Source: a phage. From it: a stretch of 64,000 nucleotides of DNA. A program made the translations under genes and the position numbers. Below are positions 1 to 64,000 of the stretch, one piece after another. Positions within the stretch are counted from its first letter, which is position 1, and every line of letters starts with the position of its first letter. A model generated the notes under the pieces. That model made no database searches. It was given only the letters and a program-made list of their open reading frames with translations, and was not told the DNA's origin. The stretch lies in sequence record PZ386980.1. One strand, given 5' to 3'.

Positions 1-156
1 GCAATTAAAGAGCTTACCAGGAGAAATAAATTTTTCGTCCTGAATCATTTTTAAAATATGTTCCAACGGAAGATTATATTTTTGAGCAAAATAAGGAAGA
101 CCTGATTGCCAGCTTAAACATACACCATCAATATCAGTCAAAATAGTAGGCTTCAT
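1..156 (-). CDS. HAD-like hydrolase (putative nucleotidase), N-terminal 52 codons only; gene runs off the left edge
   Basis: ATG (rev) at 154-156 overlaps stop of upstream ORF (ATGA); translation MKPTILTDIDGVCLSWQSGLPYF.. has a DxDGV HAD motif I. Confidence 0.45.
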   Translation of the reverse strand, partial: MKPTILTDIDGVCLSWQSGLPYFAQKYNLPLEHILKMIQDEKFISPGKLFNC

Positions 157-617
157 AGAGAGTCTCTTAATAGGTTTAACACATCAATAAATTCAGCTTC
201 GGTTAGTATTGTATCATCTTTTGTTAGACTACTAGCCATGCTGTGCTTCAAAACTTTTCCTTTCGAGGCTTGTAATGCATCACGAAAGCCCTTGTTTTGA
301 ATCGCTGCCTCAAAATACGCATTTGTGTATAATTCTTTCCACGCTGGAGAGTATCTTGAAAACGGAACTCCGAGCCAGAAGAGGGTCCCACGGTCCTGAG
401 CTCTAGCATAAGACCTTCCAGCTTGTTGGGCGGCAAGCCCGGATAACCCAAATACACGACGTTGCTGTTCAACATTTTTCACCTTACATCCTTGGAGAAA
501 TCCTTCAAGACCTCCAAATTGGATACCATCCATAACAAAAGGCCATTGGGCGAAATTACTTAATGCACACGATGGCCATCTAAAATTGCTTCTAATCTCT
601 AACTCAGACATTTTCAA
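153..617 (-). CDS. NADAR-domain (YbiA-like) protein
   Basis: 154-aa track ORF; segment NFRWPSCALSNFAQWPFVMDG resembles the YbiA/NADAR FSNF..WP..DG signature as I recall it. Confidence 0.55.
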   Translation of the reverse strand: MKMSELEIRSNFRWPSCALSNFAQWPFVMDGIQFGGLEGFLQGCKVKNVEQQRRVFGLSGLAAQQAGRSYARAQDRGTLFWLGVPFSRYSPAWKELYTNAYFEAAIQNKGFRDALQASKGKVLKHSMASSLTKDDTILTEAEFIDVLNLLRDSL

Positions 618-810
618 TACTTATAATTTCAACATCAGCCCAATGACCATAGCAAGGAAGACGAAATTCAACTGGCCAGTTAGGGTCCTTTTCTAATATA
701 ATAGACTTAACTTGTGGTTCTTCATGTTCATCAGTATATGGATTTTTATCTGTTACTTTATATGTGACCTTAATGTACTGAATTCCAAAAATCTTATTAA
801 TTATATTCAT
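604..810 (-). CDS. hypothetical protein (68 aa)
   Basis: track ORF, tightly packed same-strand array; no recognisable motif. Confidence 0.45.
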   Translation of the reverse strand: MNIINKIFGIQYIKVTYKVTDKNPYTDEHEEPQVKSIILEKDPNWPVEFRLPCYGHWADVEIISIENV

Positions 811-1004
811 ACTAATTCCTTTAATCCGTAAATAGGAGATAATTCATCACCCATACGAAGGTCTTCATTTCCATCTACCCAGGAAACAATATAAGCCTCT
901 TTTATTTGAACACCACTCCATTTAAATGGAGGTAGAACCTTAGAAATTAATCCAGGTATACCAACTCCCTTTAATTCAACAGTTTGACCTAAAAAGAATT
1001 TCAT
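807..1004 (-). CDS. hypothetical protein (65 aa)
   Basis: track ORF; 4-nt overlap with neighbours typical of coupled phage genes. Confidence 0.45.
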   Translation of the reverse strand: MKFFLGQTVELKGVGIPGLISKVLPPFKWSGVQIKEAYIVSWVDGNEDLRMGDELSPIYGLKELV

Positions 1005-1291
1005 TAAAACCTCATCTGAAAACCATGCGATTTAACATTACCACCGCCAATATCAGAAATGTTAATTTCACTCGCAATTGAAGGGTCAATGTCAATTTCG
1101 CGATTGAGTTTAGTGATAGCTAAAGTATCGTGCCCATTTACTGTACGGAACTCTAGAGGACAAACCACATCAACGTAGTTTTTAATCGATTCACTGGTAG
1201 GCTGCAAATGAGCAGGAAGGTCTTTAGGCGCCTTTGAGAAAACAACTTCACAGAAATTTTTGCGGGTATCAAAATAAGTAGTCATAAACAT
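1004..1291 (-). CDS. hypothetical protein (95 aa)
   Basis: track ORF 1004..1342 trimmed to internal ATG at 1291 preceded by GAGGAA RBS; the longer ORF would read through the hairpin at 1309-1322. Confidence 0.5.
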   Translation of the reverse strand: MFMTTYFDTRKNFCEVVFSKAPKDLPAHLQPTSESIKNYVDVVCPLEFRTVNGHDTLAITKLNREIDIDPSIASEINISDIGGGNVKSHGFQMRF

Positions 1292-1331
1292 AGTATTTTC
1301 CTCAGTAAGGGGCCGAAGCCCCTGTTTTATT

Positions 1332-1697
1332 TTAAATATCAAATTCGTTAAGAACTACATCAAAGATTGCTTCAAGATGCTCAGGTTTAGCTCTGTTACT
1401 CAAAATATGACGAATCCAAGTTTTAACCAGAAGCTTACGATTAGCGCCATTCCAGCAAGGATGGGTCCCTAAATCGCGTTGACGAAAATCATCATCCAGA
1501 GCGATTTTGAAGTTTGAACCTTCCATTGTGATTGAAACCGTGATGCCATTTTCAAATCGCATATAAACGTAATTAGGAGTCATATACTGTTCAATTTCGC
1601 ATACTGATCCATTTTGATGTTTCCAAAGGCAAATAGTATCAATAGAACCTGCAATACCATTAGAAACATATTTACGTTCAAAGTTGATGTAGTTCAT
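1332..1697 (-). CDS. hypothetical protein (121 aa)
   Basis: track ORF; early promoter motif 1735-1763 about 38 nt upstream of start. Confidence 0.55.
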   Translation of the reverse strand: MNYINFERKYVSNGIAGSIDTICLWKHQNGSVCEIEQYMTPNYVYMRFENGITVSITMEGSNFKIALDDDFRQRDLGTHPCWNGANRKLLVKTWIRHILSNRAKPEHLEAIFDVVLNEFDI

Positions 1698-1734
1698 TTT
1701 TATTCTCCGAGATGTTTAATTGCGGTACAGGTAT

Positions 1735-1763
1735 ATAATATCATATCCTGTACCAAAGTAAAC
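1735..1763 (-). promoter_or_regulatory. T4-type early promoter
   Basis: minus strand GTTTAC-17nt-TATTAT, about 38 nt upstream of ATG 1697. Confidence 0.55.
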
Positions 1764-1765
1764 AA

Positions 1766-2098
1766 TTATTTTACTACTTTCCAGTGCTTCATGTCAAGTT
1801 TACCAACTTTTTTCATCTTCTCAATCAAACGTTCGGCACGTTGGCGAGCTGTAACATAATACCATTCGCCTAATTCATTTTGTTCAATTTTTCCAACGAT
1901 TACTGTATTCAATTCATAAATCCAACCAGTAAAGAAATTATGAACTTGAATTGTAAAGGTGAAATCTGTTCCCATACCTTCTGTTGTTTCTACTTCAATA
2001 ATATCACCTTCAACTGCCATTAAGAACCACATAGTTTCATCATATTTACCATTGAAGCATTTAGTCTTAACTGCAGCGTTCAGATTAATCGTTTTCAT
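1766..2098 (-). CDS. hypothetical protein (110 aa)
   Basis: track ORF; AAGGAG RBS (rev of 2105-2110) and early promoter 2126-2155 upstream. Confidence 0.55.
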   Translation of the reverse strand: MKTINLNAAVKTKCFNGKYDETMWFLMAVEGDIIEVETTEGMGTDFTFTIQVHNFFTGWIYELNTVIVGKIEQNELGEWYYVTARQRAERLIEKMKKVGKLDMKHWKVVK

Positions 2099-2125
2099 TT
2101 TATTCTCCTTTGTTTGTGTAAGATA

Positions 2126-2155
2126 ATACTATCACAAAGGAACCATATTGTAAAC
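2126..2155 (-). promoter_or_regulatory. T4-type early promoter
   Basis: minus strand GTTTACA-17nt-TAGTAT; directly downstream of terminator 2175-2203; 28 nt to ATG 2098. Confidence 0.6.
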
Positions 2156-2174
2156 AACTTTGTGTAATCTTTGG

Positions 2175-2203
2175 AAAATAAAAAAGGACTCCCGAAGGAG
2201 TCC
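2175..2203 (-). terminator. rho-independent terminator
   Basis: minus strand GGACUCC-UUCG-GGAGUCC followed by U-run; 6 nt after stop of ORF 2209..2385. Confidence 0.7.
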
Positions 2204-2208
2204 TCAAC

Positions 2209-2385
2209 TTATGCTTTCTGCTTACCAAAACGAGAAGCATCATCTCGAAGAACCGCACGTGCTCGGCGCATGATCTTCTCAACAGTTTGATTGATACGAG
2301 AGTTCGACCCACGCTTGTAGCCAGCGCGTTTAGAATCACCAACTTTCTTTTCAACTGCTTTCTTTGCTTTAGCTTGTTTTGCCAT
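2209..2385 (-). CDS. small lysine/arginine-rich protein (58 aa)
   Basis: track ORF 2209..2427 trimmed to ATG at 2385 (MAKQAKAKKAVEKK..); terminator hairpin immediately downstream at 2175-2203. Confidence 0.45.
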   Translation of the reverse strand: MAKQAKAKKAVEKKVGDSKRAGYKRGSNSRINQTVEKIMRRARAVLRDDASRFGKQKA

Positions 2386-2628
2386 TATAAATTCTCTTTT
2401 AAATGAAAATGCAGGACTTATTGGCATTGCCTGCGCAAGCCCTCAAGGGGAACATAGGTTTTGGATATTTAACGACAGGATAACCATAAACCCGTCATCA
2501 TTCACATTCAAGAGGTACACCATAAAACTGCCGGGGTCTTAAAACTATAATGATTCGCAAATCATTAATCAGACAGTTCGATGGCTCCTCGATTTTAGCT
2601 CACACTAAGGCAGTGAATCTCCAATAAA

Positions 2629-2877
2629 TTACTTCAGTGTTACCACAAAGTGACGAACTGCTTTTCGTGCAGCAGAAGCCAGAGGCTTAGCATACTTAAG
2701 TTCATCTTTTTCCTGAAGCTCAGCAGCTAATGCAGTTTGAGCAGGATTCAGATGTTTGAAATAACGCAGGATTTCAAGAGCTTCGGCTTCAACATCAATA
2801 GATGCGCCATAGTTTTCGTGACCATTATTCCATGCGTTTCGTTGCAGTTCAAGAGCGTGTTGTAATTGTTTAATCAT
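2629..2877 (-). CDS. rIII: RIII lysis-inhibition accessory protein
   Basis: 82 aa; MIKQLQHALELQRNAWNNGHENYG.. matches my recollection of T4 RIII; precedes gene 31 as in T4. Confidence 0.85.
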   Translation of the reverse strand: MIKQLQHALELQRNAWNNGHENYGASIDVEAEALEILRYFKHLNPAQTALAAELQEKDELKYAKPLASAARKAVRHFVVTLK

Positions 2878-3016
2878 TTAAAAATTCTCGTTAGAGATTA
2901 AAACTCGGTAGTCACGTTCTTCTGAATTTCATCTTCTTTCGACAGATCTCTCAGTTGTAGACTACCACATAGAATTGTTCGGTTAACTTATTATTCCGAC
3001 ACCCAATTCATATTAT

Positions 3017-3024
3017 TATTTATA
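3017..3024 (-). promoter_or_regulatory. late promoter motif (possible rIII late promoter)
   Basis: exact TATAAATA on minus strand in the 31-rIII intergenic region, about 140 nt upstream of rIII ATG. Confidence 0.4.
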
Positions 3025-3360
3025 TCACTTATAAAGACACGGAATAGCTTTATAGTGACAAGTAACGAATTTTTGTTTAATTTCTTTTGGCTGCTTAAGA
3101 CCCAGAGCTACAAAAGGATGCGGAACATTTCGAATTTGACCAACTGGAAGAGAAGTCAAATCACCAACTTCGCAAAAACCTTCAGGAACATCAGGACCAA
3201 CAGAGTGAACTACACACAGTTCAGGAACTTCACCTTGAACACGTTTACCGATAATAAGTCCTGATTCTGTAACTTCTTCATCACCGGCTTGTGCGGGTTC
3301 AGAAACTAAAATAACATATTCACCGACAGCACGAATTGGTAGCTGTTGTACTTCAGACAT
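3025..3360 (-). CDS. 31: gp31 head-assembly co-chaperonin (GroES-like)
   Basis: 111 aa; [30 protein letters not shown].. matches recalled T4 gp31. Confidence 0.9.
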
Positions 3361-3416
3361 CGTTTTTCCTTTTTGTTAACAGATGAATTAATAATAACAA
3401 ATAATTCTTAAAGCAT

Positions 3417-3725
3417 TTATTTACCAATAAATTGGAGTAAATGCTCAACTTTCATACCATTAACAGAAATCAATTTGTCAATAGAAAAACCTCGCCATGC
3501 ACCAAGTTCAACATCAAATATTGGAATCATGTCAGTAGATTCTTTCCGAGTCGATTCAGTCAATTTACCAGTTTGCATGGTTGGCATAAAGTCTGCGTCA
3601 CGAGTACCTTTCATAGTACGAATAGTACCATCAGACTTTTCAAAAACTACGTTTGAAACACCCATGGACAGTTTAGTTTTCAAAATTTCACGAATTGCTA
3701 CTTTTTGTTCAGTCGTCAGTTTCAT
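3417..3725 (-). CDS. hypothetical protein (102 aa), position of T4 31.1
   Basis: track ORF between gene 31 and cd. Confidence 0.55.
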   Translation of the reverse strand: MKLTTEQKVAIREILKTKLSMGVSNVVFEKSDGTIRTMKGTRDADFMPTMQTGKLTESTRKESTDMIPIFDVELGAWRGFSIDKLISVNGMKVEHLLQFIGK

Positions 3726-3962
3726 TTATTTACCTATCACAGTTTTAATATGAGTTGTTCCACGTTCTTTAAGAGTGGAAAGCAATTTTTGGCATTTTTC
3801 TAAATCAGATTTCCAACTATATGGTCTATCTATACTAGTCCAATCAGTTTTATAATACTGCTTCCATTTAGAGAAAAAATATTTCTTATACTCTACAGCA
3901 AATGAGATGTTCTCGTTAGAATAAGAACTAATTGCTGTGAGCTTTACCAAACGAAATTTCAT
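3726..3962 (-). CDS. hypothetical protein (78 aa), position of T4 31.2
   Basis: track ORF; start overlaps cd stop. Confidence 0.5.
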   Translation of the reverse strand: MKFRLVKLTAISSYSNENISFAVEYKKYFFSKWKQYYKTDWTSIDRPYSWKSDLEKCQKLLSTLKERGTTHIKTVIGK

Positions 3963-4543
3963 TATTCACCACAGAATTCGTTGATATTTTCCCAGTTTAA
4001 CTTATTCAAGTTTTTCTTAGGAACATTAAACACTTCAATACCTGCATTTCGCAGAATATCATCCCAGCCAGGTTTATTTTTATCGTATGTTTCGCAATAA
4101 ACCAGTTTTTTAATACCAGATTGAGCTATCGCTTTTGCACAATCCGGACATGGAGAAAGTGTTACATACATAGTAGCACCTTCAATAGAAGAACCATTTC
4201 GTGCAGCAAACAAAATTGCATTTAGTTCAGCATGAATTTCATTTTTAGACGACCATTCAGAGTGAGCGCTCCGGTGTTCTTTTGCCAAGACAAAACGATC
4301 AGTTGAACCAAATGATACACATTCGGGCTTATGACCTTGGATGATAGTATGTTTAGGTTTATTTAGCAACCAACCTTGCTCAGCAGCATAATCACAACAG
4401 TTCACACCCCCTGCGGGGGAACCATTATACCCAGTAGAAATAATACGTCCATTCTTTTCAATTACTGCTCCTACCTTCCAGGAGCAACATTTTGATTCCT
4501 GCGATACTAAATATGCAATTTGAAGTACTGTACTCGCTTTCAT
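3962..4543 (-). CDS. cd: dCMP deaminase
   Basis: 193 aa; zinc-deaminase motifs HAELNAI and PCPDCAKAI; matches recalled T4 Cd. Confidence 0.9.
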   Translation of the reverse strand: MKASTVLQIAYLVSQESKCCSWKVGAVIEKNGRIISTGYNGSPAGGVNCCDYAAEQGWLLNKPKHTIIQGHKPECVSFGSTDRFVLAKEHRSAHSEWSSKNEIHAELNAILFAARNGSSIEGATMYVTLSPCPDCAKAIAQSGIKKLVYCETYDKNKPGWDDILRNAGIEVFNVPKKNLNKLNWENINEFCGE

Positions 4544-4878
4544 TTCATAATCACCAGATAAGCAGATTTAGCAGTTTCAACACGATAAATTTCGTGACGA
4601 AGTTTAGTTATACTTTTAATAACAGAACTAATTATATTCTGCCCATCTTTAAAGCGGTTTTTCTTGTCAATAAAAATTGCGCCAATCATCTTTTTGTGAA
4701 GCTCAACTGGATACTTCGTCACAATAATAGCATCATATACAGAAGGATGAATACTATTTACTAGAGTGTCATTCATTAAAGTTATTCTAATGAACTGTGC
4801 TGTTTCAGAGTCAAGCGCTCTATGATCGCCAGTATCATTTTCAAGACAATTATCAATTATATCAGTTAAATTCATCAT
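4540..4878 (-). CDS. hypothetical protein (112 aa)
   Basis: track ORF in cd-pseT accessory array. Confidence 0.5.
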   Translation of the reverse strand: MMNLTDIIDNCLENDTGDHRALDSETAQFIRITLMNDTLVNSIHPSVYDAIIVTKYPVELHKKMIGAIFIDKKNRFKDGQNIISSVIKSITKLRHEIYRVETAKSAYLVIMK

Positions 4879-5114
4879 AGTACGCCATACACCCTTTGTG
4901 CTTCAACTAATCCATCAAAATCTAATTTAAGATGCGATATTTGATCGCCATCACCTGGATTCACAATTACTAATACTGAGCGAGGAGTTTCGGTAATAAC
5001 ACGAACCGATGTTTCAGGAAATCGTTCAGAAACCTTATTTACCAATTCCTGTGCAAATAGCTTAACTTTTTCTTGGAATTCTTTAACAGTAATCGGTTTT
5101 TCACTTAGCAGCAT
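4875..5114 (-). CDS. hypothetical protein (79 aa)
   Basis: track ORF 4875..5210 trimmed to ATG 5114 with GAGGAA RBS; early promoter 5144-5173 lies inside the longer track ORF. Confidence 0.5.
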   Translation of the reverse strand: MLLSEKPITVKEFQEKVKLFAQELVNKVSERFPETSVRVITETPRSVLVIVNPGDGDQISHLKLDFDGLVEAQRVYGVL

Positions 5115-5143
5115 TTTGTTTTCCTCATTTGTTTGGTAGAGCC

Positions 5144-5173
5144 ATAATATCACAACTCTACCGTAAAGTAAAC
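5144..5173 (-). promoter_or_regulatory. T4-type early promoter
   Basis: minus strand GTTTAC-18nt-TATTAT; 30 nt to ATG 5114. Confidence 0.55.
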
Positions 5174-5175
5174 TA

Positions 5176-5451
5176 TTAAATTGCTTTGAATTCTGCTGTC
5201 TGCGATTCAAAACGAATATCGCCTTTGATAACTAACTCAGCATCAAGACCGAATACTACAATGATATGCGCGGAACCTGGATACAGCGTAATGGCAACAG
5301 AATCCACCTGGTCTGGAAGCAAAGTGTTCAATACATGAGTCACTTGAGCATGGATTCGAAGTTCGGCTGCGTTATCAAGCTTTTCAAACATATTATTAGC
5401 GATAATTTGACTAAACACTACTTCTACAATTTTAGAATAAGTCGGAAACAT
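5176..5451 (-). CDS. hypothetical protein (91 aa)
   Basis: track ORF trimmed to ATG 5451 preceded by GAGGT RBS. Confidence 0.5.
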   Translation of the reverse strand: MFPTYSKIVEVVFSQIIANNMFEKLDNAAELRIHAQVTHVLNTLLPDQVDSVAITLYPGSAHIIVVFGLDAELVIKGDIRFESQTAEFKAI

Positions 5452-5453
5452 AT

Positions 5454-5654
5454 TTACCTCACATAATTTTCTTCGAGCCAATCAATAACATCCAACGCAT
5501 TATCAAAAGTTGAACCATCTACTTTGTCTTCTGTTTCATAATCAAGAACATCTAGGCCTACTCTTCCATCAACAATAGGCCATAAACAAAACAGGTATTT
5601 CTTTTCTTTTTCAATTTTATCGCAAAGACGATAAATCTTTTCTATGTTATTCAT
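5454..5654 (-). CDS. hypothetical protein (66 aa)
   Basis: track ORF. Confidence 0.5.
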   Translation of the reverse strand: MNNIEKIYRLCDKIEKEKKYLFCLWPIVDGRVGLDVLDYETEDKVDGSTFDNALDVIDWLEENYVR

Positions 5655-5843
5655 AAGTTTTCCATGGTAAAGGCAGTTTAGTTTTCTTTACTGTTAGTTC
5701 AACATCAGGATTCTTTTCTCTTAATTTAAGGCATTCCTCCCAAGCTCTGATTTCACTAGTGAATACACAAAATTGCCCATTACTAGTACCGACTAAACCG
5801 CTATTTACAATAATAATAGCCCAAGTTTCATGATGCCACGCCA

Positions 5844-5844
<1 letters not shown>
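5647..5844 (-). CDS. hypothetical protein (65 aa)
   Basis: track ORF trimmed to ATG 5844 which overlaps the pseT stop by 1 nt (TAATG). Confidence 0.45.
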
Positions 5845-7044
<1,200 letters not shown>

Positions 7045-7048
<4 letters not shown>

Positions 7049-7275
7049 TTATTTTTCTCAACCAATGATTGAATATAATCATGCAGGTCTTTAGATGCTT
7101 TACCCCACTTATTTTGATATTCATTTTTGAGATTAGCGCGTGATTGAGCTAATAAAACATCATTAGTTGGAGGTAAAGATTCTAATCGTTGAATCTGTCG
7201 TCCATAAATCATTGCAGCCATCTCGGATTCATAAATTAATCCTTTTAGATGTTCAAATTGATACCATGAAATCAT
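7045..7275 (-). CDS. hypothetical protein (76 aa)
   Basis: track ORF. Confidence 0.5.
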
Positions 7276-7571
7276 TTACATTTATCCTCTTTTAGCTCTT
7301 GACGATAATAACATATCATAGTTTTCTGGTCATGTACATATCGTTTTACATCATTAAGCCAAATACGAAATTCCTGAGAATCTTCAAATGGCATACCTAC
7401 CCAAGCTTTACCATCAATAACTTTAACTTGCCAAGATAGTTTAGCTTCGTCATATGACTTTATTTGCACAGGCCAATTAGGATGAACTGTTTCTTTCTTT
7501 ACTTCTAGAGGCTTTGTCGAACAACCAACTAGAAGACCAATAGATAATATTACTGCAGATAATTTAATCAT
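7272..7571 (-). CDS. outer-membrane spanin (o-spanin) lipoprotein
   Basis: 99 aa; signal peptide with lipobox LLVGC then C at +1; Cys-containing periplasmic part; position of T4 pseT.2. Confidence 0.65.
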   Translation of the reverse strand: MIKLSAVILSIGLLVGCSTKPLEVKKETVHPNWPVQIKSYDEAKLSWQVKVIDGKAWVGMPFEDSQEFRIWLNDVKRYVHDQKTMICYYRQELKEDKCK

Positions 7572-7921
7572 TTAGAAAGGTCCTGGATGTCTTCTGCGAA
7601 CTTGTTGAAGGAGTTGTTGATTTGTTTTTCAACCAATCCTGGCTTACGAACCACCACATCCGCCTTCTTTGCATCTTTGCGCAGTTTTTCATTTTCATGC
7701 TCAATAGCAGCAATCGCCTCACGATTTTTATTATTCATCGCATCAATATAATTATACTGAATTCGCAAATTATTTAATGCTAAGGCGTTTTCATTGGCCG
7801 TTTTTGTAATTTCAGTAACTGATGTTTCTAATCTTTCTACCTTATTTTTTAAAATAATAGATGTTCCGCCAAATGCTATTACAAGTAATAGCAATCCAGC
7901 TGTAAAATTACTTACATGCAT
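7568..7921 (-). CDS. inner-membrane spanin (i-spanin)
   Basis: 117 aa; N-terminal TM segment (LLLLVIAFGGTSIIL) followed by coiled-coil-like region; position of T4 pseT.3. Confidence 0.65.
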   Translation of the reverse strand: MHVSNFTAGLLLLVIAFGGTSIILKNKVERLETSVTEITKTANENALALNNLRIQYNYIDAMNNKNREAIAAIEHENEKLRKDAKKADVVVRKPGLVEKQINNSFNKFAEDIQDLSK

Positions 7922-8418
7922 AAAGTTTTAATAACCTCTATAATATCGTCTTGAGAAAGACCGTTAATTAAAATATGATGTTCAACCGGAGATTTAGAAA
8001 TTTTAAAGCACGCCGCAACATCTTCTGCCATATCCGATGCGCTACGATTTGGATTACTAATTCCAAGACGATGCTTTCCCGTCAAAGGATTAACGATGAT
8101 ATAGCATTTGCAGCTATTGATGTGAACATTAGGTTGAGTCTGATTAATGAATACTTCACAATCGTATTTCGCAAACTGATTTTCTAAAAAGACTTTCATC
8201 TCCTCAACCGCATCAGGAAGCATATCACGGGCTTGCTCAAGACGACGATTTCGATATTCTTTAATGGTCGTTTTCCGCTTGACTTGCTTAGCTAAATCTT
8301 TCTTAAGATCGGTGATATATCCAACTCGACGATTTCCTTTGAATACAGAAATCCCATCTGTAGTATCACCGTATGCTTCAACGACCATTTCAGTAGTAAT
8401 AAGCTGCAAATCCATCAT
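7912..8418 (-). CDS. alc: Alc, inhibitor of host transcription on cytosine DNA
   Basis: 168 aa; size, position between spanins and rnlA, and sequence consistent with recalled T4 Alc. Confidence 0.75.
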   Translation of the reverse strand: MMDLQLITTEMVVEAYGDTTDGISVFKGNRRVGYITDLKKDLAKQVKRKTTIKEYRNRRLEQARDMLPDAVEEMKVFLENQFAKYDCEVFINQTQPNVHINSCKCYIIVNPLTGKHRLGISNPNRSASDMAEDVAACFKISKSPVEHHILINGLSQDDIIEVIKTLCM

Positions 8419-8446
8419 AAAGTCCTCATGTTATGTCAGTAAGACT

Positions 8447-8476
8447 ACTATAACACAACATGAGGGACTTGTAAAC
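8447..8476 (-). promoter_or_regulatory. T4-type early promoter upstream of alc
   Basis: minus strand GTTTACA-17nt-TATAGT; 29 nt to alc ATG 8418. Confidence 0.6.
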
Positions 8477-8479
8477 AGC

Positions 8480-10067
<1,588 letters not shown>

Positions 10068-10094
10068 AATAAAATGGGCCTTGCGGCCCACTCC

Positions 10095-11273
10095 TTAAAA
10101 GTATTTTTTAAAACTCATCATAACTTTATCATCAACATCATTATCAATCTGTGCAACAAGATAAGATGACAGTTCTACTTCTTGCGGCGCGGATTGAACA
10201 TTATCAGAATTAAGGTATTCACGAATCCAAGGATATGGATGTTTAACCGGAGCATCGGTAATCGGGCATGGAAGACCACACTGTTTCATACGAGATACAG
10301 TTAAGTAATCAATAAAGCTCCACATGCTATTTGTATTTAATCCAGGAACATCGCCATCTTTAAATAAATGAACTGCCCAATCTTTTTCTTGGCGGTTAAC
10401 TTCCATGAAAATATCAACTGCTTCTTGTTCACACTCTTTGGCAATTTTAACCCATTCATCACCATCAGTGCCAAGTTGAAGTTGACGAATAATATATTGT
10501 GTACCTTTAAGATGAAGCTGCTCATCACGTGCAATGAACTTCATAATCTTGGCATTACCTTCCATGATTTCCATGTTTTTATGGAAGTTAAAGGTACACG
10601 CAAAGGATACATAAAAACGAATAGCTTCTAATGCATTAATAACGTGCAAACAGAGGTAAAGAGAGCGCATTAGTTCACGTTTCCAATACATTTCATGCTC
10701 TATGGCATCTTTAATATCATCTTCGTCTGCGTTAATTTCTTTTTGGTACTCAATATCAGCTTTAGCATTCTGCCAATATCTAGTTTTCTCAATAACATCA
10801 TCATAATAACGACCAATAGATTCAGCACGTTTCATGATAGCTTTATCTAATACAATCTCATCAAATACCTTTGACGGATCAGTATAAAGATTTCGCATAA
10901 TATGAGTGTATGAACGACTGTGAATAGTTTCACTAAAAGTCCATGTAGCAACCCATGTATCAAGGCTTGGGTCTGAAATCAATGACATAAGTACAGCAGA
11001 CGGTGCACGACCCTGAATGCTATCCAGAAGTGATTGATACTTCAGATTATTAGTAAAAATATTCTGCTGATATTGAGGAAGCTTATTAAACTGTGCAGCA
11101 TCCATCATTAAGTTTACTTCTTCAGGACGCCAGAAAAATGACAACTGCTTTTCGGTTAAATCTTCAAAAACTTTATGACGTTGAATATCATAACGCGCAA
11201 TACCAAGACCTGAACCAAAAAACATAGGTTCTTTTAAAACATCAACTGGATTTGTATTAAAAACTGTGCTCAT
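10095..11273 (-). CDS. nrdB: ribonucleotide reductase small subunit, uninterrupted
   Basis: 392-aa continuous ORF matching recalled T4 NrdB; no intron-sized interruption. Confidence 0.92.
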   Translation of the reverse strand: MSTVFNTNPVDVLKEPMFFGSGLGIARYDIQRHKVFEDLTEKQLSFFWRPEEVNLMMDAAQFNKLPQYQQNIFTNNLKYQSLLDSIQGRAPSAVLMSLISDPSLDTWVATWTFSETIHSRSYTHIMRNLYTDPSKVFDEIVLDKAIMKRAESIGRYYDDVIEKTRYWQNAKADIEYQKEINADEDDIKDAIEHEMYWKRELMRSLYLCLHVINALEAIRFYVSFACTFNFHKNMEIMEGNAKIMKFIARDEQLHLKGTQYIIRQLQLGTDGDEWVKIAKECEQEAVDIFMEVNRQEKDWAVHLFKDGDVPGLNTNSMWSFIDYLTVSRMKQCGLPCPITDAPVKHPYPWIREYLNSDNVQSAPQEVELSSYLVAQIDNDVDDKVMMSFKKYF

Positions 11274-11324
11274 AAATTTTCCGCTTAGTTAATAGTTGGT
11301 GACTCGTCCGTGAGTCAAATTATA

Positions 11325-13589
11325 TCATAATTTACAGGATGAACAATCTTCAGCTTTTGGAGTTTCTATTTCATAATCATCAGTACCAGAACCATCACGG
11401 GTATTATGATAATAGAAATTTTTTCCGCCAAAATACCAAAAATACAAAAGGTCATCAATCATTATTGACATTGGAACCTTTCCTTTTGGAAAAATCTGCG
11501 GGTCATAATATGTATTCGCTGAAGCTGATTGACATACCCATTTCAGCATAATAGCTACCTGCGTAAGATAAGGTTTATTACCTTTCTTAGCTAATTTCCA
11601 TGTATAATCATATAGGTCTATGTTATGTTCAATATTGGGCACGACTTGATTAAAGGAACCCTCTTTTGATTCTTTAACAGAGACTGGTCCACGTGGAGGC
11701 TCGATACCGTTTGTACTGTTAGAAACTTGGGAAGATGACTCACATGGCATAAGTGCTGATAGTGTGCTATTACGGATGCCAAAGAGCTTAAGGTCTTCCC
11801 GCAGCGACGACCAGTCACAAACGTATTTTGGAGCTGCGATTTGGTCAATCTTTTTATTGTACCAGTCGATAGGTAATTCGCCTCGAGACCAACGAGTGTC
11901 TGAATAATATTCGCAAGGTCCTTTTTCTTTGGCGAGCTTAATGGATGCTTTAATGAGTCCATACTGTAATCTCTCAAATAGTTCATGTGTTAAATCGTTA
12001 GCATCTTCATAAGAAGCAAAGTTACTTGCCAACCAAGCTGCATAGTTAGTAACACCTACACCGAGGTTACGACGCTTTTTAGCTTTTTCTGCTTCAGGAA
12101 CTGGATATCCTTGGTAATCCAAAAGATTATCAAGAGCACGAACCTGGACTTCTGCCAATTCATTAATTTTATCTTGGTCTTGCCAGTCAAAATTATCCAG
12201 TACGAATGCAGAGAGAGTACACAATCCAATTTCAGCATCAGGACTATTCACATCATTTGTTGGAATAGCAATTTCACAGCACAAGTTACTCTGACGAATA
12301 GGTGCCTTTTCACGAATAAACGGAGTATAGTTATTCGTATTATCAATGAACTGTACATAAATCCTTGCTGTTCCTGAGCGTTCAGTCATGAGCAATTCAA
12401 ATAGTTCACGAGCTTTAATACGCTTTTTACGAATATTAGGGTCTTTTTCTGCTGCTTCGTATAATTCACGGAAACGGTCTTGGTCTTTAAAATAAGAATA
12501 ATAAAGCTCTCCGCCCATTTCATGGGGACTGAACAAAGTAATGTAATCGTTCTTTCCAAAACGTTCCATCATCAAATCATTCAGTTGAACACCATAATCC
12601 ATATGACGAATGCGGTTTTCTTCTACGCCTTTGTTATTTTTCAAAACAAGAAGATTTTCAACTTCCAAATGCCAAATAGGATAATAAGCAGTAGCAGCGC
12701 CGCCACGAATTCCACCCTGTGAGCATGATTTAACAGCAGTCTGAAAATGTTTCCAAAAAGGAATAACACCAGTATGGCGTACTTCACCCATGCCAATCTT
12801 AGAACCTTCAGCACGAATCATACCAACGTTAATACCAATTCCAGCGCGTTTAGAGATATATTCAACAATTGAAGCGGAAGCCTTATTGATAGACTTTAAT
12901 GAATCACCTGCCTCAATAACAACGCATGAACTAAACTGCCGAGTTGGAGTACGGCAACCAGCCATAATAGGAGTTGGTAATGAAATCTGTCGAGTAGATA
13001 CCGCTTCATAAAAACGGATAACATGTTTTAATCTATCAGCAGGTTCATCTTGATGCAATGCCATTCCAATAGTCATAAATGCAAACTGTGGAGTTTCATA
13101 AATTTGACCAGTGGTTTTATCTTTAACTAGATATTTTTCTTTTAATTGCATCGCCCCGGAATAAGTAAATTCCATATCCCGCTCGTGCTTAATTTTTGAT
13201 TCTAAAAATGTAATTTCTTCTGCTGAATATTTTGACAATAATTCAGGGTCATATTTACCTTCATTTACACAGTAAGAAATATGGTCAATAAATGAACGTG
13301 GTTCATACTGCCCATAAACATGCTTACGAAGAGCAAACATTAAACAGCGTGCAGCTACATATTGATAATCAGGTTCTTCAACCGAAATAGAATTCGCAGC
13401 GGCCTTAATGACAATAGTCTGAATATCATCAGTTGTCATTCCATCACGGAGATAAGATTTAATATTTTCATATAATTCATAAGGATCTACTGATGTTCCT
13501 TCAGCTGCCCAAGATAAAACTTTAATAATTTTTTGTGGGTCAAAGCTCTGAGAAACACCACTACTTTTGATAACATTAATTAATTGCAT
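11325..13589 (-). CDS. nrdA: ribonucleotide reductase large subunit
   Basis: 754 aa; active-site region NLCCEIA and C-terminal CSSCKL; matches recalled T4 NrdA. Confidence 0.92.
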   Translation of the reverse strand: MQLINVIKSSGVSQSFDPQKIIKVLSWAAEGTSVDPYELYENIKSYLRDGMTTDDIQTIVIKAAANSISVEEPDYQYVAARCLMFALRKHVYGQYEPRSFIDHISYCVNEGKYDPELLSKYSAEEITFLESKIKHERDMEFTYSGAMQLKEKYLVKDKTTGQIYETPQFAFMTIGMALHQDEPADRLKHVIRFYEAVSTRQISLPTPIMAGCRTPTRQFSSCVVIEAGDSLKSINKASASIVEYISKRAGIGINVGMIRAEGSKIGMGEVRHTGVIPFWKHFQTAVKSCSQGGIRGGAATAYYPIWHLEVENLLVLKNNKGVEENRIRHMDYGVQLNDLMMERFGKNDYITLFSPHEMGGELYYSYFKDQDRFRELYEAAEKDPNIRKKRIKARELFELLMTERSGTARIYVQFIDNTNNYTPFIREKAPIRQSNLCCEIAIPTNDVNSPDAEIGLCTLSAFVLDNFDWQDQDKINELAEVQVRALDNLLDYQGYPVPEAEKAKKRRNLGVGVTNYAAWLASNFASYEDANDLTHELFERLQYGLIKASIKLAKEKGPCEYYSDTRWSRGELPIDWYNKKIDQIAAPKYVCDWSSLREDLKLFGIRNSTLSALMPCESSSQVSNSTNGIEPPRGPVSVKESKEGSFNQVVPNIEHNIDLYDYTWKLAKKGNKPYLTQVAIMLKWVCQSASANTYYDPQIFPKGKVPMSIMIDDLLYFWYFGGKNFYYHNTRDGSGTDDYEIETPKAEDCSSCKL

Positions 13590-13906
13590 AAGTCCTCAAC
13601 TTGAAAATCGTCTTTAAACAATCGGTTAACTATATGAGCTATTATATCACCATGACACGGCTTTGGTTTACATGTGCATCCTAGCCTCATTCCACGTAAA
13701 GGCTCTAAATGTGCTTTAGTTATTTCTCCGGATTTAATTCGACGTATAAAATCTTTTTTGAATAATTCAATGGCAGCCTCCCGGCTGCCAGCATCTTTAC
13801 CGACGTAATTTCCCCAAAATGTACCACGGTGAATATTAACATCAAAGTCGGATTTATATTTATTCACTACTCGGCATATACGGCCTGCGCGGTTGTAAGT
13901 GTTCAT
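13580..13906 (-). CDS. DUF4326-like small protein (108 aa)
   Basis: track ORF; [13 protein letters not shown] motif; GGAAG RBS 5 nt upstream of ATG 13906. Confidence 0.55.
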
Positions 13907-14135
13907 ATTGTTCTTCCGTTAAAACAGTAATATCGTAGTAACAGTCAGAAGAAGTTTTAACTGTGGAAATTTTATTATCAAAATACTCACGAGTCATTTT
14001 ATGAGTATAATATTTTTTGCCATAAATGATAATAGGCTGATTTGGTCCTGGAACTTCTAACTCACTTGGATTAGGAAGTGTAAAAAGAACTACACCAGAA
14101 GTATCTTTAAATCGTAAAATCATATATCCTCGCAA
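13860..14135 (-). CDS. hypothetical protein (91 aa)
   Basis: track ORF; 3' end overlaps next gene by 47 nt. Confidence 0.5.
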
Positions 14136-14143
14136 TAATAAAA

Positions 14144-15004
14144 TTACACCGCCATCTTTCCTTTAATAGGAGGATGTGATTCATAGTTGTTAAGAACAAA
14201 ATTATGAGGCTTTGCAAATTGACTCAACCAAAATACCTGCGATTCTGTGTCCCATTCATCAAATTCATCTGGAAATTTTAATTGTAATTCGCATAAATCC
14301 ATAGGTTCACGACATAAAATTTCTTTACATTGTTCTACGTGATTCATATAGATATGAGTATTACCACCAGAAAATATCAAATCTCCCGGAATAAGATTAC
14401 ACATCTTAGCTACAATATGAACTAACGTAGCATATGATGCAATATTAAATGGAAGACCGAGGAAAACATCTACCGAACGTTGATACCACTGAAGGTCAAG
14501 GTATCCATTACGCACATTAAACTGATAGAACATATGACAAGGCGGTAATGCCATATATTTAAGTTCAGCTGGATTCCACGCAGAAACAATTTGACGCCTA
14601 TCATTTGGCAGTTTTTTAATACGATCAATAACTTCTATAATTTGATCTACACCGCCAAAATCACGCCACTGTTTTCCATAAATTGGACCAAGTTCACCGC
14701 TATGGTATCCTAAATCTTTTGCTTGATTTTCGTAATTTTCATCCCAGACTGTTTTGCCTTGAATTAATGAATCATGTTGAATTAATCGCAAATCATTGAC
14801 ATTTGTGCTTCCTGATAAAAACCATATTAGCTCAGCAATGCATGCATTCCAGGCGAGCTTTTTAGTTGTTACTGCAGGAAAACCTTTGGTTAAATCCCAA
14901 CGCAATTTAGTACCGAACAAAGCAATTGTTCCTGTGCCCGTTCGGTCATCGGTTTCATAGCCATTTTCAAAAATGTCTTTAATTAAATCTTGGTATTGTT
15001 TCAT
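14144..15004 (-). CDS. td: thymidylate synthase, uninterrupted
   Basis: 286-aa continuous ORF ([26 protein letters not shown]..); no intron. Confidence 0.92.
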
Positions 15005-15049
15005 TTAGTACCTTATATAAATTATAATACATTTTATGAAGCTAAATAA

Positions 15050-15397
15050 TCAATACGGTTTAGCATCAAATTTTCTCCCAATTTCAGGCGTGAAATATAA
15101 TTCTTTACCGCGTTTGGAAAAGCGACCAATAATATGATAATTATTCTCATCAAACGTGATATTACCAATATCCATAGCTTTCAACCAAATATCGATATTT
15201 CTATCCAGCTTTATGTCAAAATTCCAATACGGAGAACTATTACCGAAAATACTACAAGCGGATTCAGTGAAACAACTGCTATAAATCTTGTCTTTAGGAA
15301 CTACTAATTGATAGACACCTTTAATAAACTGAGGACCCTGCCACTTTGGCTGTTTCTCATCTTTTTCTAATAGAATAGGGTAATAATTAAAATTCAT
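15050..15397 (-). CDS. hypothetical protein (115 aa) inserted between frd and td
   Basis: track ORF; no counterpart in T4 as I recall (frd and td adjacent there). Confidence 0.5.
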   Translation of the reverse strand: MNFNYYPILLEKDEKQPKWQGPQFIKGVYQLVVPKDKIYSSCFTESACSIFGNSSPYWNFDIKLDRNIDIWLKAMDIGNITFDENNYHIIGRFSKRGKELYFTPEIGRKFDAKPY

Positions 15398-15416
15398 ATT
15401 TCCGCCGCGCGTTATT

Positions 15417-16336
<920 letters not shown>

Positions 16337-16428
16337 TATATTTTCCTCAAATTCATTTAAATCAAGACTATGCAATTTTTAAAGCATTGCATAATAGAAT
16401 TCATCATTCATAAACTCAAATACAAAAA

Positions 16429-16788
16429 TTATATTATCTCCCATCGAAAAGGGTCAGGAGCATATCCGATAGAGTTAATCATTTTAACTAAAGTTACCAT
16501 TCCTTTGTTAACTGCTTGTGCGATTTCATCAAAAACTTCATCGCTATCATCATAAAGGTCATTAAAAAGTTCTAACACGTTCTTCTGAACTTTTAATTTA
16601 TGACCAACAATCTCGCCTACAGTAAATTCGTTTCCGCCGATTCCAGTGTAAAACGTAATTACACCAGTTAACAGACTTTCGCGAGAATCTAGGTCATGTG
16701 ATAAATTAATATAAGCCATCCCGGGTGCAGTTTTAAGTTGGCAACGAATTCTTACTTGGGTAATTCCGGTTACATGAATGTCGGACAT
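16429..16788 (-). CDS. hypothetical protein (119 aa)
   Basis: track ORF 16429..16953 trimmed to ATG 16788 (MSDIHVTG..) with GAGGAA RBS; removes overlap with upstream gene. Confidence 0.5.
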   Translation of the reverse strand: MSDIHVTGITQVRIRCQLKTAPGMAYINLSHDLDSRESLLTGVITFYTGIGGNEFTVGEIVGHKLKVQKNVLELFNDLYDDSDEVFDEIAQAVNKGMVTLVKMINSIGYAPDPFRWEII

Positions 16789-16798
16789 ATTATTTTCC

Positions 16799-17038
16799 TC
16801 ACGCTTTCTTAGCGACTTTCCAGTCAGCTTTAAATTGGTCAACGTCAGAGTGATGAATCCAGAAACCAGATGAGCTACCATCTTCATAAAGAGGACAACC
16901 ATCACACTCATCTTCCCATCCCATATCACGTAAAAGATGTTCAGCTTTTTCAATGAGTTCAGAATCTTTACCGATGATATTAAAATACCATTTACCTCTA
17001 ACTTCTGAATCTTTGATGCTCTGGCGTTGTAATCTCAT
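16799..17038 (-). CDS. hypothetical protein (79 aa)
   Basis: track ORF trimmed to ATG 17038 with GAGGAG RBS; early promoter 17065-17094 just upstream. Confidence 0.5.
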   Translation of the reverse strand: MRLQRQSIKDSEVRGKWYFNIIGKDSELIEKAEHLLRDMGWEDECDGCPLYEDGSSSGFWIHHSDVDQFKADWKVAKKA

Positions 17039-17064
17039 TTTATTCTCCTCAAGTTGATAGGGTA

Positions 17065-17094
17065 ATAGTATCACACTACTACCCTGTTGTAAAC
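17065..17094 (-). promoter_or_regulatory. T4-type early promoter
   Basis: minus strand GTTTACA-acagggtagtagtgtga-TACTAT; 27 nt to ATG 17038. Confidence 0.6.
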
Positions 17095-17096
17095 AA

Positions 17097-17357
17097 TTAT
17101 TTTTGAATTTTATCGAGCCACTTACCAAGCTTAATCATTTCTTTAGTAGCCTTTTCCATACTTCTGAACTTAACCAATAGAGGATAGGTATCGACACCCA
17201 TAACTAAACTGGTTACAAGACTGTGTTCACCCACAAGCCATAACGAATACGTTTGAATATCGAGTCCGTAATTTCTGTCTTTATGGACCCGTACACCCAT
17301 CACTTCAAATTTCTCACTAGCTTTTTCTACCGCATCCAGGAAATCATCTTTAGTCAT
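17097..17357 (-). CDS. hypothetical protein (86 aa)
   Basis: track ORF trimmed to ATG 17357, 1 nt after upstream stop; start uncertain (alternative 17399). Confidence 0.4.
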   Translation of the reverse strand: MTKDDFLDAVEKASEKFEVMGVRVHKDRNYGLDIQTYSLWLVGEHSLVTSLVMGVDTYPLLVKFRSMEKATKEMIKLGKWLDKIQK

Positions 17358-17358
17358 A

Positions 17359-17745
17359 TTAGGCCTTAAAAGTTTTTCGCAAAAGTTCAATGATTTCATC
17401 TACATTGTTTTCGTCAACAATGCAGTGAATTTTTGTTACGCCAGAAACTATACCTTCATTAGCGGATTGAGGCTTTTCTAAAGTTACCTCAGTAAAGTAT
17501 TTGAATTCTTCAGAGTAAATCTCAAAATACGTCTCAAGTGGGCCACCCGCCATGTATTCAGTACCATCTTCCATAGTTACACGTACCACACATTCACCAG
17601 CACAATCATCACTTTCCATTTCATCTACAACAAAACTAGGTCCGTGCTTCTCTATTAAATTTAGCATCATTACATTGCAACGGCACTCGTTAGCAAAGTC
17701 ATTTTTAAATAAAGGGTTAATGATATAAGTTTTTCCAACTTCCAC
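17359..17745 (-). CDS. hypothetical protein (128 aa)
   Basis: track ORF; apparent GTG start with GAGGAA RBS 6 nt upstream. Confidence 0.5.
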   Translation of the reverse strand: MEVGKTYIINPLFKNDFANECRCNVMMLNLIEKHGPSFVVDEMESDDCAGECVVRVTMEDGTEYMAGGPLETYFEIYSEEFKYFTEVTLEKPQSANEGIVSGVTKIHCIVDENNVDEIIELLRKTFKA

Positions 17746-17791
17746 TTTGATTTCCTCATTTTAACGGGGCTATCAAATAGCCCCTTGATAA

Positions 17792-18022
17792 TTATTGTTC
17801 AATCAGTCCCATGTAAAATTCTGCGTCTTCAGAATCCATGCCATCGCAATATTCATTAGCCATAAAGCGGGTAAGGTCTTCAAGAGGACCTTCAATGACA
17901 ATAGAAAAATTGCAATAATTGGGATCATCATGAATACTTGTGATACTAAGTTCAGGATAACGATTACGAATAATCTCTTCAATATATTCAAAATCAACGA
18001 TGTCAATATCAACTTTAGCCAT
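17792..18022 (-). CDS. hypothetical acidic protein (76 aa)
   Basis: track ORF trimmed to ATG 18022 with AAGAGG RBS; early promoter 18066-18095 upstream. Confidence 0.5.
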
Positions 18023-18065
18023 ATTATTTTCCTCTTTGATCATCAGCAGTATTGCCGATAGTTGT

Positions 18066-18095
18066 ATAGTACCATGGAAGGACAAGGATGTAAAC
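18066..18095 (-). promoter_or_regulatory. T4-type early promoter with A/T-rich UP region
   Basis: minus strand GTTTACA-tccttgtccttccatgg-TACTAT; sits just downstream of the gene 32 terminator. Confidence 0.6.
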
Positions 18096-18114
18096 AGTTT
18101 TGTGAAAAAATTTT

Positions 18115-18145
18115 TGAAATAAAAAAGGGGACCTCTAGGGTCCCC
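18115..18145 (-). terminator. rho-independent terminator after gene 32
   Basis: minus strand GGGGACC-cuaga-GGUCCCC followed by UUUUUU; 24 nt after gene 32 stop. Confidence 0.7.
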
Positions 18146-18168
18146 AATTAATTAGTAATTATAATCTA

Positions 18169-19077
18169 TTAAAGGTCATTCAAAAGGTCATCCAGGTCCG
18201 TGTCATCAGCACTAGATGAACTACCAGAGCTTGAGCTCATAAAATCATCTTCAGTTTTTGTATTGAAGTCATCAACATTGAATGCATCCAAATCATCAGC
18301 AACTTTATCAGCTTTCTTAGCAGCAGTTGCAGCGGCACCGCCCATCACAGCAGTTCCCATAACTTGACCGAATTTAGTATTCAGTTCTTCAAACGATTTG
18401 AATTTATCTTTAGAAGTCATTTCAGAAAGGTCAACCATTTGTTCGAACAGTTCTTTCTGGAAAGATTCATCGTCAATGTTTGGAATCGCAGATTGATTCA
18501 GGAATTTAGATTCGTCGTAGTTACTAAAACCAGAAACTTGTTTAACTTTCAGTACAAAGTTAGCACCTTCCCACGGACAAGTTACATCAACCGGAGTTTC
18601 ACCCATTTCAACATCAACTGCAATCATTGCATTGATTTTATCCCAGATTTTCTTACCGAAACGGTATTTAAATACTTTACCTTCATTTTCTGGAGCAGCT
18701 GGGTCTTTTACTACAAGAATGTTAGCCCAGTAAGAAGTTTTACGTTTAACAAGACCGTACTCTTTATTGTCAGTGTTGTATAAATCATTTTTACTGATGT
18801 ACTGACATACTGGGCAAGAATCGTAATCACCGTGGGTAGATGAACAGTTTTCAATATACCATTTACCATTTTTCTTGAAACCGTGATTTACAAGAATTGC
18901 GAATGGTGCTTGTTCATCATTTTTAGACGGAAGAAAACGAATTACTGCTTGACCGTTACCCGCATTGTCGAGTTTCAGTTTCCACTCGCCTTTATCTTCA
19001 GAAGAAAAACCACCTTTATTTCCAGCCAGTTTAGCCATTTGTGCAGCGAGTTCAGCAGTAGATTTACGTTTAAACAT
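18169..19077 (-). CDS. 32: gp32 single-stranded DNA-binding protein
   Basis: 302 aa; [37 protein letters not shown].. and acidic Ser/Asp C-terminal tail; matches recalled T4 gp32. Confidence 0.95.
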
Positions 19078-19160
19078 TTTTATTTCCTTTTTAATTTAAT
19101 TAACAGTTGGTGCTATGACGATGTATGACCTCATAGCTGGTCAGTGAGATAATTATAATT

Positions 19161-19168
19161 TATTTATA
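19161..19168 (-). promoter_or_regulatory. late promoter motif upstream of gene 32
   Basis: exact TATAAATA on minus strand about 85 nt upstream of gene 32 ATG; adjacent TGCTT MotA-like core at 19171-19180. Confidence 0.45.
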
Positions 19169-19176
19169 ATAAGCAA

Positions 19177-19830
19177 TTAATACTTACAAGATTTCACAGT
19201 TTCAATAAAAACTTTTTTAGCTTCCTGTGAATCGATATTTAAAATTTTTCTATAAGCTTTTAACTTTATAGAATAATTGTTCCAAACTAAATTATCAGTT
19301 TGTTCATCATGTTTATCAATTATATTTAAAAACGAATCAAGCAAGATAAACGTCTCAAACGAAATTATGTTCGATTGCAGAAGTTTAAAAATATAACTTG
19401 ATTGAACTTTTGGATTATATTCAAAAATTTCTTTAAAAGCAGAAACTTCAACTTTTTTACTAAAATAATAAATGTTGCGAATATCTTCTTCAAACTTAAA
19501 TTTAATTTGCTTTAAGCGTCCGATATATTCACGATAAAACACAAGTGCATCAGCGTCAGAGATGTCACCAATCCAAGCATCTTGGTTAGCAACCAAATTA
19601 CTTATAAAGATTAAAGCAAGTTCCTTTAATTTATATTTTTCTGATAACTTCTGAAAAAAATACTTATCCCTTCGCTTTTGATAAGCGGCATCAGACACCC
19701 GCATGCACCAATTATACTTAATTACATCATACTTTCCATTCATATGTTGTTTTATCATTAAGTATAATTTATAAACTGATTTACCATCAATGTATCTTTC
19801 ACCACCAGCAGGCATGCGGAGTTTAATCAT
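19177..19830 (-). CDS. 59: gp59 helicase loader
   Basis: 217 aa; matches recalled T4 gp59 (MIKLRMPAGGERYIDGKSVYKLYLMIKQHMNGKYD..). Confidence 0.9.
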   Translation of the reverse strand: MIKLRMPAGGERYIDGKSVYKLYLMIKQHMNGKYDVIKYNWCMRVSDAAYQKRRDKYFFQKLSEKYKLKELALIFISNLVANQDAWIGDISDADALVFYREYIGRLKQIKFKFEEDIRNIYYFSKKVEVSAFKEIFEYNPKVQSSYIFKLLQSNIISFETFILLDSFLNIIDKHDEQTDNLVWNNYSIKLKAYRKILNIDSQEAKKVFIETVKSCKY

Positions 19831-20165
19831 AGCAGAAAATCTAATGTATTAGTTTTTTCACAACGAACAACAGAAGGACGTAAAAGATTTTCGTCAATAG
19901 CTTCTGACTGAATTTTTTCAATTATACCCGAAGGAATAAATTTAGCAAATTGAGTTTCAGGAATAGAATTTTCTTCCAAGAATGCTGTCGTAGCTTCAAG
20001 ATAACTCATTCCAAACTCTTCTACCATTTTTTCAATAATAAATCCATTTTCTTGGCGGTCAAGAAGCTTTGCAATTTCATCCTTTTCTTTCTTAATTGAA
20101 AGTTCTTTTTCTGAAAGCCCGGCCTCATCGACCGGGCGAATATCATTTAGAGAAAACTGTGTCAT
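19827..20165 (-). CDS. 33: gp33 late-transcription co-activator
   Basis: track ORF trimmed to ATG 20165 (MTQFSLNDIRPVDEAG..), 112 aa as recalled for T4 gp33. Confidence 0.88.
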   Translation of the reverse strand: MTQFSLNDIRPVDEAGLSEKELSIKKEKDEIAKLLDRQENGFIIEKMVEEFGMSYLEATTAFLEENSIPETQFAKFIPSGIIEKIQSEAIDENLLRPSVVRCEKTNTLDFLL

Positions 20166-20412
20166 AAAGTTCAACTACCTCTTCAGTTTCAGCTTCAAAC
20201 ACATCACGGTTATCTTTATGATATAGAGCCAAAAGACGATTAAACATCTTGCCATCAACACCAAGTTCATCTTTGGCACGAATTCGAATATCTTTAATTA
20301 ATTCATTATAACCGGAAATTTTCAGTTTATGATCAGATGCTTCTTTAATAAATTTAGCCAAGTCTTCGCCGTGGATAGCTTCATCAAATTCAACCATTTC
20401 TTTTTTAGCCAT
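20143..20412 (-). CDS. dsbA: DsbA double-stranded DNA-binding protein (late transcription)
   Basis: 89 aa; MAKKEMVEFDEAIHGEDLAKFIKEASDHKLK.. matches recalled T4 DsbA. Confidence 0.85.
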   Translation of the reverse strand: MAKKEMVEFDEAIHGEDLAKFIKEASDHKLKISGYNELIKDIRIRAKDELGVDGKMFNRLLALYHKDNRDVFEAETEEVVELYDTVFSK

Positions 20413-20420
20413 TATTCACC

Positions 20421-21338
20421 TCAAAATTCATTAATGCTATTGGTTAATTTAGAAAGACCCGCTTTTACAAAATATGAATAAATTTTGCCACGCGGTGGTA
20501 ATTTATATGAATTATAGTAATTCACAATGTTTGAAGCAATATTATCAGGAATATAATCAAAATCAATTAGAACTAAATTTTCTTTATAACGATTATATTC
20601 AGATTCTGTGAGAAGCACCTTAGCTTGCTCACGGTCATTAGCAATAGCTTCAACGATTGAAGTTTTCATTGAAGGAGTTCGTTCACCTTCAACTTTGGTA
20701 AACCAAAAGTCAGATCGTACTTTAACTGAAGCAACGTTATCCTTTTTATCGCCTTTAAGGATTTTAGTCATACAGTCAATTTCAGCAGAACCGCTTTTAA
20801 TTTTAACCCATTTCTTGTGCATCGGTGACCATTGCTTAACATTTGGATATTTGTGAAGTTGAGTAAAGTCACCATCAGATGAAATGATTAAAATCTTGTG
20901 TCCTTCTAAAGAGAACTTTTTAACAAGAACAGCAATGTGGTCATCTGCTTCATACTTATCGATATCCATAACAATGTATGGCATATAAGCTTTCAATTCA
21001 TCTATAACTTTATGACTGGATTCAAAATAACCTTCCCAGTCCCAAATAGATTCTTCTCGTGCTTTTCCACGGTTTTTCTTATAATAATACGCGAAATCAC
21101 GACGCCAATATCCAGATTTCGCATTATCAATACACAGTACAATTTTAGTGTATCCAAGAGTTTTTGCTTTTTTGACATTAAACTTAATTGAGTTCAATAT
21201 CAAATGACGAACCATTGATAAATTAATTTTTTCTTTATCTGGAAAGTTTACCAAAGCAGTTGAAAGCGCAATTTGACTAAAGTCAATAAAGCAAATTCCT
21301 TCTTTGTAATCTTCATCCAGCATCATTTCTAAATCCAT
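20421..21338 (-). CDS. rnh: RNase H (5'-3' exonuclease, FEN family)
   Basis: track ORF trimmed to ATG 21338 (MDLEMMLDEDYKEG..), 305 aa as in T4. Confidence 0.9.
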   Translation of the reverse strand: MDLEMMLDEDYKEGICFIDFSQIALSTALVNFPDKEKINLSMVRHLILNSIKFNVKKAKTLGYTKIVLCIDNAKSGYWRRDFAYYYKKNRGKAREESIWDWEGYFESSHKVIDELKAYMPYIVMDIDKYEADDHIAVLVKKFSLEGHKILIISSDGDFTQLHKYPNVKQWSPMHKKWVKIKSGSAEIDCMTKILKGDKKDNVASVKVRSDFWFTKVEGERTPSMKTSIVEAIANDREQAKVLLTESEYNRYKENLVLIDFDYIPDNIASNIVNYYNSYKLPPRGKIYSYFVKAGLSKLTNSINEF

Positions 21339-21367
21339 ATGAACCTCGTTCAATTAGTGAGATTTCT

Positions 21368-21397
21368 ATTATATACCATCCAAATCTTAAAGTAAAC
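21368..21397 (-). promoter_or_regulatory. T4-type early promoter upstream of rnh
   Basis: minus strand GTTTAC-18nt-TATAAT; 30 nt to rnh ATG; back-to-back with gene 34 late promoter. Confidence 0.6.
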
Positions 21398-21400
21398 AAG

Positions 21401-21408
21401 TATAAATA
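21401..21408 (+). promoter_or_regulatory. late promoter of gene 34
   Basis: exact TATAAATA 35 nt upstream of gene 34 ATG. Confidence 0.7.
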
Positions 21409-21442
21409 CTTATTATTGAAAACACAATAGGAGCCCGGGAGA

Positions 21443-24400
21443 ATGGCCGAGATTAAAAGAAAGTTCAGAGCAGAAGATGGTCTGGACGCAGGTGGTGATA
21501 AAATAATCAACGTAGCTTTAGCTGATCGTGCCGTAGGAACTGACGGTGTAAACGTTGATTACTTAATTCAAGAAAACACAGTTCAACAATATGATCCAAC
21601 TCGTGGATATTTAAAAGATTTTGTAATCATTTATGATAACCGCTTTTGGGCTGCTATAAATGATATTCCAAAACCAGCAGGAGCTTTTAATAGCGTACGA
21701 TGGAGAGCGTTACGCACTGATGCAAACTGGACAACTGTTTCGTCAGGACCTTATCAATTAAAATCAGGCGAATCGATTTCAGTTAACACCGCAGCGGGTA
21801 ATGACATTACATTTACTTTGCCATCTTCTCCAATTGATGGTGATACTATCGTTCTCCAAGATATTGGAGGAAAACCTGGAGTTAACCAGGTTTTAATTAC
21901 AGCTCCGGTACAAAGCATTGTAAATTTTAGAGGTCAACAAGTACGCTCAGTACTAATGACTCATCCAAAATCACAGATAGTTTTAATTTTTAGTAATCGT
22001 CTGTGGCAAATGTATGTTGCTGATTATAGCAGAGAAGCGGCAGTTGTAACACCGGCAAGTCTTTATCAAGCGCAATCAAACGATTTTATCGTGCGTAGAT
22101 TTACTTCTGCTTCAGCAATTAATATTAAACTTCCTAGATTTGCTAATCATGGGGATATTATTAATTTTGTTGATTTAGATAAATTAAATCCACTTTATCA
22201 CACAATTGTTACCACATATGATGAAACAACTTCAGTACAAGAAGTTGGAACTCATTCCATTGAAGGCCGTACATCTATTGATGGTTTCTTAATGTTTGAT
22301 GATAATGAGAAATTGTGGAGATTGTTTGACGGGGATAGTAAAGCACGTTTACGCATTATAACGACTAATTCTAATATTCGTCCAAATGAAGAAGTCATGG
22401 TATTTGGCGCGAATAATGGAACAACCCAAACAATTGAACTTCAGCTTCCAACTGATATTTCTATCGGTGATACTGTTAAGATTTCCATGAATTATATGAG
22501 AAAAGGACAAACAGTTAAAATCAAAGCTGCCGGTGAAGATAAAATTGCTTCTTCAGTTCAATTGCTGCAATTTCCAAAACGTTCAGAATACCCACCTGAA
22601 ACTAAATGGGTGACTGTTCAAGAATTAGTTTTTAATGGCGAAACCAATTATGTTCCAGTTTTACAGCTTGCTTATATCGAAGATTCCGATGGAAAATATT
22701 GGGTTGTACAGCAAAACGTTCCAACTGTAGAAAGAGTAGACTCTTTAAATAATTCTACTAGAGCAAGATTAGGCGTAATTGCTTTAGCTACACAGGCTCA
22801 AGCTAATGCTGATCTAGAAAATTCTCCACAAAAAGAACTGGCAATTACTCCAGAAACGTTAGCTAATCGTACTGCTACAGAAACTCGTAGAGGTATTGCA
22901 AGAATAGCAACAACTGCGCAAGTAAACCAGGATACCACATTCTCTTTTGCAGATGACCTTATCATCACTCCTAAAAAGTTGAATGAAAGAACTGCTACAG
23001 AAACTCGTAGGGGTGTCGCTGAAATTGCTACGCAACAGGAAACTAATACAGGTACTGATGATACGACAATCATCACTCCTAAAAAGCTTCAAGCTCGCCA
23101 AGGTTCTGAATCATTATCTGGTATTGTAACTTTTGTATCTACTGCAGGTGCTACTCCAGCTTCTAGCCGTGAATTAAATGGTACGAATGTTTATAATAAA
23201 AACACTAATAATTTAGTTGTTTCGCCAAAAGCTTTGGACCAGTATAAAGCTACGCCTACTCAACAGGGTGCAGTAATTTTAGCAGTTGAAAGTGAAGTAA
23301 TTGCTGGTCAAAGTCAAGAAGGATGGGCAAATGCTGTTGTGACGCCAGAAACGTTACATAAAAAGACATCAACTGATGGAAGAATTGGTTTAATTGAAAT
23401 TGCTACGCAAAGTGAAGTTAATACAGGAACTGATTATACTCGTGCAGTCACTCCTAAAACTTTAAATGACCGTAGAGCAACTGAAAGTTTAAGTGGTATA
23501 GCTGAAATTGCTACACAAGTTGAATTCGACGCAGGCGTCGACGATACTCGTATCTCTACACCATTAAAAATTAAAACTAGATTTAATAGTACTGATCGTA
23601 CTTCTGTTGTTGCTCTATCTGGATTAGTTGAATCAGGAACTCTCTGGGACCATTATACCCTTAATATTCTTGAAGCAAATGAGACACAACGTGGTACACT
23701 TCGTGTGGCTACACAAGTTGAAGCTGCTGCTGGAAAATTAGATAATGTTTTAATAACTCCTAAAAAGCTTTTAGGTACTAAATCTACTGAAGCACAAGAA
23801 GGTGTTATTAAAGTTGCAACACAAACCGAAACTGTTGCTGGAACATCGGCAAATACTGCTGTATCTCCAAAAAATTTAAAATGGATTGTGCAGAGTGAAC
23901 CTACTTGGGCAGCTACTACTGCAGTAAGAGGCTTTGTTAAAACTTCATCTGGTTCAATTACATTCGTTGGTAATGATACAGCCGGTTCTACTCAGGACTT
24001 AGAGCTATACGAGAAAAATAGCTATGCAGTATCACCATACGAATTAAACCGTGTATTAGCAAATTATTTGCCATTAAAAGCAAAAGCTGCAGATAGTAAT
24101 TTATTGGATGGTCTAGATTCATCTCAGTTCATTCGTAGGGATATTGCGCAGACGGTTAATGGTTCACTAACCTTAACTCAACAAACGAATCTGAGTGCCC
24201 CTCTTGTATCATCTAGTACTGCTACGTTCGGTGGATCAGTTTCAGCAAATAGTACATTAACTATTTCTAATACTGGAACAGCAACTCGATTGATTTTTGA
24301 GAAAGGACCTCAAACTGGAACAAACCCAGCCCAAACGATGACTGTTAGAGTGTGGGGAAATCAATTTAGTGGGGAATTAGATACAACACGTTCTACCGTA

Positions 24401-25312
24401 TTTGAAGTTAGTGATGAAACATCTAGTCATTTTTATTCTCAGCGCAATAAAGCCGGAAATATAACATTTAATATCAACGGTACAGTAACACCGATAAATG
24501 TTAATGCTTCAGGAACATTGAATGCAAATGGCGTAGCAACATTTGGTAATTCAGTCACTGCAACTGGTGAAATTATTTCTCGAAGCGCAAATGCTTTCCG
24601 TGCTATTAACGGAAATTATGGTTTCATTGTTCGCAATGATGGATCAGTAACGAATTTTATGCTTACTGCATCGGGTGATCAGACTGGTGGATTTAACGGA
24701 TTACGCCCATTAGCTATTAATAATGCATCTGGTCAAGTAACGATTGGTGAAAGCTTAATCATCGCCAAAGGTGCTACTATAAATTCTGGTGGTTTAACTG
24801 TTAACTCGAGAATTCGTTCTCAAGGTACTAAAACATCTGACTTATATACACGTGCGCCAACATCTGATACTGTAGGATTCTGGTCAATTGATATTAACGA
24901 TTCAGCTACTTATAACCAGTTCCCAGGTTATTTTAAAATGGTTGAAAAAACTAATGAAGTGACTGGTCTTCCATATTTAGAACGTGGCGAAGAAGTTAAA
25001 TCTCCTGGTACACTGACTCAGTTTGGTAACACACTTGATTCGCTTTACCAAGATTGGATTACTTATCCAACAACGCCAGAAGCGCGTACCACTCGCTGGA
25101 CACGTACATGGCAGAAAACCAAAAATTCTTGGTCAAGTTTTGTTCAGGTATTTGATGGAGGTAATCCTCCTCAACCATCTGATATTGGTGCTTTACCATC
25201 TGATAATGCTACAATGGGTAATCTTACTATTCGTGATTTCTTACGAATTGGTAATGTTCGCATTATTCCTGACCCAGTGAATAAAACTGTTAAATTTGAA
25301 TGGGTTGAATAA
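21443..25312 (+). CDS. 34: gp34 long tail fibre proximal subunit
   Basis: 1289 aa on plus strand; late promoter TATAAATA at 21401-21408; internal repeats of the ..ITPKKL..TATETRRG..IAT.. type. Confidence 0.92.
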   Translation: MAEIKRKFRAEDGLDAGGDKIINVALADRAVGTDGVNVDYLIQENTVQQYDPTRGYLKDFVIIYDNRFWAAINDIPKPAGAFNSVRWRALRTDANWTTVSSGPYQLKSGESISVNTAAGNDITFTLPSSPIDGDTIVLQDIGGKPGVNQVLITAPVQSIVNFRGQQVRSVLMTHPKSQIVLIFSNRLWQMYVADYSREAAVVTPASLYQAQSNDFIVRRFTSASAINIKLPRFANHGDIINFVDLDKLNPLYHTIVTTYDETTSVQEVGTHSIEGRTSIDGFLMFDDNEKLWRLFDGDSKARLRIITTNSNIRPNEEVMVFGANNGTTQTIELQLPTDISIGDTVKISMNYMRKGQTVKIKAAGEDKIASSVQLLQFPKRSEYPPETKWVTVQELVFNGETNYVPVLQLAYIEDSDGKYWVVQQNVPTVERVDSLNNSTRARLGVIALATQAQANADLENSPQKELAITPETLANRTATETRRGIARIATTAQVNQDTTFSFADDLIITPKKLNERTATETRRGVAEIATQQETNTGTDDTTIITPKKLQARQGSESLSGIVTFVSTAGATPASSRELNGTNVYNKNTNNLVVSPKALDQYKATPTQQGAVILAVESEVIAGQSQEGWANAVVTPETLHKKTSTDGRIGLIEIATQSEVNTGTDYTRAVTPKTLNDRRATESLSGIAEIATQVEFDAGVDDTRISTPLKIKTRFNSTDRTSVVALSGLVESGTLWDHYTLNILEANETQRGTLRVATQVEAAAGKLDNVLITPKKLLGTKSTEAQEGVIKVATQTETVAGTSANTAVSPKNLKWIVQSEPTWAATTAVRGFVKTSSGSITFVGNDTAGSTQDLELYEKNSYAVSPYELNRVLANYLPLKAKAADSNLLDGLDSSQFIRRDIAQTVNGSLTLTQQTNLSAPLVSSSTATFGGSVSANSTLTISNTGTATRLIFEKGPQTGTNPAQTMTVRVWGNQFSGELDTTRSTVFEVSDETSSHFYSQRNKAGNITFNINGTVTPINVNASGTLNANGVATFGNSVTATGEIISRSANAFRAINGNYGFIVRNDGSVTNFMLTASGDQTGGFNGLRPLAINNASGQVTIGESLIIAKGATINSGGLTVNSRIRSQGTKTSDLYTRAPTSDTVGFWSIDINDSATYNQFPGYFKMVEKTNEVTGLPYLERGEEVKSPGTLTQFGNTLDSLYQDWITYPTTPEARTTRWTRTWQKTKNSWSSFVQVFDGGNPPQPSDIGALPSDNATMGNLTIRDFLRIGNVRIIPDPVNKTVKFEWVE

Positions 25313-25320
25313 GAGGTATT

Positions 25321-26436
25321 ATGGAAAAATTTATGGCAGAGTTTGGACAAGGATATGTCCAAACGCCATTTTTATCGGAAAGCAATTCAGTAAGATATAA
25401 AATAAGTATAGCGGGTTCTTGCCCGCTTTCTACCGCAGGACCATACGTTAAATTTCAAGATAATCCTGTAGGAAGTCAAACATTTAGTGCAGGTCTTCAT
25501 TTAAGAGTTTTTGACCCTTCCACGGGAGCATTGGTTGATAGTAAGTCATATGTTTTTTCTACTTCAAATGATACAACATCTGCTGCTTTTGTTAGTTTTA
25601 TGAATTCTTTTTCAAGCAATAGACTTGTTGCTATATTAACTAGCGGAAAGGTTAATTTTCCTCCTGAAGTAGTATCTTGGTTAAGAACGGCAGGAACATC
25701 TGCTTTTCCATCTGATTCTTTATTGTCAAGATTTGACGTATCATATGCTGCCTTTTACACTTCTTCTAAAAGAGCTATCGCACTAGAGCATGTTAAACTG
25801 AGTAACAGAAAAAGCACAGATGACTATCAAACTATATTAGATGTAGTATTTGATAGTTTAGAAGATGTTGGAGCGACAGGATTTCCTAAAAGAACATATG
25901 AAAGCGTTGAGCAATTTATGTCAGCTGTTGGTGGAACTAATAACGAAATTGCACGTCTACCTACAGCATCTGCAATAAGTAAACTTTCTGACTATAATTT
26001 AATTCCTGGAGATGTTCTTTATCTTAAAGCACAACTATATGCTGATGCTGATTTATTAGCGTTGGGAACTACTAATATTTCAATTCGTTTTTATAATGCG
26101 TCGAATGGATATATTTCCTCGACACAAGCTGAGTTTACCGGACAAGCTGGATCTTGGGAATTAAAAGAAGATTATGTAGTTGTTCCTGAAAATGCAGTAG
26201 GATTTACGATATACGCACAGAGAACTGCACAAGCGGGTCAAGGCGGTATGAGAAATTTAAGCTTTTCTGAAGTGTCAAGAAATGGTGGCATTTCAAAACC
26301 TGCTGAGTTTGGCGTCAATGGTATTCGAGTTAATTATATCTGTGAATCTGCTTCACCTCCGGATATAATGGTACTTCCTACGCAAGCATCGTCTAAAACT
26401 GGTAAAGTGTTTGGGCAGGAATTTAGAGAAGTTTAA
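25321..26436 (+). CDS. 35: gp35 long tail fibre hinge protein
   Basis: 371 aa immediately after gene 34; size and position as in T4. Confidence 0.85.
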   Translation: MEKFMAEFGQGYVQTPFLSESNSVRYKISIAGSCPLSTAGPYVKFQDNPVGSQTFSAGLHLRVFDPSTGALVDSKSYVFSTSNDTTSAAFVSFMNSFSSNRLVAILTSGKVNFPPEVVSWLRTAGTSAFPSDSLLSRFDVSYAAFYTSSKRAIALEHVKLSNRKSTDDYQTILDVVFDSLEDVGATGFPKRTYESVEQFMSAVGGTNNEIARLPTASAISKLSDYNLIPGDVLYLKAQLYADADLLALGTTNISIRFYNASNGYISSTQAEFTGQAGSWELKEDYVVVPENAVGFTIYAQRTAQAGQGGMRNLSFSEVSRNGGISKPAEFGVNGIRVNYICESASPPDIMVLPTQASSKTGKVFGQEFREV

Positions 26437-26441
26437 ATTGA

Positions 26442-26468
26442 GGGAGCCTTCGGGTTCCCTTTTTCTTT
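26442..26468 (+). terminator. rho-independent terminator after gene 35
   Basis: plus strand GGGAGCC-UUCG-GGUUCCC (one G-U pair) followed by TTTTTCTTT. Confidence 0.65.
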
Positions 26469-26475
26469 ATAAATA
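26468..26475 (+). promoter_or_regulatory. late promoter of gene 36
   Basis: exact TATAAATA 24 nt upstream of gene 36 ATG, right after terminator hairpin. Confidence 0.7.
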
Positions 26476-26498
26476 CTATTAAAATAAAGGGGCATACA

Positions 26499-27155
26499 AT
26501 GGCTGATTTAAAAGTAGGTTCAACAACTGGAGGCTCTGTCATTTGGCATCAAGGAAATTTTCCATTGAATCCAGCCGGTGACGATGTACTCTACAAATCA
26601 TTTAAAATATATTCAGAATATAATAAACCACAAGCAACTGATAACGATTTCGTTTCTAAAGCTAATGGTGGTACTTATTTAAATAAAGTAATTTTTAATA
26701 AAGGAATGACTGTTCCTGGTGCTGGGTCAGGTGACAACGGTATTTTTGCCGGTCCTGGTGATAATGCCACATATGATACTACAAATATGGATATTGTTTC
26801 ATGGTATGGTATCGGCTTTAAATCATCACAAGGGGCAGCAGGTAGAACTGTAGTAATTAACACACGAAACGGAGATATTAGCTCAAAGGGTGTAATTGAA
26901 GCATCACAAATACGCGCAACTTCGTTATCACCAGTAAATAATTATGACCTTACGAGAAAAGATTATGTTGATGGGGCAATAAATATTGTTACAACAAATG
27001 CAAACTCTAGAGTATTACGCTCTGGAGACACTATGACAGGAAATTTAACTGCGCCAAACCTTTTTTCACAGAATCCTGCATCTCAACCCTCGCATGTTCC
27101 GCGATTTGACCAAATCGTAATTAAGGATTCTGTTCAAGATTTCGGCTATTATTAA
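26499..27155 (+). CDS. 36: gp36 long tail fibre distal connector
   Basis: 218 aa; late promoter TATAAATA at 26468-26475 upstream. Confidence 0.85.
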   Translation: MADLKVGSTTGGSVIWHQGNFPLNPAGDDVLYKSFKIYSEYNKPQATDNDFVSKANGGTYLNKVIFNKGMTVPGAGSGDNGIFAGPGDNATYDTTNMDIVSWYGIGFKSSQGAAGRTVVINTRNGDISSKGVIEASQIRATSLSPVNNYDLTRKDYVDGAINIVTTNANSRVLRSGDTMTGNLTAPNLFSQNPASQPSHVPRFDQIVIKDSVQDFGYY

Positions 27156-27163
27156 GAGGACTT

Positions 27164-30100
27164 ATGGCTACTTTAAAACAAATACAATTTAAAAGAAGCA
27201 AAACGGCAGGTCAACGTCCAGCTGCTTCAGTATTAGCCGAAGGTGAATTGGCTATAAACTTAAAAGACCGTGTACTTTTTACTAAAGATGACCAGGGAAA
27301 TATTATTGATTTAGGTTTTGCTAAAGGCGGTAGTATTGACGGGAATGTTATTCATAAAGGCAATTATAACCAAACTGGCGATTATACTTTAAACGGTACA
27401 TTCGCCCAGACTGGTAATTTTAATTTAACCGGTATTGCTCGAGTAACTCGTGATATTATTGCTGCTGGGCAGATTATGACTGAAGGCGGAGAACTTATTA
27501 CAAAAAGTTCAGGAACGGCACACGTTCGTTTTCATGATTCCGCCGACCGTGAACGCGGTATTATTTTTTCTCCTGCTAATGACGGTTTAACTACACAAGT
27601 AGTTAACATCAGAGTTCAAGATTACAAAGCTAGTTCAGAAAGCACTTTCGCTTTTAATGGAAATGGTTTGTTTTCTTCACCAGAAGTTTTTGGGTGGAAA
27701 TCTGTATCAACTCCGGTAATTTATACCAATAAAGTTATCACCAATAAAAAAGTTAAAGATGATTATGACATCTATTCGATGGCAGACAATGTTCCATTAT
27801 CTGAAAGTACTACTGCTATTAATCATTTACGTGTCATGCGCAATGCAGTTGGTTCTGGTATTTTCCATGAAGTTAAAGATAATGATGGAATAACATGGTA
27901 TAGTGGAGATGGATTAGACGCTTATCTTTGGTCATTTACTTGGAGCGGCGGAATTAAATCAAGTCACTCAATTTCCATCGGTTTAACACCCGGACCTAAG
28001 GATTACTCAATATTAGGACCGTCTAGTATCGCTTTAGGAGATAATGATACTGGATTTAAATGGCATCAAGACGGATATTATTTCAGTGTTAACAATGGCA
28101 CAAAAACGTTTTTATTTAGTCCCAGCGAAACAACTAGCCTAAGAAAATTTGTAGCTGGATATTCTACTAACGGAACCGATTTAACTACTCCTCCAACTGA
28201 AAATTATGCTCTTGCTACTGTCGTGACATATCACGATAATAACGCGTTTGGAGATGGTCAGACTCTTTTAGGATATTATCAAGGCGGTAACTATCATCAC
28301 TATTTCCGCGGCAAGGGTACTACAAACATTAATACTCACGGCGGTTTGTTAGTTACTCCTGGTAATATTGACGTTATTGGTGGTTCTGTTAATATCGATG
28401 GTAGAAATAATGCTTCTACACTGATGTTTAGAGGTAACACAACTGGTAGCAGTTCAGTTGATAATATGACAATTTCTGTATGGGGTAATACGTTTACTAA
28501 TCCTAGTGAAGGCACCCGTAAAAATGTCATGGAAATTTCTGACGCAACTAGCTGGATGAGTTATATTCAAAGACTTACTACTGGTGAAGTAGAAATGAAC
28601 GTTAACGGTTCATTTGAATCATCCGGTGTTACTGCTGGAAATAGAGGAGTTCACACAACAGGCGAAATTTCATCTGGAGCAGTGAATGCTCTTCGCATTT
28701 GGAATGCAGATTATGGAGCCATTTTTAGACGTTCAGAAGGTAGTCTTCATATTATTCCAACTGCTTATGGTGAAGGCAAAAATGGTGATATTGGTCCACT
28801 TCGTCCATTTAGTATAGCTTTAGATACTGGTAAGGTTGTTATTCCAGATTTAGAATCAAGTTATAACACGTTTGCTGCAAATGGCTACATTAAATTTGCT
28901 GGTCATGGGGCTGGTGCCGGCGGTTATGATATTCAGTATTCACAAGCTGCTCCTATTTTCCAAGAAATCGATGATGCTGCTGTAAGCAAATATTATCCTA
29001 TTGTTAAACAGAAGTTTTTAAACGGTAAAGCTGTCTGGTCTTTAGGTACTGAAATTAATTCAGGTACATTTGTTTTACATCATCTAAAAGAAGATGGTTC
29101 ACAAGGCCATACATCAAGATTTAATGCTGATGGTACAGTTAATTTCCCCGATAATGTTCAAGTCGGCGGCGGTGAAGCTACTATTGCTCGTAATGGTAAT
29201 ATCTTCTCTGATATTTGGAAAACATTTACTTCTGCCGGAGAAACCACAAATATTCGCGATGCAATAGCTACTCGTGTTTCTAAAGAAGGCGACACGATGA
29301 CTGGTAAATTGACTTTATCAGCAGGCAATGATGCTCTCGTTTTAACTGCGGGCGAAGGTGCTTCATCACATATCCGTAGTGATGTAGGTGGTACAAATAA
29401 CTGGTATATAGGCAAAGGTGGCGGCGACAGCGGTCTAGGTTTTTACAGTTACATTACACAGGGTGGTGTATACATAACAAATAACGGCGAAATATCGCTT
29501 TCTCCTCAAGGTCAAGGAACATTTAATTTTAATAGAGATCGCATTCATATAAATGGCACACAATGGACTGCACACCAGGGAGGTGGCTGGGGAAATCAGT
29601 GGAACCAAGAAGCTCCGATATTTGTTGACTTTGGTAATGTTGGAAATGATAGTTATTATCCTATTATTAAAGGAAAATCTGGTATTACTAATGAAGGATA
29701 CATATCTGGCGTTGATTTTGGTATGCGACGTATTACTAATACCTGGGCACAAGGTATTATTCGTGTAGGTAATCAGGAAAACGGTTCCGACCCACAAGCT
29801 ATCTATGAATTTCATCATAATGGAGTTCTGTATGTTCCTAACATGGTTAAAACCGGAGCGAGATTATCAGCTGGTGGAGGTGATCCGGTATGGCAAGGCG
29901 CATGCGTTGTTATTGGTGATAATGATACTGGATTAGTTCATGGCGGTGATGGACGAATTAACATGGTTGCAAATGGAGTGCATATTGCTTCATGGTCTTC
30001 ATCCCATCATGAACACACTGGGCTTTGGGCCACCGACGGCGCGTTTTGGACTGAAACCGGAAGAGCTATTATTTCATTTGGACATTTAATTCAACAGAAT

Positions 30101-30475
30101 GACAGCTATTCAACATATGTCCGCGATGTTTATGTCCGTTCTGATATTCGTGTTAAAAAAGACCTTGTTAAATTTGAAAATGCTTCTGAGAAGCTTTCCA
30201 AAATTAACGGTTACACTTATATGCAGAAGCGAGGCCTAGATGAAGAAGGCAATCAGAAATGGGAACCTAACGCCGGTTTAATTGCTCAAGAAGTTCAAGC
30301 TATTTTACCAGAATTAGTTGAAGGTGACCCTGATGGCGAAGCTTTACTTCGTTTGAACTATAACGGTGTAATTGGTTTAAATACAGCTGCAATCAATGAG
30401 CATACTGCAGAAATTGCGGAACTTAAATCAGAAATTGAAGAACTTAAAGCATTAGTTAAATCATTGTTAAAATAA
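27164..30475 (+). CDS. 37: gp37 long tail fibre distal subunit with C-terminal intramolecular chaperone (peptidase S74-like) domain
   Basis: 1103 aa; C-terminus ..[51 protein letters not shown].. resembles autoproteolytic chaperone domains of phage fibres. Confidence 0.88.
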
Positions 30476-30478
30476 TAA

Positions 30479-30496
30479 GAGGGGCTTCGGCCCCTT
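30479..30496 (+). other. CUUCGG-type RNA hairpin between genes 37 and 38 (no U-tract)
   Basis: GAGGGGC-UUCG-GCCCCUU immediately before the GGAGG RBS of gene 38. Confidence 0.55.
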
Positions 30497-30506
30497 GGAG
30501 GTTTAT

Positions 30507-31280
30507 ATGGCAGTAACAGGACCGTGGGTAGGATCGTCTGCAGTAGTTAATACAGGACAAAATTGGATGGGTGGTGCCGCGCAGAGATTGAGAATGGGAA
30601 TTCCGTTTTGGATGAGTAATATGATAGGTCGATCTGTTGAAGTAATTCACACACTTGGAGCGGACCATAACTTCAATGGTCAATGGTTCCGAGATAGATG
30701 TTTTGAGGCAGGTAGTGCACCTATAGTGTTTAATATCACTGGAGATTTAGTATCATATAGTAAAGATGTTCCATTATTCTTTATGTATGGCGATACACCA
30801 AATGAATATGTTACTTTGAATATTCATGGTGGAGTTCATATGTGGGGACGAGGTGGTAACGGTACTGTAAACGGAAACCCAGGCACAAATGGCGGCGATG
30901 TAATCCAAAATGATATCGGCGGAAGACTTCGTATTTGGAACTATGGCGTTATTGCATCAGGCGGCGGCGGCGGTGGTGCAGTGTCATTACAGAATAGCTG
31001 GGCACCAAATGCTACAGCAGGTGGCGGTGGTGGTAGACCGTTTGGCATCGGCGGAGGCGGCGTTAATTGGCCGGGTGGTAATGCTAGTTATGACGCGCCC
31101 GGCGGTGCCGGTTACACTTCCCTATTCGGCGGAGGCAATGGCGGTGATGCTGGAGGTCGGGGTGGAGATGGATGGGGTAATCACTTATCTAGATCCGGCG
31201 GTGGTGCTCCAGGTAGAGCGGTATTCGGTTCTTCACCATCATGGGGTGCAACAGGCACGATCTACGGTTCCTGGATTTAA
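30507..31280 (+). CDS. 38: gp38 tail-fibre adhesin, T2-type with glycine-rich motifs
   Basis: track ORF (TTG at 30495) trimmed to ATG 30507 with GGAGG RBS; polyglycine runs GGGGGG and GGGGG separating short variable segments. Confidence 0.8.
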
Positions 31281-31299
31281 ATGGTAATACCTCTCAGCA

Positions 31300-31307
31300 T
31301 ATAAATA
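31300..31307 (+). promoter_or_regulatory. late promoter of holin gene t
   Basis: exact TATAAATA about 19 nt upstream of t ATG, RBS AAGGAGG between. Confidence 0.7.
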
Positions 31308-31325
31308 TCCTTAAAAGGAGGGTCT

Positions 31326-31982
31326 ATGGCAGCACCTAGAATATCACTTTCGCCCTCTGATATTCTATTTGGTGTTCTAGATCGCTTGTTCAAAGATAAC
31401 GCTACCGGGAAAGTTCTTGCTTCCCGGGTAGCTGTCGTAATTCTTTTGTTTATGATGGCGATTGTTTGGTATAGGGGAGATAGTTTCTTTGAGTACTATA
31501 AGCAATCAAAGTATGAAACATACAGTGAAATTATTGAAAAGGAAAGAAATGCACGCTTTGAATCTGTCGCCCTGGAACAACTCCAGATAGTTCACATATC
31601 ATCTGAGGCAGACTTTAGTGCGGTGTATTCTTTCCGCCCTAAAAACTTAAACTATTTTGTTGATATTATAGCATATGAAGGAAAATTACCTTCAACAATA
31701 AGTGAAAAATCACTTGGAGGATATCCTGTTGATAAAACTATGGATGAATATGCAGTTCATTTAAATGGACGTCATTATTATTCCAACTCAAAATTTGCTT
31801 TTTTACCAACTAAAAAGCCTACTCCCGAAATAAACTACATGTACAGTTGTCCATATTTTAATTTGGATAATATCTATGCCGGAACGATAACCATGTACTG
31901 GTATAGAAATGATCATATAAGTAATGACCGCCTTGAATCAATATGTGCTCAGGCGGCCAGAATATTAGGAAGGGCTAAATAA
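31326..31982 (+). CDS. t: holin T
   Basis: 218 aa; N-terminal TM (VAVVILLFMMAIVWY) plus large periplasmic domain; matches recalled T4 T; late promoter at 31300-31307. Confidence 0.92.
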   Translation: MAAPRISLSPSDILFGVLDRLFKDNATGKVLASRVAVVILLFMMAIVWYRGDSFFEYYKQSKYETYSEIIEKERNARFESVALEQLQIVHISSEADFSAVYSFRPKNLNYFVDIIAYEGKLPSTISEKSLGGYPVDKTMDEYAVHLNGRHYYSNSKFAFLPTKKPTPEINYMYSCPYFNLDNIYAGTITMYWYRNDHISNDRLESICAQAARILGRAK

Positions 31983-32255
31983 TTATTTGTTCGTATACAT
32001 CTCTAGATATCGATATACACCCTCAAAACCCTCGTTGAATTCGTCGATGAGGGTTTTCTTATCTTCTTGAGTTAATTCAGAAACAATTTTACGGAATGAA
32101 TTCTGATTTAATTTTCTACCTTCATGCATTACTCCAATCTCATTCAGAAATGCAATAAAATTAGCACGATTCTCAACAATATCTTCTCTGGAAAATTTAA
32201 TCAAAATAGACGCAACAGTAATAATTTCACGAACTGTATCAATATTTTTATTCAT
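31983..32255 (-). CDS. asiA: AsiA anti-sigma70 factor
   Basis: 90 aa; MNKNIDTVREIITVASILIKFSREDIVENRANFIAFLNEIG.. matches recalled T4 AsiA. Confidence 0.9.
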   Translation of the reverse strand: MNKNIDTVREIITVASILIKFSREDIVENRANFIAFLNEIGVMHEGRKLNQNSFRKIVSELTQEDKKTLIDEFNEGFEGVYRYLEMYTNK

Positions 32256-32267
32256 TAACTATACCAC

Positions 32268-32420
32268 TCAATTAGTTGACTTTGTTATAATATCATCAGA
32301 CGCTTGATTTGTAAACTGGTCTGTGTTATTTTCTTCAAAAATTTTTTCTACGAATTCCTTGAACGACTCACGTTCCTGAGCTACATTATGCTCGATTACT
32401 TTTTCAAGATTATGACTCAT
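32268..32420 (-). CDS. small acidic protein (50 aa), not in ORF track
   Basis: ATG overlaps arn stop (ATGA); MSHNLEKVIEHNVAQERESFKEFVEKIFEENNTDQFTNQASDDIITKSTN; fills the arn-asiA gap. Confidence 0.4.
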   Translation of the reverse strand: MSHNLEKVIEHNVAQERESFKEFVEKIFEENNTDQFTNQASDDIITKSTN

Positions 32421-32695
32421 TCGAAATAATCTTCAATTTCATAATCATGGACATAAATCATTATAGTTTTTAATACATCATCAATACTTTTTCCTGGTGC
32501 TGGAATTACGTAGAAATATCCTGCTTTTGAGAGGTCTTTATAAGTTCCAATCAAGAAATCATTATTCTCAAGATGTAACTCTTCAACTAATTCATTAACA
32601 ATTGAGTGGTATAAATTTGGTAGAAACTTATATAGCTTTTCTAGAATATCAATTTTGATTGTGTATTGAACCACAGACTGAGAATCAATAATCAT
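32417..32695 (-). CDS. arn: Arn anti-restriction (DNA-mimic) protein
   Basis: 92 aa, acidic; position directly upstream of asiA as in T4. Confidence 0.6.
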   Translation of the reverse strand: MIIDSQSVVQYTIKIDILEKLYKFLPNLYHSIVNELVEELHLENNDFLIGTYKDLSKAGYFYVIPAPGKSIDDVLKTIMIYVHDYEIEDYFE

Positions 32696-32778
32696 AGACC
32701 TTCCCCTTATGTTTCTGTTTGCGATTAGATTCTTTAAACGCTTTCTTCTTATCCTTATGAACAGAAGCTTTATTAAAA

Positions 32779-32997
32779 TTATGCTTTGCGACTAAATTGT
32801 TCATAGTGCTGAATTACCTCTCTTAAACATTTGCATGTGAATGAAAACTTTTTAGCTACACCGCATTCAAATATATGTTCTCTTAAATCACATGTATCAG
32901 TATATCCCATCTCAACAATAAAATGCCTTATTAGATTTTTATCTTTATCATTGAGAGAATTAAAATAATCAGATTTTGAATTAATTTCCCTGGCCAA
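32779..32997 (-). CDS. hypothetical Cys-containing protein (72 aa)
   Basis: track ORF; contains five Cys (C..C..CxC plus one), possible metal site. Confidence 0.5.
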   Translation of the reverse strand: MAREINSKSDYFNSLNDKDKNLIRHFIVEMGYTDTCDLREHIFECGVAKKFSFTCKCLREVIQHYEQFSRKA

Positions 32998-33277
32998 ATT
33001 GAATCACCTTCAGTTGACGTTTTAATTCTTTTATCATTTCTTCGTTCATCGCAATATAAAGATCGCGTAAAGCAGGTTTTAGCATTCCATTTACCGGAGA
33101 ACTAAATGGGCATACATAATCTTTTCCTACAAGCTTTTTGGTAAATTCCATATCACAAAATTTAAATGCTGGCTCATTCGCATAAATTCCCCAATTAGTT
33201 GACATCATTTTATTGGCATATTCCAGTGCCTGAATTTGATTCATAATTCCATCAATTTGAAACTTTTTAATATTCAT
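32981..33277 (-). CDS. hypothetical protein (98 aa)
   Basis: track ORF in arn-motA accessory array. Confidence 0.5.
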   Translation of the reverse strand: MNIKKFQIDGIMNQIQALEYANKMMSTNWGIYANEPAFKFCDMEFTKKLVGKDYVCPFSSPVNGMLKPALRDLYIAMNEEMIKELKRQLKVIQFGQGN

Positions 33278-33738
33278 TAGTAAAGGTCCTCAGAGTAAAG
33301 TTCTTTTTCACTGCCACCACGTTCAATACGTACTTGTCCAGCGTAAGTTGCAATAATCATTGCTTCTTCACGTGTCCAATAATTACTGTATTGGTCAATA
33401 AACCCTTGGTCATCATCACAAACTTGTTGAGTAACTAATTGAGGTTTAACTACATCTAAAACTTCTGCCATATCTTTAGAATAATGACGAGCACCTGGAA
33501 CAACGAGAGTTCGTCCATCTTTTAATTTAAAACGGTTGGCTGCACAGACAATTCGTCGTTGATACTTTTGGTTTTCATCCCAATACGCAGTCTGCCAACA
33601 TATTTCAGGAACTTCATCTAAAACATTTTGTTCTGTATATTCACCGCCGTAAGAAGCTAATTTAGCAGCCAGACTTTCCGGAGTCTCACGCAACAAAGCT
33701 TTATCTAACAGAGCTAAACGTTCTTTAAAAGTTTTCAT
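33277..33738 (-). CDS. hypothetical protein (153 aa)
   Basis: track ORF. Confidence 0.5.
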
Positions 33739-34064
33739 TTAAACCATCCTTTAATACGTTGCCACAAAGTTTTCTGTTGAGCTTTGTTAACACCAATTGA
33801 ACGAATAACTGGTTGAGATTCCTGGAATTCTTTATAATCAGCAAGGTAAATTTCATAAGCCACTTGAACAAAAGTACTGATCGCTGCCATAAAGTTCTTG
33901 CGAATTCCCATAGAGGCTTCAGAACCGCCACGGATGATTAAATATTTACCAGTCTTAATCTTTACGATACTTCCAAGATAAGCTCCATGGTACCAGATAT
34001 CCCAACCTTCTTGAGTAGGTTCTGCGCAACGACGAAGTTCATTGATAATTTCTAACTTGTTCAT
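33735..34064 (-). CDS. hypothetical protein (109 aa)
   Basis: track ORF. Confidence 0.5.
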
Positions 34065-34074
34065 TATTTATTCC

Positions 34075-34710
34075 TCACAGTTCAGATGCTACAGTGATTA
34101 CTGCTTCAATGTTTTCTTCCGAGCGTTTAATGTCAAGATACACATTACCGTTTTTAGCAATTTTACATGACATTCCGATATCAGTAAATTTCTGAATATG
34201 ATGTTCCATCATTTTGTATCCAAAAATTCGCATATTTCCATTATTGTTAATTTCAAAATTGCGAATTCCATGAGTACGTTTTTCTAAAATAGCGAGATAG
34301 TTACTACGATAAGTTTCAACCTTTTTAAGAACAAATCCATTTTCATCTAAAAGTTTTAACATGAAGTCTTTATCTTCTTCCATATCAGAAGTAATTTCGC
34401 GAGCTTTACGAGTTGCTCGTTTTTTCAGCAGTTCAGGAGCGTTTTCCTGTGCGTATAAAGTTGCTGCATTTGAAATAATATCCTGAGCTTCACCAGTAAT
34501 GATTAATCCATCACCTGATTTCTCCACCAGGCCTTTTTTAATCAACACCCCAATATTACTATTAACTACTGCGTTACCTAAATCTGGATGCACCTCACGA
34601 ACTTCTGCAGCTGTAATGAAATCTTTCTTAGCAATAGTAATTAAAATCGCAGCAGTTTTTTCATTCAGAACATCGTTAGAAGCTTTGATGATGTAAGTTA
34701 CTTTAGACAT
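34075..34710 (-). CDS. motA: MotA middle-transcription activator
   Basis: 211 aa; MSKVTYIIKASNDVLNEKTAAILITIAKKDFITAAEV.. matches recalled T4 MotA; early promoter 34752-34781 upstream. Confidence 0.9.
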   Translation of the reverse strand: MSKVTYIIKASNDVLNEKTAAILITIAKKDFITAAEVREVHPDLGNAVVNSNIGVLIKKGLVEKSGDGLIITGEAQDIISNAATLYAQENAPELLKKRATRKAREITSDMEEDKDFMLKLLDENGFVLKKVETYRSNYLAILEKRTHGIRNFEINNNGNMRIFGYKMMEHHIQKFTDIGMSCKIAKNGNVYLDIKRSEENIEAVITVASEL

Positions 34711-34751
34711 TTTCTAATCTCCGTAATTCTGTATCAGTAGTTGATAGTTGT

Positions 34752-34781
34752 ATAATACCACAGTATGCTTTGGTTGTAAAC
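34752..34781 (-). promoter_or_regulatory. T4-type early promoter upstream of motA
   Basis: minus strand GTTTACA-accaaagcatactgtgg-TATTAT; UP region nearly identical to the one at 18096-18126. Confidence 0.65.
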
Positions 34782-34803
34782 CGGTTTGTGAAAAAAATTT
34801 TTG

Positions 34804-34834
34804 AAATAAAAAAAGGGAGAGCCGAGGCTCTCCC
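34804..34834 (-). terminator. rho-independent terminator after gene 52 / small ORF
   Basis: minus strand GGGAGAGCC..GGCUCUCCC followed by UUUUUUUAUUU. Confidence 0.7.
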
Positions 34835-34839
34835 TAAAA

Positions 34840-34989
34840 TTACTGCATGACAGTTATCACAGTCATGATAACACGTTGAATTCCGAACGCAAGAAGACCT
34901 CCTGCTACGGCTGGAACAACACCTAAACCCGTCAGTAAAATGCTACCGGATACTAATGCAGCGCTTGTAATACCTATGAATGGACTCAT
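34840..34989 (-). CDS. small hydrophobic membrane protein (49 aa), not in ORF track
   Basis: ATG overlaps gene 52 stop (ATGA); MSPFIGITSAALVSGSILLTGLGVVPAVAGGLLAFGIQRVIMTVITVMQ; terminator hairpin follows. Confidence 0.45.
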   Translation of the reverse strand: MSPFIGITSAALVSGSILLTGLGVVPAVAGGLLAFGIQRVIMTVITVMQ

Positions 34990-36314
34990 TTGATTTCCTC
35001 TAAATCTTTGGTGTATTCAGTAACTACATCAGTAGTTTTCCAATATTCGTTTTCTTCTTTTTTAGCTTTAGCTTCTTCAGCAAGTTTCTTTGCTTCATCG
35101 GAAGTCATATGAAAAATATTCATTCCAACTAGTTTATCAACATAAGAAGAATACATATCGATTTTCGAAAGTTCTTCGGTCAGTTCTTTACGAGTTTTAC
35201 CTTGAACAACAATTTCACCTGAAATTACTTTCTTAATGAAATGTGCCTTGGCAAAGGCTAAACGAAAAGCTGACTCAGTTTCTTTGATTTTGTTATCAAT
35301 TCGTTTTTGGACATAAGTTTTACGAACTTCAACAAAGTCTTTAATTAAATCGACTACGTTATCGTAAACTTGTAGTTTTCCTTTCTCATTAATAACCGTA
35401 ATATTCTGAGAACGACGCTCAATCAACCCGAAGTCTTTCATAATTTTTGCGTGGCGTTCTTCTTCATTATCGCTCAAAGAATATTCTTTACGGAATTTAA
35501 CTTTGAATCCAAAACCGTGCTCACCGCAAGCATCATCCCATGTAATGAAGCCTTTATCTTCAAGTGGGTCTAAAATTTTACTCACATAAGTTTCACGATC
35601 ATACTTATACGGAATCTCAGTGATATGCATTTGAGTTCGTGAAGTAAACTTATATGTTCCACGAATTTCATATTGCCCATCAATTTCAACGACTTCACCA
35701 CGAAATTCTGGGAATTCTACCTTCGGTTTAGTTACTTTCTTTCCTTGAAGAGCTTGTAATACAGCTTTCTTGACAGAAGAAACACTATGAGGAAGAATGT
35801 AAGTTGCATAACCAGTTGCAATACCGGAAACACCATTAAGAAGAACAGTAGGAATAATAGGCAAATAGAAAGCAGGCGGAATGTGTTCTTTATCTTGATG
35901 TACCGGAGCATATTCAGTATCTTTATATACGTTATAGAAATTTTTACTTACACGAGCAAAAATATAACGACTTGCTGCTGCTTTTTGGACGGTACGAGAA
36001 CCAAAGTTTCCTTGACCATCTAACAGAGGAAAGTTATTATTCCAAGTGTTAGCCATCAAAGCACCTGCGTCTTGTGCAGAGTTTTCGCCATGGTGATATC
36101 CAAGGTCCGCTACACCACCTGCAATAGAAGCGAGTTTGTGAAACTTATCTTTATTTCCTCGTGCCAAATCAAGAGCTCGAGCAATAACAAATCGTTGAAC
36201 TGGCTTAAATCCATCAATCATATTTGGAATAGCACGATTTTCAACCGTGTACATAGCATAAGCCAATGCTTCATTATCAATGATACTTTTTAAATCGCGA
36301 TTATTCAGTTGCAT
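34986..36314 (-). CDS. 52: gp52 topoisomerase II medium subunit
   Basis: 442 aa; matches recalled T4 gp52 (MQLNNRDLKSIIDNEALAYAMYTVENRAIP..). Confidence 0.92.
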   Translation of the reverse strand: MQLNNRDLKSIIDNEALAYAMYTVENRAIPNMIDGFKPVQRFVIARALDLARGNKDKFHKLASIAGGVADLGYHHGENSAQDAGALMANTWNNNFPLLDGQGNFGSRTVQKAAASRYIFARVSKNFYNVYKDTEYAPVHQDKEHIPPAFYLPIIPTVLLNGVSGIATGYATYILPHSVSSVKKAVLQALQGKKVTKPKVEFPEFRGEVVEIDGQYEIRGTYKFTSRTQMHITEIPYKYDRETYVSKILDPLEDKGFITWDDACGEHGFGFKVKFRKEYSLSDNEEERHAKIMKDFGLIERRSQNITVINEKGKLQVYDNVVDLIKDFVEVRKTYVQKRIDNKIKETESAFRLAFAKAHFIKKVISGEIVVQGKTRKELTEELSKIDMYSSYVDKLVGMNIFHMTSDEAKKLAEEAKAKKEENEYWKTTDVVTEYTKDLEEIK

Positions 36315-36318
36315 AAAT

Positions 36319-36459
36319 TTACCATACTAGTGAATGTAGTGCCATAATAACATCAGAAATGAAAAGCACGACTTGAATTAATCCGAACATTATTCCGTAA
36401 TATAACGCTATCAATAAAATAACAAGGGTTAATGAATAGCCCAAGATTTTCTTAATCAT
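36319..36459 (-). CDS. small membrane protein (46 aa), not in ORF track
   Basis: MIKKILGYSLTLVILLIALYYGIMFGLIQVVLFISDVIMALHSLVW; start overlaps stop of next small ORF. Confidence 0.45.
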   Translation of the reverse strand: MIKKILGYSLTLVILLIALYYGIMFGLIQVVLFISDVIMALHSLVW

Positions 36460-36607
36460 TTTTTGAACCGATACAAGCGAATAATGATAAAACTGCTAAT
36501 GTCCCTTGAGCTGTTGACTGCAAAAATACTGAAGTTTCTCCAGTTATTATTGTTCCGGCGAATGAAAAGGACCAACAGAAAAAGGCTATACCATTAACAA
36601 ATTTCAT
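36452..36607 (-). CDS. small membrane protein (51 aa), size and position of T4 ac
   Basis: GAGGAA RBS then ATG 36607; MKFVNGIAFFCWSFSFAGTIITGETSVFLQSTAQGTLAVLSLFACIGSKND. Confidence 0.45.
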   Translation of the reverse strand: MKFVNGIAFFCWSFSFAGTIITGETSVFLQSTAQGTLAVLSLFACIGSKND

Positions 36608-36617
36608 ATTTTCCTCA

Positions 36618-36695
36618 TTAGCGTCCGAAGACGCCTTTAGTTTTAAAATTATTACGATAGAACTGCATCACATGTTCGTTATGGAAATTACTCAT
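36618..36695 (-). CDS. stp: Stp peptide (25 aa), not in ORF track
   Basis: [25 protein letters not shown] matches my recollection of the 26-aa T4 Stp; ATG overlaps ndd stop by 1 nt. Confidence 0.7.
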
Positions 36696-37138
36696 TAATA
36701 TGCCTGCAAAACGAATTTAAAGTTATCAGCCAACATACGGTTCATTTCTTCAAGTGTTTGATACTCAGAATGATGATTACGAGTAAACGCTAAAGCTAAC
36801 TGACCTTTACCAAATCCCGTCGTCAGAGGTTTCATCTTAGAAGCAGGCAGATAAAATACTGTGTATGCCATATTGTTATTTGCAATAGTACGCGCAAGCT
36901 GAGACCGGCGTTGACGAATATGACTTAGAACTGCGCTGAATCCTTGCTTAGAACGCTGATTACCAACATAAAATCGTGCAGACACACATGAACCATCGAA
37001 TTCACTTACTAAAAAGTAAAATCCAGGTTTAGATAAAATGTCTTTATGTGGAGTTCCCAAAAACCACTCACCGCCCTTGATTGTACCAATAACAGTAGCG
37101 CCTGCATTATTCAGATCAGTAACAGTCATATATTTCAT
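36695..37138 (-). CDS. ndd: Ndd nucleoid-disruption protein
   Basis: track ORF trimmed to ATG 37138 ([28 protein letters not shown]..) with GAGGAAA RBS. Confidence 0.85.
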
Positions 37139-37198
37139 ATTAATTTCCTCTAAATTATTTTCTACTCCAAGGCCGTATGTATTCATACGGCCATTAAA

Positions 37199-37414
37199 TT
37201 AATCGTCGCAGTCGACGCTCAATTCCCAAAACTCTTCTACAGTATAAGTTTCAGTATCATTTTCAATACAGAAACGTTCATTACTATTATTTTCTAAAGT
37301 AGCATTAACTGTCGGTTTCTCGCTAGTGCTCTTAAGAGGTGAAATACGAATTAACTGATCACCGTTATCTAAACAGAAAATTTCACCAACTTTTACATCT
37401 TTAAAACTTTTCAT
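37199..37414 (-). CDS. hypothetical protein (71 aa)
   Basis: track ORF. Confidence 0.5.
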   Translation of the reverse strand: MKSFKDVKVGEIFCLDNGDQLIRISPLKSTSEKPTVNATLENNSNERFCIENDTETYTVEEFWELSVDCDD

Positions 37415-37529
37415 AATTCACCTCAAGGAGTATAAAATCCAAATGCAGTTGTTGACCATCCCATCCAATATGGAAAATTTGCACCAATGTAAAACATAAG
37501 AATATAAAACCAAATGTTTAGTAAATTCA

Positions 37530-37748
37530 TTATTTTACACCATTCCAAATTGTTTCAACCACAGATTTTAAACCATTTTGATGAATATCAATTCCGACTA
37601 CTGTCATCAAATAGATTCCAACTACAACTGAACCCAAGGCAAAAATCAGCATGAAAATGAATAAAGCCGGAAAAATATTATCGAAAAACCATTCAATAAA
37701 TGTAAAAGCACTGCGTTTACGCTTCATATTTTCCTCACATAAATCCAA
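37530..37748 (-). CDS. small membrane protein (72 aa)
   Basis: track ORF; hydrophobic stretch ALFIFMLIFALGSVVVGIYLMTVVGI. Confidence 0.45.
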   Translation of the reverse strand: MDLCEENMKRKRSAFTFIEWFFDNIFPALFIFMLIFALGSVVVGIYLMTVVGIDIHQNGLKSVVETIWNGVK

Positions 37749-37848
37749 AGTAAACGTTTAATACATCAATCATTAAAACGATTGGGAATATACTCAAAAC
37801 TATTAGTATTATAACTACATTCCATATAGCTTTAACAATCTTTTTCAT
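37735..37848 (-). CDS. small membrane protein (37 aa)
   Basis: track ORF 37735..37983 trimmed to ATG 37848 with GGAGGAA RBS; early promoter 37877-37906 lies inside the longer ORF. Confidence 0.45.
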   Translation of the reverse strand: MKKIVKAIWNVVIILIVLSIFPIVLMIDVLNVYFGFM

Positions 37849-37876
37849 TTTCTGTTCCTCCGTAGTTGATAGGGTA

Positions 37877-37906
37877 ATAGTACCACGGAAGAACAGTCTT
37901 GTAAAC
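37877..37906 (-). promoter_or_regulatory. T4-type early promoter
   Basis: minus strand GTTTACA-agactgttcttccgtgg-TACTAT; 29 nt to ATG 37848. Confidence 0.6.
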
Positions 37907-38091
37907 AACTTTTTTAAAAATATTCGTAATAAATGTGAATACCAACTACTACCGCTGAAACTTGCACAACCCACCACGCACAAGCAATAAGTACAGAATT
38001 CAAAATTTTCATAATAACCTCATTACAAAAGTAAATGTTAAACAAATTACTGGAATACTAATTAACCAAACAAAACACCACCATAATGAAC

Positions 38092-38355
38092 TCATAGTTC
38101 AATCTCAGCGATTTTCATTTCATTACTATTAATAGCCTCTTTAAGACTATCTGAAAGAATTACATTCCAGTGGTCATTCATATGACCATTAACTAAGCGT
38201 GTAATTTCTTCAGGAGTTGAAAAATAAGGCTGATCAGACTCCCAATGCGATAATCCTAAGCGAGTATAAATCATGCCTTCATCATCACTAGAATATTCAA
38301 CTGACACAAACTCATCAGTTATTTTATGCTTAGCATAATAAAATTTAAATTTCAT
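38092..38355 (-). CDS. hypothetical protein (87 aa)
   Basis: track ORF trimmed to ATG 38355 with GGAGAG RBS; promoter 38390-38419 upstream. Confidence 0.5.
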   Translation of the reverse strand: MKFKFYYAKHKITDEFVSVEYSSDDEGMIYTRLGLSHWESDQPYFSTPEEITRLVNGHMNDHWNVILSDSLKEAINSNEMKIAEIEL

Positions 38356-38389
38356 TTTACTCTCCAAATCCGTATCAGTTGATAGTTGT

Positions 38390-38419
38390 ATAGTACCACG
38401 GTCCTTGTGGTATGTAAAC
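38390..38419 (-). promoter_or_regulatory. T4-type early promoter
   Basis: minus strand GTTTACA-taccacaaggaccgtgg-TACTAT; 35 nt to ATG 38355. Confidence 0.6.
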
Positions 38420-38435
38420 TGTTTTGTGAAATTTT

Positions 38436-38993
38436 TTAAATGGAAAGATACCATCCGTTGTAGTTGCTTTTTCTTACAACCTTACGAAGGTCTTCTCTGT
38501 CACCGATGAACTTCGGAGTGTACTGGATGACACCTGGATGAATTTCTTTAGTGTTGAATATAATTATACAGTCAGCGACTTGATGATTTAGAATGGGCCC
38601 TAGATTTATTCCAGAACCATATGGATACTCTCCGCTGCATCCTGTTGTTACCGAAATCCAACGTGAGTCAGTTTGATGTGTCTTAACTTCTACACGAAGC
38701 CCGCAGTATTTTGGATGCGCCAATACATCCCATGCATATGTGTACGGATCATCGACATCTTCTTGGCCTTTATTGACATATCCGCTTAGCCAATCTGCCA
38801 CAAAAAACTCTGCGTACACAGCAATACGACATCTTTCGATAACTTCTGCCTTATCCTGATTTGGGTTCTGTTTTAAAGAGTATCTTGCAGTATCAGCAAT
38901 TTTGACCTTCATTTCATTGGTTAAATCGCTGTTCGATAGAGTAAATGTCGGAATCTGAAATAGTCTCTGTAACCCAGGATTCGTTTTCTGCAT
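38436..38993 (-). CDS. denB: endonuclease IV (DenB)
   Basis: 185 aa; size and position between ndd cluster and rIIB as in T4. Confidence 0.7.
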   Translation of the reverse strand: MQKTNPGLQRLFQIPTFTLSNSDLTNEMKVKIADTARYSLKQNPNQDKAEVIERCRIAVYAEFFVADWLSGYVNKGQEDVDDPYTYAWDVLAHPKYCGLRVEVKTHQTDSRWISVTTGCSGEYPYGSGINLGPILNHQVADCIIIFNTKEIHPGVIQYTPKFIGDREDLRKVVRKSNYNGWYLSI

Positions 38994-39076
38994 TTAAACT
39001 TTCCTTTATGTCGGAATCACTGATATTCATATAAATCATAATTTCTCTTAAAACAAAAGGGCCGAAGCCCCTTATT

Positions 39077-39271
39077 TTATTTGAATTGTGCAATTCTTTT
39101 CTCTAAACATTCAGCATAAGATTTCATTGAGATAAACTGCGAAAGTAGCAGTTCTTGCTCAACTGCGCTAACTGTTAGAAACTTTGCGCTTTCTAAAAAT
39201 TTACTCAGTGCATTAATTTTGAGCATTAATTGATCGTATTCTTCTTTTACTCGTGCTTGATAACCTAACAT
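39077..39271 (-). CDS. hypothetical coiled-coil protein (64 aa)
   Basis: track ORF flanked by CUUCGG-type hairpins. Confidence 0.5.
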   Translation of the reverse strand: MLGYQARVKEEYDQLMLKINALSKFLESAKFLTVSAVEQELLLSQFISMKSYAECLEKRIAQFK

Positions 39272-39299
39272 AATTTTCCTTAGTTAAGGGCCGAAGCCC

Positions 39300-40238
39300 T
39301 TATTTAAATTGTTCAGTAACGTCTTCAACTACTTCGTATTGGCAGGTACGCATTTTAGCATCATTGTAATCAATCGGAATTGATACTACATCACGTGGAT
39401 GTACTTTAACTTTTACAACTCGGCTGGTTGAACCACCGAAGTGACGAATATAAGATTTAGAACACACATGCAGACCACGAGAACAAGTTTGTGTATCATC
39501 GTCATTCACACGAGTACGTGGCATTTTAACTACTTTACCAGGACTGTTATCAAAGGTGTTTGAGTGACAGTCAAAGTAATTGCTGCGAACTACTTTCCAA
39601 GCATAGAAGTAACCATCTTCTGTAATTTCAATATCGTTTGCTACCAAGAAATCAAAAAGTCGAGATACCGCTTTCTGGCTTGGGTTTTCCAGCAGATTTT
39701 CCAAGAACGGAAAATAAAATTCAAAGTTTTCGCCTTTTTCCATCGAATCAAGAATACGATCAACCAAACCAGACCGCAATTCAATATTTTGATAGAATAA
39801 GCTTCCACCTTCAATTCGAACATCGCCGGAAATATATTTTTCAACAGCGCGACGAACATTAATTTTTTGTGCCGCTTCTTCCAGCTTATCCGCTACAAGC
39901 AGATTGAGAATTTCCTGGAAGTTTGAATGAGTATTAGGTGTTGCATTATAAGTTACACCATCGACAGTAATCGAAATGAATTTTTTAGATGCATTCCAAA
40001 TAATGTCAGATTTAGTAACTGGAGCAATAACTGCATCGCTATTAACTTTAACTGTAATATCACCGCTAATAGTAACTTTAGAGCGTTTAGCTTCTTCAGC
40101 ATTTTTCAAAACACGACGGATTGTATCAACCGATACACCTTGCCAATCAGCCAATTCCTGCTGAGTATAATTACCGCTTGAATACAGTTTAACAATTTCA
40201 GCTTGTTCGTTTTTGGTCAGGCATTTAATATTGTACAT
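39300..40238 (-). CDS. rIIB: RIIB
   Basis: 312 aa; MYNIKCLTKNEQAEIVKLYSSGNYTQQELADWQGVSVDTIRR.. matches recalled T4 RIIB. Confidence 0.92.
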   Translation of the reverse strand: MYNIKCLTKNEQAEIVKLYSSGNYTQQELADWQGVSVDTIRRVLKNAEEAKRSKVTISGDITVKVNSDAVIAPVTKSDIIWNASKKFISITVDGVTYNATPNTHSNFQEILNLLVADKLEEAAQKINVRRAVEKYISGDVRIEGGSLFYQNIELRSGLVDRILDSMEKGENFEFYFPFLENLLENPSQKAVSRLFDFLVANDIEITEDGYFYAWKVVRSNYFDCHSNTFDNSPGKVVKMPRTRVNDDDTQTCSRGLHVCSKSYIRHFGGSTSRVVKVKVHPRDVVSIPIDYNDAKMRTCQYEVVEDVTEQFK

Positions 40239-40249
40239 AATTTTCCTTA

Positions 40250-42427
40250 TTAGGCCGCAAGGGCCTTCATAGTTTTAGCGATTTGGGAAACTTCATCATC
40301 ACTTAAAGAGTTGCGATATCCGATGAAGTCGGAAACAATACGGAATTTCTTGGTAAACTCAGCAACCATTTTATCACTATTTTTTGAAGCATTATTTGAT
40401 AATACATCAAAAAGATTAGTTACTGTCCAGATATCATGACCGATGGTATCTTTTCCACCATTAAAATATACACCGCGCAATGAACTAACTATATTAGCGA
40501 GTCGTGTATATTCTTCAGAAACTTCATCTGTACTGAAGTACTTCATCATAAAATCTAGCTCAGGATACTTGATAATTTTATCAATATATCGTTGAGCTGA
40601 ACTTGAATAACCTACATACTTATCATAATCTACATCATCAAAAGCATCTATATATAAATCACGCAAAGCTTCAAAAATACATTGGCACTGACCGAGTTCT
40701 TTTACCTTTTTCTGTAAAAGCGGACGAATAACATAAAATTCATTAATGCCAATAAGATTAGCCATACGAATCAAAATATTCATAGATGGATGACAAAGAG
40801 ATGTAGTACCATCCATAGAGAAAATATCAGAACGATGCATATACGCTACATAACCAGTAATTTCATCTGCTTCTGACGTAAGTGTAAATAGTTCCTCTTT
40901 TTCCCATCGCCCATCTTTAATTTCAAATTTAAATGCTGTAGCAGCTTTAGGACGAGGAGCTTTACTTTTAACTACCTTTGGAATATAGCTTTTAACTAAA
41001 TTTTCAATTTCTGACAAATAATGAATGTTAACTTCATCACTTTCAAACATTGCCATAATATCAGGTAGTAAATCAATCTGCGATTCTACTTCCGGATTAA
41101 TAAACAGAAGACGCTCATTGTGATGAATATTCAAAGTGTTATTAAATTCACTATCATCTAACGCGTGTGCTAATCCACGGACAATATTAACACGATTTTT
41201 AATATTATCAATAACGATATTAATTTTTGTTGTATTAATACCAAACAGACGATAACTTGATGCAACGGCTGAAGTTTCATGACTTTGCTTAATGCGTTTC
41301 AGTCGAGGGTCAAGATTTACTTCATACACCACGCCTGCATTACATAACTTACTGTCAGGTTCAAACATGCTCTGCATCTTTTTATATGACAGATTTTTAG
41401 TCGTGAATTTGACTGAATTACTAATCATATAATCTCGAGCAGAATACCCCATCTTCATCAATTCACGATATGTGTGACGGGGAGATGTTGATTCTTTAAA
41501 TCGTTTTACATCTTCATTAAATGCTTTCTCACTGAGTTCTTTAACTCGTTCAATAATATTTTTACGAGTACGATCATCCAGCGAAAGAGCCTCGCGAGAT
41601 GGAGCAATATCAAGTGAACCCATTGGAAACTTAATGTAATTCACTTCATTGCGAATGCTTAGCCAGTTACGGTCTCTAATAACACCATCGATAGGATAAA
41701 CAATACCGCCATAGATAGCATATAATCCACCACGATCTGGCCAGTATCTTTCTGGATTTACGCCATAATAATCATCAAAATCCGGAAAATAATCAATTTC
41801 GCGGTCAAGACCATTAATGATAGCCAAATCTTTGAACGGTCGCATGATATAAGAAACTTCATAAGCAAAGTTTCTAAAGTCTTTTTCTTCAACTGGAACT
41901 ACGATTTCAATACCAGTTTTATCATCTGGACCCATTTCTTTTACGAATGTAGGTTTAATCTGTGGGCCATCACCATCCATGTAAGCTACATAACCACGAA
42001 TTTCACCTTTATGATACGAAGTAATACTAAACGTATCAGTATAACTAAACGGAGATTTAGAACCTAAACCAAATCCGCCAATGAAATCGTTAGATTCAGC
42101 TTTAGATGAACTGAAGTATGAATTATACAAACCAGGAGAATTATCATCACCCTGAATATCAAAATCACTCATACCCGGACCAAAATCTCGGCAAACAAAT
42201 CGTGGATCTAAACGTCCAGGAACTTGAATGATAAATTTTTCAGGATTTCCATTGAGAGCATGGGCATCAATCATGTTGGTAATCAATTCACGGACTACTG
42301 CGCGAATTTTGTTTGTATACAAATCAGACGACAGAATTTTAAATACTTTAGGAGATGCTGTGATGCTAAATGCTTTTGATTTAGAACCATTACCAAGAAT
42401 TGTTTCTTTTTCAGTGGTGATAATCAT
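40250..42427 (-). CDS. rIIA: RIIA
   Basis: 725 aa; matches recalled T4 RIIA ([30 protein letters not shown]..). Confidence 0.95.
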
Positions 42428-42437
42428 AATTTCCTCA

Positions 42438-42641
42438 TTAATTCATATTACGCTTAATGACTTCAGCAACTTCTAGTAGTTCATCTTTAGTTGCGGTGTC
42501 GGATTGAATTTTATCTCTAATATCTTTAAAGCGGTTTTTAAATTCTTCGGCTTCTCCCATATCGAAAAAGCGTTGAATGATTCTATATTCTCGATGAACT
42601 GCTTTATCAAAAAGTTCTAAATTTACTCTATATGATTTCAT
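42438..42641 (-). CDS. hypothetical protein (67 aa), position of T4 rIIA.1
   Basis: track ORF; early promoter 42667-42696 upstream. Confidence 0.55.
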
Positions 42642-42666
42642 TTCAATATCCTCATTTGCCCAATTA

Positions 42667-42696
42667 ATTATACCACATCCTTGTGGTAAAGTAAAC
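42667..42696 (-). promoter_or_regulatory. T4-type early promoter upstream of rIIA.1-like ORF and rIIA
   Basis: minus strand GTTTAC-18nt-TATAAT; overlaps 3' end of gene 39. Confidence 0.6.
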
Positions 42697-44516
42697 TACT
42701 GGCTCATCCATTCTTTACGAAGGTCAGCATTATCTCCCATGAGCATTTCAAAAAGCTCTTTCCAGTTCTCAGGAAGTTTAACAACATCATATACTGGATT
42801 TTGAATCATCTCACGATATTCAGATTTTTCCAAAGAGCCAAGTCCCTTAATATAACGGATACTATGTTTAGGTAGAGCATCTTTAGCACTCTCATATTCA
42901 GCGACTGTATAAAACCATTCTTGTTTTTTACCGACCTGAGCGATGATTACAGGAGTTTTGACAAAGCGAATTCGTCCTTGCTCAAACAGTTCTGGCCAAT
43001 TACTAAAAAATCCAAGAAGAGAAGGATAAATGCTTCCTAGACCATCATGGTCAGCATCAGTCATAATAGCAATATTGCGATAATTCAAGTTTTCAGCTTT
43101 TTCACCAAGAACTAGACCAGTGATTGCGCAAATATCAAATAGTTCTTTGTTTTTAAGCATATCGGCATATGACATACCCCAGCTATTAAGAACTTTACCG
43201 CGCAATGGATAACCACCATGAAGTTCTTTATCGCGAACATCAATAAGATATCCGATAGCTGAATCACCCTCAGTCAAGAACAATGTAGTGTCAGCATCTT
43301 TACCGCAAAGATTCGCTTTAATATGTTTATGAACCTTAGCTTTAGAAGCCTTTTTAGCTGCTTTAGTTTCTGCTGCTTTTTCTGCCGCCAATTTACGAGC
43401 CAAAGCAGCTTCAATAATCGGCATTAAAATTGCTTCATTATTTAGAATAGCGCGTGAAATCTTTTTAGCATCAAGCTGAATATGACTACGAATTTCGCCA
43501 AATGGAGAAGTCAAACGCTCTTTAGTTTGAGAATCAAATCGCATGTTTTTCATATCACGAACAAACATAACGATAGTCAAACATTCTTTGACACGTGCTT
43601 TAGTTACATCAATTTTGAATTTACGTTTGATTTGTGGAATAAGGTCTTCACAAATATCATCCATAACGCAGTCAATGTGATGGCCACCATTCTTAGTGTG
43701 AATGTTATTCACGTAAGTTAATTGACGAAATCCATCCGGTGAACGACCAACCGCAATAGAACAATTTTCTTGTTCTTGAACGATAGCATGTTCATCATAC
43801 TGTCGTGCATATTTCTTAAAATTGCCCTGAACCTTTTTACCATTAAAGGTAAATTGAATATCAGGATAAACGACAGCAAGTGTCTGGAGACGATCCAGTG
43901 TAATGTCAAGATAAACCTGGGACAGCTCATTAGTTTCAAATGACATAAAATCAGGAATGAAAGTAACACGAGTTCCTTTCCATTTTCCAGGAATAGTTTC
44001 CCAGGATTTATTTTCCATACCATTTGAACAACGAACTACAATATTATTTTGACCATCGCCAGTTTCACCAACAAACATCACAGAAAAAATGTTTGTCAAA
44101 CTAGAACCAACGCCATTCATACCACCGGTGACGCGTTCTTTATCATCACCGAAGTTACCACCTGCTTTTGGAATAGTCCAGGCAGCAACAGGACCAGGAA
44201 TTTCTTCACCAGTAGGTGTTTTAACCATCGCTTGTGGAATACCACGACCGTTATCTTCAACTGTTACTTGATTGTTTTTGATAGTAACATTAATTTTATT
44301 TGCGAATTTAAACTTAGTACGAATACCTTCATCTACTGAGTTATCGATAATTTCATCAATAAGCTTAACAAGACCAGGTACATACTGAACACTTTCCCAT
44401 TTACCAAACAGAAAGCGCTCATGCATTTCATTAGCAGAAGAGCCAATATACATGCCGCTACGCTTTTTGATATGTTCAATATCGCTCAGAATTTTAATTT
44501 CATTCTTAATCATCAC
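42696..44516 (-). CDS. 39: topoisomerase II large (ATPase) subunit, continuous 39+60-type gene
   Basis: 606-aa single ORF; C-terminal ~135 aa (..IAIMTDADHDGLGSIYPSLLGFFSNW..KEWMSQ) matches recalled T4 gp60, N-terminal part matches gp39. Confidence 0.92.
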   Translation of the reverse strand: MMIKNEIKILSDIEHIKKRSGMYIGSSANEMHERFLFGKWESVQYVPGLVKLIDEIIDNSVDEGIRTKFKFANKINVTIKNNQVTVEDNGRGIPQAMVKTPTGEEIPGPVAAWTIPKAGGNFGDDKERVTGGMNGVGSSLTNIFSVMFVGETGDGQNNIVVRCSNGMENKSWETIPGKWKGTRVTFIPDFMSFETNELSQVYLDITLDRLQTLAVVYPDIQFTFNGKKVQGNFKKYARQYDEHAIVQEQENCSIAVGRSPDGFRQLTYVNNIHTKNGGHHIDCVMDDICEDLIPQIKRKFKIDVTKARVKECLTIVMFVRDMKNMRFDSQTKERLTSPFGEIRSHIQLDAKKISRAILNNEAILMPIIEAALARKLAAEKAAETKAAKKASKAKVHKHIKANLCGKDADTTLFLTEGDSAIGYLIDVRDKELHGGYPLRGKVLNSWGMSYADMLKNKELFDICAITGLVLGEKAENLNYRNIAIMTDADHDGLGSIYPSLLGFFSNWPELFEQGRIRFVKTPVIIAQVGKKQEWFYTVAEYESAKDALPKHSIRYIKGLGSLEKSEYREMIQNPVYDVVKLPENWKELFEMLMGDNADLRKEWMSQ

Positions 44517-44582
44517 TTATCCTCGTTTGGTTTCGGGAATATTATACTCCGGCAATCATAAAGCTAAAGGCCCGAAGGCCTT

Positions 44583-44843
44583 TTATTTAAAACGAATAGT
44601 TGAATCCTTAAAGAACAGCCCAGAACATACTGTTCCTTCTACTTTCTGCCCAGTAGGTCCAATAGCACGAAATCCAGTATGTTGGAAATCATTTTCAGAG
44701 CAACCGAACCAGTTATATCCAGTGATTTCAATATTCGTAAAACCACTTGATGATAAAATTTTAGTTGCATTATCAGCATCAGTACATCCTACTAAAGATA
44801 CTGCTAATACTAATGCTGCAATAGAACGATTAATATATTTCAT
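44583..44843 (-). CDS. putative lipoprotein (86 aa)
   Basis: track ORF (GTG at 44852) trimmed to ATG 44843; signal peptide with lipobox LVGC. Confidence 0.55.
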   Translation of the reverse strand: MKYINRSIAALVLAVSLVGCTDADNATKILSSSGFTNIEITGYNWFGCSENDFQHTGFRAIGPTGQKVEGTVCSGLFFKDSTIRFK

Positions 44844-44848
44844 AGTTT

Positions 44849-45223
44849 TCACTTAAATTTAATGGCTTGAAGGAGACTAATAATTCTCAAACGGCTTCTT
44901 TCATCTTTAACTGTAAAAGAAAGAGGGTCGCCAGATTTCATGGTAATAGTGCATTCAAAATCAAAATCTTCAGTGACTTCTTCGAAGAAGTCAAATTCTT
45001 CATCATAAATTAGAACACTACTTTGCAGACTGTGAAGAGTTTTTCCAGCATTTCTGCTAACTGCTGTACTAATCATTGTAACATTATGACCTTTCATATC
45101 TTCGACGATAAATTCACTAGTCAATATTACAGCATTAATAGAACTATTCCTATTACTAGCAGAAAGTAGAAATTTCTGTTCTTCACCTTCACGAATACGA
45201 TATTTCTTACCAATTTTAAACAT
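44849..45223 (-). CDS. hypothetical protein (124 aa)
   Basis: track ORF. Confidence 0.5.
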   Translation of the reverse strand: MFKIGKKYRIREGEEQKFLLSASNRNSSINAVILTSEFIVEDMKGHNVTMISTAVSRNAGKTLHSLQSSVLIYDEEFDFFEEVTEDFDFECTITMKSGDPLSFTVKDERSRLRIISLLQAIKFK

Positions 45224-45225
45224 AA

Positions 45226-45402
45226 TTATCCCTTAAGTAAGTCGTAAAATCCACCATTCACATGCTTAGGAGCAGAAGGCCGACGAGTAGACAAACGATG
45301 ACATTTAGGACAAACATCATTTTCTCGTTCAGAAATCTTTTTAATTTTTTCATATTCATGCCCGCAATCTTTAGATTGGCATTTATAATCATACATCGGC
45401 AT
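45226..45402 (-). CDS. FmdB-like zinc-ribbon protein (58 aa), not in ORF track
   Basis: MPMYDYKCQSKDCGHEYEKIKKISERENDVCPKCHRLSTRRP..; CxxC..CxxC arrangement. Confidence 0.5.
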   Translation of the reverse strand: MPMYDYKCQSKDCGHEYEKIKKISERENDVCPKCHRLSTRRPSAPKHVNGGFYDLLKG

Positions 45403-45404
45403 AA

Positions 45405-45830
45405 TTATTCCTTAAAATGTGCTTTCAACATCTGATACAAGGACCATGCCTGTTCATTATTTTCAATAGTAACTTTCATGACTGGAAATTCTGTGAAATC
45501 TTCTATTTGTTCTTGCTCTTTCTCTTCCTGCTCTTGCTCTTCAGCTGCCTGGTATGGATTTTCCACTTCATCAAAGAACACAGCTTCACTCGTTGAAAGC
45601 CAGATAAAATCTTCATCCAAAATATCTTTACCAGAAGATAACGCCAATTTTCCACTAGATGTCACAAGTTTAGTAGGACGACCAAGATAGTCAATATCTG
45701 TAACTCTAAAAGGTTCCATACCAAGACGTCGTGCATAAATTCCGTTTTCAGTATGGTCCTTGATAAAATCTTCTTGAGCTTGTTTATTTTTAAATTGATA
45801 CCATTTATTAACTTCAAATTTAATAGCCAT
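45405..45830 (-). CDS. hypothetical acidic protein (141 aa)
   Basis: track ORF (TTG at 45848) trimmed to ATG 45830 overlapping upstream stop (TAATG). Confidence 0.5.
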
Positions 45831-46045
45831 TAATAAGTTTCCTTCCAATAAGTTGTACCATCTTCAGTAATTTCGCGAAACACACCATAAATTGGTTGTT
45901 TATCACCAACTTTTTCGTACACATAAACCGAAGTCAAGTGAGTAAACTTATTAGTATGTTCCTTTTGAACTACTACCAGATTTGGATCAAATAATACATC
46001 TTCAAATTCGTCATTAGTGCAATTCTGAACAATTTTACGTTTCAT
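45830..46045 (-). CDS. hypothetical protein (71 aa)
   Basis: track ORF. Confidence 0.5.
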
Positions 46046-46058
46046 TACAATTTCCTCA

Positions 46059-46328
46059 TTAATTGAACAGTGGAGCGATGCGTTTCAGAAGAGTAGCAGC
46101 ACCTTTAGCGAATTTTACATCATGAAAAACAGTTTCTTCTTCCGTTACAACACGAACTTTAATGTTTTCACAATCCCAATTTTTACGAACAATCTTCAAA
46201 AGCTGCAGTAAATCTTTACATTCAGCAATATCGATAACACATCCACGAGAATCTTCCATTATCGCACGATAACCGTAAGCCATACCATAATCGTTGAAAG
46301 ATTGCTCGATGATAATTAAGTTTTCCAT
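46059..46328 (-). CDS. hypothetical protein (89 aa)
   Basis: track ORF (TTG at 46340) trimmed to ATG 46328 with GGAG RBS. Confidence 0.5.
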   Translation of the reverse strand: MENLIIIEQSFNDYGMAYGYRAIMEDSRGCVIDIAECKDLLQLLKIVRKNWDCENIKVRVVTEEETVFHDVKFAKGAATLLKRIAPLFN

Positions 46329-46353
46329 TTTATTCTCCAAGTTATTTTCTGTA

Positions 46354-46394
46354 TCAGTAGTTGATATTGATATAGTACCATAATCAACTACTGA
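46354..46394. repeat. 12-bp perfect inverted repeat flanking a promoter-like -10 element
   Basis: tcagtagttgat (46354-46365) .. 17 nt including atagta .. atcaactactga (46383-46394). Confidence 0.6.
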
Positions 46395-46435
46395 TGTATA
46401 TAGTTTTATGAAAAAATTTTAAACTTTATGCAAAT

Positions 46436-46855
46436 TTATGCTAAAGCTGCTTCGCACCATTTTTTAATTTGGAATTCAGGAACTACCATGAACTGGCCTG
46501 CAAAAACAATATTGTAGAGCTTGACACCATCTTCTACCCAACGGTCCGAAATAAAACCAGCGACTTGATTCGTTGTCCATGGAGTTCCATCTGTTGCCGC
46601 CGCAATTGTGAATTTATGGTCTTTTACAACTAAAACTGAAGAACAAAGTTTCCATTTAAATGCGCTTTCTTCTGGCTCAATGAACTGACTTGAGACATAG
46701 CCAATGTTACCATCAGCGTCACGAACTTTAACCTCGTTACGACCAAAAACTGGATCACTTACAGAAAGAACTTCAACCAGCTTTCCTGCAACTTTAGAAC
46801 GAGAAGCAACGGATACATATACGTAATCACCAGTAGAGAGATTTACAATATTCAT
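46436..46855 (-). CDS. paralog family member 1 (139 aa)
   Basis: shares VSxASRSKxAGxLVEV, FKWxLC and (F/W)(I/V)(S/T)D(R/Q)W(V/L)EDG..L(Y/L)N(I/V)V..G.F motifs with the next two ORFs. Confidence 0.55.
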   Translation of the reverse strand: MNIVNLSTGDYVYVSVASRSKVAGKLVEVLSVSDPVFGRNEVKVRDADGNIGYVSSQFIEPEESAFKWKLCSSVLVVKDHKFTIAAATDGTPWTTNQVAGFISDRWVEDGVKLYNIVFAGQFMVVPEFQIKKWCEAALA

Positions 46856-46864
46856 AATAATTCC

Positions 46865-47338
46865 TTAAGCTTTACGAGGAGAAGCATAACGAGTGATTTC
46901 AGATTCTTCAACAACCCGGAAGTCACCTAAGAATACGATATTGTAGAGCTTTTCACCATCTTCAACCCATTGGTCTGTGATGAAGCCACACATCCTATCA
47001 GTTTTACTTGGACCAGCGAAATCATCAATATAATCGAATTCTTCATCAGTTACAAATTCAACGCCTTTACACAACGCCCATTTAAATTGTGCATTAGACT
47101 CAGTGGATTCAACTTCTTCAACAGAAGTAAAATGAGAGCTAACACGAGTTTCCAGAAATTTAGGACTTACGTAAGCGTACTGAGTTTCAGTTTTTCCAGA
47201 ACTAGGAATGATTCGAACTTTAACTTCTTTAACACGACCAGTACCATTAGTACGAAGTCCTACCACTTCAACTAGACGACCTGCAGCTTTAGAACGAGAT
47301 GCAGACGATACACGCTTAATTTCACCGATAGTAATCAT
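46865..47338 (-). CDS. paralog family member 2 (157 aa)
   Basis: see family motifs above. Confidence 0.55.
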   Translation of the reverse strand: MITIGEIKRVSSASRSKAAGRLVEVVGLRTNGTGRVKEVKVRIIPSSGKTETQYAYVSPKFLETRVSSHFTSVEEVESTESNAQFKWALCKGVEFVTDEEFDYIDDFAGPSKTDRMCGFITDQWVEDGEKLYNIVFLGDFRVVEESEITRYASPRKA

Positions 47339-47410
47339 AATTTTTCTCTCTTTGTTGTTAAGATTTATTCTCCATGAGAGCCATTATAACAGGCTCTCTA
47401 TAAAGTAAAC

Positions 47411-47920
47411 TTAATTAAGGATATTAATTACTGCACTGCGTGGAACTACACTAAAATCACCTGCATGAACAACGTTCAGAAGTTCAACACCATCTTCAAG
47501 CCACTGGTCAGTTACCCAACCACTTACTGGACCAGCAAATGGTCGACGAATTGAAACAGCTTTACACAACAAGTCAGTAGGCTCGATAGGCTTAACCAGA
47601 GTACCGTACATACAAGCAATGTCCATATCAAAGTGGAGACCAGTGCTAACAGGTGCTTCTTCAATCAACAATTCGAAATCTTGTTCTGTAATATAGACCG
47701 TAGATATTGTACCATATAAGTTTTTAATTCTTAAGAATGATACAGATGAAGCTGTGGCAGTTGATGCAAAAATAGGACCAGCATTTACAATAGTGAAACC
47801 TTTACCTTGGGTAACACCAATAAGCTCGCAAAACTTACTATAAGAACCATTATTTGCTTCAAACCAGTTTACTTGCTTTTCGTCTTTCAGGATGTAAGTA
47901 GCTGTAGTACTGATATTCAT
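47411..47920 (-). CDS. paralog family member 3 (169 aa, C-terminal motif only)
   Basis: C-terminus WVTDQWLEDGVELLNVVHAGDFSVVP matches the family motif. Confidence 0.55.
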   Translation of the reverse strand: MNISTTATYILKDEKQVNWFEANNGSYSKFCELIGVTQGKGFTIVNAGPIFASTATASSVSFLRIKNLYGTISTVYITEQDFELLIEEAPVSTGLHFDMDIACMYGTLVKPIEPTDLLCKAVSIRRPFAGPVSGWVTDQWLEDGVELLNVVHAGDFSVVPRSAVINILN

Positions 47921-47932
47921 GATGTTTTCCCC

Positions 47933-48436
47933 TTAATCTAAGGTAATAAAGCCTTTTAATTCGGCATGTGACTTGCGGAACATTACTTGATGACCGCCAA
48001 TGATAACTTGGTCATCAGGTACTTCGTATACAGCGAGATAAAATCCTTTAGAAGCTAATTCTTCGCGCTCTTCTCGTGTGAACCATCTCATCATATCATA
48101 TTCGCTAGCGAAAGCAAAATGATAAAGAGCTATAAACCATCCTGGAATATAGTGATCTACGCCTACATATTCTTCTTTCTCAAAATTAGTATTAATTGCT
48201 ATATTAGCATTTTTAACTAATAATTTGTCTTCATGCGGCACAGGAATTCTTTTATTATCATTACTATGATGCATAAAATTGGGTCTGTCATAACCTACGC
48301 GTAATAACCACTCTTCGCTCCATGAATCTATTATACTCCTGTATGGCGTTATTTGAACACAAAGATCTCGACGTATTGTTATAGCATCTTCATAATTAAG
48401 AATACTAAATGATGATTCAACACGATAAATTTTCAT
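47933..48436 (-). CDS. hypothetical protein (167 aa), position of T4 motB
   Basis: track ORF trimmed to ATG 48436 with GAGGA RBS; promoter 48464-48493 upstream. Confidence 0.5.
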   Translation of the reverse strand: MKIYRVESSFSILNYEDAITIRRDLCVQITPYRSIIDSWSEEWLLRVGYDRPNFMHHSNDNKRIPVPHEDKLLVKNANIAINTNFEKEEYVGVDHYIPGWFIALYHFAFASEYDMMRWFTREEREELASKGFYLAVYEVPDDQVIIGGHQVMFRKSHAELKGFITLD

Positions 48437-48463
48437 TTTATTATCCTCAGTAGCTATGGTGTT

Positions 48464-48493
48464 ATAATACCACAACTAACCGAGGAAGTAAAT
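48464..48493 (-). promoter_or_regulatory. T4-type early promoter (weaker -35)
   Basis: minus strand ATTTAC-18nt-TATTAT; 28 nt to ATG 48436. Confidence 0.5.
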
Positions 48494-48499
48494 AACTTT

Positions 48500-49183
48500 T
48501 TATCGTTTTGTTGGAAGAGATAGAGGATCGCATTCTTCCTCTGATGGAGCGTCTTCAAGACCCATAGCATAGCGCAAAGCATACTTCATCATCAGGATGT
48601 CTTTCGCACAGTCATGAATAGAATCATGCGCAACGAATCCATCTAAAGTTCCTTTTGGAAGAGGACACGTGGTCATATCACGAACAAGGAGAAGTGCTTC
48701 AATTCTGGTACGAATATCACGCTGATTCCAGAATTTACATGGTTCTAACTTAAATGTGTCAAGCTCATTCTCGGAAACGCCGTTAAGACGTTGAATATCG
48801 CGAATGAGATCGACTAAAATTGGAAAATCAAACGACATTCCACGGCACCAGCCTTGAGATTTCCAAGGATCGATATTATGCGCATTGATGTAATCATTAA
48901 ATTTTGCAATACCATCGATAGTGCTTACATCTTCATCTGATGGCGCAATATTTTTTCGAGCTTCAGGAGATTGATTCTTCCACCATTCGATAGTGCTTTT
49001 AGTAAAAAGACGATGTCCTTTTTGGCTTTTTAAATCAAATTTGATTTTAATGCCACGTGAAACTAATTCATCAAATGTTTCAACGACTTCTGGATTAGGG
49101 TCAAAAGCAATTACAGCCAAATCAATAACAGCTGCTTTTTCACCGCTTCCCATTGTTTCAAAATCTATAATAAAATCAAACAT
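48500..49183 (-). CDS. dexA: exonuclease A (DEDD family)
   Basis: 227 aa; MFDFIIDFETMGSGEKAAVIDLAVIAFD.. matches recalled T4 DexA. Confidence 0.9.
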   Translation of the reverse strand: MFDFIIDFETMGSGEKAAVIDLAVIAFDPNPEVVETFDELVSRGIKIKFDLKSQKGHRLFTKSTIEWWKNQSPEARKNIAPSDEDVSTIDGIAKFNDYINAHNIDPWKSQGWCRGMSFDFPILVDLIRDIQRLNGVSENELDTFKLEPCKFWNQRDIRTRIEALLLVRDMTTCPLPKGTLDGFVAHDSIHDCAKDILMMKYALRYAMGLEDAPSEEECDPLSLPTKR

Positions 49184-49440
49184 TAAATTTTCCTTGCTAA
49201 ATCGCGAATTTGACCTACAGTATAATCTTGGATATAAACTTTATTAATAGGCTCATCAATAAATTTTGCCATAGATTCAATATCTTTTTGTATCTCTTCA
49301 AGACTGTATACTATCTTTAAAGCTTTTTCGCGAATAGTAACATTATCAGGTCCTGGATTTTCTTGAATGACAGCTTTAACATTTGTCATAAGAGATTTAA
49401 ACTGGTACCAACTTAATTCAATCATTAATAATCGCCTCAT
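49183..49440 (-). CDS. hypothetical protein (85 aa)
   Basis: track ORF; weak similarity to next ORF (LEEI..D..V.I.DY.(V/L)G.I). Confidence 0.5.
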   Translation of the reverse strand: MRRLLMIELSWYQFKSLMTNVKAVIQENPGPDNVTIREKALKIVYSLEEIQKDIESMAKFIDEPINKVYIQDYTVGQIRDLARKI

Positions 49441-49678
49441 AAAGATAGCTAATTTCGCCTAAAACGTAATCATTGATTGTAACAGTTTTCACTTCACCAC
49501 AAAAGAATTCTAACGCAATTAAATCTCGTTCAATTTCTTCTAATTGAAGCATCAACTTACTAGATTCAATTTTTACAGTTTCACGATTTTTACCATGAGC
49601 AATTTCATAAATTTCGCTCACTTTATCTTGAAGCAGATAAAACTGGTCTTTAGTTATTTCCACGAATAGCTTCCTCAA
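49418..49678 (-). CDS. hypothetical protein (86 aa)
   Basis: track ORF. Confidence 0.5.
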   Translation of the reverse strand: MRKLFVEITKDQFYLLQDKVSEIYEIAHGKNRETVKIESSKLMLQLEEIERDLIALEFFCGEVKTVTINDYVLGEISYLYEAIIND

Positions 49679-49910
49679 ATTTAATTAGTAATTTACAGAC
49701 ACTTTCATCTAGTGTAATTACCGTATCTGTATTACTGTGATATGATTGTTTTTCAATTCGTTTAATTGCTAATATAGTATCACTTATAAGATAAAGCTTA
49801 TGAAGGAGCTCAGCTCCTGTTACCATAACATCGAGATTATCTTGCTTATTAGTATGCTTCCTTATACCATCTATTAGACGATTTAAATATTTTGAATTGA
49901 TGTTAATCAT
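49650..49910 (-). CDS. hypothetical protein (86 aa)
   Basis: track ORF. Confidence 0.5.
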   Translation of the reverse strand: MININSKYLNRLIDGIRKHTNKQDNLDVMVTGAELLHKLYLISDTILAIKRIEKQSYHSNTDTVITLDESVCKLLIKFEEAIRGNN

Positions 49911-49916
49911 ATAGCC

Positions 49917-51236
49917 TCACACATAAAACACATCATAACGACCACGTGTTACACCAACATAAAGAAGCTGCTGAGCTAGTTCAGCATCTGCATAATGAAT
50001 ACAAGGCGTATAAATGAAAGCACGGTCTACAGACATACCCTGAGCTTTATGGAATGTTGATGCAGGAAGTGCTTTCACTTTACTAAACTGTGATTTAGCA
50101 TCCCAAAAATCACTCCACGGAGCCTTTCCGCCTTTATTCCAATTTTTATAAGTTTCTGCTGTTTTACCTAAAAACAGGTTAAACTTATATAGCTCTTCAT
50201 CAGATGAAATTATTTTAATCTTTTCACGATAATATTCATCATCGCCGTAAGTTTCTACTGTTAAATCCCAATGACGAATTAAGTATTCTCCAGGAACACC
50301 ACGAGCTTTAACAAACGTCGATGTATACTCTGCTTCTATAATACGAACTAATTGTCCATTATTAAAAATAATTTCTGATACAGGCTTTCCATCAATTTTA
50401 TATGTTTTAATTAACGGTTCTTGCATTACAATAATTTCACCGACAATAAAGTCTTTATCAGTTTCAAAAATCTTTTTACGAATAATGCTATTTAACTTGT
50501 CAACAGATTTATTCGTAAATGCCATTACGCGATTTTCAAACAAATCATCTAGTGATTTGACGATTGAAAAATAATTTACCATAAAATCGCGTAAAGCGGT
50601 ATCACCAGTAAATCCACGTACTCCATGCCCATCAACAACTTTATCATAAATCCATTTACCGTTGCGAACATCAGTAGCTACATCAATAATAGGAGCATTA
50701 CTGCGTTTAACTTCAGTAAGTTCACACTGATAAAAATCTTTGTGTGTAAAGAATGGACTGATATAAGCAGTATTTTCTCCTGGGTCAACAGGTCTAATTT
50801 GCTTATTATCGCCTATTCCAATTATAGTACACCACGGTGGGATAGTTGAAAGCAAAATTTTGAAGAGCTTTCTATCATACATTGACACTTCGTCGCAGAT
50901 TAATACCCTGCATTTAGCTAAATCTGGTACTTCTTTTTGTTCAAAAAGAACGTTTTCTTCATATGTTACTGGGTTAATTTTAAGAATACTGTGAATAGTA
51001 CTCGCTTCTTTCCCCGACAGTTTTGAAAGAATCTTTTTAGCTGCATGTGTAGGAGCTGCCAAAATGATACCAGTTTCACCCGTAGATATTAAAGCTTCAA
51101 TGATGAACTTAGTAAGAGTAGTCTTACCAGTACCAGCAGGTCCATTAATAGTTACATGATGTTTCTTTTCTTTAATAGCCCTCATAGCGATGTTAAAGGC
51201 GTTTTTCTGGCCTTCTGTCAAATCATCAAATGTCAT
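49917..51236 (-). CDS. dda: Dda DNA helicase (SF1B)
   Basis: 439 aa; Walker A GPAGTGKTT; matches recalled T4 Dda. Confidence 0.92.
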   Translation of the reverse strand: MTFDDLTEGQKNAFNIAMRAIKEKKHHVTINGPAGTGKTTLTKFIIEALISTGETGIILAAPTHAAKKILSKLSGKEASTIHSILKINPVTYEENVLFEQKEVPDLAKCRVLICDEVSMYDRKLFKILLSTIPPWCTIIGIGDNKQIRPVDPGENTAYISPFFTHKDFYQCELTEVKRSNAPIIDVATDVRNGKWIYDKVVDGHGVRGFTGDTALRDFMVNYFSIVKSLDDLFENRVMAFTNKSVDKLNSIIRKKIFETDKDFIVGEIIVMQEPLIKTYKIDGKPVSEIIFNNGQLVRIIEAEYTSTFVKARGVPGEYLIRHWDLTVETYGDDEYYREKIKIISSDEELYKFNLFLGKTAETYKNWNKGGKAPWSDFWDAKSQFSKVKALPASTFHKAQGMSVDRAFIYTPCIHYADAELAQQLLYVGVTRGRYDVFYV

Positions 51237-51544
51237 CGGAAAGTCCCTGCAATTGGAATACTAACAATACGCCCAGTATCTAGAATTCGTTGATATAATC
51301 TTTGTGTATCTACATCAGGCTTAACATGTTTAACTTCTATTTTATTAAACCAAAACTTGCGTGGAGTCTCAACTAGTCTTGGAATTCCCATACCTAAAGC
51401 TAGTTTATATTGGTCTTTGAGAGTAGTAAAAACTCTATCAGCAATCTCTCTTTCAAAAAACACAGCAGGACGATGTTCATCAAGTGGAACTGGCGCCGTA
51501 AATCCGTCTTTGTCTCGGTAAACTATCGCATATACATAAACCAT
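51233..51544 (-). CDS. hypothetical protein (103 aa)
   Basis: track ORF. Confidence 0.5.
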   Translation of the reverse strand: MVYVYAIVYRDKDGFTAPVPLDEHRPAVFFEREIADRVFTTLKDQYKLALGMGIPRLVETPRKFWFNKIEVKHVKPDVDTQRLYQRILDTGRIVSIPIAGTFR

Positions 51545-51545
51545 A

Positions 51546-52292
51546 TTATCCTCGGATAAGTTTAAAAATTGAACAATTTAGCGGGTATCCTCTTTTCAGT
51601 TTAAGTTTATCAATAAAAGACAAGTTTTGATACCGCTCTACACCTTGAATAATTTTATCACACATATCATATTGCATTTCTGCTTCTGACAACTTTTTCA
51701 CAATTTTCCAATCCGAGCCTTTAAGAAGAACGTTCAGTTTAACAACTTCAGCGCCTTCTGCTATGCGAGAACCATCAATACGAGCTTTAAGTGCTATAAT
51801 CCTTAGCTTAATGTCAGAGGTCTGTTTTGATTTAGAAAGCTGAGAAATGTGTTCAATTCGATTTTCACGCTTTTTCTGTATAGCTTTAATTTGATTATAA
51901 GTCTTTTTGATTTTAGCCCATTTCTTTTCATCTAAATTTAGTTTATGAACTTTTTTCGCAGATGAACGACCAATTCGCAAAGCAAATAAATCCCGTTTTT
52001 CAATCAACTCTTCTAAAGTATAATCAGAACGAAATGTATTATACTTTTTCTTTACTGCAATAACATTCCCTTTAATGTATCCAATGTTATTATCAAAACG
52101 TTCTAATGATAATTTCTCTCCTTCAATACGATTATCAAAAGGTTCTCCTGAATAGGCACAAACTTTTTGATCTAAAATGTTCTTAATGTAATTGAAGTCT
52201 AAGTTAAAATCTTTAGAACGTCTTTTTGCAGATGCCTGAGTGTGCTCTAAACGACGTTTAATTTTACGAATTTGATTATTAGACAGTTTCAT
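51546..52292 (-). CDS. hypothetical basic protein (248 aa), position of T4 srd
   Basis: track ORF; early promoter 52328-52357 upstream; sequence not individually recognised. Confidence 0.5.
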   Translation of the reverse strand: MKLSNNQIRKIKRRLEHTQASAKRRSKDFNLDFNYIKNILDQKVCAYSGEPFDNRIEGEKLSLERFDNNIGYIKGNVIAVKKKYNTFRSDYTLEELIEKRDLFALRIGRSSAKKVHKLNLDEKKWAKIKKTYNQIKAIQKKRENRIEHISQLSKSKQTSDIKLRIIALKARIDGSRIAEGAEVVKLNVLLKGSDWKIVKKLSEAEMQYDMCDKIIQGVERYQNLSFIDKLKLKRGYPLNCSIFKLIRG

Positions 52293-52327
52293 ATTTTTCT
52301 CACATCTTACGGACGATTGACTACTAT

Positions 52328-52357
52328 ACTATAACATTTTTACCTTAGCTTGTAAAC
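52328..52357 (-). promoter_or_regulatory. T4-type early promoter upstream of srd-position ORF
   Basis: minus strand GTTTACA-agctaaggtaaaaatgt-TATAGT. Confidence 0.6.
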
Positions 52358-52414
52358 AACTTTATGTAAAAATGCTTTAAAAATTTCATGGTATAATGAA
52401 TCTAAGTCCTTCCA

Positions 52415-53017
52415 TTATAGATTAAATCCTTCAAAATCAAGAGTATAGATAGTGTATGTTGAATACTTTTTATACTCATATCTATCCGCAATTCTAAATA
52501 CACTTCCAGCTGGTATCATTACTTCTTGTTCATCTGAAACTAATTCCATATTACGATAACGATGGCTATCCGGAAACTTAAAGTTTGGATTGTATTCTTT
52601 ACAGCGTAGAGCTTTTATAGCATACTCCTGGAAATTGAATACCATAGGAGCTTTGAATTCAAAAATAACCTGTGTGTTATACTCTAAACCGGAAGCAAAA
52701 TGTAGAGCTATATTTTTATCATATGAAGCTGATACTACTTTATCAAATGTAATAATATCAATTCCTTGATTTAACACTTGCTTAGTCTCGACTGGAACAC
52801 CTCTCCAAAGAGGTTTATCGTTTGGAACCAAACGAGATTTGATTATTTCATTTAACCAAGAATGGTCATCTGGTTTGTTGGTAATACAATGAATTAAAAG
52901 TTCAATTTCAGATAAATTAAACCCTTCAGAAAGCAATTCTTCACGAATAGAAGCACGCACCGATGCATCCATTGATTTTATTTTAAAATCTTTTAGTTGC
53001 ATTACTGAGTATTTCAT
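52415..53017 (-). CDS. modA: ModA ADP-ribosyltransferase
   Basis: 200 aa; size, order (modA then modB) and sequence consistent with recalled T4 ModA. Confidence 0.75.
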   Translation of the reverse strand: MKYSVMQLKDFKIKSMDASVRASIREELLSEGFNLSEIELLIHCITNKPDDHSWLNEIIKSRLVPNDKPLWRGVPVETKQVLNQGIDIITFDKVVSASYDKNIALHFASGLEYNTQVIFEFKAPMVFNFQEYAIKALRCKEYNPNFKFPDSHRYRNMELVSDEQEVMIPAGSVFRIADRYEYKKYSTYTIYTLDFEGFNL

Positions 53018-53637
53018 TCAACTACCTCAATATCATAAACTTTAAATGTTCCAAATGAATCGTGTAATTTTTCTTTTGAAATAGAATTTATTTTATACTT
53101 TCCAATTGGAATCATCCATTCTTGTTCATGTACAATCATCATTAAGTTATCAGTTCTTTCTGAATCTAACCCATCAGTATCTTCATACGTGTACTTAAAC
53201 TCAGTATTAGGAGAAGAAAGTATAATATCGCTGATATGGTCAGAATAATTAAAAGCTTTATCAGTTTTTAAACGAAGTATTGTTTCAGTGAAATATTCAG
53301 CATAAGAAAAAGAACACGCTGTATGCAAACTAGTAGTAAATGAATCTACCCTGTTCGTTGAAAACACTTCTCCAACCTGTAAATCTTTAATAAGTTCTTT
53401 TGTCGATTTTGATATACCACGATATAATTGATAAGGCGATTTAGTTAAATGCTTTTTAATGATTTTATTCAACTGTCTGTGAAGAGCTTCATTCTTTTTG
53501 GCTTCCATACATTGCCAAAGAACAGACTGCTCAAAGTCAGTAAATTTTTCACAGACTTTTTTATACATATCATATTGAAAATCAACGCTTTCAGCTTTTA
53601 TAGATAACTGTTCAACATCTGCAGGATTAATAATCAT
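53014..53637 (-). CDS. modB: ModB ADP-ribosyltransferase
   Basis: 207 aa; adjacent paralog of modA; early promoter 53664-53693 upstream. Confidence 0.75.
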   Translation of the reverse strand: MIINPADVEQLSIKAESVDFQYDMYKKVCEKFTDFEQSVLWQCMEAKKNEALHRQLNKIIKKHLTKSPYQLYRGISKSTKELIKDLQVGEVFSTNRVDSFTTSLHTACSFSYAEYFTETILRLKTDKAFNYSDHISDIILSSPNTEFKYTYEDTDGLDSERTDNLMMIVHEQEWMIPIGKYKINSISKEKLHDSFGTFKVYDIEVVE

Positions 53638-53663
53638 GATAGCCTCCGTATACTTCAGAAGCT

Positions 53664-53693
53664 ATCATATCATCGTTAGAAAGGAAAGTAAAC
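53664..53693 (-). promoter_or_regulatory. T4-type early promoter upstream of modB
   Basis: minus strand GTTTAC-18nt-TATGAT; 27 nt to modB ATG. Confidence 0.55.
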
Positions 53694-53704
53694 AACTTTT
53701 TGAA

Positions 53705-53887
53705 TTATTTTGCCCAGGGAGCCCAAGGCGGAGGGTCAAGATGGTATGAAGCTAGTTCTTCTAGAAGAGCATCTGGGGCTTCAATTCCATAATTCTGTAA
53801 TACTATACGGTACTCTTTCTTATAATCACTAGAATCATTCTGGATATTCGTAGAATGATTATCTTCTAACATCTCAAATAAATCCAT
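53705..53887 (-). CDS. hypothetical protein (60 aa)
   Basis: track ORF. Confidence 0.45.
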   Translation of the reverse strand: MDLFEMLEDNHSTNIQNDSSDYKKEYRIVLQNYGIEAPDALLEELASYHLDPPPWAPWAK

Positions 53888-53895
53888 ATTAATTC

Positions 53896-54378
53896 CTAGC
53901 GATAAAAACCAAATTGACGATTAGCTTCAATAATCTTTCTTTCTTCTTCGGACATTCTCCAGCGTAGTCCAACATCAAAATGAGCCCAGACCATCTTAAC
54001 AAATGCATTTATATCTTTAATATCTTCAATAATGAATGTTTTACTTTTAGAAGGTTGACCTGCTAAATTAAGTGCTAATTTAACGTTATCATCTTCAAAC
54101 AAGTCAAAAAGACCATATTCATGAGCTCTTTTATAGCCTTTAATAGTTAAAGCTTCGGAAGAAGAAAACGGTGAATCAGTATTCTGTAAAATATCTTCAG
54201 TATGCTTTATAATTAGAATAACATTTTCTGGATATTTTCTTTCTTTTATATCTTTAATTAAAAAATCCGGATTTTCTGCTAAAGGAATAATTAATGAGCA
54301 TTTTTTATCAAGTGTATTTACTGATTTACCTTCTTTGGACATAAATTCTATTGAATAATGTTTTGCTACTTCAATCAT
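53896..54378 (-). CDS. hypothetical protein (160 aa), position of T4 mrh
   Basis: track ORF. Confidence 0.5.
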
Positions 54379-54535
54379 GTGATTTCCTTTTGCCTACTAA
54401 TGGACCGTCAGGAATTTTATTTTCCTGGATATACTTCTCATTTTCTTCCATCATTTTACTGCCAATTTTAAGAAGCAAATCCAAGGCTTCATTTGCTTTA
54501 GCCTTTGCCTCTTCTAACGTCATATCTTTGGTCAT
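54371..54535 (-). CDS. hypothetical protein (54 aa), not in ORF track
   Basis: ATG overlaps upstream stop (ATGA); [54 protein letters not shown]. Confidence 0.4.
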
Positions 54536-54735
54536 GATTTATCACCATAGATGTCTCTCATCAATTTAAGCGCTGAGCGTTCTAATTTCTTTTCTTTCTC
54601 AGCACTAATCATTGATTTCATCCATTCTTCCGATTCGTTCTGCATTTCTTTATTTGCTTGTTCAACCCAACCATCATCAATATACATTGAGTTTGGTCTA
54701 TTGAACCATTCAAGAATCTTCTTGAGAGCTTTCAT
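54532..54735 (-). CDS. hypothetical protein (67 aa)
   Basis: track ORF. Confidence 0.45.
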
Positions 54736-55207
54736 TTATTTTACCTAAAACAATAGTATGGACACCGTCAAATTCATGAATTTTTAGCAAATTTGGATTT
54801 AAATTATTCCATAAAGAAGTAATAAAATATGATAACGCACTTTCGTCCGTAATTATAAATTTATTTCCTTTATCTATTTTCCAATCATATATTGAATCAT
54901 ATGAATAGAAGGATAACGGTTTATTATTATAATATGCTTCAGCAACATCAATATAGTTAGATTTAGTAAATGCTTGAATTGCCATAAATGGAGAATTTTG
55001 TACAGTTTCAATAATTCCGATCTTTTTAAGTTTTATTTCAACATCTTCTGGAACTGGCATTGAAATAAAATCTTCTACTAGATACATGTTATTGTCATAT
55101 CTTTTGTCAATCATTACTGCTACGGTAATTGGAACATCCTTGACAAACGCCATACTAATACTATTGATAGACATTTCAAACAAAATCGCTTCCATAATTT
55201 TCCTCAA
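54710..55207 (-). CDS. hypothetical protein (165 aa)
   Basis: track ORF. Confidence 0.5.
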
Positions 55208-55548
55208 TCACAAGATGTAGATGAACAACTAGAATCACAAGAACTTCCACATGAATCGCCCGTCCATACATGAACAGGAACATTAGTATCATATGAATCA
55301 GAACTAGATTGTGTATTCTGTGTGTTAGATGATGTAGTAGGTGTTGACCAGCGCCAAGGATTTTTATAATATTCTTGGGCTTCTTCATAAGTCATAGTAA
55401 CTGCTTCTACTGTTCCATCTCCCATATAAACATACTCAACTACAGTTAAAGGAAGGTAGTTATTTGAAATAGGAACTACACCTTCCCCAGGAGTCGTAGA
55501 GAAAAAATCCGTAAAGAATCTTTTAAACCATTTAAAGATAAACATCAC
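55204..55548 (-). CDS. hypothetical protein with Ser/Thr-rich linker and Cys-rich C-terminal tail (114 aa)
   Basis: track ORF; C-terminus ..[43 protein letters not shown]. Confidence 0.5.
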
Positions 55549-55757
55549 AAAAATCCTCTTTGAAATTCGACTCTTTGAAATCCATCCCAGTCAGTATATC
55601 GCATTTCAGCATTGAACTCGACTGAACCATCCGCATGCATCATGAATGAATGCGTGACAACATCACAATCCCAGCTTTTCATACCCCATTTATCAGAGAT
55701 AGCTTTATCAAGAACCTTCTGAAGGTCTTCATTTGGTTTAATCCAACGATTTAACAT
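55545..55757 (-). CDS. hypothetical protein (70 aa)
   Basis: track ORF; GAGGAG RBS; early promoter 55784-55813 upstream. Confidence 0.5.
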   Translation of the reverse strand: MLNRWIKPNEDLQKVLDKAISDKWGMKSWDCDVVTHSFMMHADGSVEFNAEMRYTDWDGFQRVEFQRGFL

Positions 55758-55783
55758 AGTGTTCTCCTCTATAAGATATTTTT

Positions 55784-55813
55784 ATTATACCACACTCATT
55801 TTGACATGTAAAC
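55784..55813 (-). promoter_or_regulatory. T4-type early promoter
   Basis: minus strand GTTTACA-tgtcaaaatgagtgtgg-TATAAT; 27 nt to ATG 55757. Confidence 0.6.
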
Positions 55814-55821
55814 CATAAAAT

Positions 55822-55846
55822 GAAAAAAGGAATCCCGAAGGATTCC
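55822..55846 (-). terminator. rho-independent terminator after soc
   Basis: minus strand GGAAUCC-UUCG-GGAUUCC followed by UUUUUU; 10 nt after soc stop. Confidence 0.7.
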
Positions 55847-55855
55847 TTAAATTAT

Positions 55856-56113
55856 TTAACCACCTACACCTGGTGTAGGTGTAACAGTCCAAAGACCTTC
55901 ATTAGCAGTGATCCATTCAGTACGCTGATTTTCTTCATATACTGTAGAATATGCTGCTTTTTCAGAAGGGAATGTCTGATAATGAGCACCAGAAATTTTG
56001 TGAACATCAGAATAAAGAGGGAAAGCTACAGAAATTTCTTTACCCTGAATTGTACCACCATCAACTGTTTGGTCAAATGTTTTAATATTAACATAACCGC
56101 GAGTACTAGCCAT
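55856..56113 (-). CDS. soc: Soc small outer capsid protein
   Basis: 85 aa; MASTRGYVNIKTF..KEISVAFPLYSDVHKISGAHYQTFPSEKAAYSTVYEENQRTEW.. matches recalled T4 Soc; late promoter TATAAATA (rev) at 56144-56151. Confidence 0.9.
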   Translation of the reverse strand: MASTRGYVNIKTFDQTVDGGTIQGKEISVAFPLYSDVHKISGAHYQTFPSEKAAYSTVYEENQRTEWITANEGLWTVTPTPGVGG

Positions 56114-56143
56114 GTAATTCTCCTTTTATTTAAATTACATGAT

Positions 56144-56151
56144 TATTTATA
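56144..56151 (-). promoter_or_regulatory. late promoter of soc
   Basis: exact TATAAATA on minus strand about 31 nt upstream of soc ATG. Confidence 0.65.
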
Positions 56152-56181
56152 ATAAATTCTCGCGGCTTTTAAGACGAGCTG

Positions 56182-56700
56182 TTAATAACCTCGGTCTTGA
56201 CGTGCGAAATTTTCAGCATTTTTCAGGTAATAAAGTTTAAAGATTTCTTCAGCTGTAAGACCAAGACCCTGGAACATATTCAGAACGAAATGGAGAATAT
56301 CAATCATTTCAAATTTAATTTCCAATTGGTCTTGTGGAGACAAATCAGTAATCAGAGTTTCACGGCGTTCACCATGCTGCGACTTCCAAGGCTTCCATAC
56401 AGCAGATGCATCTTTTTCACCATTGCTCATACCACCAAGAGAAGTCAGAAGTTCGCGGAATTCATCATCAATATAATCTTTCTGATTACGCAGCCAATCA
56501 ACAACTTCACCTGCGGTAGCCAAATCATCAGGATGACGGTTATATTCAGGTTTATCTTTAGCTAAACGAACCTGTAGAGATTTCTGCATATCAAGCATAA
56601 CCTGCAGCGGGTCTTTTTCATCACCAAGAATATCCCAGTATTCATTTTGAGCTTTATCAGCGCCTTCAATCAGTTGTGAACATTCGTTAAAGTAAGCCAT
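56182..56700 (-). CDS. 56: gp56 dCTP pyrophosphatase (dCTPase)
   Basis: track ORF 56182..56793 trimmed to ATG 56700 (MAYFNECSQLIEGADKAQNEYWDILGDEKDP..); MotA-type promoter upstream. Confidence 0.88.
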   Translation of the reverse strand: MAYFNECSQLIEGADKAQNEYWDILGDEKDPLQVMLDMQKSLQVRLAKDKPEYNRHPDDLATAGEVVDWLRNQKDYIDDEFRELLTSLGGMSNGEKDASAVWKPWKSQHGERRETLITDLSPQDQLEIKFEMIDILHFVLNMFQGLGLTAEEIFKLYYLKNAENFARQDRGY

Positions 56701-56734
56701 TATTTTTCCTTTCAATTCATGGGTTAGTAGATTA

Positions 56735-56758
56735 ATTATACAATAAATATATAAAGCA
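56735..56758 (-). promoter_or_regulatory. MotA-dependent middle promoter candidate upstream of gene 56
   Basis: minus strand MotA box aTTGCTTTAt then 11 nt then TATAAT; about 35 nt upstream of gene 56 ATG. Confidence 0.5.
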
Positions 56759-56771
56759 ATAAGGAGGACAT

Positions 56772-56972
56772 ATGGTACAAAAATTAATGGCACTTGTTAA
56801 TGCCATCAAAGGTAATAAAAAGCGTATAGCTTTTACTATTTCTGCTATGGTAGGAATTTTACTCTGGAACTTTATTTTATCACCAATTGCAATTGCGCAT
56901 GGTGTTAATATTCCAGTAGTTACTCTTGATACATTTGTAGATTTAGCATTTGCTTTAGTTGGGTTAATTTAA
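56772..56972 (+). CDS. small membrane protein (66 aa), plus strand
   Basis: AAGGAGGA RBS at 56761-56768, ATG 56772; two hydrophobic segments; convergent with gene 61. Confidence 0.5.
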   Translation: MVQKLMALVNAIKGNKKRIAFTISAMVGILLWNFILSPIAIAHGVNIPVVTLDTFVDLAFALVGLI

Positions 56973-57997
56973 ATCTTAGCATATTTAGATAACCGCATTT
57001 TAGCCATCAACCCCTGTGCAATATTATTTTTCATATATTCCATAATTTGTTCAGGGGTTGCACCTTCCTTTCTAATCATATCATTAACATCTTTTGATTT
57101 CCAGGGAGATTTATCCCAAAACATAACCCTTTCTCCTGCATCAACTAATTTAGTCATTCGTTTGATAGTGTCAGGGTGACGAGGTTCATTATCTAAAACC
57201 CACACACGTCTATCTTTAAATGGAACAACTTCTAGGTCTAATTGACCACCTGTAATAGCTATACCATTTTCAATAAAAAGTGAATCTATAGGTCCTTCTA
57301 GAACATATACATCACCATCTTTAACTCGTTCGACTCCATAGATTTTTGTTGCTTCAGGATAAGCTTTGATAGTGATATATTTTTGGGGAGCATCTTTCTT
57401 TAATGCACGTCCTTGAAAAGACTCGGCTTTTCCATTAGCATTATAAATTGGAATAACAAGACGAGGCTCAGAAATTTCCTTTTTGTATGTTCCCGGTGCT
57501 ATGCTATTAACTAATTTAGGCCATTCAGTTGTAAACCAAAGATATTTCCATTTATCCTTTGGAATACAACGAGCTTTTACATATTTTATAATTGGATGGT
57601 CTTCCGCCAGTTTATCTAATCTAACACATGACGGAAGAGATTTAATCATTTTCTTCTCAGGTTGTTTAGGAAGTTCTTTAGGTTTTTCTACTGGACGACT
57701 TTTACCTTTTTCTTTTCTTATTTCAAAGATATACTCACGATATAAATCAGGTTCAAACTCCTTTAAATATATTCCGATTGGTGCATGATAGTTACAGTTA
57801 TAACAATGAATATTTCCTTCATTATTATCACCATAATACCATCCACGAGCTTTATTCTGGTCGGTTTTTGAATCTCCGCAAACAGGGCATCTAAACCGTA
57901 ATTTAAAAGTTGAACTATTATTTACTTGTGTGAATTTAGGTAAATGAGCCAATGCACGATACGCAAACTCATTATCAATCCAAGGTATTGATGACAT
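56969..57997 (-). CDS. 61: gp61 DNA primase
   Basis: 342 aa; zinc-binding CPVCGDSK..HCYNCNYH; matches recalled T4 gp61. Confidence 0.92.
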   Translation of the reverse strand: MSSIPWIDNEFAYRALAHLPKFTQVNNSSTFKLRFRCPVCGDSKTDQNKARGWYYGDNNEGNIHCYNCNYHAPIGIYLKEFEPDLYREYIFEIRKEKGKSRPVEKPKELPKQPEKKMIKSLPSCVRLDKLAEDHPIIKYVKARCIPKDKWKYLWFTTEWPKLVNSIAPGTYKKEISEPRLVIPIYNANGKAESFQGRALKKDAPQKYITIKAYPEATKIYGVERVKDGDVYVLEGPIDSLFIENGIAITGGQLDLEVVPFKDRRVWVLDNEPRHPDTIKRMTKLVDAGERVMFWDKSPWKSKDVNDMIRKEGATPEQIMEYMKNNIAQGLMAKMRLSKYAKI

Positions 57998-57999
57998 TT

Positions 58000-58164
58000 T
58001 TACTCTTCTTTTTCTTTAGATTCCTCTTTTTTCTTTTTAGGAATCTGTTCAGGACCTTTATTTACTACAGCACCTGATGTTGTTCCAGTAGAGATATTTT
58101 CAGGATTACCACCTGAATCTCCAGCTACCATATCTTCTTTAATAAATTCTTTATATGTTTTCAT
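58000..58164 (-). CDS. hypothetical Lys/Glu-rich protein (54 aa), not in ORF track
   Basis: MKTYKEFIKEDMVAGDSGGNPENISTGTTSGAVVNKGPEQIPKKKKEESKEKEE; fills the gap between gene 61 and the next ORF. Confidence 0.4.
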   Translation of the reverse strand: MKTYKEFIKEDMVAGDSGGNPENISTGTTSGAVVNKGPEQIPKKKKEESKEKEE

Positions 58165-58210
58165 ATTAACCTCTATTCATAAAAGCATTAAAAATTTGGT
58201 CATCAATAGA
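58162..58210. repeat. 49-bp direct repeat, copy 1 (gene junction module)
   Basis: catattaacctctattcataaaagcattaaaaatttggtcatcaataga; 3 mismatches to copy at 58520-58568. Confidence 0.75.
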
Positions 58211-58522
58211 TGGAATAGCAACCTTTTCGGCATCATTTAGCAAATCATTAATTTCATCAGATAACATAACACATGTGCCTTTATTTCCTGTAATTGTTAC
58301 TGCACAATTACGAACGTTTTCTTTATCAAATTTTAGGTTAATATTTTCGTAGTGAAAATCCTTTAATGCCGAATATATCTTTAAAATGAAATTGTCTTTT
58401 ACTACAATAAACCCAACCTCACTATTAAAACATGGTTCATGGAAACTGTAATAAACCTTTTCATCTATAAAATCGTATGAAATTTTTTCCATTTTTAAAT
58501 ATGAAAATTCAGAACTATACAT
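58166..58522 (-). CDS. hypothetical protein (118 aa), shared C-terminal module
   Basis: track ORF; C-terminus SIDDQIFNAFMNRG shared with next ORF. Confidence 0.5.
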   Translation of the reverse strand: MYSSEFSYLKMEKISYDFIDEKVYYSFHEPCFNSEVGFIVVKDNFILKIYSALKDFHYENINLKFDKENVRNCAVTITGNKGTCVMLSDEINDLLNDAEKVAIPSIDDQIFNAFMNRG

Positions 58523-58568
58523 ATTAACCTTTATTCATAAAAGCATTAAAAATTTGATCGTCAATAGA
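58520..58568. repeat. 49-bp direct repeat, copy 2 (gene junction module)
   Basis: catattaacctttattcataaaagcattaaaaatttgatcgtcaataga. Confidence 0.75.
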
Positions 58569-59165
58569 AACATTTACTTTAGACTGTTCTTCAAACGGTA
58601 ATTCATATCCACATATTACAATTTTGTGATCGATACCAAAATACACAGAAGCAATATGATTAATATTATTTTCAGTGAAATCTAAATCAACATCAATATC
58701 TTTTTGACTAACGCTCAAAGGATAATTAATACGAATAATTCGATTATCTTTAACAAAGATTCCACCGACATACTCTGTGTTGCGTTTAAAGTTTACACGT
58801 TTCCTAAATGAAAAATATTCAGGTTCTTTATGAGCCCGACTCATAGGACACAATGAGTAGCTAGAATAAGAGATGTCAAATCCTACACCTTCAATATGAG
58901 CCAACGTGTCATGATTAAACCAATTATAATCATATGCCAAATCCATTATATTGTAATATGTGAAAGGCACCGGATTAACATCATGTGTTGTACCTTTAAA
59001 ATCTGCCCAGGCAACGATTTCGTTATCTTTAACAATTACAAAAATTGTGCCAATAAGATATCCACGGTTATTTTCATCAGGCGTTATATTATAACATTGC
59101 GCATCAGGAAATTTACCGTATTTAAACGGTGGATTTTTGTGCATATAATAAATCATATTATTCAC
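58524..59165 (-). CDS. hypothetical protein (213 aa), internally duplicated, shared C-terminal module
   Basis: track ORF; two VKDN-containing segments (FVIVKDNEIV, GGIFVKDNRII) and C-terminus SIDDQIFNAFMNKG. Confidence 0.5.
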   Translation of the reverse strand: MNNMIYYMHKNPPFKYGKFPDAQCYNITPDENNRGYLIGTIFVIVKDNEIVAWADFKGTTHDVNPVPFTYYNIMDLAYDYNWFNHDTLAHIEGVGFDISYSSYSLCPMSRAHKEPEYFSFRKRVNFKRNTEYVGGIFVKDNRIIRINYPLSVSQKDIDVDLDFTENNINHIASVYFGIDHKIVICGYELPFEEQSKVNVSIDDQIFNAFMNKG

Positions 59166-59451
59166 CTGTGATTTCGGTTACGATATTTTTGTTATTAAAG
59201 TTTTTATCGCAATACAGAACATAATTATACTGCATTACACCACCAGACTTAAGTTGTTTTTGCACTTCAGCTTTCATTTTAGGACGATCGCGCTCAACAA
59301 TATTCATAATATCCGCTTCAATTTGAGTTTCAACTTCAGTCTGATCTGCAGTCATAGACCATTCACACAAGTCTTTATCATATCCTGCCATAGCAGGCTG
59401 AGCAGCACAAGAAGCCAAAGTAAAAATTGTAGCAAAAATAAATTTTTTCAT
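59158..59451 (-). CDS. sp: Spackle periplasmic protein
   Basis: 97 aa with signal peptide; MKKFIFATIFTLASCAAQPAMAGYDKDLCEWSM.. matches recalled T4 Sp. Confidence 0.85.
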   Translation of the reverse strand: MKKFIFATIFTLASCAAQPAMAGYDKDLCEWSMTADQTEVETQIEADIMNIVERDRPKMKAEVQKQLKSGGVMQYNYVLYCDKNFNNKNIVTEITGE

Positions 59452-59511
59452 GATAATCTCCTCAGTAGTTTATGTTTATATAGTATCTCAATTTCCAACA
59501 AAAGTAAACAG

Positions 59512-59811
59512 CTATTTTAAAACTTCTGCGTAATCACATGTTACAAACTGTTTCTCTAGCTTAACGATTTTACGAAAATACCTTTTATACTGACGAATCT
59601 GCCTCTTCGTAGGACGTACAGCAAACTTAATAAATTCCACTCGACCAAATGGAGGACTTTCTTCTGCTGGAATATCTAACACCAATTCCCATGTATCCGC
59701 AATAAGTGCTTTGAATTGAGTATTTTTCCTGACGTTATACGGAGTAGGTTTAAATAAAACAATATGCATATTATCCTCGGCAATCCACTTCGCACACTTT
59801 CTTGTCATCAA
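59512..59811 (-). CDS. hypothetical protein (99 aa), position of T4 61.4
   Basis: track ORF; 5' end overlaps dmd 3' end, true start may be internal. Confidence 0.45.
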   Translation of the reverse strand: MMTRKCAKWIAEDNMHIVLFKPTPYNVRKNTQFKALIADTWELVLDIPAEESPPFGRVEFIKFAVRPTKRQIRQYKRYFRKIVKLEKQFVTCDYAEVLK

Positions 59812-59953
59812 TGAAAGCTTTAACTAATGCTTTATTAACTTCAGCATATTGAGTAGTAGCCCATTGAACGTCATCTTTCATCATTGTGATTTCTTTAGTA
59901 AACATGCTTTCATTCTTAAACCACCCCATAAAAACTACCTTTACCAATTCCAT
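59771..59953 (-). CDS. dmd: Dmd antitoxin-like inhibitor of host RNase toxins
   Basis: 60 aa; MELVKVVFMGWFKNESMFTKEITMMKDDVQW.. matches recalled T4 Dmd; early promoter 59983-60012 upstream. Confidence 0.8.
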   Translation of the reverse strand: MELVKVVFMGWFKNESMFTKEITMMKDDVQWATTQYAEVNKALVKAFIDDKKVCEVDCRG

Positions 59954-59982
59954 AACAATCTCCTCATTTAACCAACAAGACT

Positions 59983-60012
59983 ACTATACCATAGTCTTGT
60001 CAGCTTGTAAAC
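59983..60012 (-). promoter_or_regulatory. T4-type early promoter upstream of dmd
   Basis: minus strand GTTTACA-agctgacaagactatgg-TATAGT; -10 sits inside a 9-bp inverted repeat 59975-60000. Confidence 0.6.
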
Positions 60013-61439
60013 TAAAATTTTAATTCATTTGCCAAAGCATCTAACTGAGCTCGAGCTGATTCATTTCTTTGATAGCGATTCTGTTCAGCCTGAATCTGTT
60101 GTGAACCTGCTACTTCACTCACTTCGGTTGGAGTAGAATCTTGTTCAATTTCTACCCATTTTTGATTTCCTTTTTGAACACCCATCAAAAACTTATTCCA
60201 CTTATTCTTATCACCATATCGTGATTTGATTTGCTTAATAAGTTGTTGTTCAGCAGCTGCTAGCTCCTCGGTTTCAATGACCGCAAGCATAAAATCAGCT
60301 GTTGCTGGAAGACCAGCAGATTCTGCAATATCGCTCATGTTAACATCGGAAGAGTCCCAAGCTTGTTTACCGACCTGTGCTGCAGTCCAAAGAACAGTTT
60401 CGGTTTCAACAGCCAGAGCACGCAATTCCTCTGCGATAGCTTTAACAGTTGTGTAACTATTTTCTGAATAAACTCTAATGCGGCAAGATTTACAAATACC
60501 TAGATAGTCGACAATAATGATTGTTGGAACAAAATTCTTTTTGAGCTTTAATTCATTTAAAAGTGATCGAAATGTATTAGCGTCTGCTCCACCAGTAGGA
60601 TATTGCTTAACGATTAAACGACCAAGGGTAGATTTCTCACGCCATTTTTCCATTTTTCCTTTATATTCAGCGTAAGAAATATGCCCATCATCAATGTCAT
60701 CAAGAGAAACATCAAGCATGTTAGCGTCAATACGCTTAGCACAGACTTCTTCTGCCATTTCCATGGAAATGTAAAGAACATTATGTCCGAGCTGTAAATA
60801 ATCTGCTGCTAATGAACACAATCCTAATGATTTACCAACGTTAACGCCAGCCATTAAAACGTTCAGTGTTCCAGTTTCAGCTCCGCCTTTCGTAATTTTG
60901 TTTAGAATTCTGAGTTTAAATGGAACTTTACGAGCTTTATTCATATAAGATAGCCAGCGTGCTTCGTAGTCATCCATCCAATCATGACCAACGTAGCTAT
61001 CAAATGAAATTGATAATGCTTGACGCATGATGTCAGGAATAGCACCAACATCCGGCATTTTCTTATTTCGTTTTTCCGGAGGAAGCTCAGCATTAGTTTG
61101 AATTTCGATTATTTTAGACGTAGCATTAAACATCGCCCTTTGCTGAACATATTTTTCTGTTTCTTTTACTAACCAGCTGTGGTCTTCTGGAGAATCGGCT
61201 AGTTTTGAAATAAGTGTTTTTACACCAGAATATTCCGTTTCAGTAAATGAACTATTTTCTAATGCAACATTTAACGCATTAATAGATGGAACGCTATGAT
61301 ACTCATTAACATGAGATTTAATTAATTTGAACGTATTTTTAGCTGGACCACTTTCAAAATATTCTGAATCCATATATGGCCAAACTTTTGAAAAATAAGC
61401 TTGATCAAATATAAGATGAGAAAGAATAATTTCTACCAC
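60012..61439 (-). CDS. 41: gp41 replicative DNA helicase
   Basis: 475 aa; Walker A GVNVGKS; matches recalled T4 gp41. Confidence 0.95.
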   Translation of the reverse strand: MVEIILSHLIFDQAYFSKVWPYMDSEYFESGPAKNTFKLIKSHVNEYHSVPSINALNVALENSSFTETEYSGVKTLISKLADSPEDHSWLVKETEKYVQQRAMFNATSKIIEIQTNAELPPEKRNKKMPDVGAIPDIMRQALSISFDSYVGHDWMDDYEARWLSYMNKARKVPFKLRILNKITKGGAETGTLNVLMAGVNVGKSLGLCSLAADYLQLGHNVLYISMEMAEEVCAKRIDANMLDVSLDDIDDGHISYAEYKGKMEKWREKSTLGRLIVKQYPTGGADANTFRSLLNELKLKKNFVPTIIIVDYLGICKSCRIRVYSENSYTTVKAIAEELRALAVETETVLWTAAQVGKQAWDSSDVNMSDIAESAGLPATADFMLAVIETEELAAAEQQLIKQIKSRYGDKNKWNKFLMGVQKGNQKWVEIEQDSTPTEVSEVAGSQQIQAEQNRYQRNESARAQLDALANELKF

Positions 61440-61448
61440 ACTTACTCC

Positions 61449-61793
61449 TTAAAAGAATTTAAACTTTTTCTTTGACCTTTTATTAAATGCATCTTGTAGT
61501 TGCATTGTAATACATTTTTCTACATGAGGAGCTAACTCAGCTTTTCTTTCTTGGTCAAGAACAGCAAAGTCCATTACGACTTTTCCATCAACCCAATCTA
61601 ATTTTGTCACATACACAATGTGTGTAGAACCATCTTCTAGTTTAATGACAATCTCCTGGATAACATTTTCCATGGCAGATTTAATTATCTTAAGAGATTC
61701 ATTAAAAAGACGTTCTTTTCTTTCTTCTTCCCCCTCCGAAGAGGGGGATTCATCGATAATTTCTAGATCTAAATCTAAATCATCTTTATTCAT
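61449..61793 (-). CDS. 40: gp40-like head-assembly protein
   Basis: track ORF trimmed to ATG 61793 (GGAAG RBS); acidic N-terminus; position between uvsX and 41 as in T4. Confidence 0.55.
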   Translation of the reverse strand: MNKDDLDLDLEIIDESPSSEGEEERKERLFNESLKIIKSAMENVIQEIVIKLEDGSTHIVYVTKLDWVDGKVVMDFAVLDQERKAELAPHVEKCITMQLQDAFNKRSKKKFKFF

Positions 61794-62967
61794 TAAATTC
61801 TTCCATATCACTTAACTGCTCGAGGTCAGTTTCTAAATCAGCAGCTGATTTACTTTTACTTTCTGGAGATTTAAATTTTTCAACCTTTGAGTTAATCAAT
61901 TCATCAACTTCAGCTTCAACAATTTCATTACTATCAATAGCACCTAACTGATAAGCACGTTTAATAGCATCTCGGAATGGTTGATGCTTAAATAAAGGAC
62001 CCCAGAATGTGGTGCAGTTGGTATCTTTTGCACGCCAAGATTTTTCTTCGCGAATCATCTCACCGGTTTCTTCATCAAGAAATTCACGAGCATACCAACC
62101 ATTTTTAGGTTTTACCACGAATCCTAATTCTAGAGCCATATCTAACAATCCAGAATAAGGATCGATACCGCCGTCAAATTTAACATCAATAAAGAATTTA
62201 CTTTTTTCTTTAACGGTACGAGATTTTTCTACATTTAGAACAAATTGATACCCTTGAAGATCAGAACCATCTTTAATCTGACGTTTACCGATAATGAATA
62301 CGGTATCAGCCGAATACATTACGCCTGTACCACCTGTCATCACGGTTTTACTAAACATTTCAATTGTTTCAATTGTATGGTTAACCGCAACACATGGAAT
62401 ATTTTTAATGCTAAAGTAAGGAGTAACAATACGGAATAATGACTTCAGTGATTTAGCACGAGTCATATCTGCCACAGATTTTTCATTCAAGGCATCTTCC
62501 GTTTCTTTCTTAGAAGCCATATTACCAATTGAGTCGATGAATACAATAACCTTTTCACCACGCTCAATAGCTTCAAGCTGGTTCACCATATCAATTTTCA
62601 GCTGTTCAACTGACTGAATCGGCGTATGAATTACTCGTTCCGGGTCAACTCCCATGGATCGCAAATAAGCTGGAGTAATACCAAATTCACTATCATAGAA
62701 TAGACAAACCGCGTCAGGATATTTGTTCAAATATGCCGCAACCATAGTCAAAGACATATTTGATTTAAAGTGTTTAGAAGGCCCTGCGAAAATAGTTAAA
62801 CCAGACTGCATGCCGCCATCAATCGCACCAGAAATAGCAATATTAAGCATTGGAATTTTTGTACGAATTACATCCTTTTCATTAAAGAATTTAGATGTAG
62901 TCAGTTCAGCAGTCATTTTAGAAGTGGAAGCTTTAATCAAACGGGATTTTAAATCTGCAATAGACAT
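61786..62967 (-). CDS. uvsX: UvsX recombinase (RecA-like)
   Basis: 393 aa; Walker A GPSKHFKS; matches recalled T4 UvsX. Confidence 0.95.
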   Translation of the reverse strand: MSIADLKSRLIKASTSKMTAELTTSKFFNEKDVIRTKIPMLNIAISGAIDGGMQSGLTIFAGPSKHFKSNMSLTMVAAYLNKYPDAVCLFYDSEFGITPAYLRSMGVDPERVIHTPIQSVEQLKIDMVNQLEAIERGEKVIVFIDSIGNMASKKETEDALNEKSVADMTRAKSLKSLFRIVTPYFSIKNIPCVAVNHTIETIEMFSKTVMTGGTGVMYSADTVFIIGKRQIKDGSDLQGYQFVLNVEKSRTVKEKSKFFIDVKFDGGIDPYSGLLDMALELGFVVKPKNGWYAREFLDEETGEMIREEKSWRAKDTNCTTFWGPLFKHQPFRDAIKRAYQLGAIDSNEIVEAEVDELINSKVEKFKSPESKSKSAADLETDLEQLSDMEEFNE

Positions 62968-63044
62968 TCATTTTTTCCATAGGCATCATTATATTTTCCT
63001 CACTGGTTAAAGATAGAGTAATTATAACACAATAAATTTAGGCA

Positions 63045-63887
63045 TTAATCAACTGCTATTGGATGAATAGCATTAAACTTATGAAATGCTTCTGATTTTT
63101 CTTTACGTGAAACGCACATGCGAAGAACCTTTAATGGTTCGTCTTCTTCACCCAACGATTTTCGTTTTTCAATATTAGAAGTTTTCCAACGAGCTTGCTC
63201 TGGAAACTCTCTATTAATCTGCTCAAGCGCTCTATTATGTTTAGAATTACTACGAATTGAACTGCACCCGCCAGGAGCTTGTGCTTTTCCAGATACAACT
63301 AGATATTTGAACAAGGCCAAATGCGGATAACCTTGATTAATTAAATTGAGAAATGCATACATATCTTCGCATAAATCAATTTTTCCATACCCAATTTGTT
63401 CTGTCGTAAGTTTTCCGAGGTCATACCATGTATTCGTGAATCCATATGAATTTTCACGATAATTACCCCAAGATGAAGTAATTTTAAAAATAGGTAGACG
63501 AGCATGGCCATGATAATACCCGCAATCCATGGCATCCTCAACATATTGAATCAATTCATAGAACTGTTCACGAGTCAATTGATTGACTTTATCTACGCAA
63601 CGACGATCATCTCTTTTTCGCATTGAACTCATACGAATAGTAGTATCATCGTCAATCATCCAGATTCGTTGACCTGCATACATATCGGTAATTGCTTTAC
63701 GAGTACCGGCAATTCCGTTTACATCATCAGGAATAGTTATAATTTTAGCTCTAGACCCATAAGCGTCATGATAAGCTTTTTCTTCATGTTCACGCACTAC
63801 AATATGCGGTTCATAATCAGTCGGAAACATATCAAGGGCAGAAACTGCCCTGACACGCTGATAACTTGGAATTACGAATTGAATCAT
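63045..63887 (-). CDS. GT-A-type glycosyltransferase (DxD motif), likely HMC-DNA glucosyltransferase of the T2/T6 beta-alpha type
   Basis: track ORF (GTG at 63893) trimmed to ATG 63887 overlapping gene 42 stop (ATGA); IWMIDDDTTI motif; unlike recalled T4 beta-gt. Confidence 0.55.
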   Translation of the reverse strand: MIQFVIPSYQRVRAVSALDMFPTDYEPHIVVREHEEKAYHDAYGSRAKIITIPDDVNGIAGTRKAITDMYAGQRIWMIDDDTTIRMSSMRKRDDRRCVDKVNQLTREQFYELIQYVEDAMDCGYYHGHARLPIFKITSSWGNYRENSYGFTNTWYDLGKLTTEQIGYGKIDLCEDMYAFLNLINQGYPHLALFKYLVVSGKAQAPGGCSSIRSNSKHNRALEQINREFPEQARWKTSNIEKRKSLGEEDEPLKVLRMCVSRKEKSEAFHKFNAIHPIAVD

Positions 63888-64000
63888 TTCCACTCACCTT
63901 TATAGTCTTTTTTCACAATATGAGTTTCGCCAGTATTCCACCAATGATCAACCAAGTAAAAATGACGAGAATATACATGAAGACTTCCGACATTCCATAT
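63884..64000 (-). CDS. 42: dCMP hydroxymethylase, C-terminal 38 codons only; gene starts right of window
   Basis: in-frame translation from the right window edge ..IWNVGSLHVYSRHFYLVDHWWNTGETHIVKKDYKGEWK-stop; TS-family-like; position upstream of the glycosyltransferase. Confidence 0.65.
   Translation of the reverse strand: MWNVGSLHVYSRHFYLVDHWWNTGETHIVKKDYKGEWK

Follow-up and report, generated by a model that had tools for sequence, protein, structure and literature searches.

Organization of the gene 56-61 junction

The window analyzed here is the whole 64,000-nt stretch of phage DNA in sequence record PZ386980.1. Positions 56100-57100 of the window are 100% identical to the corresponding region of phages RB51, RB68 and Ac3 (Tequatrovirus). 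RB51 positions 1-23751 correspond to window positions 40250-64000, and RB51 positions 128146-130000 to window positions 1-1855. The junction is bounded on the left by gene 56, encoding the dCTPase/dUTPase (56182-56700, minus strand; RB51 annotation; phrog_173, 1.5e-46), whose ATG occupies positions 56700-56698, and on the right by gene 61, encoding the DNA primase (56969-57997, minus strand; RB51 annotation; phrog_47, 3e-106). A 66-codon ORF on the plus strand (56772-56972 including the stop codon), present in both the ORF list and the RB51 annotation and matched by phrog_2024, is the sole ORF of at least 25 aa located wholly between the two genes. Its product is a predicted small inner-membrane protein. 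The ORF is convergent with gene 61, and the two stop codons overlap (56970-56972 for the ORF and 56969-56971 for gene 61). A Shine-Dalgarno sequence, AAGGAGGA, is positioned on the same strand at 56761-56768, ending 3 nt 5' of the ORF start codon.

Within positions 1-23751 of the RB51 record, the 66-codon ORF is the only annotated coding sequence that does not lie on the minus strand. The original prediction, made from the letters of the window, had described a 66-aa plus-strand ORF standing alone in the gap and converging on gene 61, and had called it the only plus-strand ORF of an otherwise minus-strand early region; the coordinates bear out the first description and the RB51 annotation agrees with the second. 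A further plus-strand gene, encoding a mobB-like endonuclease, is found at position 31961 of the RB51 record, beyond the window. On the far side of gene 61, two adjacent minus-strand ORFs (58166-58522 and 58524-59165) are both related to 61.2 (RB32ORF033c and 61.2 itself). Both end in IDDQIFNAFMN(R/K)G, and the pair resembles a tandem duplication.

The ORF and the junction are already on the public record, in RB51 and in hundreds of other entries. The GenBank name of the ORF is RB51ORF032, with the product given as 'RB32ORF030w hypothetical protein, similar to RB69ORF029w'. This existing annotation had been missed by the original prediction, as had the presence of the ORF beside dam in T4, the conserved late promoter box upstream of it and the fact that absence of dam is the majority state. 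What the present analysis adds is the evidence for a conserved late gene, the likely topology of its product and the predicted antisense relation between the ORF and the 3'-terminal part of primase mRNA. The importance of these points is modest and the finding itself an ordinary one.

The 66-codon ORF is a conserved gene

The ORF product matches the PHROG 2024 profile with an E value of 1.5e-31, residues 2-66 aligning to positions 1-65 of the 65-position profile. It is a member of the RB32ORF030w/RB69ORF029w family, with which it shares length, genomic position and the W-N...P...G...P...D/E motif. A tblastn search finds the ORF in 693 phage records, about 503 of them at 90% identity or more. 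Orthologues occupy the same position in Mosigvirus (ST0), Gaprivervirus (DK-13, TH40), Jiaodavirus (JD18), Kanagawavirus (ZX14, PEi20) and Dhakavirus (MX01). Six genera of the Tevenvirinae, Tequatrovirus included, therefore carry an intact ORF convergent with gene 61, and the arrangement downstream of gene 56 is shared by T4, ST0, DK-13, TH40, JD18, ZX14, MX01 and PEi20. Scans of the ORF protein and 31 family members against Pfam, NCBIfam and PADLOC returned no family match.

In phage T4 the same ORF is flanked by the dam start and the gene 61 stop. In the T4 reference record (NC_000866) this orthologous 66-codon ORF, at 17738-17938, is unannotated, falling in the 309-bp 'gap' that separates dam from gene 61; the T4 variant record OL964735 does annotate it. 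The T4 reference thus omits a gene whose coding, ribosome-binding and late-promoter signatures are clear and which hundreds of relatives have conserved.

The frame is open over 61-69 codons in all 23 orthologous loci compared, which represent the six genera and have protein identities of 30-55%. Among informative pairs of loci dN/dS is 0.09-0.4, and differences at the three codon positions rank 3>1>2. All 23 loci share a GGAGG or AAGGAG Shine-Dalgarno core in the corresponding position. In an alignment of 31 diverse members, W32, N33 and P38 are invariant, A40, G44, P48 and G64 are conserved in at least 90% of sequences, and all members but one have Asp or Glu at position 53. The resulting family motif, W-N-[FYL]-x4-P-x-A-x3-G-x3-P-x4-[DE], is present in the ORF protein. 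On this comparative evidence the ORF is a genuine gene that has been kept under purifying selection in six genera, and the original claim of a real ORF with a strong ribosome-binding site is well supported.

These data also dispose of the proposal of an untranslated frame that happens to be open within AT-rich intergenic DNA or a 3' untranslated region. The ORF is short, has no entry in the T4 reference annotation, overlaps a terminator hairpin of the opposite strand and is frameshifted in one record, all of which could be expected of such a frame. A chance frame would not, however, stay open in 23 of 23 loci across six genera at 30-55% protein identity, with dN/dS well below 1, several invariant residues and a conserved Shine-Dalgarno sequence, nor would it have relatives beyond the T4-like phages, which an exhaustive profile search recovered. 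The comparative data effectively refute this reading, and we give it almost no weight. The combination of an open frame, purifying selection and invariant residues is explained neither by a chance ORF nor by an element acting purely at the RNA or DNA level.

Disrupted copies of the ORF were seen in two T4 records. In T4_ev240 it is frameshifted by the loss of a single base in an A-run (locus L022, 1400-1610), which suggests either that the gene is dispensable or that the sequence contains an error. In T4_583L it has several small losses (locus L023, 1490-1700); dam is broken in this record as well, so that sequencing error is as likely an explanation as real mutation. The lesions are losses of one or a few bases in low-complexity runs, and we do not take them as a sign of dispensability.

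A late promoter box precedes the ORF

A T4-type late promoter box, AATAAATA, is located upstream of the ORF on the plus strand at 56742-56749. It agrees with the consensus TATAAATA at seven of eight positions, the variant being an A at -13. The predicted transcription start lies at about 56755-56757. T4 late promoters consist of an 8-bp TATAAATA box (PMC2988020; PMC1524935), and A at -13 is the commonest variant of that box, found in 9 of 50 listed T4 late promoters (PMC2988020). Late T4 transcripts can be of either polarity (PMC2988020; PMC1524935).

The element NATAAATA is found 12-22 nt 5' of the ATG in each of the 23 orthologous loci. The box is perfect (8/8, TATAAATA) in ZX14 and MX01, reads GATAAATA in T4, and has 7/8 matches in both RB51 and T4. 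It persists together with the Shine-Dalgarno sequence despite unrelated upstream flanks in the different lineages: RB51 has the gene 56 promoter there, T4 has the dam cassette, and loci L027 and L034 have other inserts. In the record of phage Lutter, an 8-nt promoter has been annotated at the same spot by another group.

The heptamer ATAAATA occurs 11 times on the two strands of the 64-kb window, compared with 37.6±6.1 times in shuffled sequences, a 3.4-fold depletion. Seven of the ten sites other than the one upstream of the ORF are positioned upstream of rIII, 32, 34, 36, 37, t and soc in the RB51 annotation, all of them known late or late-boosted genes. The three remaining sites of the 11 lie away from known late genes, at 9017-9023 (plus), 13857-13863 (minus) and 34065-34071 (minus); their settings are antisense within rnlA, the nrdA.2/nrdA.1 junction and just 5' of arn.4. 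These three may be unlisted late promoters.

Because every one of the 23 loci has the box, and because the heptamer is depleted and otherwise mostly marks known late genes, we infer that the ORF is probably a gp55-dependent late gene, with the conserved box as its predicted promoter. The locus resembles the T4 late genes t, soc, rIII and 36, which are served by gp55, gp33 and gp45, in that the box lies at a typical distance from a strong ribosome-binding site, carries the commonest variant (A at -13) and directs transcription along a strand used only by late transcripts. Unlike those genes, the ORF has a box with a 7/8 match and a promoter that is predicted, and this box occupies the spacer of a middle promoter that points the other way. 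Searches of the literature on names for the locus, T4 ribosome profiling, small proteins and transcription-start maps returned nothing on the ORF.

The gene 56 promoter and a predicted antisense overlap with gene 61

The minus strand of the same interval contains a predicted MotA-dependent middle promoter for gene 56 (56758-56735), composed of a MotA box, TGCTTTA, at 56758-56752, an 11-nt spacer and the -10 element TATAAT at 56740-56735. This arrangement corresponds to the middle-promoter definition of (a/t)(a/t)TGCTT(t/c)A about 12 bp 5' of a sigma-70 -10 element and without a -35 element. The strict pattern of TGCTTTA, 11 nt and TATAAT occurs four times in the window against an expectation of 0.15, and the gene 56 example aligns with, and is homologous to, the promoter 5' of T4 gene 56. 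The T4 record names the transcript from that promoter as the oriA primer. By these measures the predicted promoter is a textbook MotA-type middle promoter, as the original prediction had it. One perfect MotA-box plus TATAAT match in the window, a plus-strand one located at 52373-52397 in the srd-modA interval, has a polarity opposite to that of all known middle transcripts; it could be a chance occurrence.

In RB51 the late box of the ORF falls inside the 11-nt spacer of the gene 56 middle promoter, on the other strand. The 71 bp between the two start codons consequently contain two promoters and two ribosome-binding sites. Leftward transcription of gene 56 would begin at the MotA/AsiA-dependent middle promoter, and rightward transcription from the gp55-type late box AATAAATA would lead through the strong Shine-Dalgarno sequence into the 66-codon ORF.

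A terminator scan also identified an intrinsic-terminator-like hairpin followed by a U-tract on the minus strand (56774-56809). The hairpin spans 56809-56784 with 11 base pairs, the U-tract reads UUAAUUUUUG, and the structure lies opposite codons 1-13 of the ORF. Folding of the minus strand gives -12.4 kcal/mol (z -3.8), and folding of the plus strand is no better than that of shuffled sequences. The same hairpin is annotated as a terminator in the record of phage fPS-65. It is present in T4 and absent from the other genera, and the layout is specific to Tequatrovirus. If the hairpin is used as a terminator, gene 61 transcripts would continue about 185 nt beyond the gene 61 stop codon, antisense to nearly the whole ORF, and would end just short of the gene 56 promoter. 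In the tequatroviruses, gene 61 transcripts thus appear to cross the antisense strand of almost the entire ORF, and the early/middle primase mRNA would be complementary to the late mRNA of the ORF. On the plus strand, the terminator scan found no terminator downstream of the ORF within 56972-57300.

The other genera are arranged differently at this end of the ORF. In JD18 (locus L007, 2165-2182) a GC-rich hairpin, AGGGGCTTCGGCCCCT, separates the convergent stop codons of the ORF and gene 61, and in TH40 (locus L004, about 2693-2720) a hairpin directly follows the ORF stop codon. A hairpin so placed resembles a bidirectional terminator, in contrast to the Tequatrovirus layout. DK-13 has a gene for a homing endonuclease between the ORF and gene 61.

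The tequatrovirus layout raises the question of whether the main function of the locus is exerted by RNA, the ORF and primase transcripts forming a temporal switch with the peptide as a secondary product. A late transcript antisense to gene 61 could act by transcriptional interference or by cleavage of double-stranded RNA, in a manner like that of type I toxin-antitoxin loci. The overlapping stop codons fit this proposal, as do the lack of a detected plus-strand terminator within 56972-57300, the hairpin of the gene 61 strand at the far side of the ORF, which would leave about 185 nt of gene 61 mRNA complementary to ORF mRNA, and the precedent of T4, in which transcription of both strands, at different times, is noted for several sites (PMC2988020). 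Against it, what is conserved across genera is the protein sequence and not the nucleotide sequence, and the convergent genes are separated by a GC-rich hairpin in Jiaodavirus and by the homing endonuclease gene in DK-13. This separation means that the overlap is lineage-specific and the protein is not. Compared with a type I toxin-antitoxin arrangement, gene 61 transcripts are predicted to end past the ORF, which makes the overlap plausible, and the overlap is absent in the other genera. A primarily RNA-level function is accordingly improbable in our estimation, and a protein product remains the preferred account of the locus.

Predicted structure and topology of the ORF protein

The AlphaFold2 model of the protein, based on a 31-sequence alignment, has a pLDDT of 77.8 and consists of three helices (residues 2-12, 16-42 and 52-62). 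A membrane-spanning segment is predicted at approximately residues 19-42, with a mean hydropathy of 2.0-2.6; over 44 family members the central helix has a mean Kyte-Doolittle hydropathy of 2.14. The N-terminal segment preceding it carries a mean net charge of +3.0 in the 44 members and +5 in this protein. For the C-terminal segment in the same set, net charge averages -1 and the best 19-residue stretch has a hydropathy of 1.48. This protein ends in ALVGLI, and its last 25 residues are hydrophobic with a net charge of -2. Foldseek searches against viral and PDB structures recovered only the protein's own family, and nothing above noise came from a profile search of PDB sequences.

The original prediction had assigned two hydrophobic segments to a membrane protein. 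The membrane assignment stands, since the first segment is a robust span throughout the family. The second is a hydrophobic C-terminal helix, of 11 residues in the AlphaFold model and with a conserved Asp/Glu, and probably does not make a full membrane pass. It is fully hydrophobic in the Tequatrovirus and Gaprivervirus sequences, where its hydropathy is 1.9-2.3, and these versions may adopt a two-span hairpin topology. For the family as a whole, the model is most consistent with a late, single-pass inner-membrane protein of N-in orientation that has a short, acidic, amphipathic C-terminal helix at the outer face. Taken together, it is highly probable that the ORF is a real gene, expressed late, that encodes a membrane protein.

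A plausible picture of the molecule follows from this model. The protein would be made late and inserted in the inner membrane with its cationic N-terminus in the cytoplasm. Its single membrane helix contains the invariant Trp-Asn pair, which probably serves helix-helix association, either with itself or with a partner. The membrane helix would be followed by a Pro-x-Ala...Gly...Pro turn and then by the short acidic amphipathic helix at the periplasmic face. Association of membrane helices is commonly driven by a buried Asn, and self-association or partner binding is thus the likeliest molecular activity of the protein.

Relatives outside the T4-like phages

An exhaustive profile search of 1.84 billion representative proteins returned only 20 clusters, all of small proteins with the same motif. 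Some of these relatives are encoded in siphovirus-like prophage contigs from metagenomes, downstream of the tail-tip gene (distant members were found in contigs L014, L016, L018, L019 and L021). In four of the five contigs that show the upstream flank, the gene directly follows one for endonuclease VII or a SegE-type GIY-YIG protein, and the GIY-YIG or endonuclease VII gene is linked to the family member by an overlapping stop/start. A Phage_lysozyme gene is found 60-1500 bp from the prophage family members, and 10-2000 bp from them there is a gene whose product combines an N-terminal membrane span with a coiled coil. The prophage members also adjoin a variable cargo slot containing either a RelA_SpoT protein (PADLOC match PDC-S33) or a DUF3800 protein. 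In tblastn searches of the phage collection, the prophage-type sequence P0134 gave no match and P0128 matched only T4-like phages.

Candidate roles of the protein

Small late membrane proteins often control lysis, exclusion or host defence, and the ORF would add another to the best-studied phage family. We tentatively put forward, as one possibility, that the protein has an accessory part in the envelope or lysis phase of infection. The loose closeness of the prophage relatives to Phage_lysozyme and coiled-coil membrane genes points weakly in this direction. To our knowledge, T4 lysis genetics (t, e, rI, rIII, sp, pseT.2/3) has never implicated the ORF.

A more specific role in lysis would be that of a holin or pinholin, which accumulates in the inner membrane late in infection and forms the holes that release endolysin. 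Like the class II/III holins and pinholins (S21 68, T4 T), the ORF product is small, predicted to be late and located in the inner membrane, and has a cationic cytoplasmic segment; submitters or UniProt name orthologues 'Holin' in vB_EcoM_OE5505 and 'putative holin' in Klebsiella phage KP1079, and the distant prophage relatives lie near a Phage_lysozyme gene. These record names carry no stated evidence, however, and comparison of all 31 family members with the holin families of Pfam, NCBIfam and PHROG gave no match, even with E values allowed to reach 10. The positive charge lies at the N-terminus, and the hydrophobic, acidic C-terminus is no strongly charged cytoplasmic tail. In RB51 the endolysin gene e (65480-65974) is far from the ORF (16523), and these phages already have the holin T, whose gene (159471-160127 in RB51) has a late box of its own at window position 31301. 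Of four features of holins that could be checked, at least one membrane-spanning segment is present, and the other three, a charged C-terminal tail, a family match and an adjacent endolysin gene, are lacking, in which the protein is unlike S21 68 and T4 T. We therefore consider a holin function to be improbable, on a par with a function in RNA.

The other role commonly filled by such proteins is in host interaction or exclusion, in which the product would block a superinfecting phage or would counteract or trigger a host defence, as Imm and Sp do. The ORF protein is similar in size to T4 Imm, Ac and RI, which likewise have a single or double membrane segment, its membrane location is like that of Imm, and the prophage relatives adjoin the cargo slot with RelA_SpoT (PDC-S33) or DUF3800. 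Imm, Ac and RI show no similarity to the ORF by any search, and their genes belong to the early strand. Imm and Sp are early genes on the early strand, whereas the ORF is on the late strand, downstream of a late box. PADLOC gives no match to the ORF protein, and the gene is core-like across genera, unlike defence and anti-defence cargo, which is usually variable. An exclusion or host-interaction factor is for these reasons an unlikely identity for the protein.

A more ambitious version of the reading as a late membrane protein can be outlined. The product could be an overlooked, family-wide late membrane factor of the T-even phages that acts in lysis timing, lysis inhibition or envelope remodelling through its invariant Trp-Asn motif, with an additional antisense coupling to primase mRNA. 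If this were so, the antisense coupling in the tequatroviruses would constitute a temporal switch between replication and late functions. We regard this combination as speculative and, as a whole, unlikely.

The dam cassette at the junction

The gene order in T4 is 56, dam, 66-codon ORF and 61, and T2 also carries dam between gene 56 and the ORF. The statement in the original prediction that T4 and T2 have dam in this neighbourhood is thus correct. No gene resembling the approximately 260-codon T4 Dam is found at the 56-61 junction of RB51 or elsewhere in its genome; the statement that nothing of methyltransferase size is present at the junction holds, and the absence of a methyltransferase extends to the rest of the genome. 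When T4 Dam was used as a tblastn query, with the window and RB51 positions 1-130000 jointly covering the whole genome, the best E value was 0.19 and no Dam-like sequence emerged; the RB51 annotation lists no methyltransferase. We therefore reject relocation of dam to another site, the outcome that the original prediction had named as its own possible undoing.

T4-type dam is found in 184 records, compared with about 503 records that contain the Tequatrovirus-type ORF, so that lack of dam is the majority state in the tequatroviruses. Judged by these counts, roughly two thirds of the close relatives of T4 are without dam, and the gene is an optional cassette, which accounts for its absence from RB51. 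The difference between RB51 and T4 or T2 thus concerns the same locus. In T4 and T2 the cassette is inserted between the gene 56 promoter and the late promoter of the ORF, and RB51, which has no dam anywhere in its genome, is without the cassette. The methylase is therefore an optional element of a region already known to be plastic, and its absence is no peculiarity of this genome. The slot also accommodates other genes: in Lutter, fPS-65 and MX01 it contains dam together with a 186-aa ORF, and in Kanagawavirus it is occupied by other small ORFs.

Follow-up and report, generated by a model that had tools for sequence, protein, structure and literature searches.

In phage RB51, the DNA that separates the primase gene from the helicase gene is the counterpart of the published T4 "anti-TA island", and it holds a tandem pair of AdfA-family genes, in which the two-domain AdfA is followed by a 118-aa, single-domain paralogue of its C-terminal half. 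Both genes end in nearly the same 49 bp of DNA, and at the downstream junction this DNA is also the sequence and position equivalent of the T4 middle promoter P61. Very probably, the organisation of the locus as a whole is explained by these tandem AdfA genes, by the module that joins their common tail to P61, and by recombination at the resulting repeat.

Genes of the island and identification of AdfA

The window, meaning the whole 64,000-nucleotide stretch that was analysed, is a 100% match to phage RB51/RB68. The features discussed here are the following.

56969..57997, minus strand: gene 61, DNA primase, the gene served by middle promoter P61 (ORF list and RB51 annotation).
58000..58164, minus strand: gene 61.1, 54 aa, with a Lys/Glu-rich C-terminus (RB51 annotation; phrog_1823).
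58162..58210, minus strand: repeat copy 1, the P61 module at the junction of the short gene and 61.1, comprising the final 14 codons of the short gene plus promoter elements.
58166..58522, minus strand: 118-aa ORF (RB32ORF033c, phrog_4122), assigned as a single-domain AdfA paralogue (ORF list, RB51 annotation and profile matches).
58520..58568, minus strand: repeat copy 2, where adfA meets the short gene, comprising the last 14 codons of adfA, with an intact MotA box at 58539-58548.
58524..59156, minus strand: adfA (gene 61.2), anti-DarT factor A, 210 aa (PF23813, RB51 annotation).
59158..59451, minus strand: sp (spackle), periplasmic protein (PF25676, RB51 annotation).
59512..59769, minus strand: tifA (gene 61.4), ToxN inhibitor, 85 aa (DUF7279; PMC9391042).
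59771..59953, minus strand: dmd (gene 61.5), inhibitor of the RnlA/LsoA toxins (PF17587).
59983..60011, minus strand: early-type sigma-70 promoter-like site upstream of dmd-tifA (TTTACA, 17 nt, TATAGT, with TG).

An earlier note on this DNA had placed six ORFs between gene 61 and gene 41; the ORF list and the RB51 annotation agree, with all six on the minus strand. The extents of two of them are shorter than first given. The 213-aa mechanical ORF (58524-59165) has its annotated start at the ATG at 59156, giving 210 aa, and the 99-aa mechanical ORF (59512-59811) is an extension from an upstream TTG, the annotated 85-aa gene beginning with an ATG at 59769 directly after the dmd stop.

The note's reading of the interval as an accessory host-interaction island is borne out by the identities of dmd, tifA and adfA, whose products have been named as the T4 anti-TA island (Srikant, Guegler and Laub 2022; PMC9391042). 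Dmd matches PF17587 above the cut-off (156.9 bits) and is 100% identical to T4 Dmd, while TifA matches DUF7279 (PF23945) with 72.4 bits against a cut-off of 24.5 and shares 97.6% identity with T4 TifA over 85 aa. Sp matches PF25676 (T4_Spackle) above the cut-off (152 bits; 92.8% identity to the T4 protein), and the gene 61.1 product is 96% identical to T4 gp61.1. The ORFs described as unrecognised are thus mostly already named, the 213-aa protein being AdfA and the 99-aa protein TifA; only 61.1 and the 118-aa ORF are still uncharacterised members of the island. In T4, dmd-tifA is driven by an early promoter (PMC9391042), and the record of phage Lutter has a promoter annotated at the same place as the early-type site listed above. 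In RB51 the order would be an early promoter for dmd and tifA, followed by sp, adfA, the short adfA paralogue, 61.1 and 61.

By profile match, the 213/210-aa protein is a full-length member of the AdfA family, with 457 bits to PF23813 against a cut-off of 27 and residues 4-213 covering profile positions 1-211. AdfA has been described in PMC11257639, where a His at RB69 residue 164 is the DarT1-neutralising allele. His167 of the RB51 protein (210-aa numbering, within NINHIAS) aligns with the Arg at position 164 of the RB69-type protein. The alignment indicates that RB51 AdfA carries the DarT1-neutralising allele residue, and it is a predicted DarT neutraliser.

The 118-aa protein matches the same profile with 33.2 bits (cut-off 27), over positions 129-211 of 211 only, and matches phrog_4122 at 2e-72. 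With the tail removed, its body is still homologous to the C-terminal half of AdfA in a shuffle test (z = 4.8), at about 35% identity between the two bodies. These results confirm that the two proteins are paralogues with a common tail, as had been suggested. The short protein does not have the two-domain architecture of ~210 aa: in its AlphaFold model (pLDDT 80.8), five strands and a helix form a single domain, after which comes the helix of the tail. From its sequence we assign it as a single-domain paralogue of the AdfA C-terminal half. Its residue at the position of AdfA's specificity-determining His is Asn.

AdfA itself had also been described as an internal duplication, a claim for which the indications are mixed. 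In the AlphaFold models the N and C halves of AdfA each run through five strands and then a helix, and the VKDN motif falls at the same hairpin between strands 3 and 4 in both of them and in the 118-aa protein. The sequence signal, however, is not significant (shuffle test z = 1.9), and hhalign of tail-less sub-alignments was weak for every pair. The predicted folds are therefore suggestive only. The word-indexed protein search returned 5 clusters for the 118-aa query and 16 for AdfA, all close relatives. When 1.84 billion representatives were searched exhaustively with a profile, the 10 hits were all T-even AdfA-family members or fragments, with no remote homologues, and a sequence search of the PDB gave nothing below E = 0.37.

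The 49-bp repeat, the protein tail and promoter P61

The direct repeat reported in the earlier note, 49 bp with 3 mismatches, lies at 58162-58210 and 58520-58568 (46/49 identity, spacing 358 bp). When 57900-60100 was shuffled 100 times with dinucleotides preserved, no 49-nt window exceeded 35 matches, compared to the 46 observed. The common protein end is also as described, with both the 118-aa protein and AdfA finishing in SIDDQIFNAFMN(R/K)G. The repeat holds the codons for this tail, a MotA box with 12-nt spacer and -10 element, and a ribosome-binding site, stop and next start. It is a module with three overlapping roles, as peptide, promoter and translation signals, and the presence of two tandem family members with a common tail is what gives rise to the 49-bp direct repeat.

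The consensus for T4 middle promoters is wwwTGCTTtA, 12 +/- 1 bp from a -10 element TAnnnT (PMC2988021). In copy 1, the MotA box TAATGCTTTT (58181-58190) matches the consensus at 9/10 positions and lies in the Asn-Ala-Phe codons of the tail. The 12-nt spacer ATGAATAGAGGT (58169-58180) contains the GAGG ribosome-binding site, and the -10 element TAATAT (58163-58168) is formed by the stop TAA, a T, and the AT of the 61.1 ATG. Transcription is predicted to start at ~58156, 8 nt inside 61.1. The T4 P61 start site tabulated in PMC2988021 (19122, from Marshall, Sharma and Hinton 1999) is likewise 8 nt inside 61.1, which occupies 18966-19130 in T4; these coordinates put TAATAT at -12 to -7, with TAATGCTTTT 12 nt further upstream. 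All 49 nt of RB51 copy 1 are identical to the T4 sequence. In sequence and position, copy 1 is the equivalent of the mapped T4 P61.

Copy 2 has an identical MotA box, spacer length and -10 element (TAATAT, 58521-58526), with the spacer ATGAATAAAGGT at 58527-58538 and the 3 mismatches outside box and hexamer. It is a candidate promoter with a predicted start at ~58514, inside the 118-aa ORF. Both copies match the pattern TGCTT-N14-TANNNT, which also hits PrIIB1 and PrIIB2 where their T4 coordinates place them, and the phage Lutter record has a promoter annotated, as a prediction, at both copies. We infer from these elements that both copies act as promoters in RB51. Counting against the value of the second copy, a transcript with its start 8 nt into the next ORF could not be used to translate it. 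In phage Ac3, synonymous changes in copy 2 erode the MotA box, so this copy is not universally retained as a promoter. We found no terminator-like stem-loop in 57900-60100, and no mention, in the literature searched, of P61 lying inside a conserved protein tail.

The repeat had been taken as a sign of recent recombination or shuffling. Shuffling at the repeat is supported, as set out below, but given the peptide constraint and P61 the repeat is not simply a recent scar: the two copies are nearly identical largely because their sequence is constrained, and a recent event is not required. We consider it improbable that the repeat is mainly the footprint of a recent duplication or gene conversion, with identity reflecting recency. 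Such an event would fit the single mismatch between the RB32 copies, the 38/39 identity between two different families at one Gaprivervirus locus, the GAT/GAC variants common to both copy positions in different genomes, and an Asn-to-Lys change common to both Gaprivervirus paralogues. However, the bodies of adfA and the short gene are only ~35% identical, which indicates that the duplication is old, and copy 2 has clearly diverged in Ac3. The peptide is invariant in families and genera that differ at synonymous sites (pS 0.65), and the promoter, ribosome-binding site, stop and start explain part of the synonymous identity; the ~8 synonymous sites that are free are too few to tell conversion from constraint.

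The tail comprises 12-14 residues, is amphipathic, and stands at the end of every family member, with the pattern [SA][IV]DDQIFNAFM[NK][RK][GD] in the AdfA family. It is invariant across AdfA and the 118/119-aa, 120-aa, 125-aa and 145-aa families, which amount to at least 5 body types in 4 genera, and the genes that bear it are always directly downstream of sp or adfA. Tail dN/dS is 0-0.04, and the synonymous difference between genera reaches 0.65 with the peptide fixed, which indicates selection on the peptide.

This constraint also bears on whether the tail is kept only as the DNA of P61 and the translation signals, with the peptide as incidental read-through, an alternative to which we give little credence. 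It is true that MotA box, spacer, ribosome-binding site, stop and start fill the last 28 nt of the module, that Tequatrovirus genomes hardly differ in copy 1 but vary more in copy 2, and that the published T4 adfA deletion (61.2 delta 65-196) retains the last 12 codons (PMC11257639). But across genera it is the codons that change and the residues that stay fixed, even in the MotA box (GCT, GCC, GCA), giving the dN/dS of 0.04 at pS 0.65. In JS98 the -10 element is altered (TGATAT) and the amino acids are fixed, the promoter elements do not reach the upstream half of the tail (SIDDQIF), and in other genera genes other than 61.1 come after the tail. Separately, the primase and helicase neighbours would suit a sliding-clamp-binding motif in the tail, an idea that was dropped since the fit to such motifs was poor.

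Cassette shuffling and the short paralogue

Synteny at this locus is not invariant, as AdfA and the short gene occur together, each alone, or not at all. Among ~500 Tequatrovirus records, 158 have both genes (type A), 141 the short gene only (type B), 168 AdfA only (type C) and 31 neither (type D); these counts are approximate, as they include duplicate GenBank/RefSeq records and were obtained by subtracting counts of BLAST-joined matches. Gene 61.1 is kept in all four configurations.

Relative to RB51, T4 lacks one repeat unit of exactly 358 bp, and in T4-type genomes the match covers 143 bp (501 - 358). At the T4 junction, 5' context from the AdfA side is joined to the 3' part of copy 1, as expected for a crossover within the repeat. 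Phages G4500 and G9062 belong to one species and differ in their cassettes, and flank similarity is independent of cassette type. As to whether the repeat marks a recombination breakpoint across T-even genomes, it coincides with the edge of a presence/absence polymorphism, and sequence comparison supports shuffling at the 49-bp repeat. T4 recombination at short homologies has been documented as a way in which this locus changes (PMC9391042). Homologous recombination in the repeat and the conserved flanks during co-infection would remove, add or swap cassettes, and cassette exchange of this kind would lead to the four natural configurations; we infer that gain and loss do in fact proceed by recombination within the repeat. 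The obvious microhomology gives no simple account of the junctions that follow sp in types B and D. A TGAATA microhomology crossover was rejected for them, as it predicts GGTGAATAGAGG and the observed sequence is GGTGAATAATTAGAGG.

The short gene is found in ~299 phage records, or ~60% of Tequatrovirus genomes, T2 included. It keeps the invariant tail, and in type B genomes it lies directly after sp. Its dN/dS in the body is 0.18-0.33, indicating that the gene is under purifying selection. Only half of the AdfA profile is covered by the 118-aa ORF, loss or breakage is common among AdfA-family genes (type D genomes are without any, and Elenatom has its AdfA in pieces) and AdfA fragments occur in protein libraries, but we regard a decaying, functionless remnant of a partial adfA duplication as very unlikely indeed, since the ORF is intact (117-119 aa) in every locus examined with that low dN/dS, is the sole family member in ~141 records including T2, has orthologues at 47% identity in Gaprivervirus, and has a compact, confidently predicted fold.

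As for the role of this selected paralogue, T2 lacking adfN has been reported as DarTG1-sensitive. T2 carries the short gene, which argues indirectly against neutralisation of that DarT1 by the short protein at native level. A role of the short protein in toxin inhibition, with a target different from that of AdfA, is possible if somewhat short of probable.

More speculatively, the AdfA family may form a modular inhibitor system, a broader view that we consider rather doubtful. Fast-evolving, interchangeable recognition domains (AdfA of 208-216 aa and the single-domain forms of 118, 119, 120, 125 and 145 aa) would be carried on one invariant C-terminal helix, which would do a common step, e.g. 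docking to a conserved partner or site. The tail DNA would double as a portable cassette for promoter, translation and recombination functions, with which phages could exchange recognition domains through homologous recombination, and the short paralogue would neutralise another toxin or DarT variant.

Implications and comparison with known systems

Current understanding is not overturned by these data; a known island and a known family are extended. Phages scored as adfA-minus, e.g. T2, still hold a half-size AdfA paralogue, which makes presence/absence tables and knock-out designs for anti-DarT factors incomplete. In Tequatrovirus, the tail DNA would at once specify the tail peptide, the MotA-dependent P61 and the ribosome-binding site, stop and start of the next gene. 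With the last 14 codons of adfA or its paralogue overlapping P61 and the next gene's translation signals, deleting or recoding either gene can alter 61.1 and primase expression. The second P61-like copy in RB51-type phages may shift the timing of expression. The 49-bp module is also a ready substrate for T4-style homologous recombination at the locus, and as such offers a testable route for the gain, loss and exchange of anti-toxin cassettes.

Compared to AdfA (PF23813), the 118-aa protein is alike in its C-terminal domain, its invariant tail and its slot downstream of sp. It differs in being without the N-terminal domain, in a body that is ~35% identical, in the Asn in place of His/Arg at the specificity position, and in apparently giving no DarTG1 protection at native level in T2. 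RB51 copy 1 has the same sequence and position as T4 P61 (MotA box TAATGCTTTT, 12-nt spacer, TAATAT over stop and start), whereas RB51 has in addition a second copy 358 bp upstream, at the adfA/short-gene junction, with 3 mismatches. The genes between 41 and 61 are the same and in the same order as in the T4 anti-TA island (PMC9391042), except that RB51 has an extra AdfA-family cassette. The published island involves chance microhomology of 2-10 bp, while in RB51 the homology is a 49-bp functional module.

Finally, the repeat resembles the PeSL cassettes (Arbiol et al. 2010, PMC2839356; PMC4122927), which are also regulatory repeats at gene boundaries in a variable region, at the edges of insertions, deletions and replacements. 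PeSL cassettes are intergenic and combine an early promoter with a stem-loop, whereas the RB51 module is of middle-promoter type within coding sequence and has no stem-loop or terminator in 57900-60100. We therefore do not class the RB51 module as a PeSL cassette.

Gene content of the 61-41 interval

Over the 2.2-kb region the sequence matches the Tequatrovirus phages RB51 and RB68 at 100% identity; relative to the RB51 record, the window is circularly permuted. The minus strand carries every gene of the interval, as follows.

Genes from primase to helicase
56969-57997, minus strand: 61 (primase)
58000-58164, minus strand: 61.1, 54 aa
58166-58522, minus strand: 118-aa ORF, annotated RB32ORF033c, "similar to gp61.2"
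58524-59156, minus strand: 61.2 (adfA), 210 aa from ATG (213 aa from an upstream GTG start)
59158-59451, minus strand: sp
59512-59769, minus strand: 61.4 (tifA), 85 aa (99 aa by mechanical TTG extension)
59771-59953, minus strand: dmd
60012-61439, minus strand: 41 (helicase)

An earlier note had proposed that this is an island of host-interaction genes that includes unrecognised ORFs. The island itself is borne out: Pfam places 61.2 in AdfA (457 bits), sp in T4_Spackle, 61.4 in DUF7279 and dmd in Dmd, and the encoded proteins include AdfA, a DarT inhibitor (PMC11257639, PMC9391042), TifA, a ToxN inhibitor, and Dmd, an RnlA inhibitor (both PMC9391042). The stretch has explicitly been named a possible "anti-TA island" (PMC9391042). 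AdfA, TifA, Sp and Dmd were already known, and the claim of unrecognised ORFs holds only in part. Compared with their T4 counterparts, the RB51 proteins are 100% (Dmd), 98% (TifA), 96% (61.1), 93% (Sp) and 74% (AdfA) identical, and AdfA evolves by far the fastest in the island.

Several further features of the region were seen. In the interval from gene 56 to gene 61, where T4 has the dam methyltransferase gene, RB51 carries in the opposite orientation a hydrophobic ORF of 66 aa (RB32ORF030w, 56772-56972, +). The leaders of sp (59446-59464) and dmd (59948-59966) have a common 19-nt ribosome-binding-site/start region, TGAGGAGATTNTNATG on the coding strand, at 84% identity. The junction from dmd to tifA, CGAGGATAATATG, is built like the one at the end of adfA, with a protein end RG followed by stop, T and ATG. 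The island has expanded differently in other genera: VR7 has two 61.4/TifA-like genes (L004, its locus, 2048-2269 and 3425-3721), and in a metagenomic relative an HNH endonuclease gene separates gene 41 from dmd (L028, 871-1491). In Mosigvirus JK42 the gene adjoining the primase encodes 155 aa (L007, 1820-2287), and the C-terminal part of this protein is the equivalent of the 54-aa gp61.1 (phrog_2086 match); 61.1 may thus represent what is left of a longer protein, or its core.

A repeated gene junction and promoter P61

The duplicated module proposed in that note is present as a 49-bp direct repeat (58162-58210 and 58520-58568), 46/49 identical and 358 bp apart. This is far beyond chance: across 100 dinucleotide-shuffled sequences, no 49-nt window exceeded 35 matches. 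AdfA and the 118-aa protein end in the same 14 residues, SIDDQIFNAFMN(R/K)G. On the coding strand the module reads TCT ATT GAT GAC CAA ATT TTT AAT GCT TTT ATG AAT AGA GGT TAA T ATG.

The T4 middle promoter P61 has a mapped start site at T4 19122 (PMC2988021, which gives Marshall, Sharma and Hinton 1999 as the original source). Since 61.1 occupies 18966-19130 on the complement strand of NC_000866, this start lies 8 nt inside 61.1, which places TAATAT exactly at -12 to -7. The hexamer spans the stop codon of adfA, a single T and the AT of the 61.1 start codon. In T4, TAATGCTTTT lies 12 nt upstream of it, a spacing that fits the published consensus of wwwTGCTTtA, 12 +/- 1 bp from TAtaaT (PMC2988021). 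RB51 copy 1, at the junction of the 118-aa gene and 61.1, equals T4 over all 49 nt. Copy 2, at the junction of adfA and the 118-aa gene, keeps the box, spacer length and hexamer; its three mismatches fall in two Asp codons and the spacer (AAAGG vs AGAGG), a placement that is not statistically meaningful at n=3.

Scanning the window for TGCTT-N13-15-TANNNT gave 25 matches against 13.8 expected, including both repeat copies on the correct strand. Two others, 40368-40391 and 40622-40646 (-), lie at the positions predicted from T4 coordinates for two mapped middle promoters, PrIIB2 and PrIIB1 (start sites 122 and 377; PMC2988021), and a further match is at 56735-56758. In the phage Lutter record, a 27-nt promoter, AATGCTTTTATGAATAGAGGTTAATAT, was independently annotated at both copies by the record authors. 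Within its 49 nt the module thus combines peptide tail, middle-promoter elements, ribosome-binding site, stop codon and start codon. P61 serves gene 61 and not 61.1, because its transcripts start past the downstream ATG; on this reasoning, copy 2 might drive 61.1 and 61, and not the 118-aa gene.

A polymorphic cassette and a half-size AdfA paralogue

Junction-specific searches of the phage collection revealed four configurations between 61.1 and sp.

Cassette configurations (record counts approximate; short, the 118-aa gene)
Type A: 61.1, short, AdfA, sp; ~158 records; RB51, RB32, RB18, Lutter
Type B: 61.1, short, sp; ~141 records; T2, G4500
Type C: 61.1, AdfA, sp; ~168 records; T4, G9062
Type D: 61.1, sp; ~31 records; RB3, RB9

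The suggestion of shuffling is therefore upheld, by these four configurations, the 358-bp unit and a difference of type within one species (G4500, type B; G9062, type C); neither invariant synteny nor an identical repeat in all relatives was found. T4-type genomes matched a 501-nt probe over 143 bp, and as 143 is 501 minus 358, they lack exactly one repeat unit. In the T4 junction, AdfA-side context (5') is joined to copy-1 sequence (3'), as would be expected of a crossover inside the repeat. Recombination at short homologies is a documented way in which T4 rearranges the locus (PMC9391042), and flank similarity does not track cassette type. Post-sp junctions in types B and D retain only a 13-nt element, TAGAGGYTARTATG, and have no MotA box. 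AdfA appears broken up in some phages, such as Elenatom (L033, 766-1282), and in many metagenomic gene calls (among the proteins P0022, P0024, P0026, P0027 and P0029 are such fragments); T4 strain GT7 has an intact but unannotated adfA ORF. The fragmented copies, along with genomes of types B and D, suggest that adfA is often dispensable.

With the tail removed, the 118-aa protein is still homologous to the C-terminal half of AdfA (z = 4.8, 1/2000 shuffles), and it scores above the curated Pfam AdfA cut-off (profile positions 129-211). It is a real gene: in each locus examined the ORF is uninterrupted (117-119 aa), dN/dS is low (body 0.18-0.33, tail 0-0.04), and the model is confident and compact (pLDDT 80.8; five strands, helix, strand, helix, then tail helix). 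The specificity-residue helix of AdfA is kept with other residues (ENVRNCAV vs AdfA NNINHIAS). Membership of an inhibitor family, location in an anti-toxin island, purifying selection and this altered helix point, tentatively, to a proteinaceous toxin inhibitor of other specificity than AdfA as the most likely role of the short paralogue. Activity against the DarT1 studied is improbable, because T2 carries the short gene and yet T2 without adfN is reported to be DarTG1-sensitive.

The earlier note also read AdfA as an internal duplication. By sequence its halves are not significantly similar (z = 1.9), but in the model (pLDDT 71) a five-strand-plus-helix pattern occurs twice, and VKDN sits on the same modelled hairpin in both AdfA halves and in the short protein, which is suggestive of duplication.

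Conservation of the tail

The same tail is found on at least five different bodies: AdfA (208-216 aa), a 118/119-aa family in Tequatrovirus and Gaprivervirus, a 145-aa family in Dhakavirus and Gaprivervirus, and metagenomic variants of 120 and 125 aa. In every genome examined, tail-bearing genes lie directly downstream of sp. A BFVD fold search linked the short model to a 157-aa protein of Yersinia phage fPS-65. A profile search found the AdfA family nowhere else among 1.84 billion representative proteins, and no PDB relative was detectable by sequence or fold.

Recent recombination, as proposed earlier, is only partly supported. Between genera, the tail has a synonymous difference pS of 0.65 and dN/dS of 0.04; synonymous change accumulates while amino acids stay fixed, so the peptide itself is under selection. 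Among these changes are some in the Ala codon within the MotA box and, for JS98, in the -10 element. The promoter adds a DNA-level constraint, clearest for copy 1 in Tequatrovirus. There copy 1 is nearly invariant; copy 2 varies: RB32 has one mismatch, Ac3 has ~7 and an eroded box, and in RB18 the last residue is changed. Exchange between copies is hinted at by 38/39 identity between copies of two different families in a Gaprivervirus locus (L012), an Asn-to-Lys change common to both Gaprivervirus paralogues, and GAT/GAC variants common to both copy positions; at the few free sites, conversion looks the same as shared constraint or codon-usage differences between genera.

Overall, the interpretation in the earlier note is partly supported. 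The island was known before, as were AdfA, TifA, Dmd, Sp and P61; in the literature searched we found no description of a half-size paralogue of AdfA or its occurrence in phages without adfA, of an invariant tail common to several body types, of the overlap between this tail and P61, or of the four-state polymorphism. The placement of P61 has a parallel in T4 Pdam, whose listed start site (17617) is likewise 8 nt inside the named gene (dam CDS, 16846-17625), so the overlap of a -10 element with a start codon may recur in T4.
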